Part shown: positions 1 through 64,000 of the stretch, one piece after another | Position numbering within the stretch: position 1 is the stretch's first letter | Layout of the letters: each line of letters starts with the position of its first letter | NCBI GenBank assembly: GCA_963807815.1 | Contig: CAWECW010000010.1 | Coordinates: forward strand, 33,214-97,213 | Direction of reading: 5' to 3' | From: an uncultured Alphaproteobacteria bacterium | GTDB lineage: Bacteria; Pseudomonadota; Alphaproteobacteria; Sphingomonadales; Sphingomonadaceae | Length of the DNA: 64,000 bases | Made by a program: the position numbers and the translations under genes | The notes under the pieces: model-generated | Told to the model about the DNA's origin: nothing | The model's database searches: none | Seen by the model: the letters and a program-made list of their open reading frames with translations, nothing else

Positions 1-132
1 ACGATCGCCTTCGACGATTACGTCGCGACCGGCGGCGAAACCGGCGCGAAGGAAGCGGGAAAGATGCGTTCGGAAGGCAAGGAATATGTCGTCCAGGACG
101 GCGACGTGCTGCTCTTCCGCTTCAACGTCTGA
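1..132 (+). CDS. ychF: Redox-regulated ATPase YchF, C-terminal fragment (window edge)
   Basis: Frame 1 reads [43 protein letters not shown], the typical YchF C-terminus. Confidence 0.95.
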
Positions 133-746
133 CGGCCGGCTTCCAGCGCTCCATCACGGCGAACACGAGCCCCACCCACAGCAGTCCAAACGCCCAGCCG
201 GCAATGACATCGCTCGGCCAATGGACGCCAAGTGCGGGCCGGCTGAAGCCTATGAGCAGAGCGAGCACCAAAGTGCCGATTGCCGCAATACGCCGTTGCG
301 CGGGGTCTTCGAACAGCAGGAGCGCCAGAGCGAAATAGGCGACGATCGCGTTTGAAGCATGGCCGCTTGGGAAGGACATGTAGTTGACCTCGACCATCCG
401 CAGATGTTCTTCGGGCCGCAATCGGGCGAAATAGTCCTTCTGGAGAATGACGAGGATGCGGCCGCCAAAGCTGCAGATCAGCAAGGTCAGCGCAGCCCAG
501 CGATCTCCGCCGGTAGAATAGCCACGCCGCCCCGACGAGCGTCACAGGCACCACCGTCCACCAATTGCCCAGCTTCGTCAGCCAGATGGCGGCCAGCGCA
601 ATCCACGGCTCATCGCCGGCATAGAGCGCCAGCAGCACATCGCGATCGATGTCCCCTGCCCCAAGCAGCAGCATGGCCACCCACAGCGCAAACAGAAAAA
701 CGGCAAGGAGGGCCGGGCGAACCTGAGCAGCGTCGAACGTCATCAA
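122..746 (-). CDS. PAP2 family phosphatase (frameshifted)
   Basis: Motifs KxxxxRxRP, SFPSGH and [12 protein letters not shown] spread over ORFs 18..746 and 122..484; hydrophobic segments. Confidence 0.88.
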
Positions 747-783
747 GGACGCCCAACGCTGCCAAGCCGCGGATCGCTCCCGA

Positions 784-3376
784 TTAGAACTTCGTGCCCA
801 GCCTCAGGCCGATCGTGCGCGGGCGTCCCGGTACGATGTGGACGTTCGTGCAGATGCTGCACGAAAGACCGCGGGACAGTTCGTTGCGCTTGTCGAAGAG
901 GTTCGTCGCGAACAGCTCGACGTTGTACCGGCTCCAGGTGAACCCGCGAACAAGTCGACGAGAGTGTAGGAGCCGCAGCGTTCCGGTCTGCGCATTATCG
1001 GCCGTTCTCAAGGCCGAGCGAGCCGAGCCCTGGTGAACGATGCCGATCTGGGCATGAGCCCTGCCCGGCCCGATGTTCCAGGCGTAACGCGCCGTCCCCG
1101 TCACCTTGAACTTCGGAGTGACCGGAAGCCGCGTTCCCTTCGGGCGCGGTGATCTTCGTCGTCCTCGGATCGCCGTCGCAGATCATGCGCGCCGTGATCT
1201 GCCGCAATCGCGCAGATGTTATCCTTGGTCTTGGCATCGGTGTAGGCGGCCGCCGCGTTGAGCGTCAGGCCGCCCGACTGGTAGTTGATGTCGCGTCTCG
1301 ATACCGTTGATCCGCGCATCGCGGCCGTTCTGGACGACCGTCAGACTGTTTTCACCCAGGAAGCTGAACTGGAATTTCTCCCATGTCTGATGGAAAATCG
1401 CGCCGTTCCAACGGATCGGACCGAACGAGGTTTTCCAGCCCAGTTCGTAATTGACCAGGAAGTCCGGATCGTATGGATCAAGACCAGGCTGCCGGTTGAT
1501 GCCGCCGGGCCTGAAGCCCTTGGACCAGGTCGCGTACAGAAGGACGTCCTCTTGCGGCTTCCAATTGCGCGTTGAAGCGGTACGTGAAGCCGGTGTCCTT
1601 GCTCTGCTTGGGCTTCAGCTTGCCGTCTTCGAACGTGGCAACGTTGGTGCACGGCGTGCCGGAGATCACGTCGTCCATGATCAACGCCGTGTCGGTCCCG
1701 TTTAGCTGCGACTCCCGCAATGTGTCGCCGCTGCCGGTGTAGCACTGCGCCACGCCCGTTCGCGTACTGTACACGGCATTGGGTGGAACGTCATTGTCCT
1801 CACCCTGGATGAACGCCGGGTTCCGACCGAATCCGGCGAAGCCGAACACGGTGTTGTTGAACTTGTACCAGCGCCCGCCGCCAGTCAGCGTGATTTGCGG
1901 CGTGACGTCGAAGCTGGCCTCGCCGAACAAGGCATAGTCGCGATCGATGCGCTCCTGCTTGGTCAGCCAGATCAGGCCCGGGCGCCCATTGACCGACAAA
2001 TCGTCGGCCAGATTGTCGACGCGATATTCCTGCAGGATGTCGTTCGACTGCCGTTGGTAGAAGGCGCCGCCGATGACCCGGAACGGCTGGTCTGCCGGGC
2101 TGGAGAAACGCGCAGTTCCTGGCTCAGCTTCTTGAAGTTGTTTCCGCCCGTGATGTACTGGCGCGGATCGATCGGATCGCCGTTATTGTCGAAATAATAC
2201 TGATAGTTGGCGAGACCGCCGTAGCTCTCGTAATAAGCGTCGTAGGCGTCCGTGTAGTCGGTATAGTCGCTCGATGCCGCTGAATTCGGCCGATGCATGT
2301 AGGCGCCGGCATAGGTGATATCGAAATTGCCGACCTTGCCCTCGACGGTCAGCGCATATTGCGTGAATTTGTCTTTGCCCGGCTCCTTGCGGAAACGCTG
2401 CGTTTCCAGGTCGCCCAGCCGCTCGTCGAAGTACCATACGCCCCGGGTTTCGGAGTTCTGGTGCATGATCGTCGGCGTGACCGTCCAATTCTCGTCGAGG
2501 TCGATCTTCAGCGCGGCGCGGCCGCCATAGGTCTTGTTCGTGTTGATGTTGTTCTTCACGAACGCCGCATTGTCGGCCTGGAAACCGTTGCGGACGCAAC
2601 CGATCGATCTCGTCGTCCTCGTCGGTGATGACGTCGCCGCAATAGCTGCGCGTACCCGGGACATTGTCGATGTAGCCGGCGTCGCTCTGGTAGAAGGCGA
2701 CCCCGCGGAATGCGATATTGTCCGCGACGGGCAGGTTGATCATGCCCTCCAGGCTGCCGCCCATGCCGCCGTGGGCGACGGAGTTGATCTCCGCATCCAC
2801 GCGCCCTTCGGTAACCCCGAGTTCCGGCTTGTTGGTGATGATGCGGATCGTGCCGGCCTGGCTCGAGGCGCCGTACAGCGTGCCCTGCGGACCGCTGAGG
2901 CTCTCGATGCGGGCGATGTCATAGACGTGGACGTCGAGCGTTCCGCCGATCGTCGTGATCGGCTGCTCGTCGAGATAGAAGCCGACGGACGGCAGCGAAC
3001 CCGTGTGGTTGCCGTCGCCGCCGGTCGCGACGCCGCGCATGTAGACCGTCGTAAAGCCAGGCGCCGCGGTCTGGAAGCTGACCGAAGGCAGCTGCTTCGT
3101 ATAATCTTCGAAGTTCGAGATGTTCAGCTGGTCGAGGCGGCGGGTGCCGATCGCCTGCACGCTGATCGGAACGTTCTGCAGGTTTTCCTCGCGCTTCTGC
3201 GCGGTGATGATGATTTCGTCATTCTCTTCGGGAAGCGCCTCCTGAGGAGCCGCAGCCGGTTCGGCCGCCGGAGGCGGTACCTGGCTCGTGTCCGTGGCCT
3301 GCGCGAAGGCGGGTGCCCCCATCGCCGTCGTTGCCAAAAGTCCGAAAGTAATTGCCCGGATTGTCCGTGCGGCCAT
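784..3376 (-). CDS. TonB-dependent receptor (several frameshifts)
   Basis: Signal peptide, IIITAQKREENLQNVP, plug motif GPQGTLYGASSQAGTIRIIT, NLFD, terminal GTKF. Confidence 0.93.
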
Positions 3377-3487
3377 GACTGCCCCCAATCGACCTAAGTG
3401 CCGGCATTGCGGCAGAGCGATGACGGCTTGTCAACGCCGAAACGTTGCGCCGCCGACACATCTTCGACGGACTGTGACAAAGGCGCT

Positions 3488-5079
3488 TCAGAAAGTGTGC
3501 GGAGCGTCCGGATAGGCGTCGAGCACGGGCCCCAAAGCCTGCCTGAGCGCCCCGAGATGCGCGTCATAGGCCCGCCACTCGTCGGTCGCGTCGCGGTAGA
3601 TGGGCCGGCGCACCTGTTCCGAGCTCGGCGTCCGCACGGCTCGGTCCGTTTCGTAGAACGTCAGGCAGGCCGGCTCGAAATCGAGGCCGCAATAGTCCAG
3701 CAGCGCGCGGATCTCGGCTTCGGTGTCGTCGACCATCCGCTCGTAGATCACGCGATGGACGCGCCCCGGCAGGACGTCATCGACATGGGCCATCAGCCGA
3801 ACATAGTCGGAATAATAGCGGCCGAGGTCATCGAGGTCGTACGTGAAGTCCTGCCCCCGCGCGAAATGCTGGCGGAAGTTGGAAAGGCAGCAGCCCAGCG
3901 GATGCCGCCTCGCGTCGATGATCTTCGCGTTCGGCAGGACCATGTGGATGAACGGCACGAACATCCAGTTGTTCGGCAGCTTGTCGATGAAGAACGGCCG
4001 GTCGGTCCTGCGCTGGACGGCGCTTCGGCGGAGATACTCCTCTCCAGCCTCCCGGCGTTCGTCCGCGCTGAGCGCGACGGCCGAGACGGGATACTTCCCC
4101 CGGCCGCGAGCGATCGCCGGCATGTCGGGCAGCTCGGACGTCCCCTCGACGAGGCTGTGAGATGAAAGGATCTGCTCGATCAAGGTCGATCCGGCGCGGG
4201 GCATGCCGACGATGAAGATCGGATCGGCGGCGGGACTTCCGCCTGCGCTGGCCAGGACCTCCGCGGTAAAAAGCTCGATGCTGCGGTCGATCAGCTTGGC
4301 TTTGATGGTCCGCATTGAACGGGTGATATTTGCGTCGAAGCGCATTGCCGGCCGAATAATGGGCGAATGCCTCGTCGCTCCGTCCCAGGTCATGCAAGCG
4401 CCTTGCCGAGCGCGAATTCGACATGGAAGCGATCGTCGTCCTTCAGCTCGGCGAGGCCCAGCGTCTGCTCCATCGCCGTGATGTCCTCATCCGAGAAGCG
4501 GACGGTCTTCAGATTGGCGAGGCTCCACCAGACTTCTCCCATCGCCGGATTGATCGCGAGCGCCTTGCGATAGGCGGCGACCGCTTCGTCCAGACGCCCG
4601 ACGGTCTTCAACATATGGCCGTAGCTGGTCAGCACGCGCGGCTGGTGCGGCGCCCGCTCGAGCACTTGCCGATAGAGTTCCAGCGCCTGCTCGAAATCGC
4701 CGAGCCGCCCGAGCGTTGCGGCCTTGAGGTTGAGATGCCCCACCCGATCGGGCTCGTCCTCGAAGATCCGGTCGAGCAGATCGAGCGCTTCCGCGGACCG
4801 TCCCAGCCGGCCCAGGACCATCGCCAGATTGGCCCGCGCCGCCGTGAAGTTCGGGTCGATCTCCAGCGCGCGCCGAAGCAGGACCTCGGAATCCTTGAGC
4901 CGCCCGAGGCGCGCCGCAAGCTCGGCGAGCATGCGGATGGCGCGAACGTCGAAAGGGTCTTCCTTCAGGTGCGGCTTCAGCACCCGCTCGGCCACGTCGA
5001 GGCGGTTCTCGTTGAGCGCCATCGCCGCTTCGATCAGCCGCGGATGCCAATGACCTGCTCTTGTCGGCTCGTTCCCCAC
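3488..5079 (-). CDS. TPR-repeat sulfotransferase (Sulfotransfer_3; frameshift near 4390)
   Basis: N-terminal TPRs; PIFIVGMPRAGSTLIEQILSSH, FIDKLPNN and RHPLGCCLS motifs. Confidence 0.9.
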
Positions 5080-5141
5080 GGGCGGTTCGTAGCGCGGCCT
5101 TTGCACTCGCGCCAAGCGGTAGTGACGGCTATGCGCCCCGC

Positions 5142-5595
5142 ATGCGCTATTTCGAAGATCTGGAAATCGGTGCCGAGACCCATTTCGGCTCCTACGAAGT
5201 GACCCGCGAGGAAGTGCTCGACTTCGCTCGCAAGTACGATCCGCAGCCCTTCCACCTCTCGGACGAGGAAGCGGCGAAGACCCACTTCGGTCGGCATTGC
5301 CGCGAGCGGCTGGCACACCTGCGCCATGACGATGGCGGTCATCGCCCGGCATGTCGTGGACGGCGAGCAGGAAGGGCTCGGCTCCCCGGGCGTCGACGAG
5401 CTTCGCTGGCTGAAGCCGGTCTATCCGGGAGACACGCTCCACGTGAACGGCAAGATCATCGAGAAGACGCCGTCGCGCTCGAAGCCGGAGATCGGCTCCT
5501 TCCGGACGGAGACGACCGTGACCAACCAGGACGATGTCCCGGTGATGCGCTTCACGTCGATCGTGCTGATCCGCCGCCGCCCGGCGGACGCATAG
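5142..5595 (+). CDS. MaoC family dehydratase (frameshifted)
   Basis: MRYFEDL...DPQPFH...ASGWHT...LRWLKPVYPGDTL hotdog-fold motifs. Confidence 0.88.
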
Positions 5596-5637
5596 GCGAT
5601 ACCGGGACGGCATGACGACCGCCCCGGCTGAACTTCA

Positions 5638-6247
5638 TCAGTCGTTGTCGGCGCCGCGACGGGTGCGTCGCTCGCGATGCCGCGCTCATTGCGAGTTCGC
5701 GCGCGTGCAGCACGGCGCTCCGCACGCTGCTCCGACGGCCTGCGGCACGCCGTTCGGCCCAGGCAGCGCGCTGCTCGGCAGTCACTTCACGCCGGACGAC
5801 CTGGTTCGGCTGGCCGGCACGCTGACGAACCGTGCGGTTGGTCGCCTGCGGTCCGTTCTGGAAGTCGGCCCAGTTCTGCAGGACTCCGCCAGTGCCGCCT
5901 GTGGTGGTGGTTGCACCCCGACGGCGCCATTCCCAGTAGCGGCGCTGCGCGTCGCTCCAGCGGTGCGCACGCCGGTCGCGGTCGTACACGTAATAGCCGC
6001 TGCCCGGGTAATAATAGCCGTCGTACCAGCCGTAATAGGGCTGGCCGTAGCCATAGCCGTAGCGGTTGTAATTGGCGCCGTAATAGCCGCCGCCGTAGTA
6101 GGGGTCGTAATAGTCGCCGTAGCCGTAGCCATTGCCGTAACCCACGCCGACACCAAGTCCGCCGCCGTAAGGGCCGTAGGCGCAGCCGCTGAGGCCAACG
6201 CCGGCAACGATCGCCAAGGCGGCCGTCTTGAGATTGAATACGCTCAT
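5638..6247 (-). CDS. Tyr/Gly/Arg-rich lipoprotein of unknown function
   Basis: Lipobox LSGC after a hydrophobic signal; GYGYG/PYYGWYDGYYYPG repeats; 3' end inferred across a frameshift. Confidence 0.7.
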
Positions 6248-6381
6248 GTCACTTCTCCAGTACATCCGGAGGATGCTGCCCACTCACTCCGCCTCGGCGG
6301 GTGAACGGCCACTGAATTAAGCGCATGAAATCAGGCGGATGTTCCGCCGCTCTACTGCCGCAGATGCGCGGCCAGCGGAGC

Positions 6382-7311
6382 TTAGCCCTCGATGCCGGCC
6401 TTGCCCTTGGCGCGCGCCGACTTCGCCTGGTTCTTCGGATCGAGCGCGCCGGTCACGCGAACCTTGCGCTTCTCGCGTCGCCCAGATGTTCCGATACGCA
6501 AGATAGCCGAGAATGGTCGCGAACAGCAGGAAGACCACGACCGCGAGACCCGTCGCGTGGCGCTTCTCGAGCTTCGGCTCGGCGGTCCACACCAGGAACG
6601 CGGAGACATCCTTCGCCATCTGGTCGACCGTCGGCGCCGGATTGCCGGGCGCGTAGGTCACCTGCCCGTCGGCCGTCAGCGGCGGCGGCATGGCGAGGTT
6701 CAGGTTCGGGAAGTAGGGATTGTAGTACAGGCCCTTCGGCGTCTTCGCCGCCGGGAACTTCTTCAGCAGTTCCGCCGGCTGCTGCTTCTCGTAACCGGTC
6801 AGCAGCGAATAGACGTAGGCCGCGCCGTCATGACGGGCCTTGGTCATCAGCGACAGGTCAGGCGGAAGCGCATTGTTGTTCGCCGCGCGCGCCGCAATTT
6901 CGTTCGCGTAGGGCGACGGGAAGCGGTCGGCCGGAAGCGCCTTGCGGGTCGCCGGCTCGCCGGTTTCCGGGTTGGTGGTCGGAACCTCGATCGGCCACTG
7001 ATTGGCGATCGCCTTCACTTCGGCCTCGTTGTAGCCGAGCGCCTCGAGGTCGCGGAACGCGACCAGGCTCAGGCCGTGACAGGCCGCGCAGACTTCCTTG
7101 TAGACCTGGAAGCCGCGCTGGAGCTGCTTGCGGTCGAACTTGCCGAAGGCGCCGTCGCTGGCGAGCGCCAGTTCCTTCGGATGATGGTGGAACTCTTCCT
7201 CGGCGGTCGGCTCGGGCGGGCTTGTAGAGGTCGAACGTTGTTGAAGAACGAGATCAGCAGCACCACCGAGAAGACGGCGCCGACCAAGCCCATGAAGATC
7301 CGAAGAAGCAT
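6382..7311 (-). CDS. petC: Cytochrome c1
   Basis: [41 protein letters not shown]-terminal TM anchor. Confidence 0.95.
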
Positions 7312-7326
7312 TCTGCTGGTGCCCCC

Positions 7327-8639
7327 TTACTCGGCCGTCGCCGTTGCGCCGCCCCGCGGCGCGCATTCCGGCCGGAGCAGCTTCCTGCTTTTCACCATGC
7401 AGCCGCGACGAGCTGATCGAGTCCGGCAGCGGAAGCGGCGTCTCGAACGCCGAAATCAGCGGCAGGATGATGAGGAAGTGCGCGAAATAATATGCCGATG
7501 CCAGCTGGCTGAGCGCGACGTAGAACGGCGTCGCCGCCGCACCGCCGCACCAGCCGAGGATCAGGATGTCGACGACCAGCAGCCAGAAGAAGCGCTTGAA
7601 CACCGGGCGATAGGATCCCGAGCGGACCGGCGACTTGTCGAGCCACGGCAGGAAGAACAGGATCAGGATCGACCCGAACATCGCCAGCACGCCCCACAGC
7701 TTCGCGGGCAGGATGAAGTCCACCGTGAAGGCGCGCAGGATCGCGTAGAACGGCCAGAAGTACCATTCGGGCACGATGTGCGCCGGCGTCGCCAGCGGGT
7801 TCGCCGGAATGTAATTGTCCGGGTGCCCGAGGAAGTTCGGCGCGAAGTAGACGAAGAAGGCGAACAGGGTGAGGAAGCCGGCCGCGAACCAGCCGTCCTT
7901 CGCCGTGTAGAACGGATGGAACGGAAGCGTGTCCTTCTCTTCCTTCACGTCGACGCCGGTCGGGTTGCTCGAACCCGGAATGTGCAGCGCCCAGATGTGC
8001 AGGATCACGACCGCGGCAATCACGAACGGCAGCAGATAGTGCAGCGAGAAGAAGCGCGTCAGCGCGGCCTGGTCCGGCGCATAGCCGCCGAGCAGCCACA
8101 TCGCGGATCGGCTCGCCGACTAACGGAAAGGCCGAGAAGAAGCCGGTGATGACCTGCGCACCCCAGTAGCTCATCTGGCCCCACGGAAGCACGTAGCCCA
8201 TGAACGCCGTCGCCATCATCAGCAGATAGATGACCAGGCCGAGCATCCACACCAGCTCGCGCGGCGCCTTGTACGAACCGTAATAGAGGCCGCGGAAGAT
8301 GTGGATGTAGGTGACGATGAAGAAGAAGCTGGCGCCGTTCATGTGGATGTAGCGGATCGCCCATCCCGCATTCACGTCGCGCATGATGTGCTCGACGGAA
8401 TTGAAGGCTCCGTCGGCGCTCGAATAATACCACATCGCCAGCACGATGCCGGTGACGATCTGGATGGCGAGGAACAGGCCGGCGAGGACGCCGAAGTTCC
8501 ACCAGTAATTGAGGTTGCGCGGAACCGGATAACCGCCGCCGACCGCGCCATAGACCAGGCGAGGAAGCGGAAGCCGCTCGTCCAGCCAGCGCATGAACGG
8601 GGCTTTCGGTTCGTAGGGTTTTGCCCAGGCGAAGCTCAT
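7327..8639 (-). CDS. petB: Cytochrome b
   Basis: [41 protein letters not shown]. Confidence 0.97.
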
Positions 8640-8655
8640 GTCTGGTTCTTTCCCC

Positions 8656-9231
8656 TCAGCCGATACGGACAATGGTGTCGGAAACGAATTCATAGTCCGG
8701 AACGACCAGGTTGGTCGGTGCCGGACCGCTGCGGATGCGCGCCGCCGTGTCGTAGGCCGAACCGTGGCACGGGCAGAAATAGCCGCCGTACGGACCGCGG
8801 TTCTCGCCCTCGCCGGTGCCCAGCGGCACGCAGCCGAGGTGCGTGCAGACGCCCAAGCGTGATCAGCCAGTTCTGCTTGCCCGGCTTGGTGCGCTCGGCG
8901 AGCGTCTGCGGGTCGCGCAGTTCGCGAAATTGGCACCGAATTCGCGGCCTGGATTTCCTGCGGCGTCAGGTTGCGGATGAACACCGGCTGCTTGCGCCAG
9001 ACGGTCTTGATGGCCTGGCCCGTCGCGATCTTCGAAATGTCGACTTCGGTCTGACGCGAGCGCGAGCACGTCGGCCGGCGGGCCCATCTGCGTGACCAGC
9101 GGAAGCGCGACCGCGACGACGCCGACTCCGGCGAAGCTCACGGCCGCGACGTTCAGGAAATCCCGGCGACGGACGCCGTCTCCGGTTTCAGCCGGTTCCG
9201 ACCCCTGTGCGGATTGTTCCAGCGTGGCCAT
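8656..9231 (-). CDS. petA: Rieske iron-sulfur subunit of the bc1 complex
   Basis: Tat motif RRRDFL; CTHLGCVP and CPCHGS. Confidence 0.96.
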
Positions 9232-9415
9232 GCTTCCCCTTGTGACGCCCAGTGACGCAAAGTGCTGTAACGTGCCGGACAGGCACATAACGAAGTCGCC
9301 CGTGGGAGGACCTCAAGGGCGATTGGCGGGCCTGATAGCCTCGCCTTTTGGCACTGCCAAGGGGCGGAATATGCTTCGTTTGCGATTAGCCGCCCTCCTC
9401 GCTTAAGCGCGGCGC

Positions 9416-9870
9416 ATGCGGGTCGCCCTCTACCAGCCTGAAATTGCCGGAAACGTCGGCGCAGTCATGCGCCTCGGCGCCTGCCTCGGAGCGGCCGTCG
9501 ACCTGATCGAACCGATGGGATTCGCCTGGGACGATCGCCGCGTCCGCCGCACGGCAATGGACTATATCGACCATGTCGAAGTCGTCCGGCACCAGCGGCT
9601 TCGACGCATTTCGGCAGACGGTCGGCGCGGCCCGCATCGTCCTGTTCACGACCAAGGCGACCGTCTCGCCGTACGACTTCGCCTTCGCCGGCGACGACAT
9701 CCTGCTGTTCGGACAGGAAAGCGCAGGCGTTCCCCAGAATCGTGCGCGAAGCCTGCGACGCGTCGGTGCGCTTGCCGATCCGCGCCGAAGTCCGCTCGCT
9801 AAACCTTGCCAGCGCAGTCGCAATCGGGCTTGGCGAAGCGCTCCGACAGACCGGGAGATTGCCGTCTTGA
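9416..9870 (+). CDS. trmL: tRNA (cytidine(34)-2'-O)-methyltransferase, SpoU/TrmL
   Basis: MRVALYQPEIAGNVG...LLFGQESAGVP...RSLNLA. Confidence 0.88.
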
Positions 9871-10731
9871 AGCCGTTGGACGATCAGCAACAGGCCGCGC
9901 GCGACTGGTTCGAATCGCTGCGGACCCGCATCTGCTCCGCATTCGAGGAGATCGAGCGCGAGGCCGGCAGCGACGCCTCCTTCGAATATCATTCCATGGG
10001 AGCGCACCGACCCGGACGGTTCGCCCGGAGGCGGCGGCGTCCGCGGGCAGATGAACGGCAAGGTGTTCGAAAAGGTCGGGGTGAACGTCTCGACCGTCGG
10101 CGGCCGCTTCTCGCCCGAATTCGCCGCGAGCATCCACGGCGCGGCTGAAGACCCAAGCTTCTTCGCCACCGGGATCAGCCTCGTCGCCCACATGGCGAAC
10201 CCGCATGTGCCGGCCGTCCACATGAATACGCGCTTCCTCGCGACCACGAAGCGCTGGTTCGGCGGCGGAGCGGACCTCAATCCCGCGATTCCCTACGAAG
10301 AGGACACCGAGGCCTTCCACGCGCGGCTTCGGGCGGCCTGCGCCGCGCACGACCCGACCTTCTATCCGCGCTTCTCGAAGTGGGCGCAGGACTATTTCCA
10401 TCTCCCGCACCGCGGAGTCGATCGCGGCGTCGGCGGCATCTTCTACGACCATCTCGAATGCTTCGAGCCTGGCTCAGGGCCGACCTTCGACGCCAATTTC
10501 GCCTTCACGCGCGACGTCGGCGAAGCCTTCCTCGACATCTTCCCGAAGCTCGTCCGCAAGCGCGCCGACACGCCGTTCACCGACGAGGACATGCAGCGGC
10601 TGCTGGAATTCCGCGGCCGCTACGTCGAATTCAACCTGCTCTACGATCGCGGCACGCTGTTCGGCCTCAAGACGGGCGGAAATATCGACGCCATCCTGAT
10701 GAGCCTTCCGCCGCTGGCCGCCTGGAAATGA
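9867..10731 (+). CDS. hemF: Oxygen-dependent coproporphyrinogen III oxidase
   Basis: VFEKVGVNVS, WFGGGADL, RGVGGIFYD, RGRYVEFNLLYDRGTLFGL. Confidence 0.96.
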
Positions 10732-11345
10732 GCTACGAACCGGTCCGCGACGACGATCTCGTGGCGGTCGTCACGTTCCTCGAGATGCGGCGAACCGCCG
10801 GCGCTAGAAGTACCGCCCTCCCCTCTGTCGCTGCACCGAATCGAGAATCCCGCAGCCCGAGCCTATCGCGCGCTCTTCCGGCAGGTCGGCGCGAAGTGGC
10901 TGTGGTTCTCGCGGCTGATCATGGACGATGCGAAGCTCGCCGCCATCATCGGCGATCCGCGAGGTCGAGCTATTCGCGGTCGTCGACGAAGTCCGGCAGC
11001 GAAGTCGGGCATGCTCGAGCTCGACTTCCGCGAAGCCGGGCGAATGCGAGCTATCGTTCGTCGGCCTCGTTCCGGAACTGTCAGGCCAGGGCCACGGCCG
11101 CTGGCTGCTGGCCGAAGCCGTTGACCGCGCCTGGCGCGAGGGCGTAAAGCGCGTCCACGTGCACACCTGCACGCTCGATCATCCCGCGGCGCTTTCCGCT
11201 TATCGCCGCGCCGGATTTCACGCCCTACAAGCGCGCGATCGAGCGCTTTCCCGACCCGCGCCTGCTCGGCATCCTGCCGCTGGACTGCGCGCCTCAGTCG
11301 CCGGTGCTCGGCACGCTCGCTTCCACGTCGCGCCCCGCCACCTGA
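10728..11345 (+). CDS. GNAT family N-acetyltransferase (frameshifted)
   Basis: GLVPELSGQGHGRWLL and VHTCTLDHPAAL motifs. Confidence 0.82.
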
Positions 11346-12131
11346 GTGTAGATCCGCGTCATCATCACTGCGGCGAGAACCGAGAACACACCCTGCGCCG
11401 CCGCCGTGATCAGGGCGATGATCAACGCGCTCAACGAAAACGGCTCGATGGTAGAGCTCACAAGACGCGGCAAGTATGCCGCCAACGATGCTCGCGGCCA
11501 CGATGAGCGCGATGGCGGCGATCAGCAGCAGGACGATGAAGCCCAGCAAGCGCCAGTAATTCCCGGCAGTCAGCAGCCAGCTGCGCTTCAGGATCGCCAG
11601 CGGGCCGACAGTCTCCGCGCTCGCCACTGCCGACACGAGCATGAACCGGATGGAAATTGCGATCAGCAGCAAGGCCATGAGCAGGACCAGCAGTCCGAAT
11701 GGGCCACTCGCCTGTCCCGGCGTGCAGGCTTCGACCGCATCAACGCCGAGAGCGACAATGAAAATCATGACGATCGGGATCAGCACGAGGGCCATCCCCA
11801 AGATCATGATGACGAAGGCGCCCAGCGCTGCCGGAAAGCGCCGCAGCCCGTGCTGAATGGCGTCGCCGACCGTGGTCGATGGTCCGAGCGCCAGGCGAAC
11901 GATCGAAAGCTGGCCCCAATAGGGATAGCAGGAACACGGCAAGCATCATCAACTGGACGATGCCCGAGGCGTTGGCAGCACCACCGGCGTCCCAGCAGGC
12001 GCAACCAGGCCCGCCACCGCCTGCGGCAGGACGATCAGGGCCAGAGCAACAGCGATGATCAACTTACCGTCGCGGCCAAAGATCTCGCGCGTCTCGTCCC
12101 ACGCCTGCGAAATGGAAAGATTAGCAGCCAC
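11294..12131 (-). CDS. Integral membrane protein (GDPD-membrane-domain-like)
   Basis: Several TM helices; LSISQAW start; [16 protein letters not shown] motif. Confidence 0.65.
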
Positions 12132-12228
12132 CGTGATCCCCTTTGTCAGTTCCGGCGGCGTTATGCGGGCGGACGCGTCGCGCTTGCAACGCGCTTGCGG
12201 CAGGCCCGGCAGAGGCCATCTCGCCAGC

Positions 12229-12892
12229 GTGGAAATCGACGAAGCGATCGAATGGCGGGTGAGCGACAACCTCGTCCCCTACGAGGAAGCGCGGGCATTC
12301 ATGGAGGAGCGCGCCGCCGCGATCCATGCAGGCACGGCGCCCGAATGCGTCTGGCTGCTGGAGCATCCGCCGCTCTTCACCGCCGGCACGAGCTCCGATC
12401 CGGCAGAGCTGTTCAACCCATCGGGCTTCCCGGTCTACGATGCGGGCCGAGGCGGCCGCTACACCTATCACGGTCCGGGCCAGCGCGTCGGCTACCTGAT
12501 GCTGAACCTCGACCGCCGGGGCCGCGACGTGCGCCGGCTGGTCCATTCGCTCGAAGGCTGGATCATCGCCACCTTGGCCGAGCTTGGCGTGCAGGCTCAC
12601 CGGGCCGACGGCCGCATCGGAATCTGGGTCGGCGAAGGCCCCGCGGAAGCGAAAATCGCGGCGCTCGGCATTCGCATCAAGCGCTGGGTGACGCTCCACG
12701 GATTCTCGATCAATGTCGCGCCCGATTTGTCGCACTTTGGCGGCATCGTTCCGTGCGGGATCAGCGAGTTCGGCGTCACCAGCCTTCAAGCGCTTGGGAA
12801 AGAAATGCGCGATTACGTGCGTTGATGATGCCCTGAAGCAGTGTTTTCCGTCGTTTCTCAGGGACTTGTCACATACGTGTAAAGTCTCTTGA
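12229..12892 (+). CDS. lipB: Lipoyl(octanoyl) transferase
   Basis: [35 protein letters not shown]; 3' end across a frameshift. Confidence 0.95.
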
Positions 12893-12978
12893 TGGTGGGA
12901 AGCGCTTCAGACTATTGTGCGCGCGATTTGCGAAGTGGGTTCCGCCTGCTCCAGATCGGATAATCAAGGGAGTTTTGA

Positions 12979-13227
12979 ATGCGTGCTCTTATCCTGGTCG
13001 CCGGTGCGGCCCTGGCGGTTTCGGCTTGCAGCAGCAACGAAGCCGCAGACAACACGATGAACGTTGACAACCTCGCGGTTGACAACCTCGTCGTGAACGA
13101 CACGACTGCGATCGACGCGACGAACATGGACATGAACATGGACGCCAATATGTCCATGAACGCGACCGACACGAACGCTGTGGACGCGAACGCCGCTGTG
13201 GACGCCAACGCGACCAACGCGATGTAA
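12979..13227 (+). CDS. Small Asn/Asp/Met-rich lipoprotein
   Basis: RBS AAGGGGAG, lipobox VSAC, low-complexity tail, followed by a terminator. Confidence 0.78.
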   Translation: MRALILVAGAALAVSACSSNEAADNTMNVDNLAVDNLVVNDTTAIDATNMDMNMDANMSMNATDTNAVDANAAVDANATNAM

Positions 13228-13261
13228 TTCGACGGCGCTCTTCACGGAGTGCCGAAGGATC

Positions 13262-13296
13262 AAGAGGCTGCCGGTTCGCCGGCAGCCTCTTTTTTT
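13262..13296 (+). terminator. Rho-independent terminator
   Basis: AAGAGGCTGCCGG-TTCG-CCGGCAGCCTCTT followed by a T run. Confidence 0.88.
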
Positions 13297-13304
13297 ACGC
13301 CTAT

Positions 13305-13354
13305 CCTCCCCGAGCTCGCTCGGGGAGGGGGACCGTCCGAGGACGGTGAAGGGG
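13305..13354. repeat. REP-like double-hairpin element
   Basis: CCTCCCCGAGC-TC-GCTCGGGGAGG then ACCGTCC-GA-GGACGGT-GAAGGGG, abutting the queE stop. Confidence 0.55.
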
Positions 13355-13355
13355 C

Positions 13356-13986
13356 TCAGGGCAATCCGATCAGCTTGTGGGTCTGCAGCGAAAGGCGCCA
13401 AAGCGGGCGCTCCATCACCAGCCTGATGGACGCGTCCATCGCTTGCCTCCCGATCCTCGCAGTCCATCGGCTGGATCAGGAAGTTGCGGAAGTCCCAGCC
13501 TTCGAGGGTCGCCGGATCGATACCCTGCTGCGGCCAAACCAGCTTGAGTTCGTCGCCGGCGCGCTGGACCACGTCCGTTCCCGCCTTCGGACTCACGCAA
13601 AGCCAGTCGATGCCTTCGACCGCCGGCAAGGTGCCATTGCTCTCGACGGCGACGCGAAAGCCTTGGGCATGAAGAGCGTCGATCAGTGCGGCATCGAGCT
13701 GAAGCATCGGCTCGCCGCCCGTGATGACGACAAGCCGGCGATCGGCATCGCCCCATATGGCCGCGACATGGTCCGCGAGACTTTCAGCATCCGCGAACTT
13801 GCCCCCGCCCTCGCCGTCCGTGCCGACGAAGTCGGTGTCGCAGAAATTGCACTGGGCTGTGGCGCGATCCTGCTCACGACCCGACCACAGGTTGCACCCG
13901 GCAAAGCGCAGGAAGACGGCCCGGCTGCCCGATTGCACTCCCTCGCCCTGCAGGGTGAGGAAGCATTCCTTCACGCTGTACGCCAT
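13356..13986 (-). CDS. queE: 7-carboxy-7-deazaguanine synthase (Cx14CxxC type)
   Basis: [43 protein letters not shown]. Confidence 0.94.
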
Positions 13987-14688
13987 CAGCCCGCGACCGC
14001 GTATCGCGTCGGATCGGCAAGCCCCGCTTCCTCGAACCCCTTGGCGCGCAAGCCGGCAAGCGTCGCACAACCCGCAATGGCTGCCGTCGGGCAGCCGGGT
14101 CGTAACAGCTGTGACTCAGCGCCGCATCGAGGCCGAGCCGGCTTGCCTCGCGCGCGATGTCCGCCTTGGTCATGTGCTGGAGCGGCGCGTGGATCGTGAT
14201 TTGCTCCCCCTCGGTTCCCGCCTTGGTTGCCAGCCGCGCAAGCTGCTCGAAGCCGGCGATGAACTCTGGCCGGCAGTCGGGATAACCCGAGTAGTCGAGC
14301 GCATTCACTCCGATGAACAGGTCGCTCGCACCCTCGGCTTCGGCCCAGGCCATCGCGATGCTCAGAAAGACTAAGGTTTCGCGCGGGAACGTAGGTGATC
14401 GGGATGCCCGGCTGAACGCCGTCCTTCGGCACCGACGCATCGCTGGTCAGCGCCGAGCCGCCGAACGCACGAAGGTCCAGCGGCAGGATGATGTGACGAT
14501 CGGCGAGCGCGGACGCGATGGTCTTCGCGGCCTCGATCTCGACCCGGTGACGCTGATTGTAATCGACCGTCAGCGCGAGCACCGCAAAGCCCTGCTCCCG
14601 AGCGAGCGCGGCGCAGACCATCGAGTTCGAGCCCCCCGGAAAGGAGCACCACAGCCTTCTTGCCCTGATTGGCGTCGGTAGCCGTCAT
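13986..14688 (-). CDS. queC: 7-cyano-7-deazaguanine synthase
   Basis: [33 protein letters not shown]. Confidence 0.94.
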
Positions 14689-14718
14689 CGCGGCGCCATC
14701 TAGGCGGTCATCACCGAC

Positions 14719-14753
14719 AAAAGAAGGGCCGCTCATCGGCTGACGAGCGGCCC
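14719..14753 (-). terminator. Rho-independent terminator
   Basis: Minus strand GGGCCGCTCGTC-AGCC-GATGAGCGGCCC-TTCTTTT. Confidence 0.8.
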
Positions 14754-14815
14754 AGTTCCGGGCCTAAGCCCGTTGGGAGGAAAGCGTGCCAAATCCGGCA
14801 CAACTTCGGATTTAG
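14719..14815 (-). ncRNA. Candidate small RNA with anti-SD-like UUUCCUCCC motif
   Basis: Intergenic hairpin (AAATCCG...CGGATTT), CTTTCCTCCC, small hairpin, terminator. Confidence 0.35.
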
Positions 14816-14858
14816 CTTACCCAGGTTAAACCCTTGCTTAATGAGCCGAGGAATTTTC

Positions 14859-15257
14859 TCAGCAATTCCCAAGTCTTCGTGCCTGAAGCACGTAATGAAA
14901 GGGCGCATTCTCGGAGATGCCTTGGGTTTCGATCCGCAGCGAGCGCGGAGTGAGCAGTTCGACGGTCGATTGGCCGAATGCTCCGCCGCTGCAGGTGTAA
15001 TGGATCTCCGCGCGCGACTGCAGGTTGCGCACCAGGTCGCGGGAGCAGTTCGACCGCAGATGCTCGTACTGGGCGAGCACCACCGGATCCGGAAGGCAAA
15101 CGGTGCGGCGGCCGCCGTTAGCCCGGCTGACTTCCCAAAGCCCGCCGCCCGTCTGCATGAACACCGTAGGGCGCACGGTGGCCGCCACCGACAGCAGCAG
15201 CACTGCCGCTCCAGCCACTCGGATCATCGTTCTCAACGGGCGTTTCATCGTGCCCAT
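14859..15257 (-). CDS. Secreted Cys-containing hypothetical protein (DUF3617-like)
   Basis: Signal peptide, GGLWEV motif, Cys pattern ending RRLGNC. Confidence 0.65.
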   Translation of the reverse strand: MGTMKRPLRTMIRVAGAAVLLLSVAATVRPTVFMQTGGGLWEVSRANGGRRTVCLPDPVVLAQYEHLRSNCSRDLVRNLQSRAEIHYTCSGGAFGQSTVELLTPRSLRIETQGISENAPFHYVLQARRLGNC

Positions 15258-15271
15258 TTAGCACAAAATGC

Positions 15272-16204
15272 TTAACGAGATCGAGACGGAACGTCCGAGG
15301 ACACGTCTTCCAGAGTGATCGGGAAGGTGGTCGAGCAGAATGCGCAGTCGACCGTGATGAAGCCGTCCTCGCCGACCATCGCCTGCCGCTCCTCCTCCGG
15401 AAAGCGCGCGATCACCGATCGCACATAGTCCGGATCGCAGCGGCATCCGCGCCGCAACTCGACCGGCGCGAAGGTCCGCACCTCCGCTTCCTCGTGGAAC
15501 AGGCGCCAGACGAGATCGTCCAGCGGAAGGCCGGGATCCATCAGCTCCTCCGGCTTCACCGAACCGGCCAGGATGGCGACGTGCGGCCAGTCCGGATGGT
15601 CGAGCTGGGTATGGATGCGCTCCCTGCCCTCTTCGCCGTCCGGAAGATGCTGGAACAGGATGCCGCCCGCGAACCAATGCCCGTCGCGCTTTTCCGCCGC
15701 GAGGCGGACCAGGCTGGGGATTTGCTCCGACTGGGCGAAATAGCTCTGCGCCGCGGATGCGAGGCTATCGCCTTCCAGCGGGACGATGCCCTGGTAGCGA
15801 TCCTTGGTCATCGGCTGGTCGAAGGTGATCGCCAGATAGCCCTTGCCGAACAAGGCGAAGAGCGACGGATTGGGTCCGACTTCCGCCAGCCGCTCCGGAT
15901 CGTGCCGGACATAGCCGCGAAGCTCGCCGCCGAGATAATCGCAGACGAGCAGGTCGATCGCGCCATCCTCCGTCTGCGCCTGCAAGGTCATCTGCCCCTG
16001 CGGGTCCTTCAGCAGGGTCCCCAGCAGCGCCGTCAGTGTGAGCGCTTCGGCAAGCAGCCGCTCGATGATCGGCGGATAATTGTGCGCGGACAGGATGACG
16101 TCGAGCACCGGTCCGAGACGCGCCGCGCGGCCGCGGGCGTCACGCGCCGGAATCGTGACGCCGATCGCGACGTCGAGGGACAGTTTGGATGCTCGGTCAG
16201 TCAC
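15272..16204 (-). CDS. hslO: Hsp33 redox-regulated chaperone
   Basis: RYQGIVPL, YFAQSEQIP, CRC...CAFC zinc motif; GTG start. Confidence 0.94.
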   Translation of the reverse strand: MTDRASKLSLDVAIGVTIPARDARGRAARLGPVLDVILSAHNYPPIIERLLAEALTLTALLGTLLKDPQGQMTLQAQTEDGAIDLLVCDYLGGELRGYVRHDPERLAEVGPNPSLFALFGKGYLAITFDQPMTKDRYQGIVPLEGDSLASAAQSYFAQSEQIPSLVRLAAEKRDGHWFAGGILFQHLPDGEEGRERIHTQLDHPDWPHVAILAGSVKPEELMDPGLPLDDLVWRLFHEEAEVRTFAPVELRRGCRCDPDYVRSVIARFPEEERQAMVGEDGFITVDCAFCSTTFPITLEDVSSDVPSRSR

Positions 16205-16550
16205 TCGATTCCGTTTCTTTCGTGCATATCTGAAACACCGTTCGTCCTGAGCGAAGTCGAAGGGCGCTCGTGAGGCGGTGGTGCAAGCCAGCCGAAACTC
16301 TGTCCCAATCACCCGCGATCAACGCTTCCTTCTTCGCGCGTGTCCACCCCTTGATGCGCCGCTCGAACGCGAGCGCTTCATCGCGGGACGGAGCGGACTC
16401 GCACCAGACGAGCTCGACCGGACGCCGTGTTCGCGTCCAATCGCAGCATATCCCTTGCTGGTGGTGCCAGAGGCGGCTTTCAAGGTCTTCGGTGTGGCCG
16501 GCGTAGTAGGAACGGTCGCTGCAGCGGAGCAAGTAGACCCAGAACTGCAT
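16197..16550 (-). CDS. Small GIY-YIG nuclease (UPF0213/YhbQ-like)
   Basis: MQFWVYLLRCSDRSYYAGHTEDLESRLWHH...EALAFERRIKGWTRAKKEALI. Confidence 0.9.
   Translation of the reverse strand: MQFWVYLLRCSDRSYYAGHTEDLESRLWHHQQGICCDWTRTRRPVELVWCESAPSRDEALAFERRIKGWTRAKKEALIAGDWDRVSAGLHHRLTSALRLRSGRTVFQICTKETESSD
16239..16266. repeat. Left arm of a 28-bp inverted repeat around the GIY-YIG gene
   Basis: CGTTCGTCCTGAGCGAAGTCGAAGGGCG; first 19 bp match the reverse complement of the right arm exactly. Confidence 0.85.
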
Positions 16551-16564
16551 CAGCGTCGTGCCTC

Positions 16565-16592
16565 CGCCTTCCAACTTCGCTCAGGACGAACG
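16565..16592. repeat. Right arm of the inverted repeat around the GIY-YIG gene
   Basis: CGCCTTCCAACTTCGCTCAGGACGAACG. Confidence 0.85.
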
Positions 16593-16601
16593 TTGCGAGC
16601 G

Positions 16602-17791
16602 CTAGGCAGCCGCCGCCGGAACCTCATACTTCGCTGCCGCCGCGGACAGGCCCTCGACGAATTCCTTGATGTGGCTTTCGTCGATGATCAGCGGCGGAAG
16701 CACGCGCATGACGTTGTCGCCGGCTGCGACGGCAAGCAGACCCTGGCCGCGGAGCCAATTCACGAACTGGCGGCTGTCCGTCTTCATCTTGATGCCCAGC
16801 ATCAGGCCCTTGCCGCGAACGCTGTCGAAGATGTGATCGTGGTTCGGGATCATCTGCTCGAGCGCCGAACGCAGGCGCTCGCCCATCTGCCGGACGTGCG
16901 CGAGGAATTCGTCGTTGGCGATCACGTCGAACACGGCCTGCCCGGCGGCCATGGCGAGCGGATTGCCGCCATAGGTCGAGCCATGCGTGCCGACGACCAT
17001 GCCGGACGCCGCCTTTTCCGTCGCAAGGCAGGCGCCGAGCGGGAAGCCGCCGGCGATGCCCTTGGCCGAGGCCATGATGTCCGGCTCGATGCCGTACTGC
17101 TCGTAGGCGTAGAGCGTGCCGGTGCGCGCGACGCCGCACTGCACTTCGTCGAACACGAGCATCAGGTCCTTTTCGTCGCAAACCGCGCGCAGGCCCTTGA
17201 TGAATTCGTCGCTGGCCGGGCGAATGCCGCCCTCGCCCTGGATCGGCTCGAGCAGGAAGCCGGCCGTATTCTCGTCGACCGCCGCAAGCGCCGCGTCGAG
17301 ATTGTCGAACTCGACGACCTTGAAGCCGGGCAGCAGCGGCGCGAAGCCGTCGCGCAGCTTCTCCTGATTGGTCGCGCTGATCGTCGCCATCGTCCGCCCG
17401 TGGAAGGCGTTCGAAAAGGTGATCAGGTCGTGCTTGTGCGGATTGCCCTTGGCATGATGGTAGCGGCGCGCCGTCTTGATCGCGCACTCGACGGCTTCGG
17501 CGCCGGAGTTGGTGAAGAAGACGGTGTCGGCGAACGTCAGGTCGACCAGCCGCTGCGCGAACGCTTCGCCCTGCGGGCTGCCGTAGAGGTTCGACACGTG
17601 GATCAGCGTCGCCGCCTGCTTGGCGATCGCCTCGGTCAGGTGCGGATGCCCGTGGCCGAGCAGATTGACCGCAATGCCCGATGCAAAGTCGAGATATTTC
17701 TCGCCCTGCTCTCCGTAGAGATAGACGCCCTCACCTCGAACCGGCCGCACCTCGCAACGAGGATAAACGGGCATGAGCGGAGTGATGGCCA
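16602..17791 (-). CDS. argD: Acetylornithine aminotransferase (class III PLP)
   Basis: MAITPLMPVY, FFTNSGAEA, FHGRT, EPIQGEGG, FDEVQCG, SAKGIAGG, HGSTYGGNP. Confidence 0.93.
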
Positions 17792-17861
17792 TTTCGGGCA
17801 AGTCCTTCTGTGGTGAATGGGACGCGGCTGTCGCAGCCGGCGCAGATATAGCCAGACGGCC

Positions 17862-17907
17862 CAAAAAGGAAAAGGCGCGCCGGCTTATGACCGACACGCC
17901 TTTTCTT
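17862..17907 (-). terminator. Rho-independent terminator
   Basis: Minus strand AAAAGGCGTGTCGG-TCATAAG-CCGGCGCGCCTTTT-CCTTTTT. Confidence 0.7.
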
Positions 17908-17926
17908 ATGACCTCAGCAGCGAAGC

Positions 17927-18380
17927 TTAGTCGTGGCGATAGCCGCGATCGTCTTCGTAGCGGTCGTTGCGGCCGTCGCGGTCGCGATCCGACCAGCTTC
18001 CGCCAGCGTTGTAGCCGTAGCGGTTGCCGTCGCGAGCATCGCGGAAGATCCGCTGCTCGAGCCGCTGGACCCGGTGCGTGATCGACGCATGTTCCTGCGG
18101 GTTCAGGCCGTTGCGAGCCGACTTGCGCAGGCGACGCTCGATATCCCGCAACTCTTCGCGCAGGCGGCGAGCTTCGCGTTCCGAAATCCGGTCGCGGCTG
18201 TCGAACTGGGCAATGCGCTGCTGCAGCCGATCGATGCGAACCTGCAGGCTGCGAACACCGCCGTAATTGTTGGTTGTAGCCGTAACCCTGCGGCGCCGGA
18301 TAATATTGCGCAGCGGCCGGGGCTGCGATTGCGAGAGCCGAAGCGGCTGCGGCGACAGTGAGAAGGACTTTACGCATCAT
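17927..18380 (-). CDS. Secreted Arg/Asp-rich hypothetical protein (frameshifted)
   Basis: RBS AAGGAG; signal MRKVLLTVAAAASALAIAAPAAAQ; DRDRDGRNDR tail. Confidence 0.75.
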
Positions 18381-18488
18381 GCTCTCCTTTGAGCGGTTGA
18401 TGCACATGTTTTGCGCTTCGTCACTTGTTCGAAGGCTGAACGCCGCCGTTATCCGCCGTTCAACTTGCTTAACGCGATCAGCCGCTCG

Positions 18489-19326
18489 CTACTGCTTGAT
18501 CTTCCAGCCGCGCTTCAACAGTACGTAGCAGGTCGCCCACAGCGCGACGTTGACCGCCAGCAGGCCGAGGGCGCCAATCGCGATCGGCGAGTCGGAAGTG
18601 CCGAGGAAGCCGTACCGGAAGCCCGAGATGACGTAGAAGAACGGGTTGGCATGGCTCAGCGCCTGGAACGTCGGAGCGAGCTGCTCGACCGAATAGAATG
18701 TGCCCGAAAGCAGCGAGAGCGGCGTGACGACGAAGTTGGTGACCGCGGCCGCATGGTCGAACTTGTCTGCCCAGAGGGACGTCAGCAGCCCCATGAAGGC
18801 CAGCATCAGCGCGCCCATCAGGCCGAACCAGAACGCCCAGAGCGGATGCTGGACGTTCACCGACACGCCCGGCCACAGCAGCATCACCAGCCACACCGCA
18901 AATCCCGACCAGGAACGCACGCGTCACCGCGGCGCCGACCAGCCCCGCGATCAGCTCGCCCGTCGACAGCGGCGGCATCAGATAATCGACGATATTGCCC
19001 TGCATCTTGCCGACCAGCAGCGAGAAGCTGGAATTGGCGAAGGCGTTCTGGATCATCGCCATGACGATCAGGCCCGGCGCGAGGAAGCTGGCGAAGTCGA
19101 TGCCCATCACGGTGCGCCCGCCACGGCCGAGCGCGACCGTGAAAATCGCCAGATACAGGAGCGTGGTGATGGCCGGCGCCCAGACCGTCTGCATCTGCAC
19201 CTTGAAGAACCGGCGCACCTCCTTGATATAGAGGGTCTTGAGCCCACCCCAGTTGACGCCGGACAGCACCGGCTCGCCTGGCGGGGTTTGAACCCAGATC
19301 GGAGACTTGTTGCTAGGGTCGTTCAC
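18489..19326 (-). CDS. ABC-2 type transporter permease (YadH-like)
   Basis: KEVRRF, FLAPGL, NAFANSSFS, LSGTFYS, NPFFY..GFRYG. Confidence 0.9.
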
Positions 19327-19394
19327 GGGGGTTAGCGCCTATCGGCTGGCGCCGGCACCTGCAACGGGCCAAGGGCGAATTCGGAGATTGTTTG

Positions 19395-20061
19395 ATGTCG
19401 TGGACTGAAGAGCGGATCGATCGCCTGAAGGCGATGTGGACGGAAGGCGCAACCGCCAGCCAGATTGCCGACGAGCTTGGCGGGGTCAGCCGCAACGCCG
19501 TGATCGGCAAGGCGCACCGCCTCGGCCTGGAGGCTCGCCCGTCGCCGGTGAAAGCCGGCGAGGAGAAGGAACGCCCCGCACCGGCAGCGTCCGCGCCCAA
19601 GCCGGCCCCGGCCGAGCGCGCGGCGCCCGAAGCCTGCCGCACCGCTGCCGCCGCCGCCGCAGCGCCGGAACGCGCGGCTCCCGCCCATCCTCCGCGCACT
19701 CCGCAGCGTACCCCGTCCGAGAATATCCAGTATCGCTCGATCGGGCCCGGCGGCTTCATCCGCCAGGGTCCGGGCGATCAGCAGCCGCCGATCCCGCCCG
19801 CTCCGCCGCGCCGCCTCGTTCCGGCGAAGCCGAGCCCGGAAGTCGCCGACAAGACGAGCCTGCTCGAGCTCAACGACCGCATCTGCAAATGGCCGATGGG
19901 CCATCCGGGCGAGCCCGACTTCCACTTCTGCGGCAATGCCTTCGAACCCCGGCTTCCCTTATTGCGTCCAGCATTGCGGCGTCGCCTATCAGGCGCAGCT
20001 TCCGCGCCGCGACCGCCGTCCGCCTCCGCCGCTTCCGTTCGGCGGCCCGCGCGTTCGCTAG
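19395..20061 (+). CDS. gcrA: GcrA cell-cycle regulator
   Basis: MSWTEERIDRLK...GGVSRNAVIGKAHRLGL; CKWPMGHP..FHFCG. Confidence 0.95.
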
Positions 20062-22788
20062 ACTCTCGAAGGAACTGCGCTCAACGCCGATCTCGCACGA
20101 CGCCGGCCAGGCCGGCTCGTCGGCGAGCGGAATGTGATTCTCGCTGTCGAGCAGCGACGAAGCTTCGCGCCCTTGATGCCTCGCCGCCATCTCCTCCGAG
20201 CAGGCAGCGGCGGATGATTGCGGTCGCTGTTTGCTGTGCATGATCAGCGTCGGCGCGCGGATCTTCGCGAGCTCCTCGCGCAGGTCGAGGATCCGGAACA
20301 CGTCCTGAAGGGCCTCGCTCAGCACGCTGATCGGTACCCAGCCGATCGCCTGAACCAGTCGATCATCTTCGCCGCCGGCCGATGGCCAGTAGAGCGCGCC
20401 GAACATCTCGCGCGAAGGATAGCCGGTCGCTCGATGCATAGCCGCGGCCAAGCTCGAGCAGCGTCTCGCGCCGCTGCGACCTCTTCGGGATCGCCGCGAA
20501 CGCCGAAACCCGCGGCATAGCCGCCGACCAGCACCAGCTTGCGCACCCGCTCCGGATATCGCGCCGCATAGGCCATCGCGACGAGCACGCCGTGCGACAT
20601 GCCAAGTACGTCGAACTGCTCGCACCCCCGCAGCGTCAACCACCGCGATAAGATCGTCGAGCAAGGCGTCGAAGTCCCAACGCGGCGGGTCGTGGTCCGA
20701 CAGGCCGAAGCCGCGGAAATCGCGTTCGGAGCAGGCTGTTGCCCCGCGTCACTTCGGCCATCCAGTGGCCCCAGGTCGGGTGTCGTCAGGTCCTTCTGCG
20801 ACGTGATGAAACCAGACGGCCGGCATGACGATGCGGATCGCCCTCGCCCGCCGATGGAATAACCGATCTTCGTGCCGTCCGCCGACTTGCAGGTGCCGAG
20901 TCTCGCTCACTCGTCTTCACCTGCGCCAGCGCCGGCGATCGAAGGGCGTCGTCCGTCCGCGCCGAGGAACTGGCGCGTGAGCCGGACGAAGGATCGGCCA
21001 GGCCGGCTCCTTCTCCAGCAGGATATGGTTCTCGCCCTCCAGCGGCACGAAGGTCGCGCCCGGGAATGTGCTTGCGCCAGATATTCGCCCGCCGCGAACG
21101 GGACGACCTGGTCGTCCCTCGAATGGAAGATGAGCGTCGGCACGCTCACCTTCGGCAGCAGGTCGCAGACGTCGATCTGCGACAGCGCGCGCTGCAGCTT
21201 CACCGCATTCTCGGGCGAGCAGCTCACGCCGCTGCATCTCGTTCCACCAGCTCGATCTGCTCGGCCGTGCCCTCGGGGATGTAGAGGCTGGTGAAGAGCT
21301 GGCGGTAGGTCGGGTGGTCGGCGCCCCAGCCGACCTCCGTCAGCGTGAGCATCGCCTCGCGACGCGCGATCTCCTCGGGATTGCCGCGCGCCGCCCAGCC
21401 CTGCGCATAGCCGCCGACAATCAGCAGCCTGCGCACCTTCTCCGGATGCCGCACGGCATAAGCGATCGCCACCGACGCGCCCTGGCTGATGCCGAGCAGG
21501 TCGAACTTCTCGACGCCCGGCGCAATCGACCACGCATTCCAGGTCGTCGACGAACGCCTCGAACGAAATTTCCGGCGTGTCCCAGTCGGACAGGCCGTTG
21601 GCGCGCTCGTCGTAGCGGATCAGCGTGTGGCCGTCGCGTGAACTCCTGCAGCCAGTGCCGCCAGACCGGGCTCTTCCAGTCATGCTCGATATGGTTGAGC
21701 CAGTTGGCGGCCTTCACCAGCGGCGGCCCCTCGCCAACCACCGAAAAGGCCAGCCGCGTCCCGTCCTTCGCCGTGCAGTAGCGGACGACCTGCTGCGGCA
21801 GGCCCGGTCGCTGCGCTCTCGCGAGCTCTTCGCCTGCTCTTCGACGCTGCCGCCGCCAGGTCGCGGGCGGCTCGCCATATTCGCGCTTGAACGCGCGGTT
21901 GAACGCGGCCTCGCGAGTTGAAGCCGACGGAATAAGCGACGTTCGACGCATTCTGCTTGCCGTCGCGAAGCATGTTCGCCGCCACGCGCATCCGCCAGCG
22001 CGCGCAATAGCGCATCGGCGGCTCGCCGATCAGCTCGGCGAAGCGCTCGCCCGAGCACGGTGCGCGAAACGCCCGCCTCCCGCGCGAGCGTCTCGATGTC
22101 GAGCTCTTCGGCATAGCGGCTGTGGATGATCGACAGCGCCTTGGCGACTGCCGGGTCCTTGAGACCGCCGAGCCAGCCGCCCTCGCCCGGCAGCAGTCGG
22201 TCCATGTAGCGGCGGATCGCCTGGGCGAAGAACAGCTCCGCCAGCCGCGCGACCAGCTCCGGCGAATTGCTCGCCTCGTTGAGCATGCGCATCGAAGTTT
22301 CGAGCCAGTCGCCGTGGGCGTCGTCGCCGCCGTCGAGCTTCAGTATACGGCGGCAAGCTGTCGAGCAGCGGATGATCGCTCGGCCGACGACGCCGAGGAA
22401 GCCGCATACATACTTCGGCTTCTTCGCCGCCGTGATCGATCACGAGTGCGCGCCGGCCCGTGCGGGCGCCTGCTGGATGAGATCGTGGGAGTCGACCGGC
22501 GGCAGCCCCGGCCGGCTGTACAGCAGATGCGGGTCGTTGCGCGGCAGCAGGATGATGTCGCCCGGCCTTAGCTGCGATCGGCAGTTCCCCGTCGACTCGA
22601 CGCGATCAGACCTTGCCCGACCGGACGTAATGATAGCTGATCAGCTCGTCCGGCGCGGGGTAGAAGGGCGCGCAATCGCTCGTCGCGTGAACCGGCGACA
22701 GACGCAGAAGTCGCCGCTGGACTCGGCGTCGATGACCACGCCGCCGGTCAGGCGAAGCGATCCCAGATATGTCCGTCAAAACGTCCAT
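20058..22788 (-). CDS. Cupin-AraC transcriptional regulator fused to alpha/beta-hydrolase domain(s); second hydrolase (20058-20905) fused or translationally coupled
   Basis: MDVLTDI...LRLTGGV cupin N-terminus; AFNRAFKREYGEPPATWRR continues in frame into LPQQVVRYCTAKDGTRLAF; GISQG/GENHIL and GMSHG/SENHIP motifs. Confidence 0.78.
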
Positions 22789-22813
22789 GGAGGCCCCGCT
22801 GCGCAGCCGTATG

Positions 22814-22849
22814 CGGCGTTTCGATCAAGTTATCCGGCAAGCCGGTCAA
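22814..22849 (+). promoter_or_regulatory. Tandem putative AraC half-sites (21-bp period)
   Basis: CGGCGTTTCGATCAA (22814) and CGGCAAGCCGGTCAA (22835) in the divergent intergenic region. Confidence 0.5.
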
Positions 22850-22975
22850 TTTTGGCAAACGCGCGCGTTGAGCTAGAGACTGGTCATCACATCGCAGGGA
22901 CCGAACAGCGACTTCGGAAGCACCGCTTCCGGGGAGCGGGACACTCTGTGCCTTAAAAATCAAAGGGAAATCGAA

Positions 22976-23090
22976 ATGAAGCAATTCGAAAAGGAACTGC
23001 GTGCGCGAAGCGCGGTCGTCATGTTCTTCGCCGTTCTTTCCGGTGTCTCTGCGGTCGCGACTGCGGTCCTGCCGGCATTGTCCACGCCTA
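22976..23090 (+). CDS. Small hydrophobic peptide (~38-52 aa)
   Basis: RBS AAAGGGA; MKQFEKELRARSAVVMFFAVLSGVSAVATAVLPA...; stop uncertain (TAA ~23090 after an indel, or TGA 23134). Confidence 0.5.
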
Positions 23091-23111
23091 AGTCAAAAAG
23101 AGGAAACGACC

Positions 23112-24026
23112 ATGTATCACGACTTCAATTATGAGGCGACGCTGGCGTCGTCGCTGCGGGCCGCAGTGGCAGCTCGACGACGTGCTGCGCGAGGACCAGG
23201 AGCTCGACTTCAGCCGCAACTTCCTGCCGGAGAGCCTGGCGCGCACGGCCGCGCTCGAGCGGCCTCAACGCCTTCGAGCAGCAGACCCTGAACCAGATCG
23301 CCGCGCACCAATATCTGTGCATGTTCGGGGTGGTGGAGGAGTTCATCCTCCCCTTCCTCGCTCGACCATGCCCGGCCGCAGCTGCGCGACGACGACTGGC
23401 GCGTCCGCGCTCTGCTCAACTTCGCGAGCGAGGAAGCCAAGCACATCCATTTGTTCAAGCGCTTCCACGCGGCGTTCGTGCGGGGCTTCCCGGTCGAGTG
23501 CCAGATGATCGGCCCGTCCGAAGCGATCGGCGCCGAAGATCCTCCGCCACGATCCGCTCGCGGTCGGCCTCGTCATCCTGATGATCGAGTGGATGACCCA
23601 GCAGCATTACCTCGGCAGCATCCGCGACGACGGCGACATCGACCCGCTCTTCAAGAGCCTGCTGAAGCATCACTGGATCGAGGAATCGCAGCACGCCAAG
23701 CTCGACACTTTGATCGTCGATGCGCTGGCCGAAGGGCCGCACCGAAGCCGAGATCGACAAGGCGATCGACGAGTTCTTCGAGATCGGCGACGTTCCTCGA
23801 CGGCGGCCTCAAGGCCCAGGCCGGCGTTCAACCTCGACGCGCTCGAGAAGGTGATCGGCCGCACAGCTCGACGAACCGCGAGGAGATCGAGGCGCAGCAG
23901 CACCAGGCCGCGCGCTGGACCTTCATCGGTTCCGGAATGGTCCACGAGCGCTTCAAGGCGACGCTCGAGAGCATCTCGCCCAAGGCCGCCGCCCGCCTGG
24001 CGGAAGCCGCGCCGATCTTCGCCTGA
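23112..24026 (+). CDS. Ferritin-like diiron oxygenase, AurF/CmlI-like (frameshifted)
   Basis: VEEF...SEEAKH...MIEW...HHWIEESQH, i.e. E, ExxH, E, HxxxExxH ligand pattern. Confidence 0.78.
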
Positions 24027-24053
24027 ACACTCATCAACCCAAGGAGAATAATC

Positions 24054-24616
24054 ATGTTGGACACCGTCAAGAATGCGCCCGTCAACGGCCTCGACCTCGC
24101 CGCTCTCGGCGAAGTCGTCGAAGCGATCGAAAAGGACGCTCGCAAGGCCATGGTCGGCTTCGACGTCATCACCCGCTGGAAGGGCCAGACCCGCAGCGAG
24201 ACGATCGTCGACGGCTTCACCATGGCCGGCGAGCGCATCGAGCGCAGCCACACGATCGTCGCCGACGAGCCGTGCGAACTGCTCGGCGCCGACAGCGCGC
24301 CGAACCCGCAGGAGCTGCTGATGGCGGCGTTCAACGCCTGCATCACGGTCGGCTATGTCGCCGGCGCTGCGCTCAAGGGCATCAAGCTCGAATCGCTCGA
24401 GATCCGCACCCGCGGCGAGCTCGACCTGCGCGGCTTCCTCGGCCTCAGCGACCCGTCCCGCCGGGCTACGAGAACGTCGACTATGAAGTCCGCATCAAGG
24501 GCGACGGATCGCCGGCGGATTTCGAGGAAATCCACCAGACGGTCATGAAGACCTCGCCCAACTACTTCAACATGAGCCGTCCGATCAAAATGAACGGCAC
24601 GCTCAGCGTCGCCTGA
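24054..24616 (+). CDS. OsmC/Ohr family protein
   Basis: ADEPCELLGADSAPNPQELLMAAFNAC, LDLRGFLG, TSPN. Confidence 0.88.
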
Positions 24617-24624
24617 CGCAACAC

Positions 24625-24655
24625 TCGGCGCCGCGACAGTCGCGCGCGGCGCCGA
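24625..24655 (+). other. Intercistronic GC-rich hairpin
   Basis: TCGGCGCCGCG...CGCGGCGCCGA, no U tail. Confidence 0.55.
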
Positions 24656-24685
24656 CCGTTTCGAACTCAAAGGGGAATTGAACGA

Positions 24686-25527
24686 ATGGCCGATCTCGGC
24701 ATCCAAAAGATCAATCCGAACAAGGCGCTGTGGGAAAAGGGCGACTTCACCCGGATCGCCGAAACCATGCGCCAAAGCGGCGAGGACCTCGTCGAGACGC
24801 TTCGGCATCGAACCGCGGCATGAAAGTGCTCGACCTCGGCTGCGGCGACGGCACGACGGCGCTGCCGGCCGCGCGGCGCGGCGCGCGAAGTGCTCGGCGT
24901 CGACATCGCCTCGAATCTCGTCGCCGCGGGCAATGACGCGCGCGAAGGCGGCCGGTCTCGACAATCTGCGCTTCCAGCAAGGCGACGCGTCGAACCTCAA
25001 CCGGCATCGCCGACGACAAGTTCGACCTCGTCGTCAGCATCTTCGGCGCGATGTTCGCGCCGCGGCCCGTTCGACGTCGCGGAAGAGATGGTCCGCGTCA
25101 CCAAGCCGGGCGGGCGGATCGTCATGGGCAATTGGATTCCCGGCGACCCGACCCTGGTCGCGCAGATCCTGAAGATCAGCGCGGCCTACACGCCGCCTCC
25201 GCCGGAGGGCTTCGTCAGCCCGATGACCTGGGGCGACGAGGGCAAGGTCCGCGAGCGCTTCGAAGCCGCCGGCATCGAGCCGGAGAACATCGGCTTCGAA
25301 CGGGCGACCTGGTTCTTCCGCGGCGACGGTCCGCCGTCCGAACTGCTCGGCGATCTTCCGCAACTATTACGGCCCGACGATGAACGCCTTCGAGGCGGCA
25401 GCGAAGGACGGCCGCGAAGAGCAACTCGCAGCGGAGCTGACGCGATCTGTTCAACGCCCAGAACAAGGGCGGCGACCGCACCGAAATCCCCGCAACCTTC
25501 CTCAAGGTGACCGTCAGGAAAGCCTGA
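24686..25527 (+). CDS. Class I SAM-dependent methyltransferase (frameshifted)
   Basis: NKALWEKGDFTRIA, VLDLGCGDG, VDIA, FDLVVSIFGAMFAP, RVTKPGGRI. Confidence 0.9.
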
Positions 25528-25559
25528 TCGCGCACCCAAGACATCAGGACAAACGACAA

Positions 25560-25955
25560 GTGGAACACGCAGTCAAAGTACCAGCCGACCGTCACGTTGA
25601 ACGCCGTTTCGAACGGCGCCGGCCGCTCCTGCGGCTCGTGAAGCCCGCATCGCCGCATTCGCGCGCCGCAACGCGGTTCGCCGAGACCTGCGCGGCGATC
25701 GGCGGAACGACCATGCTTCACGACCTGATGCCGGACGTCGTCACGATCAGCTTCGGCTCCAGGACCGACGCGATCAGCCAGCGCCTGCGCAGCCGCGGCT
25801 GGGATTTCGTCGGCACCGGCGACTGGCAGGGCGAGCGCGTGCTCGGCGTGTCCTTCGCCGGCGACCGCCGCGCGAACCGGACTGCGGACGACCTTGCCGA
25901 CGCCCTGATCGCGGTCGTCGGCGAGCTGGAGATTGCCGAAACACGAACCTGGTAA
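25560..25955 (+). CDS. Hypothetical protein resembling the C-terminal small domain of fold-type I PLP decarboxylases
   Basis: RBS AGGA plus GTG; AATRFAETCAAIGGTTMLHDLMPDVVTISFG...DFVGTGDWQGERVLGVSF. Confidence 0.55.
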   Translation: MEHAVKVPADRHVERRFERRRPLLRLVKPASPHSRAATRFAETCAAIGGTTMLHDLMPDVVTISFGSRTDAISQRLRSRGWDFVGTGDWQGERVLGVSFAGDRRANRTADDLADALIAVVGELEIAETRTW

Positions 25956-26003
25956 CCCCCGCGCCGGCGCTCCCCTCCCCACTCCCCAGCCGGCGCACAA
26001 AGG

Positions 26004-26042
26004 AAAGGCCCCGGAGCACCAAAGCTCCGGGGCCTTTTTCTT
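26004..26042. terminator. Bidirectional rho-independent terminator
   Basis: AAAGGCCCCGGAGC-ACCAAA-GCTCCGGGGCCTTTTT between convergent genes. Confidence 0.88.
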
Positions 26043-26071
26043 CTCGAGCCGTCGAGGCCTTGAAATACGGT

Positions 26072-26585
26072 CTAGGCGCTTCTCGGCCTCGGCGTCGACG
26101 GTCTGCCGCGAAGCAGGCTGGTCGCCGCCGCCAATGGCGGAACGCTCCTGCGCCTCGCTTCCGCCGATGCTGATCTTCCGCGGCTTCATCGCCTCGGGGA
26201 TCTCGCGCACCAGCTCGATCGCGAGCAGGCCGTCCTTCAGGTCCGCGCCGCGCACCTGGATATGGTCGGCCAGCGCGAAGCGGCGCTCGAACGAGCGGGT
26301 CGCAATGCCGCGGTAGATGTAATCCGTGCCGCGGTTCTCGCTCTCCTCGCCCTTCTTGCCGCTGACGATCAGCACGTTCTGCTGGGCGGTGATGTCGATC
26401 TCGTCCGGCTTGAAGCCGGCGACCGCCAGCTCGATGCGATAATCGTTGTCGCCAAGCTTGATCAGGTCGAACGGCGGATAATTTTCCTGGCCCTGGCCGG
26501 CGCTGCTGTTCTCGAGCATGTCGAACAGCCGGTCGAAGCCGACGGTGGAGCGCCGATAGGGCGCAAAGTCGAAAGCACTACGCAT
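26072..26585 (-). CDS. ibpA: Small heat shock protein Hsp20 (IbpA-like)
   Basis: RSTVGFDRLFD, NYPPFD, IELAVAGF, YRGIATRSFERRFALAD, IPEAMKPRKI; stop inferred across an indel. Confidence 0.92.
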
Positions 26586-26675
26586 GTCTTGTCCTCCATC
26601 TTGAGCAACAAGGCGGGACGGCAGCGCCGCGTCGGGCCGCCCGCCCCGTCGCCGGACCCATTGGCGTCCGGCGGC
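26586..26675 (-). promoter_or_regulatory. ROSE-like RNA thermometer in the Hsp20 5' UTR
   Basis: Upstream hairpins, then CUUG-UUGCU-CAAGAUG-GAGGA-CAAG with UUGCU pairing the SD. Confidence 0.7.
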
Positions 26676-26680
26676 GAAGA

Positions 26681-26708
26681 ATCTGGGTTTGGCGCCAGCG
26701 ATTTCAAG
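26681..26708 (-). promoter_or_regulatory. RpoH (sigma32) promoter
   Basis: CTTGAA-N15-CCCAGAT upstream of the Hsp20 gene. Confidence 0.75.
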
Positions 26709-26775
26709 ACCCTGTGGAAAACACGGCTCGCTCCGCTTGGCACGGCTCGAATCAGCGCCCTATAGCTGATCGCAC

Positions 26776-28769
26776 ATGTCCGACCTGTTCGCTTCCTCCG
26801 CCGCACCGCCGCACCCGAAAGCTACGACGCTTCCTCGATCGAGGTGCTCGAGGGCCTGGAGCCCGTCCGCCGCCGCCCCGGCATGTACATCGGCGGCACC
26901 GACGCGCGCGCGCTCCACCACCTCGCCGCCGAGGTCATCGACAATGCGATGGACGAGGCGGTCGCCGGCCACGCCAGCCGCATCGAGGTCACGCTGGAGC
27001 CCGGCAACCGCCTGACCGTCATCGACAACGGCCGCGGCATCCCGGTCGACCCGCACCCCAAATATCCGGGCAAGTCGGCGCTCGAGGTCATCATGACCAC
27101 CCTCCACTCGGGCGGCAAGTTCGAGGGCAAGGCCTACTAGCACCTCCGGCGGCCTCCACGGCGTCGGCGTCAGCGTCGTCAACGCGCTCTCGACCGAGAC
27201 GATCATCGAGGTCGCCCGCGACAAGAAGCTCTACCGCCAGTCCTTCTCGCAAGGGCCTCGCCACCTCGCAAGCTCGAAGAGGTCGGCGCCGCCCCCAACC
27301 GCGCGGCACCACCGTCACCTTCACCCCCGACCCGGAGATCTTCGGCGCCGACGTCCGACTTCGACCCCGCGCCGCCTGCTCCGCCTCGCCCGCTCCAAGG
27401 CCTATCTCTTCGCCGGCGTCGAGATCCGCTGGCGCTGCGACCCGTCGCTCGCCTCCGCCGACGTCCCCGAAAGCGCCGTCTTCCAGTTCCCCGGCGGCCT
27501 CGCCGACCATCTCGCCGAGCAGATCGGCGACCGCCCTGCCGTCACCAACCAGCCCTTCGTCGGCCGGCAGGACTTCCCTCCGCGACGGCGTCCAGGGCAG
27601 CGCCGAATGGGCGGTCGCCTGGCCGCTCTATTCGGACGGCTCCGAAAGCTATTACTGCAACACCATCCCCACGCCCGACGGCGGCACGCACGAAGCGGGC
27701 CTCCGCGCCGCGCTGACCAAGGGCATCCGCGCCTTCGGCGAGCTGGTCGGCAACAAGAAGGCGAAGGACATCACCGCCGACGACGTCTTCAACGGCGTCG
27801 AGCTGATGCTGTCGGTGTTCATCCGCAACCCGCATTTCCAGAGCCAGACCAAGGACCGCCTCACCAGCCTCGAGGCCGCGCGCTTCGTCGAGAATGCCGT
27901 CCGCGACCATTTCGACCATTACCTCGCCGACAATATGGACCGCGGCCGCGCGCTGCTCGGCTCGATCCTCGAGCGGATGGAGGAGCGCCTCCGCCGCCGC
28001 GCCGAGCGCGAGGTCAAGCGCAAGACCGCCACCTCCGCCCGCAAGCTCCGCCTCCCCGGCAAGCTCACCGACTGCTCCTCCGACGACCCCGAGGGCACCG
28101 AATTGTTCATCGTCGAAGGCGACAGCGCCGGCGGCTCGGCCAAGCAGGCCCGCGACCGCAAGACGCAGGCGATCCTCCCCATCCGCGGCAAGATCCTCAA
28201 CGTCGCCAGCGCCACCGCCGACAAGATCCGCGCCAACAGCGAGATCGCCGACCTCAACCTCGCGCTTGGCTGCGGCAACCGCGACAAGTTCGACGAGGAT
28301 GCGCTGCGCTACGAAAAGATCATCATCATGACCGACGCCGACGTCGACGGCGCCCACATCGCGACCCTGCTGATGACCTTCTTCTTCCAGGAAATGCCGG
28401 AGCTGGTCCGCCGCGGCCACCTCTTCCTCGCCCAGCCGCCGCTCTACCGCCTGACCGCCGGCGCCAAGACCCTCTACGCCCGCGACGACGCCCACCGCGC
28501 CGAGCTCGAAGCGACCGAGTTCAAGGGCAAGAAGGTCGAGGTCAGCCGCTTCAAGGGCCTCGGCGAGATGAACCCGAACCAGCTCAAGGAAACCACCATG
28601 GACCCGGAGACGCGGTCGCTGTCTGAAGGTGACGCTGCCGCAGCCTATGAGGACCGCCAGCCGGTCAAGGACCTGGTCGAGCGGCTGATGGGGAGCGACC
28701 CGGCGCAACGGTTCGCGTTCATCCAGTCGCGGCGCGGCGGCGGTGGATGAAGAGGAGATCGACGCCTAA
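26776..28769 (+). CDS. parE: DNA topoisomerase IV subunit B
   Basis: [62 protein letters not shown]; short ParE-type length. Confidence 0.95.
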
Positions 28770-28779
28770 TCAGCTCACT

Positions 28780-29737
28780 CTACGTGAGACTCGGAACCCG
28801 TTGCCGGATCCACCGGCTGGCGATGAATTTTTGACCCGCTTCGACCGGGTCACCGGCGTGCTGAGAATTGGGATCGGGCCGGCCCTGGTCGTCGGCATTG
28901 CGGAACAGCAAAGCGTCGCCCTTGCGTCCACTCACGGCCAGGTTGCTTCTCATGAACCGTGTCCCCCCGCCCTCGTAGCCGTCGTTCAGATAGACGAGGA
29001 ACGTGAGAATTCGCTGGTTGTCGGTTTCGCCCAAGGCGTCGAAATGCGGGCGGTATTCCTGCCCGGGAAGATAGCGGAGGACCTGCAACGGCTCCCCTTG
29101 CTTGACGCTTGTCCCGCTCGCCCGGGCCAGCCGTGCGCACAAGGCATGAATGGCGGGACTTTCGGCGATGAGCGAAAAAGCGGCAGCATCCGATGTGCGG
29201 ACTGGGTTCGCGGTCAATTTCCCCGTGACGGGATCGACCACTTTCGACGGCTGGAGGAGCGGAAGGGCGGCCTCCACCAGGAAATCGCATTCGTCATCGC
29301 TGAACAGCGAGGGGAAGACGGTCACCTCAGGCGAGTTCGAGACTCGTTCGGAAGCGAAGGCACCGAGAGGCTCGCCGCTGTCCGACAATTGCATGAGACT
29401 CGATGAGCTCGAGTTCACGTTTGGCGGATGGGTCGCGAGACGAATCCTCGGCAAGGAGTTGGACGGCCGCTGGCCAATCGGCAGGCGCCCCGGTCCCATT
29501 TGCAACGAATGCACGAAAAGCGGCCGCGCCTTCGAGGCTCCCGGCGCTCGACGCTCGGCGGAACAAGTCTCGGGAAAGCGCGAGATCGCGCCGGACGAAA
29601 TCGCCGGCGAGCGCGAGGTGGCCGAGCGCGCTCAGCGCATCGGCATCGTCCTGCTTCGCGGCCTCGGCCAGCAGGCTGAGACCTTCCTGAATGCGTCCTG
29701 CGTCCAGCAGGGATCGGGCGTGATGAACATCGATCAT
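28780..29737 (-). CDS. 2OG-Fe(II) oxygenase, prolyl 4-hydroxylase-like, with N-terminal Sel1/TPR-like region
   Basis: VRTS, GEPLQVLRYLPGQEYRPHFD, LVYLN..EGGGT.F, HAGDPV..G.K. Confidence 0.88.
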
Positions 29738-29777
29738 TAGCGCTCGCTCGTTGGCAGACCACTCTCGGGACAGCCAC

Positions 29778-29811
29778 AAAAAAAGGGCCGGAGCGCGAAC
29801 GCCCCGACCCC
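29778..29811 (-). terminator. Rho-independent terminator after the TonB-dependent receptor
   Basis: Minus strand GGGGTCGGGGCG-TTCG-CGCTCCGGCCCT-TTTTTT. Confidence 0.8.
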
Positions 29812-29833
29812 AGTTTTTGAAGCGAAAAAGGTC

Positions 29834-33228
<3,395 letters not shown>

Positions 33229-33418
33229 AACGCGTTACACCCCTCAATTAAGTCCGCTGAAGTGGCGGTTAGTCTTCATGGAAAACTCAATCGGATCGAC
33301 TGAGGAGCGGGTGAATGATTGGGTTGACCTTGTTTGACAATGCGCGCTGTGCGCCGAATTTAAGTTCGTCTGGGCCCTGTCACATTGATGTCACAGGAAG
33401 TCCGGCTCCAAGCCTGGT

Positions 33419-34063
33419 TCAGGCGAACGCGAAGTCCACGGCGGTAGGAACCTGGCCGTCGAAGGCATGTTCGCGATAGGGTCCGTCGCGGTCCACCCAG
33501 TGAAGAAAAAGGTGCGCCGACCAGCGATTTGGGTTCGGCACGGTGCGTCCGTGCCTATGGTGCACGCCTTGGTAGAGCACCCCGTCGCCCGGCTTCATCC
33601 CAACCGATGCGAAATCCGCGAGAAGAAGCTTTCATCCACCTTTGCTGAGGGATCGGTCCGAGCGGGTTCGACCTGCAGGTCCCAATTCCTTCCATCGCTA
33701 TAGCCGAGCGTGAGCGAAAGACTGTGCTCGCACGAATAGCGGTCGGAATGGACTCTGCAGACGTCGCCCTCGCGAGAAGATTTCGCAGGTAGTCGTAGGT
33801 CGGAAGCAGATCCTTGCCGACGATTTGGGAAATGACGGGGGTCAATCCCCATAGGAAGAAGGCCATCGGAGTGTAGTGATGACCGTAAACTCGAAGGCAG
33901 GACGGGCGAGAAGGTTGGGGTACTGCGTGACCCCGCTAAGGTTCACGGGACGGGGGCCGAGATCCGCTTTCAGACGCTCAAGAAAGGCCGCGCAAATCTC
34001 CGGCGGAACCAGGCCTTCCACCTTTGCATAACCGTCCGTCCAATAATTCTCCGCTTGCTGCAT
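33419..34063 (-). CDS. Putative 2OG-Fe(II) dioxygenase (frameshifted)
   Basis: LLPTYDY.R..REGD..RVHSDR.SCEHSLSL...PGDGVLYQG..HRHGR...HLFLHWV (HxD...H..R). Confidence 0.7.
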
Positions 34064-34192
34064 ACCCTAAGGATATCGTTCGAGCCGATGTCTCGCAATA
34101 CCTGAAGAAGCGGCCCGGGCAGGCAGTCCGGGCCGCTTCGACTCCACCGACAGGGGCGCATCTCCGCTCGTCGAGAGAAGCGCTAGGGTACA

Positions 34193-34217
34193 AACCCATC
34201 ACCTAACTCTCTGTTCC
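34193..34217 (-). promoter_or_regulatory. Putative EcfG (sigmaT) promoter, leftward
   Basis: GGAAC-N16-GGTT. Confidence 0.45.
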
Positions 34218-34243
34218 TACGGCTGTTTTCGATATTTTTCGTC

Positions 34244-34268
34244 GGAACGCCGGAACCGAACGCACGTT
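34244..34268 (+). promoter_or_regulatory. EcfG (sigmaT) general stress promoter
   Basis: GGAAC-N16-CGTT, 31 nt before the DUF4142 ATG. Confidence 0.7.
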
Positions 34269-34299
34269 TTGCGCGCACCAAAAGGGATGGAGAGTGATA

Positions 34300-34878
34300 A
34301 TGCGTTTCAAATCTTTTCTTCTGACTTTTGCCTTGCCGGTTGCGCTGGGTGCGTGCGGCCAAGGCGGCAGCGAGGAACCCGTCGCGACCGAAGTCCAACA
34401 GCATGATGGAGTCGGAGAATATCGCGCTTGGAAACGAGGGCGTCAGTCGCCTCCTCGGGCGCCCAGGACTTCGTCAACAAGGCCGCCGCGAGCGACCGGT
34501 TCGAGATTGAATCGTCCCGACTGGCCGAAACATCCGCCACCTCCCCCGCGGTCAAGGAATTCGCCGCCATGATGATCAAGGCGCACACGGATTTGACCGC
34601 GAAGCTCAAATCGACCCTCGCCAGCAACCCCTCCGGATGTCACCGTCAACGACGCCCTCAATGCCGAGCAGCAGGCGCAGCTCGACGAACTGAAAACCAA
34701 GAAGGGCGCCGACTTCGACACCGCCTACGCCGCCGCCCAGGTCGGCGGTCATGAGAAGACGCTGGCGGAGCTCAGGAACTACGCGTCGAACGGCGACAAT
34801 GACGCGCTGAAGACCTTTGCGCAGGACCTTGTCCCGATCGTCACGGACCACCTCAACCAGGCGAAGAAGCTGAAATAG
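34300..34878 (+). CDS. DUF4142 domain lipoprotein (frameshifted)
   Basis: Lipobox LGAC; FVNKAAASDRFEIESSRLA...FAAMMIKAH...FDTAY...H. Confidence 0.85.
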
Positions 34879-34907
34879 AATTCAGCCCTGCAAGTGCGAG
34901 CGGTTCA

Positions 34908-35126
34908 GTGAACGTCGAAATGCTGCTCCCATGGAGCGTGCACCCCGGATCCCGCCGCGATGGGCTCGGCGGCGCATTGCGAAGAGCGATCCAGGCCGAA
35001 ACGAGCATCCCGGGCGACCTTCTCGGGCTGCTCGCGGAGCTCAGAACCAAGGAGAGAGGAACGGAACATGCCAAGAGAGTTGATCGACACCGGAAACGAC
35101 AAGCGCTTCGTCCGGCGCGACTTTGA
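34908..35126 (+). CDS. NepR-like small protein (putative anti-sigma or PhyR-binding paralog)
   Basis: RRDGLGGALRRAIQAETSIPGDLLGLLAEL resembles the NepR core (G.ALR...IP.D.L.LL..L). Confidence 0.45.
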   Translation: MNVEMLLPWSVHPGSRRDGLGGALRRAIQAETSIPGDLLGLLAELRTKERGTEHAKRVDRHRKRQALRPARL

Positions 35127-35235
35127 AGGACAGTTCAAGGAGTCCGACGACGTCGGCCGTAGCCTGGCCCAGGATCAGAAGCGGGATTCGAAAACCCGGC
35201 CCAAAAGAGGCGAAGGCGACAAGGGAGACCGCTGA
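35068..35235 (+). CDS. Small hydrophilic stress protein
   Basis: RBS; MPRELIDTGNDKRFVRRD..GQFKESDDVGRSLAQD...GEGDKGD. Confidence 0.7.
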   Translation: MPRELIDTGNDKRFVRRDFEGQFKESDDVGRSLAQDQKRDSKTRPKRGEGDKGDR

Positions 35236-35429
35236 TGGTGGGCAATCAGCAACCGGCCTCCCGCCCCGACGGCGAGAATCAGTCCGGCGAGTCCGGCGGC
35301 GGCCCCTACCCCAATCCCCACAGCGGCAAGGACAACCCCGACTTCAAAGGCGGAGGCTCCGACCACAGCTACTACGGTGGAGGCCGGGATGATGAGGAGA
35401 ATGAGAACGCCGTGACGAAGGAGGGGTGA
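35235..35429 (+). CDS. Small Gly/acidic hydrophilic protein
   Basis: TGATG coupling to the previous gene; GESGGGPYPNPHSG. Confidence 0.6.
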   Translation: MVGNQQPASRPDGENQSGESGGGPYPNPHSGKDNPDFKGGGSDHSYYGGGRDDEENENAVTKEG

Positions 35430-35444
35430 AAGACCGTCGCGACG

Positions 35445-36370
35445 CTACAGCAGCTCCGGTGCCTGAACGTGCCAGGTGATGGGGATGTTGGCGACGGAGT
35501 TGGCGTAATTGTCGGCGAACCCGCCGTCGGCCTCACCCAGCCAGTCGACGATCAGGCCATTGTCGTTGCGCCACAGGATGTCGTCGCGCCCGTCGCCGTT
35601 GAAGTCGCCGATGCTCGCGACCTGCCAGGTCGTCGGGATGTTGACGACGGAGTTGGTGTAATTGTCGGCTAAACCGCCGTTGGCCTGGGCCAGCCAGTTG
35701 ACCACAGGCCTTGCGTTGCGCCAGAGGATGTCGTCGCGGCCATCGCCGTTGAAGTCGCCAACGCCTTCGATCTGCCAGTTGGTCGGGATATTGACGATCG
35801 AGTTGGCGTAATTGTCGGCGAAGCCGCCGTCGGCCTTGCCCAGCCAGTCGATGGTCAGGCCATTGGCTTCGCGCCACAGGATGTCGTCGCGGCCATCGCC
35901 GTTGAAGTCGCCGACGGCGGCAACCGACCAGTTGGTCGGGATGTTGACGACCGAGTTGGCGTAATTGTCGGCAAAGCCGCCGTCGGCCTCGCCAAGCCAG
36001 TTGATCGTCAGGCCGCTCCCATTGCGCCACAGGATGTCGTCGCGGCCATCGCCGTTGAAGTCGCCGACGCCTTCGACATTCCAGGCCGTCGGAACGCCGG
36101 CGAGCGCGTTGGCATCGTTGTCTGCCACCCGCCGGCGGCAGTGCCGAGCCAATTGGTGGTCTGCCCGGTGTTCGCGCGCCAAAGGACATCGTCGCGGCCG
36201 TCGCCGTTGAAATCACCGGTGCCGGCGACCTGCCAGGCCGACGAGATGTTCACGGCCAGAGCATTGGAGTCGTTTGCAACAAACCCGCCGATGGCCTTTC
36301 CGAGCCAATTGCTGATCAAGCCGCTGTCGCTCCGCCAGAGAACGTCGCTGCGCCCGTCACCGTTGAAGTC
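35445..36370 (-). repeat. Six ~153-bp (51-aa) FG-GAP/VCBS-like tandem coding repeats
   Basis: GCCGTTGAAGTC-type core recurs every ~153 bp; the last units are near-identical to 38208-39130. Confidence 0.9.
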
Positions 36371-37949
36371 ATTTCGGGCATCGGCATCGACGCCCGTCTG
36401 GCCGGCTTGGATGGTAATCTGCACTCCGCCGCCCGCCGCGGCGCTGGCAACGACCGTGCCGTCGACAGGCTCGCCCCCGCTCAAATACAGCGTGCGCCCG
36501 TTGTAGATGAGAGCGCTATTGTTATCGGTCATGCTGAAGGTGAAGCTGGCGAGGCTCGCATCGGTGAAAATGATCCTGTCGCCAGCCGAAAAGTCGTAGA
36601 TCCGGTCGGAGTTGAAGTTGAGCAATGTGTCGCGGAACGTGTCGTTGCCGCTGCCTCCGGTCATCTGGTCGCTGCCCGAATTTCCGGAGAGGATATCGTC
36701 GCCGCCGCCGCCGAAGAGCTGGTCGAAGCCGCCATTGCCAATGAGAACATTGCTCACGGCGTTGCCGACAATCACGTCTTCGCCGCTGCCGCCGGTGGCA
36801 TTCTCAATGATGACTCCAAGGGCGATGCTGACATTCCCGACTTCGCCGAGGATGTTCGAGAACGTGCCTGGATTGAGGTCGATGCGGTTGGTGCCGCCGA
36901 TGCCGGAAACGTCGATCGTATCCAACCCGCCGCTGTCGAACAGGCAGAGTGCCCCCATGCTGTTGCTCCAGCCGGCGCCGTAGACGGTGTTGCCGGCCCG
37001 GGTCGTCGTCGACAGGCCGTATAGGTCCGCCATTGCGGCGATGTCGGCGATCATGGGCGTCGTGACGTAATTGCGGGCGAAGCCGAGGCCCTCGAAATAG
37101 GTGTTCTCGGTCTGGCTGAAGTAGGACATGACCGTCGTCGCCCAGCTGTCGTTCTGGAAGAGCGCATCGGACGGATACGACGCTTCGCCGTTGTAATTGC
37201 CCGCGTGGCCCAGTCCCAGCGCATGGCCGACTTCGTGGATGTAGGTCTGGAAAGAATAGGTGTTCAGGCCGGTGCCGTAGTCCGAAAGCCAGTCGGTGCT
37301 GACGTTCACATTTGAGGACGTGATGAAGCTTCCCGAATAGCTTGATTCGGCGAAGGCGCCTTCCTCATCGTCGTCGAAGACGATCTGGCCGCCACTCGTC
37401 ACCGAAACGAAGTTGACCCCAATGATGTCGGTCCAGGTGGAAAGCGCCGCGAGCGCGAGACTGCGGCCGTCGGCGGTCAACGCGGTCAGATTGACGGTGA
37501 TCTGCCCGCCGGCAGAAACATTGAACCGATGCGCCGTGCCGCCCCAATACCCAGACGTAAGCTGGTCGGCGATCTGATCGTACGTCCAGACGGACGGCGG
37601 AGACGTAGGTGGTGACGCTCAGCTGATACTGGCCGGCATAATCTTCATTCCATGCGCCGACATCGATGTAATAGGTTCCGCTGGTCGTAGCCGTGAAGTT
37701 GAGGCGGGAGTCGCGGTTGACGCCGCTCGAGATGTCGTCGTTCTCATCGACAAGCGTGCCAGAGGCATTGCGAATTCGCAGGTACGGATCTTCAAGCGTC
37801 GTTCCGTTCAGCGTAATCGTGACCGTTTGCCCGGCTTCAAGCGTGATCCGGAACCAGTCGTGATCCCCGACGACCTCCAGGGAATCGGTGACGGTGCCGC
37901 CGACGACAATGCCCACGGTCGTCGAGCTGTTTCCCGGAATGTCCACCAT
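35445..37949 (-). CDS. Serralysin-like M10 metallopeptidase with PPC domain, RTX repeats and 6 C-terminal FG-GAP repeats
   Basis: PPC (GDHDWFRI...DPYL), HEVGHALGLGH, Met-turn VMSY, IENATGGSG, GGxGxD, GDFNGDGRDDILWR repeats. Confidence 0.88.
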
Positions 37950-38207
37950 GCCCAATCCCCCACGCCTGGAAGGTCAGCGCACAGCGCTCAATTCCAAGGC
38001 GTCCCAAACCGGTGGCTGCTTCGCCACTGAAACTCTATTGATATCCGTAGCTTAATAAATGCTGCACGCTGCGGCTAAGCGACTGAAATCGCTATCGCTC
38101 GTCCCGCAAACACAGAGCCACTTAGCATCTTTTCAGTCGCATGCTCGAATTCAATTCGAGCTTGTTGCAGAGCCGGAGACCGCGCGGCCGGGTCAGTCGC
38201 GGCGACG

Positions 38208-39130
38208 CTACAGCAGCTCCGGCGCCTGAACGTGCCAGGTGGTGGGGATGTTGGTGACGGAGTTGGCGTAATTGTCGGCGAACCCTCCATCGGCCTCACC
38301 CAGCCAGTCGACGATCAGGCCGGTGTCGTTGCGCCACAGAACATCGTCGCGTCCATCGCCGTTGAAGTCGCCGATGCTCGCCACCTGCCAGTCGTCGGGA
38401 TGCGACCACGGAGTTGGTGTAATTGTCGGCGAAGCCGCCATTGGCCTGGGCCAGCCAGTTGACCACCAGCCATTGTCGTTGCGCCAGAGGATGTCGTCGC
38501 GCCCATCGCCGTTGAAGTCGCCAACGCCTTCGATCTGCCAGTTGGTCGGATATTGACGATCGAGTTGGTGTAATTGTCGGCAAAGCCGCCGTCCGCCTCG
38601 CCAAGCCAGTCGATGGTCAGGCCATCGGCTTCCGCCACAGGATGTCGTCGCGGCCATCGCCGTTGAAGTCGCCCACTGCGGCAACCGACCAGTTGGTCGG
38701 GATGTTGACCACCGAGTTGGCGTAATTGTCGGCAAAGCCGCCGTCGGCCTCGCCAAGCCAGTTGATCGTCAGGCCGCTCTCATCGCGCCACAGGATGTCG
38801 TCCCGCCCGTCGCCGTTGAAGTCGCCGATCCCCTGGACCTGCCAGTTGGTCGGGATGTTGACGAGGCGAGTTGAGGTAATTGTCGGCAAAGCCGCCGTCG
38901 GCCTCGCCCAGCCAGTTATGTCAGGCCGTTGTCGTGCCGCCACAGGATGTCGTCGCGGCCATCGCCGTTGAAGTCGCCAAGGCCGTCGACCTGCCACTCG
39001 GTCGGGATGTTGATGACCGAGTTGCTGTAATTGTCGGCAAAGCCGCCGTTGGCCTGGCCCAGCCAGTCGATCGTCAGGCCATCGTCGTGCCGCCACAGGA
39101 TGTCGCTCCGGCCGTCGCCGTTGAAGTCGT
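38208..39130 (-). repeat. Six ~153-bp FG-GAP-like tandem coding repeats (second copy)
   Basis: Same unit GDFNGDGRDDILWR...WLG.A.GGFADNY.NS.VNIPT.W. Confidence 0.9.
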
Positions 39131-40600
39131 TGCGGGCGTCGGGAAATCGCATTTGCCTGGATGACAGTTGCACGCCGCCGCCTGCTGCCGCGCTGGCGAC
39201 AAGCGTGCCGTGATAGGCGCAGTGCAGCGTCAGCGAACCGCCCGTGTAGGTCAGCGTGTTGCCGGTCAGGCTGAATGTGAAGTCGGCCAGCCGTGGCATT
39301 GGTGACGATGATCGTGTCGCCGGCCGAAGTCCGTGATCGTGTCGCCGTTGAAGCTCACGGCGGTGTCGAGGAAGATGTCGCTGCCGGAGCCGCCGGTCAG
39401 TGTGTCCACGCCGCCGTTACCGGAAATCGTGTCGTCACCAAGACCGCCGTCGATGATGTCGTTTCCGCCGAACCAGTCGGGATTGGCGAGGAACGTCGGT
39501 GCGGCGTTAGCGTCCAGATCGAAAGTTCCATCGCCGGCGAGAATGTCGCTGCCTGCGCCGCCGCTGAGTGTGTCATTTCCTTGGCCGCCGGCCAGGATGT
39601 TCGCATTGGCGTCGCCGGTCAGTTCGTCGGCACCCCACCATCCGCCAAAATTCTCGATGTTGGAGAGGGTCCAAGCGCCAACGCCCGTCTGCTGTGCCTG
39701 GCCCTGAAGCAGAAGCGAGACCGTAATTCCGTCTGCCGTGTAGGCAGGTTCAAATGCCAGATCGAGAATTTCGATCGTGTCATTGCCGGTCCCCCCATCG
39801 ACGATCTTGTTGCCAAGCCCGACAGTGAAATAATCGTTGCCGCCGTTGCCGTAGAGATTGTCGCTGCCGTTGAACGTCCAGAACCAATTGTCCGCGGCGT
39901 TGCCGGTGAGCGTATCGTCGCCGTAGGTCGCCGTTACGTGCTCGATCGATACGAGGGTGTCGCTGCCGTAGCCGGTGGCTTGTGCGCCTGCCTGGTTCAG
40001 GTCGACGGTGACGCCTGGACCGAAGTCCAGATAGTAACTGACGCGGTCATTGCCCGAGCCGCCGTCGTACAGATCATTCCCGAAAGGCCCTACGTCGCCG
40101 GCAAATTCGGCGAGAAGGTCGTTCCCAGCACCGCCATAAAGCTGATCCGAGCCGGTACCGCCACGAAGCGTATCGTTACCCTCGAGCCCAGTGACTACGT
40201 CGTCGCCGCCGAATCCCTGCAGTACGTCGTTGCCGCTGCTTCCCTGAACCGTATCGGCCCCCGCAAGGACCTGGCTGAACAGCCCTTCGAGATCGTCCGC
40301 CAACGCGAAATTCGTAAACGCTTGAACGCTGATCGAGATCTCGGTGACGGTGAACAGCGTCGTGCCGTTCAGTCGGTATGAGATGCTGGTGATCGTGCCC
40401 GTGGTCGGATAGCCGTCGACGTAATTGCCGAAGGTACCGTTGAGCGTCAGCTGCTCGTCGGCCGTCTCATCCGAGTATTCGACGACCAGAGTGCTTCCTG
40501 TCCCAACAGTGACAGTCCCCAATTCAAAGAAGTCAGAAATGGAAGCGTTGGCCAGGAAATAGCCAAGATCGAACGCAGGACCAAACTCGTAACGCGACAT
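38208..40600 (-). CDS. RTX calcium-binding protein with 6 C-terminal FG-GAP repeats
   Basis: Many GGxGxD nonapeptides, no Sec signal, same C-terminus WHVQAPELL* as its neighbour. Confidence 0.85.
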
Positions 40601-40710
40601 GACACCCCCCTAGGCACAAATCACTATATCCATGGTTATCGCAAATGCGACTGCGGCGGAGGACCGCAGTTCATGTTGTGCCCCGGCAATGACTTTGCGT
40701 CAACTACCCC

Positions 40711-40733
40711 ATGGTTAGATAATTCCTAACCAT
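40711..40733. promoter_or_regulatory. Perfect palindrome upstream of the RTX gene (CtrA-box-like spacing)
   Basis: ATGGTTAG-N7-CTAACCAT. Confidence 0.45.
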
Positions 40734-40821
40734 TCGGAGCAGACGAAGTCGCGTGGCGCCGCTGTTTGAGAAAGCTTAGCTAGCCAATCCTATTAGACGC
40801 AAATTCCTGACCGTTTGCAAT

Positions 40822-42007
40822 TCATGGGCTCGAAAGCCCGAACTGCTCTGAATAGTAACGATGGCCGACATGGTCGGATGAGCTTGCGATGCGCGCCATT
40901 CGCACCTCCCTGTGTCCGGCAGGGCCATACCGAGGACGTCGTAGATGCGCCGCACCTGCCCTCGCCAGTCGGCGTTCATCGCCGCGTAGTCGACCGGCAA
41001 GACGAGCGTAGACGGCTGCCGCTGCGCGAGGGTCAGTTGCGCTCTCTCCTGCCGCAAATCCGTCTTGCGCTGCCATTCGCGTCCGACGCGGACCGGATCG
41101 GCCCTGTCGGATTGTACGCGCTGCTGGTTCCAGACGAGCGACGCGCTCGACGCTACGACGGTGTCCACGTCGCGCTTCATCCACAAAATCCGCGCGCCCG
41201 GAAAAGCCTCCAGCACGGCGTGGAGGTCCTGCATGAATTGTGGCGCTTTCAGCAGCACCGTCCGGTCCGGCGGCTCGCCTCGCCGCCAGCAGAGGGTCTG
41301 CACCAGCTGGCGGAACTCACGATAGACGGGCCGCAGCTCCCGCCCTTCGCACCAGCGGCAAACGCCGGCACGTTCCACTGCGCCTCGAACATCGCTCCGT
41401 GCAGCGAGAAGCCATGCAGCCCAAACTCCTCTTCGGGCGCCAGCGCCGAGCTGGGTGAATTTTGTGCAGCTCCGGATTGCAGACGTTGAGCAGCCCCCGC
41501 ACCGCGCTGGCGAACGCCACACCCTGGAACCGGCCAGCCGGCAGCGGCTGCAAAGTCTCATGCAGACGAGTGAAGGCGAAGCGCGGATCGCAGGCGAGCA
41601 GCCGGTGCAGGCGGTCGTCCCCGACCGCATGTGGCCAAGGACGATGACCGGCGCATCGATCGGCCGGTGGAGGATTTCCGGACGGCTGCGCCACAGTCGC
41701 GCGGCGCGAATCCGTCCGAGCATTCGCACCAGCAATCCATGGGCAATTGTCCGACCCAATGGGTTGAGCGCGGCGCTGCGCTGAAGGTCGCCGGTCAGCC
41801 GGTAGAGCGCATCCTCCCAGCAGCCGTTTCGAGCTCGCCGCGCTCCCGGCGCATCGCCGCGGCGGCGAGCTCACCGGCATCGAGGCTCGGCTCCTGCGAC
41901 AATCCGCTGCTCCAGGCGTGCCGCAATGCGCGGTTGAGAAACTTGACGCGCGGAAGGTCTTCGTCGGATTTGTGGCCTGGGACTGTGGCAATCAACGCGG
42001 CTGGCAC
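40822..42007 (-). CDS. Sulfotransferase (Sulfotransfer_3; frameshifted)
   Basis: PVIVLGHMRSGTTRLHRLLACDP, EEEFG, VLLKAPQF, FPGARILWMKRD. Confidence 0.82.
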
Positions 42008-42425
42008 CGGCTCTTCCCGAATTGGAAAATTGGACTGCCTCGCTAAACGGTCCGCACGCCTCCGGTATCCTACCGCGCCGAACCGCTTTGCGGCTTGCGT
42101 TGCGCAACGGCGGCATAGCGCCCATATCGCCCGGGCAAACGTCGCCTGCGGCGGATCGGGGTTACCCCCTCTTCCCTTTCAAGCTTCCTCGCTCGCGCGG
42201 AGCCGATCGCCTCCGTGAAGCAGCCATTTTCGAAGGGAAGCCGCCTTGGTCTCCGCCCACAGCAATATTCATCACCTTCCGCCCACGCTGCGGCTGGTTT
42301 CCGACAATGCGGCGCCACGGATCGCCGGCGTCGCCCGCTTCATTGGCCTGGAGGGCGTGTCGGACTGCGGCGGCAGTCGCCAAAGCGTCGATCTCTCTTC
42401 CATCCGCTTGCTGGCGGAATAGCTC

Positions 42426-42691
42426 TTGGCGAAGGAAGAACTGCTGACCATCGAAGGGGTGATCGACGAGATCTACCGGACGGCCGCTTCGGCGTGATGC
42501 TCGACAACGAGCACCGGATCATCGCCTACACCGCCGGCAAGATGCGGCGTTTCCGCATCCGGTCGGTGGTCGGCGACCGGGTTCATGTCGAGATGACGCC
42601 CTACGATCTGTCCAAGGGCCGCATCATCTTCCGCGAGAAGATCGGCGGCGGCCAGGCCCCGGGCGAAAAGCGGCGGCAGTTTCGCCGCTGA
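42426..42691 (+). CDS. infA: Translation initiation factor IF-1 (paralog type with Arg-rich tail)
   Basis: TTG start AKEELL...[31 protein letters not shown]. Confidence 0.9.
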
Positions 42692-42711
42692 TGGCGCTCC
42701 GACCGCCGTCT

Positions 42712-42935
42712 TTACGGCCGCGAGTGCTGAACGATCTCCACCTCAAGTTCGGCAATAAGCCGGCCTAGCGACGCGGCCGGCAATGCGGCCGTCGTCGACA
42801 GTTCACGCCGTGCGTGAAGCAAAAGGCTGCTCCAATATTTGACAGTGTCCGAGTGAACGCGTTGCCCGCGCAGCCGGCCCGCGCTCCGGACCGCCGAAAT
42901 CAGATTCGCCGGGTGTCCCATGCAATTGCATTCAT
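42712..42935 (-). CDS. Small hypothetical protein (frameshift near the start)
   Basis: RBS GGAGGG plus ATG; ANLISAVRSAGRLRGQRVHSDTVKYW... Confidence 0.45.
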
Positions 42936-42953
42936 ATCCCTCCAGCAAGCGGC

Positions 42954-43187
42954 CTAAGCCCGCAGTACGAATCCCCAGCCCGGTCCATGCCGCTGATTTT
43001 CTGCGTCCTCTTTCATCAGGTTCGACTTGAGCTTGGTGCGGATTTGCGCGGCGCCATCGACGCTCATGCAAACCAGGCGGACACCGCCTGTCGGTATGTT
43101 CGCGATCGACGAAATTCCGATGTTCTGCGCGGAGCAATGGGCCTCAATGGCCTGCTTGGACATCTTCAGATGTACGGCCCGGCTCAA
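42954..43187 (-). CDS. Small hypothetical protein
   Basis: TTG start SRAVHL...HC..IGISSIANIPTGGVRLVCMS.DGA. Confidence 0.6.
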   Translation of the reverse strand: MSRAVHLKMSKQAIEAHCSAQNIGISSIANIPTGGVRLVCMSVDGAAQIRTKLKSNLMKEDAENQRHGPGWGFVLRA

Positions 43188-43511
43188 CTGCGCACCGCCC
43201 GCTTCGCGCCGGCATGGCTTTCGATGAGGGAAAATATGGTCATCTGTCACTCCTGCTGGGCAAGCGGGAGCGCTACCTCTCGATCGCGAGCGTCTTGCGG
43301 AAGCAGGCTCGCGGTACCGAGCAGGTAGCACGTCACCGAAGCGGAAGCGAACGCCAACACTTACAATTGCTGCGCAACCAACCTATGTAGGCTTGGCTAT
43401 TGGTCGCAAACTGCGGGTCTTCCAGGCGCTTTGCGGCTCCTCATTCCTTCTCTTCGCTTCTTCTGGCACCGGGAAACCGATTGGCGGTGACCCGAAATGA
43501 AGGAATTGATT

Positions 43512-43718
43512 ATGCCGACAGGCACCGTGAAATTTTTCAATGAGCAAAAGGGTTATGGCTTCATCGCGCCGGAAGGCGGCGGAGAGGACGCCTTTGTTCA
43601 CATCAGCGCCGTCGAGCGTGCCGGCATGTCGACCCTGCAGAAGGAGCAGCGTGTCAGCTACGAACTCGAGAAGGACCAGCGCGGCAAGACCAGCGCGGTC
43701 AATCTGCAGAGCGCGTAA
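43512..43718 (+). CDS. cspA: Cold-shock protein
   Basis: GTVKFFNEQKGYGFI, DAFVHISAV. Confidence 0.95.
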   Translation: MPTGTVKFFNEQKGYGFIAPEGGGEDAFVHISAVERAGMSTLQKEQRVSYELEKDQRGKTSAVNLQSA

Positions 43719-43780
43719 TTTCATTGACCCTCCAGTCCGTTGTCTTCGGGCGGCGGGCCGGCGGTTGCAGGAGGCTGACA

Positions 43781-44023
43781 ATGGTTGACCCGGTACGCCA
43801 TCGGGAACTCGATGCTTATCTGGCCCGCGCCGAAGAAGCGCGCGCCGAGGCCGACGCCGCCACACTTGAAAATGTGCGTGAGCGCTGCCTCAGATCCGAA
43901 GCCGCCTGGAGAGAAATGGCGGCTCGGGTCACACAAACCGAAAAGATGCGGGCAACCTCCCTCGCCGCCAAGCAGGCGGCGAAAGCAGCGTCCTCGCAAC
44001 ATGAATTGAGTAAGAATGAGTAA
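43781..44023 (+). CDS. Small helical hypothetical protein
   Basis: RBS GGAGG; YLARAEEARAEADAATLENVRERCLRSEAAW. Confidence 0.7.
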   Translation: MVDPVRHRELDAYLARAEEARAEADAATLENVRERCLRSEAAWREMAARVTQTEKMRATSLAAKQAAKAASSQHELSKNE

Positions 44024-44026
44024 AGA

Positions 44027-44176
44027 ATGAACAAATTGAAGATTTTTGACACCAATGTCCGCCAGCAATGCGCGGATCATCTTTCCACTCCATCCCTTTT
44101 TCGCCTGCTGTCGCGGCGCGAAGCGAACCGGGCGCGGGCCATCGCCTACGAAGCGGCAAGAGCGGTCGTCGGGTAG
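44027..44176 (+). CDS. Possible 49-aa peptide
   Basis: ATG 3 nt after the previous stop; MNKLKIFDTNV...RARAIAYEAARAVVG*. Confidence 0.35.
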   Translation: MNKLKIFDTNVRQQCADHLSTPSLFRLLSRREANRARAIAYEAARAVVG

Positions 44177-44226
44177 GAATTTCAGAAGCGAGGATTCAGC
44201 CTCGCCTCGCAGGAGCGACAGGTCAG

Positions 44227-45353
44227 ATGCTTAGCACAGCCGGCGAGGTCGAAACGTCGGACGAACCTTTGCAGGATTGGCTTCAGCATCCGTCGCGACC
44301 GCAGCCCGGCGCTGGACGCCAAACAGCTGGTGCGCGAGCTTTCGCGTTATCGCGAGCCCAGCCGCCGCCGCAGCGCCTTCGAGCTGGCAATCACCCTGGT
44401 GCCCTACCTGGCGCTCAGCGCGGCAATGTTCGCGCTGGTCGATGCCGGTTATTGGCTCGGCTCCTGCTCGCCATTCCGGCGGGCGGCTTTCTGCTCCGGC
44501 TGTTCCTGATCCAGCACGACTGCGGTCACGGAGCATTCTGGCCAAGCCGGTCGGCAAACGATTGGACCGGCAGGATGCTGGGCGTGCTGACTTTCACGCC
44601 ATACGAATGCTGGCGCCGGTCGCATGCCCTGCACCACGCCGGAACCGGCAATCTTGACGCACGCGGCTTTGGGGACGTCGACACGGTGACCGTCGATGAG
44701 TTCCGCAGTGGACCAAAGGGCGGCAGTTTCTCTACCGCGTCTATCGCCATCCGGTCGTTCTGCTGGGTTTCGGCCCGACCTATCTCTTCCTGTTGAGAAA
44801 TCGGCTGCCGGTCGGGCTGATGACCGCCGGCTGGACGATATTGGGTCAGCGCGATCGGAACGAACCTGGCAATCGCCGCTCGTCGCCGCCGCGATCTGCC
44901 ATGATGGTCGGGATCGGCACGTTCCTGGTGGTCCAGCTGACGGTCACGTTGATCGCGGCCACTGTCGGCGTCTGGCTCTTCTACGTTCAGCATCAATTCG
45001 AACATGCGCATTGGGATTCGGGCGACCGCTGGTCGTTCCACGACGCTGCCCTGCAGGGCAGCTCGCACCTCGACCTTCCGCCCGTCCTGCGCTGGTTCAC
45101 GGCGAACATCGGCGCCCACCACATCCATCACCTGGTCAGCCGCGTTCCATTCTATCGGATTCCCGAAGTCCTTCGGGATCATCCGCAGCTTGTCGAGACC
45201 AATCGGCTGACGATCGCCGATACATGGCGGACCTTCCGTCTGGCGCTGTGGGATGCGGATGAGCGCCGCATGGTCTCGTTCGGCCATCACGCGGAACGCG
45301 CCGTTGAGCAGCACCCGGAAACCTCAATCGATGGGCTGACCTGCTTCCGTTAA
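44227..45353 (+). CDS. Membrane fatty acid desaturase (Des-like; frameshifted)
   Basis: His boxes HDCGH, HALHH and HHIHH; YVQHQFE. Confidence 0.9.
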
Positions 45354-45540
45354 CCTTTGGTCAGCCATAAGGCGGAATGCATCAGTACCGCCTCTTTTCC
45401 CACGACGGCCTCGGCAATTTCAGCCTTCTCCAGGAATTCCGGGCGAACAGCGATGAAGCTGCAACGAAGCTGGTGGGCCGCTGGGGATCGCGGTCGCTGG
45501 AGCTGTGGCAGTCTACCCGCGTCGTCAATCGCTGGGACGC

Positions 45541-46811
45541 TTAAAGCGACCAGCGGTCGATCGACGGATTGAGCGCACGGTCGCGCCACATGCCCCTGAT
45601 ATCAGCAAGCGTTCCGCCTGGACTGAGCATTCCTTCCAAATCCTCAGTCCGAAAGGTTGCGGTAATCCGCATGGGCCACGGCACCGACCACGAGATCGTA
45701 TTTCTCGCGACCCGGCGCGCTGAGCTCCAGTCCGAATTCATCCCGTAATTGAGCCGCGTCGGCGATCGGGTCGGCGACGTCCACATCATGGCCGAGCTCG
45801 ACCAGCCTTTCAACAAGGTCGAAGGCGCGGCTGTTGCGTAGGTCCGGCACGTTTTCCTTGAACGTCAGGCCGAGCACGAGCGCCCTGCCCGCTCGCCCGC
45901 CGCGCCGCTCGTGCAGCGTGTCGGCGATCCACCGGCCCATGCCGTCGTTAGTGCCGCGGCCGGCAAGGATCACCTGCGGATCGTGCCCGAGTTGCTGGGC
46001 CAGGTGGCTGAGATAATAGGGATCGACGCCGATGCAGTGCCCGCCGACGAGCCCAGGCTCGAACGGGAGGAAATTCCACTTGGTGCGCGATGCCGCGAGC
46101 ACATCCCAGATGGATACTCCGACCTTCGAGAAAATCTGCGTCACCTCGTTCATAAAGGCGATGTTGACGTCGCGCTGGGCGTTCTCGATCGCCTTCGCGG
46201 CCTCGGCGGCCTTGATCGATGCCGCGCGGAAGGTGCCGCCGCTGGTGATCGACCCGTAGATCTCGTCCATCTGGTCGAGAACCTCGGGATCCTCGCCGGC
46301 GATCACCTTGGTGATCTTGTCGATCGTGTGCGCCTTGTCGCCAGGATTGATGCGCTCGGGGCTGTAGCCGAGGCGGAAGTCGCGACCCCTCTCGAGCCCG
46401 GAAACGCGTTCGATCTCCGGTCCGCACAACTCTTCCGTGACGCCCGGATAGACGGTACTTTCGTAGACGATGGTCGGCCGCTTCTCCCGGTCGATCAGCC
46501 CGGCGATGGTGCGGGTCGCAGAAAGTACGGCGCTCAAGTCCGGCTGATTGTCGCTCATCCACCGGCGTCGGCACCGTCACGATGTAGACGTCCGCTCCGC
46601 CGCAATCGTCGGCCGAGTGGGTCAGCGTCAGTGAAGACGCGCGGAGGCTGGCCTCATCGACCTCATTGGTGCGGTCCAGTGCCCGCCGAAGCTCGTCGAT
46701 GCGCCGCTCGTCACGATCCAGCCCGACCACTTCGAACTTCCGCGCCAGCGCGACGGCAAGCGGCAGGCCGACATAGCCCAGACCGACGACGACGATGCGC
46801 GGCGGCGACAT
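45541..46811 (-). CDS. Nucleotide-sugar dehydrogenase (WbpO/TviB-like UDP-HexNAc dehydrogenase)
   Basis: GLGYVG, YESTVYPG, YSPERINPGD, ENAQRDVNIA, PGLVGGHCIGVDPYYL. Confidence 0.92.
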
Positions 46812-46815
46812 CCGC

Positions 46816-48181
46816 CTAGCGCGCGGCGGCTTCCGGACCGTTGCTCACCAGCTTCAGCCGCGAGCCGCCGCCGATCTTGCCGCGGCCAATGCCGATATAT
46901 TCCAGGCCCGCCTCTTCCGCGTCCGCGCGGTCGTAGACGTTGCGCAGGTCGACGACGACGTTGCCCCGCATGACCTTGGCGAAGCGCTTGAGATCGAGCG
47001 CCCGGAATTCATCCCACTCCGTCACGATAACCAGCGCATCGGCGTCCTCGGCGACTTCATAGGGGTCTTCGGCAAACTCGGTGCCAGCGAGCAGGCCGCG
47101 GGCATTGTCGACCGCGACGGGATCGAAGGCGGCGACATCGCTCCAAGCTCGAGAAGCCTCTTCACCAGCGGGATCGACGGCGCGTCGCGCATGTCGTCGG
47201 TGTTGTGCTTGAAGGTGAGGCCGAGCACCGCGATGCGCTTGCCCTTGACGCTTCCGCCGAGCGCTTCGCGACGCGATCGGCCATCGCTCGCCTTGCGGTC
47301 GTCGTTGACCTCGACGACCGTCTTCACGATCCGCTGCTCGACGCCGGCCTCCTCGGCGGTCTGCAGCAGCGCCAGCGTGTCCTTGGGGAAGCAGCTTCCG
47401 CCATAGCCCGGGCCCGGGTGCAGGAATTTGGGGCCGATGCGATTGTCGAGGCCGATGCCGCGAGCGACGTCCTGAACGTCGGCATCCACCGCTTCGCACA
47501 GGTCGGCGATCTCGTTGATGAAGCTGATCTTCATCGCGAGGAAGGCGTTGGCCGCATATTTGGTCAGTTCGGCGGTCCGGCGGCCGGTGAACAGGATCGG
47601 CGCCTGGTTGAGGAACAGCGGCCGGTAGATCTCGCGCAGCACCTCGCGCGCCGTGTCGTCCTCGGCGCCGACGACGATGCGGTCGGGGTGCTTGAAGTCG
47701 GCGATCGCCGCGCCTTCACGCAGGAATTCCGGGTTCGATGCCACCGACGTGCCGGCGGGCGCGCCCTCCTCCTTCAGCAGCTCGGCGATCTTGTCGCCGG
47801 TCCCCACCGGGAACGGTCGACTTGGTCACCACGACGACCGGGCCCTTCATCACCCCGGCAAGCTCGCGAACGGCGTCGAAGACATAGGTCAGATCGGCGT
47901 GGCCGTCGCCGCGGCGTGCAGGCGTTCCGACCGCGATGAACACGGCTTCCGCGCCCTCGACGCCCTCGGCCAGGTCGGTCGTGAAGCTCAGGCGGCCGCG
48001 ATCGACATTGGCCCTGACCAGCGCTTCGAGCCCCGGCTCCCAGATCGGCATGACGCCGTTCTTGCAGCGCGTCGATCTTGCCCGCGTCCTTGTCGACGCA
48101 GACGACATCGTGACCGAAGTCCGAGAGGCACGCGCCCGAAACCAGTCCGACATAGCCCGTGCCGATCATTGCAATTCGCAT
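46816..48181 (-). CDS. ugd: UDP-glucose 6-dehydrogenase
   Basis: [36 protein letters not shown]. Confidence 0.94.
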
Positions 48182-48378
48182 GTATCACTCCTGACGCCCA
48201 AACCGCAGGCCGCGCGTCTTAGACGGCAGTTCGGCCCATTGCCAGCGAAGCGGAGCGGCCAATCGAGACCGTCACAAAGTGGATCAGCGTGCAGAACCAT
48301 GGGTGGTCCCTTGCAGCCCAGGTTCAGCTAAGCGCCTCGCTTTTGCCGGAAAGTTCGGCTAAGGGCGCGGCCTTCCCG

Positions 48379-49716
48379 ATGGAAACGAAACTCTGCCTCG
48401 ACCCCCACGCGTGGGCATGGTGTCGCTCGGCTGTCCCAAGGCATTGGTCGACAGCGAGCGGATCATCACCAAGCTGCGCGCCGACGGCTACCAGATGTCG
48501 CCCGACTATGCGGGCGCGGACGTCGTGCTGGTCAACACCTGCGGCTTCCTCGATTCCGCCAAGGAAGAAAGCCTGGAAGCGATCGGCGAAGCCATCGCCG
48601 AGAACGGCCGCGTCGTCGTCACCGGCTGCATGGGCAATGAAGCGGACGTCATCCGCGCAGCGCTTCCCGGACGTGCTCGCGATCACCGGGCCGCAGCAAT
48701 ATGAGGAAGTGGTCTCGGCGGTGCATGAGGCCGCGCCGCCGGCCGCCTCCCCTTATCTCGACCTGGTGCCGGAAGCGGGCCTGAAGCTCACCCCGCGCCA
48801 CTACAGCTATCTGAAGATTTCAGAGGGCTGCAATCACCGCTGCAGCTTCTGCATCATCCCGAGCATCCGCGGCGACCTCGTCAGCCGCCGCCCCGACGCC
48901 ATCCTTCGCGAAGCCGAGAAGCTGGTCGAGGCGGGCACCAAGGAACTGCTGGTCATCAGCCAGGACACGTCGGCCTATGGCGTCGACATCCGCCACCAGC
49001 CGCGCATGTGGAAGGGCGCACGAGGTCCGCGCCCACATGACCGACCTTGTCGCGCGAGCTGGGCAAGCTCGGCGCCGTGGGTGCGGCTGCACTACGTCTA
49101 CCCCTATCCGCACGTCGACCAGGTCATCCCGCTGATGGCCGAGGGACTGGTGCTTCCCTACCTCGACATCCCGTTCCAGCATGCGAGCCCGAAGGTGCTC
49201 CGCTCGATGAAGCGGCCGGCCAACGAGGCCAAGGTGCTCGAGCGGCTGAAGAACTGGCGCGCGATCGTGCCGGACATCGCCGTTCGCTCCAGCTTCGTCG
49301 TCGGCTTCCCCGGCGAGACGGAGGAGGATTTCCAGTATCTGCTCAACTGGCTGGAAGAAGCGCAGCTCGACCGCGTCGGCGCGTTCAAGTTCGAGCCGGT
49401 TCAGGGCGCAGCCGCGAACGCCCTGCCCGATCCGGTGCCGGAAGAGGTGAAGCAGGAGCGCTACGAGCGCGTGATGGCGCTGTCCGCGCGGATCTCCGCT
49501 GAAAAGCTGGCCGCCAAGATCGGCAGAACGCTCGACGTGCTCATCGACAATGTCGACGCGGAGACCGGCGGCGCGACCGGCCGCTCAAAGGCCGACGCGC
49601 CGGAAATCGACGGCGAAGTGCACCTGCGCGATGCTGGATACCTGTCGCAGGGCGACATCGTATCCGTCACAATCGAGGACAGCGACGAGCACGACCTCTT
49701 CGGCGTGCCTGCCTAG
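48379..49716 (+). CDS. rimO: Ribosomal protein S12 methylthiotransferase
   Basis: [38 protein letters not shown]. Confidence 0.96.
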
Positions 49717-49717
49717 C

Positions 49718-50169
49718 CTACTTCTTCGTCAGCTGGTCGATCGCCTTGTCGACGACGCGGGTGATGCGCTTGATGGCGAAGGACAAAGCCTCGAGCTCGA
49801 TCAGCGCTTTCTCCACGTTTTCGGTGTTCGACTGAGGCTGGTCCGGGCCGGGACTTTGCAGCAGCGCGGCGCTGACTGCGGCGGTGGAAATCGGATTGCT
49901 GAACTTGCAGCCGAAGAAGCGGCCGCTGCTCCAGGCGACCTGCGCCTGGGCGGTGCCGGCTTCGGGAAGGACGACGTCGATAGTCTCGCCCTGCTCCAGC
50001 GAGACTGGGCTTTCGACGAGCAGCCCGTCCTCGGACAAATCGTGGATGACGACCTGCGTCTCGACGCGGAAGCGCTGGCGCCCTCGACTTCGAGCTTGAG
50101 CTTGCGCCGGGACGAGGAGCGGCGTTCTCCAGCTTCCGGTCCGGCATCGATTTGAGCGCGCAGCGACAC
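49718..50169 (-). CDS. PilZ domain protein (frameshifted)
   Basis: RSSSR (RxxxR) and DLSEDG (DxSxxG) c-di-GMP motifs; VAW...GCKF. Confidence 0.8.
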
Positions 50170-50190
50170 TCCGCCTGCTGACGGCACTGG

Positions 50191-50206
50191 CTAACAAGTG
50201 GTTAAC
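50191..50206. promoter_or_regulatory. Putative CtrA binding box
   Basis: CTAA-N7-TTAAC, one mismatch to TTAA-N7-TTAAC, ~20 bp upstream of the PilZ gene. Confidence 0.55.
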
Positions 50207-50317
50207 GCCGCCGACCGAGCTTGCCCGGGCATTCCGCCGTTTGGAGCGCGCCGTGCGGGATCGGCTCTTTGTGGTATCAGCGCCTGCCGAGGGTGGGGAC
50301 TGGCAGGGAGAGTTGCC

Positions 50318-50805
50318 ATGACGCCCAAGAAAAAGATCGTCCTTTCAATCGCTTCAGCCATCGGCCTGGCGGTGTGGCGATGGCCGCGCCGGTCGCCGAG
50401 GGCGGCCGAAATATGTCGAAGCGCTGACCGGCCAGGCTGAAATTGACGCCGGCGCATTGAAACGCGGACATGGATGGCAGCGGGACTGCTCATGTAACCG
50501 TGAACGTCGGCCAGGGCCGCGTTTGCTGGAACCTCACCGACCTTGCCAACCTCGATACGATAACCGCGGCGCACATCCATGAGGCACCGAGCACGGCGGC
50601 CGGCCCCATCCGGATATCCTTCTTCCACTTCGGTCAGCCGCTCGATACCGAGGGTTGCACCGAAGGGTCGGCGCAATTTCCGTTCGATCGCGCCCGGCTG
50701 ACCGATGTCATCCAGAACCCGCAGAACTATTATGTGAACATCCACACGACGGCGTTCCCGCCCGGGGCAATTCGCGGGCAATTGAGCAAGAACAAGAACA
50801 AGTAG
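50318..50805 (+). CDS. CHRD domain secreted protein
   Basis: Signal peptide; TAAHIH, YYVNIHT..FP.GAIRGQL. Confidence 0.88.
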
Positions 50806-50846
50806 CAGGCCTGTCACCCGCCTTTGGCTTTGGCTAAGGGCGGGCC

Positions 50847-52248
50847 ATGACCGACTTTCCCCAGCCTCTCGTCGCCGATCGCGGCCAGAAGGCGCATCCG
50901 ATCCATCTCGTGGACAAGGCCAGCTTCGAAGATTGGTCGAAGACGCGGCCGCCGAGGATCGCGCCCTGCTGAAGGCGCATCGGTTCGACGGCAAGATCGG
51001 GCTTCGCCTTCGTGATCCTTCCGCGCAAGGGCGACGAGTTCGAGGTCGTCTCGGCCGTGGCCGATGCCGCGCGAACTTTCGCCCTGGTGTCTTGCAAAGC
51101 TCGCCGAGAGCTTGCCGGAGGGCGCTTACAAGCTGGCACAGGGCGAACCCGGGCCGGCCACGCTCGGCTGGCTGCTCGCCCAGCATCGCTTCGACGCTTA
51201 CCGGTCCAAGAAGGACGACGCTGAACGCGGCCCGAGGGTACTCGTCACCGGCGAGCCGGCGCGGATCGAACCGTCGATCCGGCAGGCCGAAGCCGTCGCG
51301 CTTGTCCGCGACCTGGTGAACACGCCCGCCGGCGACCTCGGACCCGCCGAGCTCGAGCGAGCCGTCCGCGAGCAGGCGGAACGCATCGGCGCCGAGGTGC
51401 GAGTCACGTCCGGCAAGGACCTGGACGAAGGCTATCCGCTGGTCGCCGCCGTGGGCCGCGCAGCTTCGCCGGACCGCGCGCCGCGCCTCATCGAGCTCGA
51501 ATGGGGCCGGCCGGACCATCCGCGCGTGGCGATCATCGGCAAGGGCGTGTGCTTCGACAGCGGCGGGCTCGACCTCAAGCCGGCGAGCGGCATGCGGCTG
51601 ATGAAGAAGGACATGGGCGGCGCGGCGCATGCTTTGGCGCTGGCGACGCCTGATTGCGGGCGAACGGCTGCCGGTGCGGCTGCATTTGCTCATTCCCGCG
51701 GTGGAAAATGCAGTGTCGGGCAACGCCTTCCGGCCCGGAGACGTGGTCAAGTCGCGGCAGGGCCTCACGGTCGAGATCGACAATACGGACGCCGAGGGCC
51801 GCCTCGTCCTCGCCGACGCATTGACCAAGGCGGGCGAGTCCGAGCCGGAGCTGATCGTCGATTTCGCGACGCTGACCGGCGCGGCGCGCATCGCCTTGGG
51901 CCCGACCTCCCCGCTTTGTTCTGCAACGACGATGCGTTCGCCGACGAACTTGCCAAGGCGGGCAAGGAGGCGACCGATCCGCTTTGGCGGATGCCGATCT
52001 GGGACGCCTATGACGAGATGCTGAAGAGCGACGTCGCCGACATGGCGAACGCCGCCGGCTCGCCCATGGCAGGCGCAGTCGTCGCGGCGATGTTCCTGAA
52101 GAAATTCGTGCCGAAGGACGTACCTTGGGCGCATTTCGATACATATGCCTGGCGCGACAAAGGAAAACCGGGCCGTCCCAAAGGTGGTGAAGCCCTCGGG
52201 CTGAGGGCCGTTTTCGCTGTTCTTTCAGACCGTTACACTCGTTCCTGA
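50847..52248 (+). CDS. pepA: M17 leucyl aminopeptidase
   Basis: [38 protein letters not shown]. Confidence 0.9.
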
Positions 52249-52359
52249 CGACGCTGTCCGACAGTCGTTCGCGGCAACTTTCGGAACCTGATCCGGACCG
52301 CACCTGCAACATTTCTGCGACTTACCTGTTTACTTGGCCGTCAGGCGACGGACGGGAGA

Positions 52360-52752
52360 ATGGGAGCCGCAATGGGCGACGAATTGCTGGCTGGCTGGAT
52401 GAGGGCGCTTATTGCGTACGTTCGTTCAGGCGAGCCGGATCTTACGAACCGCCAGATGGCGCTGTTGATGCTGGTGTATCTTACACCAGGGCCTCACACG
52501 GTGCGCGGATTGGCCAAGGTTCTTGGAGTATCCAAGCCGGTGGTCACCCGCGCCTTGAATACATTGGGCGCGCTCGGTTATCTGCGCCGCGAGCGGGACC
52601 AGGACGACCGCCGCAACGTCTTCGTCGTCCGCACTACCAACGGGGCCGAATTTCTTGAAGGGTTCAAACGCAACCTCCGGGAGGGGGACCGGGTCGCTGC
52701 CGCCCAGCGGCCTGTCATCGGACAGCAGCCCGCCTTCGCACACGGCCGCTGA
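52360..52752 (+). CDS. MarR family regulator
   Basis: PDLTNRQMALL..VYL.PGPHTVRGLA..L.VSKPVVTRAL...DRR. Confidence 0.88.
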   Translation: MGAAMGDELLAGWMRALIAYVRSGEPDLTNRQMALLMLVYLTPGPHTVRGLAKVLGVSKPVVTRALNTLGALGYLRRERDQDDRRNVFVVRTTNGAEFLEGFKRNLREGDRVAAAQRPVIGQQPAFAHGR

Positions 52753-53053
52753 GTTCGCACTTTCGGGCCGTTCGAACCCGCCCGATCCGAAGTTCAACGC
52801 CTATCGCCCCGACCTGGCCGACGTCGCGCTGGCCGGACGCGTGATCGCGTCCCACTATGCGAGGCCGATCGATAAGACCGTCGTCGCCAATGCGCCGCTG
52901 CGCGTCGCCGCTTCCGACGATGCGGAGGAACTGGCGGAGCTCGAGCCTGAGGATCCGTTCAGCATGCTCGACGATACGCTCGGCTGGGCCTGGGGCTATG
53001 CCGGCAGGGATCGCAGGGTCGGGTACGTCAGGCTGGAAGCGCTGAGCGCCTAG
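52655..53053 (+). CDS. SH3-like domain protein (NlpC/P60 N-terminal region only)
   Basis: [13 protein letters not shown]...HYARP, GWAWG...VGYV, then stop; start uncertain. Confidence 0.65.
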
Positions 53054-54024
53054 CTACATCTCTCCGCGCTGGCGGCGGATCTCGTACCAGCGCTTCACAT
53101 TCGCCTGATGCTGCTCGAACGTGTCGGCGAACACATGGCCGCCTGTCCCGTCCGCCACGAAATAGATCGCCTTGGTCTCGGCGGGGTCGAGCACGGCGGC
53201 GATGCTCTCCCGGCCCGGATTGGCGATGGGCCCGAGCGGCAGGCCGGGTTGGCGATAGGTATTGTAGCCGGTCACCGCCATCAGCTCCGAACGCCGGATA
53301 CGGCGTCCTAGCGGCTTGCCCTTGGTGATCGGGTAGATGACCGTCGGGTCGGCATCGAGCTTCATGCCGATGCGCAGGCGGTTGCAGTAGACGCCGGCGA
53401 CCGTGCGCCGCTCCGAGGCCTTGCCCGTCTCCTTCTCGACGATCGACGCGAGCGTCACGACGTCCTGGCGCGAGCTGACAGGGCATTTGCCGCTGTTCTT
53501 GGGCATGAGCTGGTCGAGCGTCTTGCTCATCGCCGCCTGCATCCGCTGAACGACCGCCGCGCGGGCTTCGCCCCGTTCGAAGCTGTAGCTGTCGGGAAGG
53601 ACCGTTCCTTCGCCGATCGGCGGCGTCGGGCCGGTCAGGAAAGAGTTCGCGTCGAGCTTCTCCGCGACGATGATCGAGGGCATGCCCTCCGTCACCGTGA
53701 TCAGCCGCTGAACCGGCCGGCCGTGCTGCAGCAGGTCGAGGATTTCGGAGCCGCCCATGCCCTTGGGGATTTCGAACTCGCCGGCCTGGATCGGGTCGGA
53801 AGAGCCGAACAGGCGCGCCATGATGCCGAAGGTCCGGCGCCGAGCCTGGAATTGCGCCCGCTTCGTCGCAGCTCCGCCGCGACATAGCCGAGCGTCGAGC
53901 CTTCCTTGACGACGATCGTGTGCGGCCCGGGCTTCGGGCCCGGCGCAAGCCACAACATCCAGAACCCGCCTGCCCCGACGAGCAGCCCGAGAACGGCGGC
54001 AATGAGGACCGCCCGGCGGAGCAT
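53054..54024 (-). CDS. mltG: Endolytic transglycosylase
   Basis: [37 protein letters not shown]. Confidence 0.95.
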
Positions 54025-54028
54025 GAGG

Positions 54029-55294
54029 CTAGTTGACCGACTTCATGACCAGCGACGCGTTCGTACCGCCGAAGCCGAAGCTGTTGTTCAGCACGGCGCG
54101 AACTTCGCGCTGCTTGGCCTTGTGCGGGACGAGATCGACACCGGCGGTGCCCTCGCTCGGATTGTCGAGGTTGAGCGTCGGCGGGACGATCTGGTCGCGC
54201 AGGGCGAGGATGCAGAAGATGCTCTCGACCGCGCCGGCGCCGCCGAGCAGGTGGCCGATCGCCGACTTGGTCGAGCTCATCGACAGGCTTGCCGATCGCA
54301 TTGCCGAACAGTCTGCGGACCGCGCCAAGCTCCAGCTCGTCGCCGAGCGGCGTCGAGGTGCCGTGCGCGTTGATGTAGTCGATGTCCGACGGCTGCAGCC
54401 CCGACTTCTTCAGCGCCATTTCCATCGAGCGATAGGCGCCCGAACCTTCCGGGTGCGGCGCCGTCACGTGATAGGCGTCGCCGGACAGGCCGTAGCCGAC
54501 CACTTCGGCGTAGATTTTCGCGCCGCGGCGCTTGGCATGCTCATATTCCTCGAGCACGACGACGCCCGCGCCTTCACCCATGACGAAGCCGTCGCGGTCC
54601 TTGTCGTAGGGGCGGCTGGCCTTTTCCGGCTGGTCGTTGAAATTGGTCGACAGCGCGCGCGCCTGGGCGAAGCCGGCGATGCCGATCGGGCAGATGGTCG
54701 CTTCCGCGCCGCCCGCCAGCATGATGTCCGCGTCGTCGTCCTTGATCATGCGCGCTGCGTCGCCGATCGAGTGCGCGCCGGTCGAGCAGGCGGTGACCAC
54801 CGCATGGTTGGGGCCCATCAGGCCGTACTTGATCGAGACCTGGCCGGAGACGAGGTTGATCAGGCGGCCGTGGACGAAGTGCGGGCTGACCCGGCCGGGC
54901 CCCTTTTCGTGCAAGCACGAGGCTTTCGCTTTCGATGCCCGGAAGACCGCCGATGCCCGATCCGATCGAAACGCCGGCGCGAAAGCGCATCTCTTCCGGC
55001 ATGTCCGTCAGGCCCGCGTCCTCGATGGCCTGTCCCGCGGCGTCGATGCCGTAGACGATGAAGGGATCGACCTGGCGCTGGACCTTGTGGTCGACGCGCT
55101 TGCCCGGGTCGAAGCCATATTCATGGTCGGCCGGCTTCACTTCGCAGGCGATGCGGCATTTCTGGTCGCTCGGCGTCGAAATGCGTGATCGGCCCGGCGC
55201 CGCTCTTGCCGGCAAGGATGTTCTTCCAGGTCGTCTCGACGTCGGCGCCAAGCGGCGTCACGAGCCCGAGACCAGTCACCACGACACGGCGCAT
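54029..55294 (-). CDS. fabF: Beta-ketoacyl-ACP synthase II
   Basis: [44 protein letters not shown]. Confidence 0.96.
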
Positions 55295-55324
55295 GATTTC
55301 ACTCCACGGTAAGCTTCAAAAACA

Positions 55325-55357
55325 AACGGCTTCCCTGCAGGCTGCGGGAAGCCGTTC
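55325..55357 (-). terminator. Hairpin or terminator between acpP and fabF
   Basis: AACGGCTTCCC...GGGAAGCCGTT with a T-rich tail on the minus strand. Confidence 0.6.
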
Positions 55358-55401
55358 GTGCCGCAGAAGATTTTCTCAGCGGCGGCAGATGGCGGACCCG
55401 T

Positions 55402-55638
55402 TCAGCCCTTGTTCTGCTCGATATAGTCGATCGCGTCCTTGACGGTGCTGATCTTCTCGGCCGCGTCGTCGGGGATTTCGACACCGAATTCCTCTTCGAA
55501 CGCCATGACCAGCTCGACGATGTCGAGGCTGTCGGCACCGAGATCGTCGATGAAGCTCGCGTCCTCGGTGACCTTTTCCTGCTCGACACCAAGATGTTCG
55601 ACGACGATCTTCTTCACCCGATCGGCAGTCTCGCTCAT
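55402..55638 (-). CDS. acpP: Acyl carrier protein
   Basis: [20 protein letters not shown]. Confidence 0.97.
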
Positions 55639-55717
55639 GGAAGCTTCCTCCGTTTTGTCTAAATTTTGGCCAGCCCTAGCCCCGCAGAGAACCCCCGGCA
55701 AGTAGGGCGCGCTGCTT

Positions 55718-55789
55718 GTCATTGCGAGCGGAGCGAAGCAATCCACCGTCGCATGGATTGCTTCGTCGCCCTCGGCTCCTCGCAATGAC
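55718..55789. repeat. REP-like palindromic element (GTCATTGCGAG...CTCGCAATGAC family)
   Basis: Outer stem GTCATTGCGAG/CTCGCAATGAC; inner stem CGAAGCAATCCA/TGGATTGCTTCG. Confidence 0.85.
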
Positions 55790-56295
55790 TGCGAGGCACG
55801 CCCTCCCGCCCGCTCACATCCGGCGAGATCGAACTGGCGCGATCGGTATTCGGCGACGCGATCGATTATCCGAAAGTGCGGATATTCCGCCGCAAGTGGT
55901 GGCCGTTCCAGCCGCGCAGCATCGCCATGGCGCCGATGGGACACATTCACTTCCACCCGCATTCGGATCTGTGGTCGGAGGATTTCGCGAAAGAGCCGCT
56001 GCATCGGCAAGGCCTCTTCATCCACGAACTGACGCACGTCTGGCAGTCGCAGAAGCGCGGGCGCTTCTATCTGCCGCTGATGCGCCACCCCTTCTGCCGC
56101 TACGGCTACGAGCTGAAGCCCGGCCGCGCGTTCGAGGATTACGGCCTCGAGCAGCAGGCGGAAATCGTGCGTCACCGCTTTCTCATGGATCGCGGCCGGA
56201 CGCCGCCCGGTCTGCCCTCCACGCGAAATCCTGCCGTTCCTGAGCCTGCCCGACGCAACCGCCTGACGTTGCCCCGCTCGGCGCAAGGCCGATAG
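55785..56295 (+). CDS. HExxH zincin-like hypothetical protein ('vgr-related')
   Basis: [39 protein letters not shown]. Confidence 0.75.
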
Positions 56296-56321
56296 GGCGG
56301 CGCTTCGTTTAGGGATCCCAA

Positions 56322-57389
56322 ATGCGCCATTCGACCGACGACCTCAGAATCCGCGAGATCAAGGAGCTGGCGCCGCCGTCGCATGTCCTGCGCGAATTTC
56401 CCGAAAGCGACCGGGCAAGCGAGGCGGTGTTCGACGCGCGCCAGTCGATCCACCGGATCCTGACGCGCGAAGACGACCGCCTGCTGGTCGTCGTCGGCCC
56501 CTGCTCGATCCACGACCCGGCCGCCGCGCGCGACTATGCGGGTCGCCTGCTCGAACAGCGCGATCGCCTGAAATCGTCGCTCGAAATCGTCATGCGCGTC
56601 TATTTCGAAAAGCCGCGGACGACCGTCGGCTGGAAGGGCCTGATCAACGATCCGGATCTCGACGGCAGCTTCCAGATCAACAAGGGATTGCGCGTCGCGC
56701 GCGAGCTTCTCCTCGACATCAACGAGCTGGGGATGCCCGCGGGAACCGAATTCCTCGACATGATCACGCCGCAGTACATTGCCGACCTCGTGTCCTGGGG
56801 CGCGATCGGCGCGCGGACGACGGAATCCCAGGTCCACCGCGAGCTCGCGTCCGGCCTCTCCTGCCCGGTCGGCTTCAAGAACGGCACCGACGGAAACATT
56901 CGCATCGCCTGCGACGCCATCAAGGCCGCAAGCCGTCCGCATCATTTCCTGTCGGTGACCAAGGCCGGCCATTCGGCCATCGTCGCAACGACCGGCAACG
57001 AGGATTGCCACGTCATCCTGCGCGGCGGCAGCCGGCCGAATTACGACCGGGAAAGCATCGACGCAGCTTGCGCCACCGCGTCGGAGGCCGGTATCGAATG
57101 CCGGCTGATGATCGACGCCAGCCACGGCAACAGCTCCAAGGATTTCCGCCGGCAGCGCACGGTCGTGACCGACGTCGCTCGCCAGGTCAGCGATGGCGAA
57201 CGCCGGATCTTCGGCCTGATGATCGAAAGCCATCTGGCGGAGGGCCGTCAGGACCTCGGCGACGGGGGCAATCTCACCTACGGCCAGAGCGTGACCGACG
57301 CCTGCCTGGGATGGGACGATACGGTCGAACTGCTCGACGACCTCGCTGCCGCGGTCGAGCAGCGCCGCGCAAAGGCCTCCATTCCGTAA
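56322..57389 (+). CDS. aroG: Class I DAHP synthase (AroF/AroG-type)
   Basis: [49 protein letters not shown]. Confidence 0.92.
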
Positions 57390-57537
57390 GGTCAGCCGTA
57401 TTTTTCCCGGAAATCTGCCATGTCACCGGCGAGCAACACCGTGACAACAAAGCTGACACGCATCCCCCGCGCAGCTTCCCTCCGGTCGCCATAAGCCATA
57501 ATCATTTCGGGTACGCGCCAAAACAGAGGGGGTTTTC

Positions 57538-60170
57538 ATGCGCACTTCGGCTCTATTGCTGATCGGTACAGCTGCGGCTGCACTGGCCATGCCATCGTTT
57601 GCTCAGACTACGGAAGAGGCCACGGCCCAGGCCGCAACGCCAGACGATGCGTCGCAGGGGGACGAGATCATCGTCACCGCGACGAAGCGCGCCACGACCG
57701 TCCAGGACGTTCCCTTCTCGATCAACGCGCAGACCGAAGAAGACATCCAGCGCGCCAATGCCCAGACGATCGAGGACCTCAGCCGCAACATTGCCGGCCT
57801 GACGGTGCAGAACCTCGGGCCGGGCCAGAGCCAGGTGTCCGTCCGCGGCGTGTCGGCCGGCCAGATCGTCCGCGACCAGCCGGGCGTGAAGGAACAGGTC
57901 GGCGTCTACCTCGACGAAAGCGTGATCTCGCTCTCGCTGTTCACGCCCGATCTCGACCTCTTCGATCTCAACCGCGTGGAAACGCTGCGCGGCCCGCAGG
58001 GTACTCTGTTCGGCTCCGGCTCGGTCGGCGGCACCATCCGCTACATCACCAACCAGCCGAAGCTCGGCGTGATGGAAGGCCTGGTCGAAGCCAACGTCAA
58101 CACCGTCGACGAAGGCGATCTCGGCTATCATCTGAAGGGCGCCATCAACCTGCCGCTCGGCGACACGGCCGCAATTCGCGCCGTCGCCTACGGCACCAAA
58201 TATGGCGGATTCATCAACGCCATCGGGCCGGCAGCCGGCAAGGACGTCAATGACGGCAGCCGCGTCGGCGGCCGCGTATCGCTGCTGTGGGAGCCGGCGC
58301 CCAACATCCGCATCACGCCGCGCGTGGTTTACCAGCAGATACGCGCCAACGGGTTCAATCGCGAGGAGGTCTTCAACCTCTTCGCCAATGAATTCACCGA
58401 TCCGCCGTACGAATATCGACGAGCGCGAGCAGTATTTGCTGCTGCGCGAGAAGTTCAAGGACGACACGCTGATCGCCGATCTGACCGGCAGCGTGGACTT
58501 GGGCGGCGTCGAGCTGACGTCCGTCACCAGCTACATCAACCGCGACATCCTCGTCAGCCGCGACGCATCGGCGTTGACGGGTTCGGTGAGCGTCGATTTC
58601 GGCATCCCGGACTGCGGCCAACCTGCCTTCAAACCTGCGTGACACGACCGAGCTGAAGACAGTGGACGCAGGAATTGCGTCTTGCCGTCGACCGGCAGCG
58701 GGACCGTTCCAGTGGGTGTTCGGCGGCTTCTATTCCGACGTCGAGCGCGTCTATGCGCAGCGCCTGCCGACGCCGGGATATGACGTCAACGTCACCAACC
58801 CGTTCCTGGCGGGTCTGTGCTTCCCCGACGATCCGATGACGCCGGAAGACGAGAGCCTGACTCGGCTGCGCGATCAGGGACGCTCACGCCGCTGACTGCG
58901 GACGATGTGGCAACGGTTTCCCGCTCGAACTCTCCGTACAACGCCGATCTGCCGTACGACATCAAGCAGAAGGCGATCTTCGGCGAAGCAAGCTACGATT
59001 TCGGCCAGTTCAAGCTGACGGCCGGCGGTCGCTACTACGACTTCAAGGAAAGCCGCGACTTCATCTCCGGCGGCGTGTTCGCGAATGGCGACACGTTCAT
59101 TGGCGACAAGACCAAGTCGAGCGGCTTCAGCCCGCGCGTGATCGCGCACTTGGGAGCCGACCAACAATCTCAGCGTCAACGTGCAGGCCGCAAAGGGATT
59201 CCGTCTCGGCGGCGTCAACGATCCGCTTAACCTGCCGCTCTGCAGCGACGAGGACGAAGCGCTGTTCGGCGGCTTCCAGCAATATGACGACGAGACCCTG
59301 TGGAACTACGAAGCCGGCGTGAAATATTCCCGCCGCGGCGTCACGTTCAACGCGGCGGTCTTCCACAGCAAGATCAAGGACCTGCAGGTCACGCTGGATG
59401 CCGGAAGCTGCTCGTCGCGCGTCGTCTTCAACGTTCCGAAGGCGCACACGACGGGTATCGAAGCCGAGTTCTCGGCCAATCCGCTGCCCGGCCTCGATCT
59501 GTCGCTTGCCGGCAGCTACGTCGACGCACAGTTCGACTCCACGCTGCCGGAGCCGCTCGCGACGTCGACCGGCATCCGCGACGGCAACCGCCTGCCGACC
59601 GTGCCGAAGTTCCAGATGGCCGCGACGGTCGCCTACACGCAGCGGCTTAGCGATACTGGCGAATGGTACGTCACCGGCAGCTTCCAGCATGTCGGAAGCC
59701 GCTACACGCAGCCGTCCGACCAGGAGAACAATCCGCGCAACTTCGTGTCTGGCCTGGCTTACAATGGCGCACCGGGAACGGACGCTACCCGGATCGACCT
59801 CAAGCTGCCCTACTACGAACTGGTCAATCTTTCGGCCGGCATCAAGTGGGATAGCGGTCTGGAAGTCGCGGCCTACGTCAACAATTTGTTCGACGAAAAT
59901 CCGCTGCTCTCGTTCGATCGCGAACGCGGTGGTCGTGCACGGCTCGGTTACAACATCGGCACGCCGCGCATGATCGGCCTCACCGTGCGCCAGAAGTTCG
60001 GTGGCGAACGGCCGGTCGTCGAGGCTCCGCCGCCGCCTCCCCCGCCGCCGCCTCCGCCGCCCCCGGCGACGCAGACGTGCGCGGACGGATCGGTGATCCT
60101 GGCGACCGAAGCCTGCCCGGTTCCGCCGCCTCCGCCGCCTCCGCCGCCACCGGCGCCGGAACGCGGCTGA
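57538..60170 (+). CDS. TonB-dependent receptor with a C-terminal Pro-rich/Cys-pair extension
   Basis: IIVTATKR, RGPQGTLFGSGS.GG, NNLFD; after RQKF the frame continues into poly-Pro-TQTCADGSVILATEACP-poly-Pro-ERG. Confidence 0.93.
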
Positions 60171-60179
60171 CGCTTAGGA

Positions 60180-61452
60180 ATGGATAGCGGCGAACCGACC
60201 GGCTCACCGCTATTGAAGGTAACGCGCCGCTCGCTCCTCAAGGGAGCGGGCGGCGCTGCCGTATTGGCGGCTGGGAATTCGGCAATGGCTCAGGGAAGCA
60301 AGCAGACAGATCGTCGTCATCGGCGCCGGCGTCTTCGGGTCGTGGACGGCGCATCACCTGCAGAATGCGGGGCATCGCGTGACCCTGGTCGACGCCTGGG
60401 GCGCGTCGCACAGCCGGGCGTCCTCGGGCGGCGAATCCCGCCTGACCCGCGCCGGATATGGCCGGGACGCGATCTACACGCGAATGGCGACCGAGAGCCT
60501 GCCGCAATGGCAGGCGCTGAGCGCCATCTCCGGCCTGCCGATCCTCGTGCAATGCGGCGTCGTCTTCTTCAGCGCCGTCGAGGACGACTACTTTCGCGGC
60601 AGCTTCGATGTGCACAAGCAGCTTGGCCTGCCGGTCGAGCGCATGGATCGGGCCGCCATGCAGCGCCGCTTCCCGATGATCGACTTCACCGGCATCGAGA
60701 TCGGCCTGTACGAGCCCAAGTTCGGAGCGCTGATGGCGCGGCGGTCGGTGCAGACCCTGGTCGATCGGTTCGTCCGCGCGGGCGGCGAATATCGCCTCGG
60801 TGCCGCCGTCGCCCGTTCAGGCCGAGCGGGCCGCGAACTTGAGGCGGTGAAGCTGCAATCGGGCGAAAGCCTGACCGCCGACCGCTTCGTCTTCGCGCTC
60901 GGCCCCTGGCTGCCGAAAATCTTCCCCGACGTGCTGGGCAAGAAGATCTTCGCCACGCGGCAGGAGGTCTTCTATTTCGCGACGCCGCCGGGCGACAAAA
61001 GCTATTTGCCGGGAGCCATGCCAGGCTGGGCCGACTTCAACGCCGGCGACATTTTCTACGGCTTCCCGGACCTGGAAAATCGCGGGGTGAAGTTCGCCAA
61101 CGACAAGCATGGCGTGCTCGTCGATCCCGACACGCAGGACCGCCGCCCGACCCAGGCCGCAATCGATGAGATCATCGCCTTCCGCGACCGCCGTTTTCCG
61201 GGACTGCGCGGCGCCCAACTGATCGGCGCCGAAGTCTGCCAGTACGAGAACAGCTCGAACGGCGACTTCCTGATCGACATGCACCCGAGCCTGTCGAACG
61301 TGCTGCTCGTCGGCGGCGGATCAGGCCACGGATTCAAGCACGGGCCCGAGGTCGGCCGCTATGCCGCAGCGCGCCTGTTCGACGGCGTGAAGGCCGAACC
61401 GAAGTTCAGCCTCGCGACCAAAGGCGAAACGCAGCACCGGGAAGTTCACTAG
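60180..61452 (+). CDS. Tat-exported FAD-dependent oxidoreductase (monomeric sarcosine oxidase/SolA-like)
   Basis: TRRSLLK signal, IGAGVFG, SSGGESR, VCQYE, GSGHGFK. Confidence 0.85.
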
Positions 61453-61506
61453 AGCAACCGCACGGCCGCTGTTCCGTTCATCTCCGCATCCAACGGAGGC
61501 AAGCCA

Positions 61507-61944
61507 ATGGAACTGCATCGCGGACGCCTGATCGATCACATCCAGCTGGTCGTGGCAGACCTCGACGCCAGCCGCCGCTTCTACGAGGCGGTCTTCAAGG
61601 TTCTGAACATTCCCGTGGAAAGCAATGCGCCGAGCCATTTCTGGGGCGACGAATTGTTCATCTCAACGCCGGACGGCCCGGAAGCGGTGGGGAAGCTCAC
61701 CGGACGGCATCACATCGCGTTCCAGGCTCCGGATCGCGCAACGGTCGACAAATTCTACTCGGCGGGCCTCGAAGGCGGAGGCAAGGATAACGGCGCGCCG
61801 GGCGAGCGCGCCAATTACCATCCCGGCTATTACGCCGCTTTCCTGCTCGATCCGGACGGAAACAACATCGAGGCCGTCTATCACGGCGAAGCCAAGCGCA
61901 GCGCCGACTCCGTCAAGCTGACCTTCGACATGCCGTCGATCTAA
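61507..61944 (+). CDS. VOC/glyoxalase family protein
   Basis: IDHIQL...HIAF...YYAAFLLDPDGNNIEAV. Confidence 0.9.
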   Translation: MELHRGRLIDHIQLVVADLDASRRFYEAVFKVLNIPVESNAPSHFWGDELFISTPDGPEAVGKLTGRHHIAFQAPDRATVDKFYSAGLEGGGKDNGAPGERANYHPGYYAAFLLDPDGNNIEAVYHGEAKRSADSVKLTFDMPSI

Positions 61945-62489
61945 GGCTTGCGCGCTACACCCACGAGTGCGGGACGGAGCAGCCGGTCCTTGAGCATGTA
62001 GCCGGGCTGCATTTCCTGGACGATCGTGCCCGGCTCGACCTCGTCGCTGGGTACTTCCATCATCGCCTGGTGGCGGTGAGGATCGAGCGGCTGGTTCAGC
62101 GCATCGATCCGGCTGATGCCCTGCCGGGTGAAAACCTGGTCCAGCTCGCGCAGCGTGGATTCGATGCCGGCGAGGAAATTGCTCGCGACCTTGTCGGCGC
62201 GAAGCTCGTCGGACACGGCGTTCAGCGCGCGCTCCAGGTGATCCTTGATCGCCAGCATGTCGCGGGCGAACTGCGTCGTCGCATAGTTCGCCGCCTGCTG
62301 CTTTTCCGTCTCCAGGCGGCGGCGCACGTTCTGGATTTCGGCAGCGGCGTAGAGCGCCTTGCTGTTCGCGTCCTCCAGCTGCTTCTCAAGCTCCGCTACA
62401 CGGTCGTGCTCGGCGACTTCCGGCGCTGCTTCGGCGGTCTCGCGGCGAATTTCCTCCGCCTCTTCCAGTCTGTCTTCGTTCTCGATCAT
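61941..62489 (-). CDS. grpE: Nucleotide exchange factor GrpE
   Basis: AEIQNVRRR, DPHRHQAM, QPGYMLKDRLLRPALVGV. Confidence 0.95.
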   Translation of the reverse strand: MIENEDRLEEAEEIRRETAEAAPEVAEHDRVAELEKQLEDANSKALYAAAEIQNVRRRLETEKQQAANYATTQFARDMLAIKDHLERALNAVSDELRADKVASNFLAGIESTLRELDQVFTRQGISRIDALNQPLDPHRHQAMMEVPSDEVEPGTIVQEMQPGYMLKDRLLRPALVGVARKP

Positions 62490-63520
62490 GCCATCAATCT
62501 CGTTAGGGCCTTGGCCGTGAAGTCTACCATTGGGATGACGCGCGCGTAGTTCAAGCGCGTGGGGCCGATAACACCCACAACTCCCACCACGTCCCCTTGG
62601 CTCCCGCGATAAGGCGCAGCAATCACGGACGAGCCCGAAAGCGCGAACATCCGGTTCTCGCTGCCGATGAAAATCCGGCATCCGGGGGCATCGCGCGCCT
62701 CGCCCAGCAGCCGGGCGATTTCCTGCCGGTCTTCCAGTTCTTCGAGCAGGCTGCGGACGCGCTCCAGGTCGGCGGCAGTGCTCTCGTCGATGAGATTGGC
62801 CTGCCCGCGAACGATCAGGACCGGCCGCCGGACATGATCCTCGCTCCACGCCGCGAGGCCGGACGCGATCAGCTCCGCCGCGGCCTGATCCAGCGCCTCG
62901 CGGCGATCGCGAATTTCGGCAAGCAGCCGCGCCTGCGCTTCCGCGAGCGTCATTCCCGAAAGATGCGCGTTGATGAAATTCGCGACTTCGTTGAGCGCGT
63001 CGGCGCTGATCAGGCCGTCGAGAGGCACGATCCTGTTCTCGATCGTTCCGTCCGCGCCGACCAGCACCGCCAGCGCGCGATCAGGCCCGAGCGGCACCAA
63101 TCCCAATTGCTTCAGCCGCATCTCGCTTTTCGGCGCGAGAACGACGCCCGCAGCCTGCGACAGACCCGACAGCGCCGACGAAGCCGCCGCCAGCGCATCC
63201 TCGATCGGCTGGTCGCGGCCGATATGCCGCTCGATCTCCCGGCGTTCGCGCGGATCGGGCGCTGCAACCTGCATGATGCCGTCGACGAACAGCCGCAGCC
63301 CGGTCTCGGTGGGGATACGGCCGGCGGAAGTGTGTGGATGCGTGAGCAGCCCCCGCTCCTCCAGGTCCTGCATCACTCCCCGAATGGATGCAGGCGACAG
63401 GTTCACGCTCCCGGCCAGCACCTTCGAACCCACCGGCGCTCCGCGGTGGAGATACGACTCCACGACGAGACCGAAGATCTCGCGCATCCGGTCGCTAAGT
63501 TCGCCGATATGCTGGGCCAT
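62486..63520 (-). CDS. hrcA: Heat-inducible transcription repressor
   Basis: [37 protein letters not shown]. Confidence 0.96.
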
Positions 63521-63531
63521 CCTGCCCTCGC

Positions 63532-63560
63532 ATCTAGGATTGGCGTCCCGCGCGGTCTAG
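63532..63560 (-). promoter_or_regulatory. Possible RpoH promoter of hrcA-grpE
   Basis: CTAGAC-N16-CCTAGAT. Confidence 0.4.
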
Positions 63561-63589
63561 TGGAGCGACGAATCCACCAACAGGAGCAA

Positions 63590-64000
63590 ATGATGCGCCC
63601 AAGCGGCCGCGCACCCGACCAAATGCGAACACTGAGCTTCGAGCCCGGCTTTACCGTTCATGCCGAGGGCTCGTGCCTCGTCTCGTTCGGTGACACGCGC
63701 GTGCTGGTCACCGCCTCGGTGGACGAGAAGGTCCCGCCCTTCCTCCGCGGCAAGGGCCAGGGCTGGGTCACGGCCGAATATGGCATGCTCCCCCGCGCCA
63801 CCCACACGCGCGGCAATCGCGAGGCGGCCAAGGGCAAGCAGTCCGGGCCGAACGCAGGAAATCCAGCGCCTCATCGGCCGCTCGCTTCGCGCCGTGGTCG
63901 ACCTGCCCGAAGCTCGGCGAGCGGCAGATCATCGTCGACTGCGACGTCATCCAGGCGGATGGCGGCACGCGCACGGCGGCCATTTCCGGCGCCTGGGTCG
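63590..64000 (+). CDS. rph: Ribonuclease PH, N-terminal part (window edge)
   Basis: [42 protein letters not shown]. Confidence 0.96.

Follow-up and report, generated by a model that had tools for sequence, protein, structure and literature searches.

The gap between gcrA and hsp20 in a sphingomonad genome holds a divergent cassette whose recurring unit, judged by comparison of related loci, is a regulator, a ferritin-like diiron protein and a one-cysteine OsmC protein. The genes that accompany it in related genomes suggest detoxification rather than the building of a natural product, and the reading that we tentatively place first, at a little under an even chance, is that it is an inducible system for detoxifying small thiols or reactive sulfur species. 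We are led to this reading by the occurrence of MddA in the same slot or behind the same operator in relatives, by the likeness of the OsmC protein to the AltJ type, and by a TGA codon at the position of its Cys96. An earlier account of this DNA, made from the letters alone (the sequence-only reading), knew of no described pathway with this combination of genes; none was matched, and the system was not found, in the literature searched, a body thin in subscription papers.

Anatomy and assembly state of the cassette

The window is the whole 64,000-nucleotide stretch of DNA that was analysed. The features of the cassette and its borders are as follows.

20058..25955: cassette, a divergent unit in the gcrA-hsp20 gap with the regulator (reverse strand) facing the operon (forward strand)
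20058..22788, reverse strand: regulator with Cupin_6, AraC HTH and two LipJ-like alpha/beta-hydrolase domains; many indels here
22812..22858, forward strand: tandem direct-repeat operator, 21-bp spacing, half-site consensus CCGGC-N4-CGRTCA
22850..22879, forward strand: sigma-70 promoter, predicted to depend on an activator; the TA of its -10 is conserved near 22874
22976..23091, forward strand: conserved hydrophobic 38-aa peptide with a strong ribosome-binding site
23112..24026, forward strand: ferritin-like diiron protein, AurF/CmlI fold
24054..24616, forward strand: one-cysteine OsmC, C96 kept and resolving Cys replaced by Ser168
24617..24663, forward strand: intergenic hairpin at the core/accessory boundary, weak in the window (z -1.55)
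24686..25527, forward strand: class I SAM methyltransferase, an accessory gene (277 aa long in relatives); some relatives have MddA in this slot
25560..25955, forward strand: accessory ORF of 131 aa, a group II PLP decarboxylase small domain without the cofactor-binding domain
26004..26043, no strand assigned: bidirectional intrinsic terminator, common to the convergent hsp20

All the parts named in the sequence-only reading were found in their places, though broken by indels in the assembly. The orthologous locus of Sphingomonas daechungensis (L020) was used as a clean reference; it encodes Cupin_6, HTH_18 and two Abhydrolase domains in one 900-aa protein, together with AurF (PF11583), OsmC and a class I methyltransferase. 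Relative to L016, the genes for the diiron protein, the methyltransferase and the regulator carry 8.8-11.4 frame-breaking indels per kb and the essential gene parE 8.1, while hsp20 carries none relative to L016 or L017 and argD none relative to L017, the sole comparison, over the part of argD covered. Because parE carries a similar rate, the frameshifts of the cassette are most likely sequencing or assembly errors, and pseudogenisation was rejected on the same ground. Sequencing runs contain at most 0.18 of the words. Contigs from four RNA libraries (82% likeness) bridge the peptide-diiron, diiron-OsmC and OsmC-methyltransferase junctions in relatives, these contigs being evidence neither of transcription nor of a single transcript.

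The cassette had been described as a self-contained, divergent unit ending in a terminator. It does stand as a separately regulated unit, and both the operator and the terminator were confirmed, the latter having perfect 14-bp arms (26004-26037; folding z -5.2). At the gap between the OsmC and methyltransferase genes, hairpins of differing sequence were found in 4/4 relatives folded. The proposal that all five genes form one sensing-plus-tailoring pathway did not survive comparison: the regulator, diiron and OsmC genes recur, but the full five-gene set is not conserved, occurring in at most 5/80 related loci (gene counts at loci being taken from profile or tblastn searches). The wider idea of a probable inducible, self-contained small-molecule response that lacks a scaffold synthase was upheld at the level of sequence, and it is kept in other genomes.

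The OsmC protein, the regulator and the diiron protein

A diiron gene is adjacent in 74 of the 80 OsmC-anchored loci, and the adjacency is seen in three deep diiron clades and in both gene orders. Taken from the diiron side, OsmC adjoins the gene in only 5 of 28 loci from unbiased phylum draws and in 10 of 52 informative metagenome contigs. We also found six fused diiron-OsmC proteins at 41-57% identity to the first, two of them named Polyangiaceae/Polyangiales; a read-through artefact is unlikely, given that several are full-length and one occurs on 4 contigs. Some of the fusion linkers still resemble old start sites. A complex prediction with two OsmC chains, one diiron chain and 2 Fe (score 0.00, mark 0.32) counts neither way. 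The literature searched, mostly without subscription papers, contained no report of OsmC paired with AurF or of a single-cysteine OsmC with a monooxygenase, and the matches for OsmC with a diiron ferritin-like protein that were checked by passage were unrelated.

The OsmC domain (PF02566, 55.6 bits) is a one-Cys protein, as had been read: C96 does not vary, and Ser168 takes the place of the second Cys in 27/27 aligned sequences, with Ser in the second-Cys column in every covering row of a further alignment. The closest solved chain, 2OPL ('Hypothetical protein', E 5e-24), has the same Cys-to-Ser change at the second site; we take it to be GSU2788, of which the literature searched (mostly without subscription papers) makes no mention. 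The first, peroxidatic Cys is common to this protein and the Ohr/OsmC reductases, but the resolving Cys is absent, so that the two-Cys cycle described in a passage of PMC8346489 cannot run as such and turnover of the protein would call for a partner. One draw gave 18 matching genomes, and in 2 of these TGA stands in the Cys96 column, where it likely encodes selenocysteine; since TGA replaces the Cys codon in these two relatives, Cys96 is itself likely to be redox-active.

Its amino-acid sequence is 51.7% identical over 176 aa to the AltJ-type OsmC of Paraburkholderia graminis (NZ_CP024936.1, PHS1 copy), and the two fall in one clade (SH-aLRT 98, 31 of 46 rows). A sister clade adjoins flavin monooxygenase-like genes in 8 loci. 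The P. graminis gene neighbours C-S lyase, alkene reductase, DsbA, CMD, TetR and SDR genes, a cluster named alt/TTG-like in passages of PMC12306174 and bioRxiv 2024.01.24.577064. The AltJ-type one-Cys OsmC and the form of a small inducible redox cluster are common to both, but the cassette is without TetR, old yellow enzyme, SDR, DsbA, AhpD/CMD and C-S lyase, and instead carries an AraC activator, a diiron protein and a methyltransferase; compared against L247, none of altR, altA, altB, altC, altE and altI is present in 20058-25955. For a Pseudomonas allicin-resistance clone, a passage of PMC7119367 reports no transposon insertion recovered in osmC. Counting against a sulfur reading, close OsmC relatives also adjoin molybdo-oxidoreductases and SDRs, and most non-sphingomonad diiron loci adjoin ECF sigma/kinase, sigma-54 or two-component regulators, with no sulfur gene seen.

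The regulator is ~900 aa long in clean relatives. The AraC-hydrolase fusion noticed earlier stands, corrected to two hydrolase domains plus a Cupin_6 domain, in which His53, His86, Cys126 and Cys29 are conserved. The nucleophile Ser is intact in both window hydrolase domains (GISQG, GMSHG), and the triad residues are kept in relatives (His 67/67, Asp 65/67, Ser 56/67), so that the Ser-Asp-His triad expected of a putatively active alpha/beta-hydrolase is present. The case for the proposed hydrolysable inducer is nevertheless weaker for two reasons: among 77 related regulator genes at these loci, 16 encode cupin and HTH only (some truncated by contig ends), and the Ser is substituted in 11 of 67 domains, though most domains retain the triad. 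The diiron gene is also found with regulators of other types that carry a fused hydrolase.

The Cupin_6-AraC architecture is common to E. coli RclR (25% identity), which, like the cassette regulator, is divergent from a small redox operon, rclABC. This likeness raises the alternative, in our estimate unlikely, of a general defence against oxidants and electrophiles (HOCl, peroxides) on the RclR pattern, with a regulator that senses by means of its cysteines, OsmC as a one-Cys peroxidase, the diiron protein as a peroxide/O2 sink and no particular link to sulfur compounds. We used RclR Cys21 and Cys89, which we take to be residues with sensing roles, to judge membership: the Cys89 column is kept in 56/56 regulators, but the Cys21 column is Gly/Ala, and a score of 80.3 bits against a cut-off of 400 for the RclR model (NF040475) places the cassette regulator outside the family, from which it also differs in its hydrolase fusions and unrelated cargo. 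Membership of the OsmC family would suit such a defence, as would the induction of mddM genes by oxidative stress given in a passage of PMC12904073; against it, the peroxidase-type resolving Cys is absent from OsmC, and an AurF-size fold with a third His would fit substrate oxygenation better than peroxide scavenging.

The diiron protein is of the AurF type proposed earlier by Pfam cut-off, fold and ligands alike. Clean orthologues score 36.7 (L020) and 38.2 bits on PF11583 (cut-off 29.6), and structural comparison by Foldseek plus its re-alignment placed CmlI and AurF first (Z 19.9 and rmsd 3.7-3.9 with 265-275 aligned, against 16.2 for the next family). The ligands, in L020 numbering, are conserved among 325 as E75 (312), E107 (306), H110 (307), E158 (314), H186 (310), E190 (306) and H193 (311), and Y67 and H164 are conserved as well. 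This reproduces the three-His pattern E...ExxH...E...HxxxExxH of AurF/CmlI (PF11583; PDB 2JCD, 3CHH, 5HYH). The subfamily comprises 364 clusters at 50% identity (E<=1e-30). We presume the AurF ligand set to be this seven-ligand, three-His/four-carboxylate pattern; enzymes of solved structure that share the fold and the ligands act on arylamines, which they oxidise, a point against the sulfur reading.

The sequence-only reading had accordingly envisaged sensing of a hydrolysable molecule followed by arylamine-type N-oxygenation and methylation, for detoxification or signalling, an account that we now consider improbable. What stands behind N-oxygenation is the fold and the ligand set; the broader account also draws on the hydrolase triads and on the other hydrolase-fused regulator types beside the diiron gene. 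Against these, identity to AurF/CmlI is 10-14%, PDB sequence searches with the protein or its profile returned no AurF-type entry, aminobenzoate or NRPS genes do not recur around diiron loci, the methyltransferase is accessory and the hydrolase domains are dispensable. In contrast to AurF/CmlI, the cassette protein has the extra conserved His164, an OsmC partner or fusion, and no scaffold genes.

Operator and accessory genes

The tandem AraC-type sites earlier seen in the intergenic region were confirmed as a direct repeat starting at 22812. A matrix from whose training the window was left out gives it 51.8, and no other site in the 2.58-Mb genome scores above 10.6. The regulator presumably binds here, and the second half-site abuts a predicted weak -35; the sigma-70 promoter at 22850..22879 is suggested by conservation and was not picked up by a consensus promoter scan.

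A methyltransferase lies downstream of OsmC in 19 of the 67 loci with enough downstream sequence, in Sphingomicrobium-like genomes only, and in L015 it follows gcrA without the cassette. The window enzyme passes no cut-off among the best 25 NCBIfam matches listed, may resemble mycobacterial Rv1403c/Rv1405c, and at 277 aa is longer than MddM1 and MddM2 (210 and 204 aa). It is not MddA, whereas true MddA, which methylates H2S and methanethiol (in a passage of PMC12904073), sits in this slot in relatives; NF045656 found no mddA in the window's 62%-complete genome.

In 5/80 loci, one partial, OsmC is followed in the same direction by MddA above the NF045656 cut-off, and this holds in L055 and L189 too, which have lost the diiron gene. 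In L195 (46.1), L014 (33.4) and L180 (20.4), mddA has the same operator upstream but no diiron or OsmC gene. In L014 and L180, where the regulator has no cupin domain and the 1.5-kb flanks show no slot genes, the MddA subtype is a different one and shows 66-69% to the resident L177 copy and 46-47% to the cassette copy; because two subtypes thus lie behind the same operator, mddA looks to have been recruited twice. Of the 29 top mddA loci, 20 lie at suf genes, and these have operator scores <=7.9. MddA adjoins a diiron gene in 2/80 non-sphingomonad metagenome contigs. As mddA is common in the genus (94/201 genomes), some of this linkage could be chance in a variable slot. The literature searched contained no report of mddA linked with OsmC. 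An SBP56 gene near L078 was not counted as a methanethiol oxidase (108 against a cut-off of 650). The MddA and AltJ-type OsmC leads and the diiron-OsmC fusions were absent from the sequence-only reading.

The orphan PLP small domain recognised earlier stands, with its start probably at 25560. The ORF has no Pfam match. In L065 a Pyridoxal_deC gene occupies this slot, and its C-terminus is 42% identical to the ORF across 97 aa. Fold-type-I PLP enzymes make up nearly all the top fold matches of the ORF, none of which reaches E<=0.001 (3K40: rmsd 2.0 over 95 columns, E 0.023). The small domain of such enzymes is present but the large domain with the PLP-binding Lys is not, and the C-terminal tail is that of a ~63-aa sphingomonad ORF family. 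The ORF, which looks like a remnant, occurs in 7 of the 67 loci with enough downstream sequence, again in Sphingomicrobium-like genomes only. A DUF6356 assignment, a weak match, was dropped for the decarboxylase match.

Such variation gives some weight to the alternative that the gcrA-hsp20 gap is a variable slot gathering stress genes behind an inducible promoter, with only the diiron and OsmC genes coupled and no common chemistry otherwise. The cargo indeed ranges over the class I methyltransferase, MddA, PLP decarboxylase, ~63-aa ORFs and nothing, and the L015 arrangement and the remnant-like PLP ORF fit; but the two mddA subtypes behind the operator, L014 and L180 without slot genes in their flanks, and the recurrence of mddA beside the diiron gene in another lineage argue against it, and we give it a small probability.

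The peptide, earlier put at 52 aa, is present but has 38 aa, one base of its ORF being missing in the window assembly. Its constant place and length directly before the diiron gene in sphingomonad-type loci, the only ones to have it, would suit a RiPP-like system in which the diiron enzyme modifies it, but this is highly improbable: loci with a deleted diiron gene (L049, L055) retain the peptide, those checked from Rokubacteria/Methylomirabilota and Acidobacteria (L077, L094, L136, L145) showed none ahead of the diiron gene, and the peptide comes with no conserved core residue and no recurring protease or exporter. In our best explanation, the peptide and the PLP fragment would be lineage-specific passengers.

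Proposed sulfur detoxification and its significance

If the cassette serves sulfur detoxification, a thiol, a thiol-reactive sulfur compound (methanethiol, H2S/polysulfide, disulfide or thiosulfinate) or an oxidant would act on the cupin domain, and the regulator would then activate the operon from the tandem operator, with the hydrolase domains perhaps adding a second ligand input. Cys96 of OsmC would take up the sulfur group, forming a mixed disulfide or a persulfide. The diiron protein would either use O2 to oxygenate the sulfur species or regain its reduced state by way of OsmC, and free thiol would be capped as a methyl thioether by the methyltransferase, which is MddA in relatives and the class I enzyme here. 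The specific assignment of the diiron protein as an AurF-fold sulfur oxygenase, with the one-Cys/Sec OsmC as covalent substrate carrier or dedicated reductant, is a doubtful proposal; if true, it would make one-Cys OsmC proteins a general partner module for oxygenases, open a new bacterial disposal route for methanethiol, sulfide or thiosulfinates, and provide a first regulator for mddA.

These analyses define an uncharacterised diiron subfamily with a recurrent, sometimes fused partner, and the precise operator and a cultured carrier strain make inducer and substrate directly testable. Should the sulfur reading be true, one-Cys OsmC proteins, AltJ among them, would gain a function, the chemistry of the AurF fold would reach beyond nitrogen to sulfur, and mddA, which serves dimethyl sulfide production, would be linked to a regulator.

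Source genome, reference locus and gene content

Contig C10, which carries the window, belongs to a 2.58 Mb, 62% complete genome whose closest named relatives are found among Sphingomicrobium and Sphingomonas records. All long genes of the cassette are interrupted there by one-base indels. Since the essential parE gene shows a rate of indels relative to a close relative (8.1 per kb) similar to that of the diiron (8.8), methyltransferase (9.5) and regulator (11.4) genes, these frame-breaking indels are most likely assembly errors. For this reason, the intact Sphingomonas daechungensis locus, L020, was taken as the reference for analysis of the cassette, and the window sequence was left uncorrected. 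Sphingomonas hankyongi is, like S. daechungensis, a cultured species with the cassette. In the window, an ORF after parE (28780-29514, minus strand) resembles, by eye only, a prolyl 4-hydroxylase-type 2OG-Fe(II) oxygenase.

Features of the reference locus L020
Regulator: 900 aa; Cupin_6, HTH_18 and two hydrolase domains
Diiron protein: 301 aa; AurF family
OsmC: 187 aa
Methyltransferase: 277 aa; class I
Last ORF: short (window counterpart most likely 25560-25955)

The observation made in the sequence-only reading, that of a self-contained locus with tandem AraC-type sites and a terminator, stands: gene order between gcrA and hsp20 is identical in L020 and the window, a hydrophobic peptide of 38 aa is encoded ahead of the diiron gene, and both the operator and a strong terminator, common to the cassette and hsp20, were found.

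In fold comparisons the last ORF looks like a fold-type-I PLP enzyme small domain, and it matches the C-terminus of a whole Pyridoxal_deC gene found in the same slot of locus L065 (42% over 97 aa). On its own it cannot act as a PLP enzyme. It may have a small non-catalytic role, since it is conserved in eight loci and the Atlas contains free-standing proteins of 74-77 aa that resemble it. Its C-terminal tail is that of a ~63-aa ORF family common in this slot. Two such families, with an E-I-A-E-x-R-x-W-like tail and sometimes in tandem, occur in the slot before hsp20 (in L021, L024-L035, L040, L042, L045, L048, L050, L060, L062, L063 and L065), and the complete genome G034 carries the PLP small-domain ORF once more, away from the cassette (L171:4470-4772).

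The diiron protein, its OsmC partner and exchangeable cargo

The diiron protein was modelled with confidence (pLDDT 94), and structural comparison returned CmlI and AurF as the top matches (both Z 19.9; rmsd 3.7 and 3.9 over 265 and 275 residues, with 14% and 10% identity, respectively), followed by R2lox (Z 16.2). The seven diiron ligands, matching the AurF set, are retained in 306-314 of 325 homologues, and His164 (323/325) and Tyr67 (321/325) are as conserved as the ligands. The family is broad but patchy, being present in 7 of 400 Pseudomonadota genomes, 8 of 201 genomes in a Terriglobia-centred draw and 13 of 101 in a Rokubacteria-centred draw, with homologues also in Nostoc, Synechococcus, Planctomycetota and Polyangiales records. 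Loci L039 and L044 (both approximately 6790-6965) carry, between peptide and OsmC, ORFs of 58-65 aa that resemble the diiron protein at either end and are likely internal-deletion remnants of its gene. In three distant loci (L094, L140 and L152) a berberine-bridge-type FAD oxidase adjoins the diiron gene, and on non-sphingomonad contigs (L252-L331) its commonest neighbours are ECF sigma factors (16/80) and Ser/Thr kinases (14/80).

When loci were retrieved by OsmC, the diiron gene was adjacent in 74 of 80, a non-independent sample made up mostly of sphingomonads. The association was looser when the diiron gene was the starting point: OsmC was adjacent in 5 of 28 phylum-draw loci (1/8, 1/8 and 3/12; one partial locus and the genome at the centre were excluded) and in 10 of 52 informative metagenome contigs; in the Rokubacteria draw, the close OsmC type occurs in four of 101 genomes, beside the diiron gene in all four. 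In a quick tree built from 59 diiron proteins, adjacency requires 10 changes, five of them forced by strong branches, and it spans three deep diiron clades and both gene orders. L136, from the Acidobacteria draw, pairs a diiron gene with an OsmC from another subclade. Six proteins of 492-522 aa are full-length diiron-OsmC fusions (P0132, P0140 and P0271-P0274; two are named Polyangiaceae/Polyangiales), and since their linkers differ, their sequences suggest that fusion arose more than once.

In the 67 loci whose sequence extends 1.5 kb or more past OsmC, this gene is followed by a methyltransferase in 19 (that of the window, at 277 aa, may resemble mycobacterial Rv1403c/Rv1405c), by a PLP-domain ORF in seven and by MddA, a methanethiol/H2S methyltransferase, in four. 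The full gene set is found in 5 of 80 loci, one of which has a whole decarboxylase in place of the fragment. The five-gene combination is thus a snapshot from one lineage, built on a core of regulator, diiron protein and OsmC. The proposal that all five genes form one pathway acting on a small molecule has to be narrowed to a diiron-OsmC core with exchangeable cargo.

Regulator and operator

Related regulators consist of cupin and HTH domains alone, or with one or two hydrolase domains, and separate proteins that join a hydrolase domain to a Trans_reg_C or LuxR-type HTH domain are also encoded next to the diiron gene. The window's regulator thus combines two sensor types, both of which are found with this cargo. 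Its conserved polar residues are His53, His86, Cys126 and Cys29. The hydrolase domains almost always keep His and Asp, but 11 of 67 have lost the Ser, a pattern that would fit ligand sensing as well as catalysis. Identity with RclR was rejected (25% identity): of the sensing cysteines of RclR, the Cys89 column is kept (56/56) and the Cys21 column holds Gly or Ala.

Alignment of 35 intergenic regions revealed a conserved direct repeat with 21-bp spacing immediately 5' of a weak predicted -35, together with a conserved TA at the -10 position. A matrix trained on 34 of these regions, excluding the window, scored the window site at 51.8 and the runner-up elsewhere in the genome at 10.6. The operator occurs at sphingomonad loci with this AraC type, untrained loci included, and two AraC loci further afield have scores of 16.4 and 27.5; the scan found none where other regulator types face the diiron gene. 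Because six distant Cupin_6 loci score below zero as well, the motif is clade-specific. Allosphingosinicella-type loci, which have a PAS histidine kinase and a response regulator, carry a distinct TGTAACAATTGACACAAT-like motif 5' of the diiron gene (L066, L070, L072, L074, L075, L079, L086, L088, L089 and L092).

The OsmC cysteine and the sulfur leads

In the OsmC protein, whose closest solved chain is the uncharacterised 2OPL, Cys96 is invariant and Ser replaces the second Cys, a pattern that holds throughout the wider subfamily. Two genomes (L215 in G721 and L216 in G695) have an in-frame TGA at the Cys96 column, which probably encodes selenocysteine, making these candidate selenoproteins. 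A sister one-Cys clade adjoins ~410-aa flavin monooxygenase-like (Pyr_redox_3) genes in eight loci (L231-L234, L240-L242 and L244), for which reason one-Cys OsmC proteins may in general pair with an oxygenase; in L231 a PLP decarboxylase also lies upstream.

MddA above the cut-off follows OsmC in five loci. A genus draw of 201 genomes gave mddA loci of which 29 of the best 30 were analysed: the operator is present at L189 (in the order operator-OsmC-mddA), L195 and L180, and 20 of the 29 are at suf genes without it. Most Sphingomicrobium mddA genes (these 20 of the 29; L177-L204) thus immediately follow the suf operon. A separate search yielded another mddA locus with the operator, L014; there, as in L180, MddA is of a second subtype and the regulator lacks the cupin domain. 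Beyond the sphingomonads, MddA is beside the diiron gene in 2 of 80 contigs.

Many of the closest plasmid OsmC proteins come from Burkholderia. The OsmC of P. graminis PHS1 lies in a cluster that two papers name alt/TTG-like (PMC12306174; bioRxiv 10.1101/2024.01.24.577064), and in our tree it falls in the same clade as the window's OsmC type. The likely Cys/Sec exchange is a third sulfur lead. Against sulfur count the high frequency of mddA in the genus (94 of 201 genomes, one of them counted from an unpublished genome that supports nothing else here) and the fact that most non-sphingomonad diiron loci have ECF sigma factor or kinase neighbours and no sulfur gene.

Our literature search found no description of a diiron-OsmC cassette. 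The best-supported mechanism, to which we give a little short of an even chance on this comparative evidence, would be an inducible system that deals with thiols or reactive sulfur species. The cassette would then belong among the small inducible redox-detoxification cassettes.
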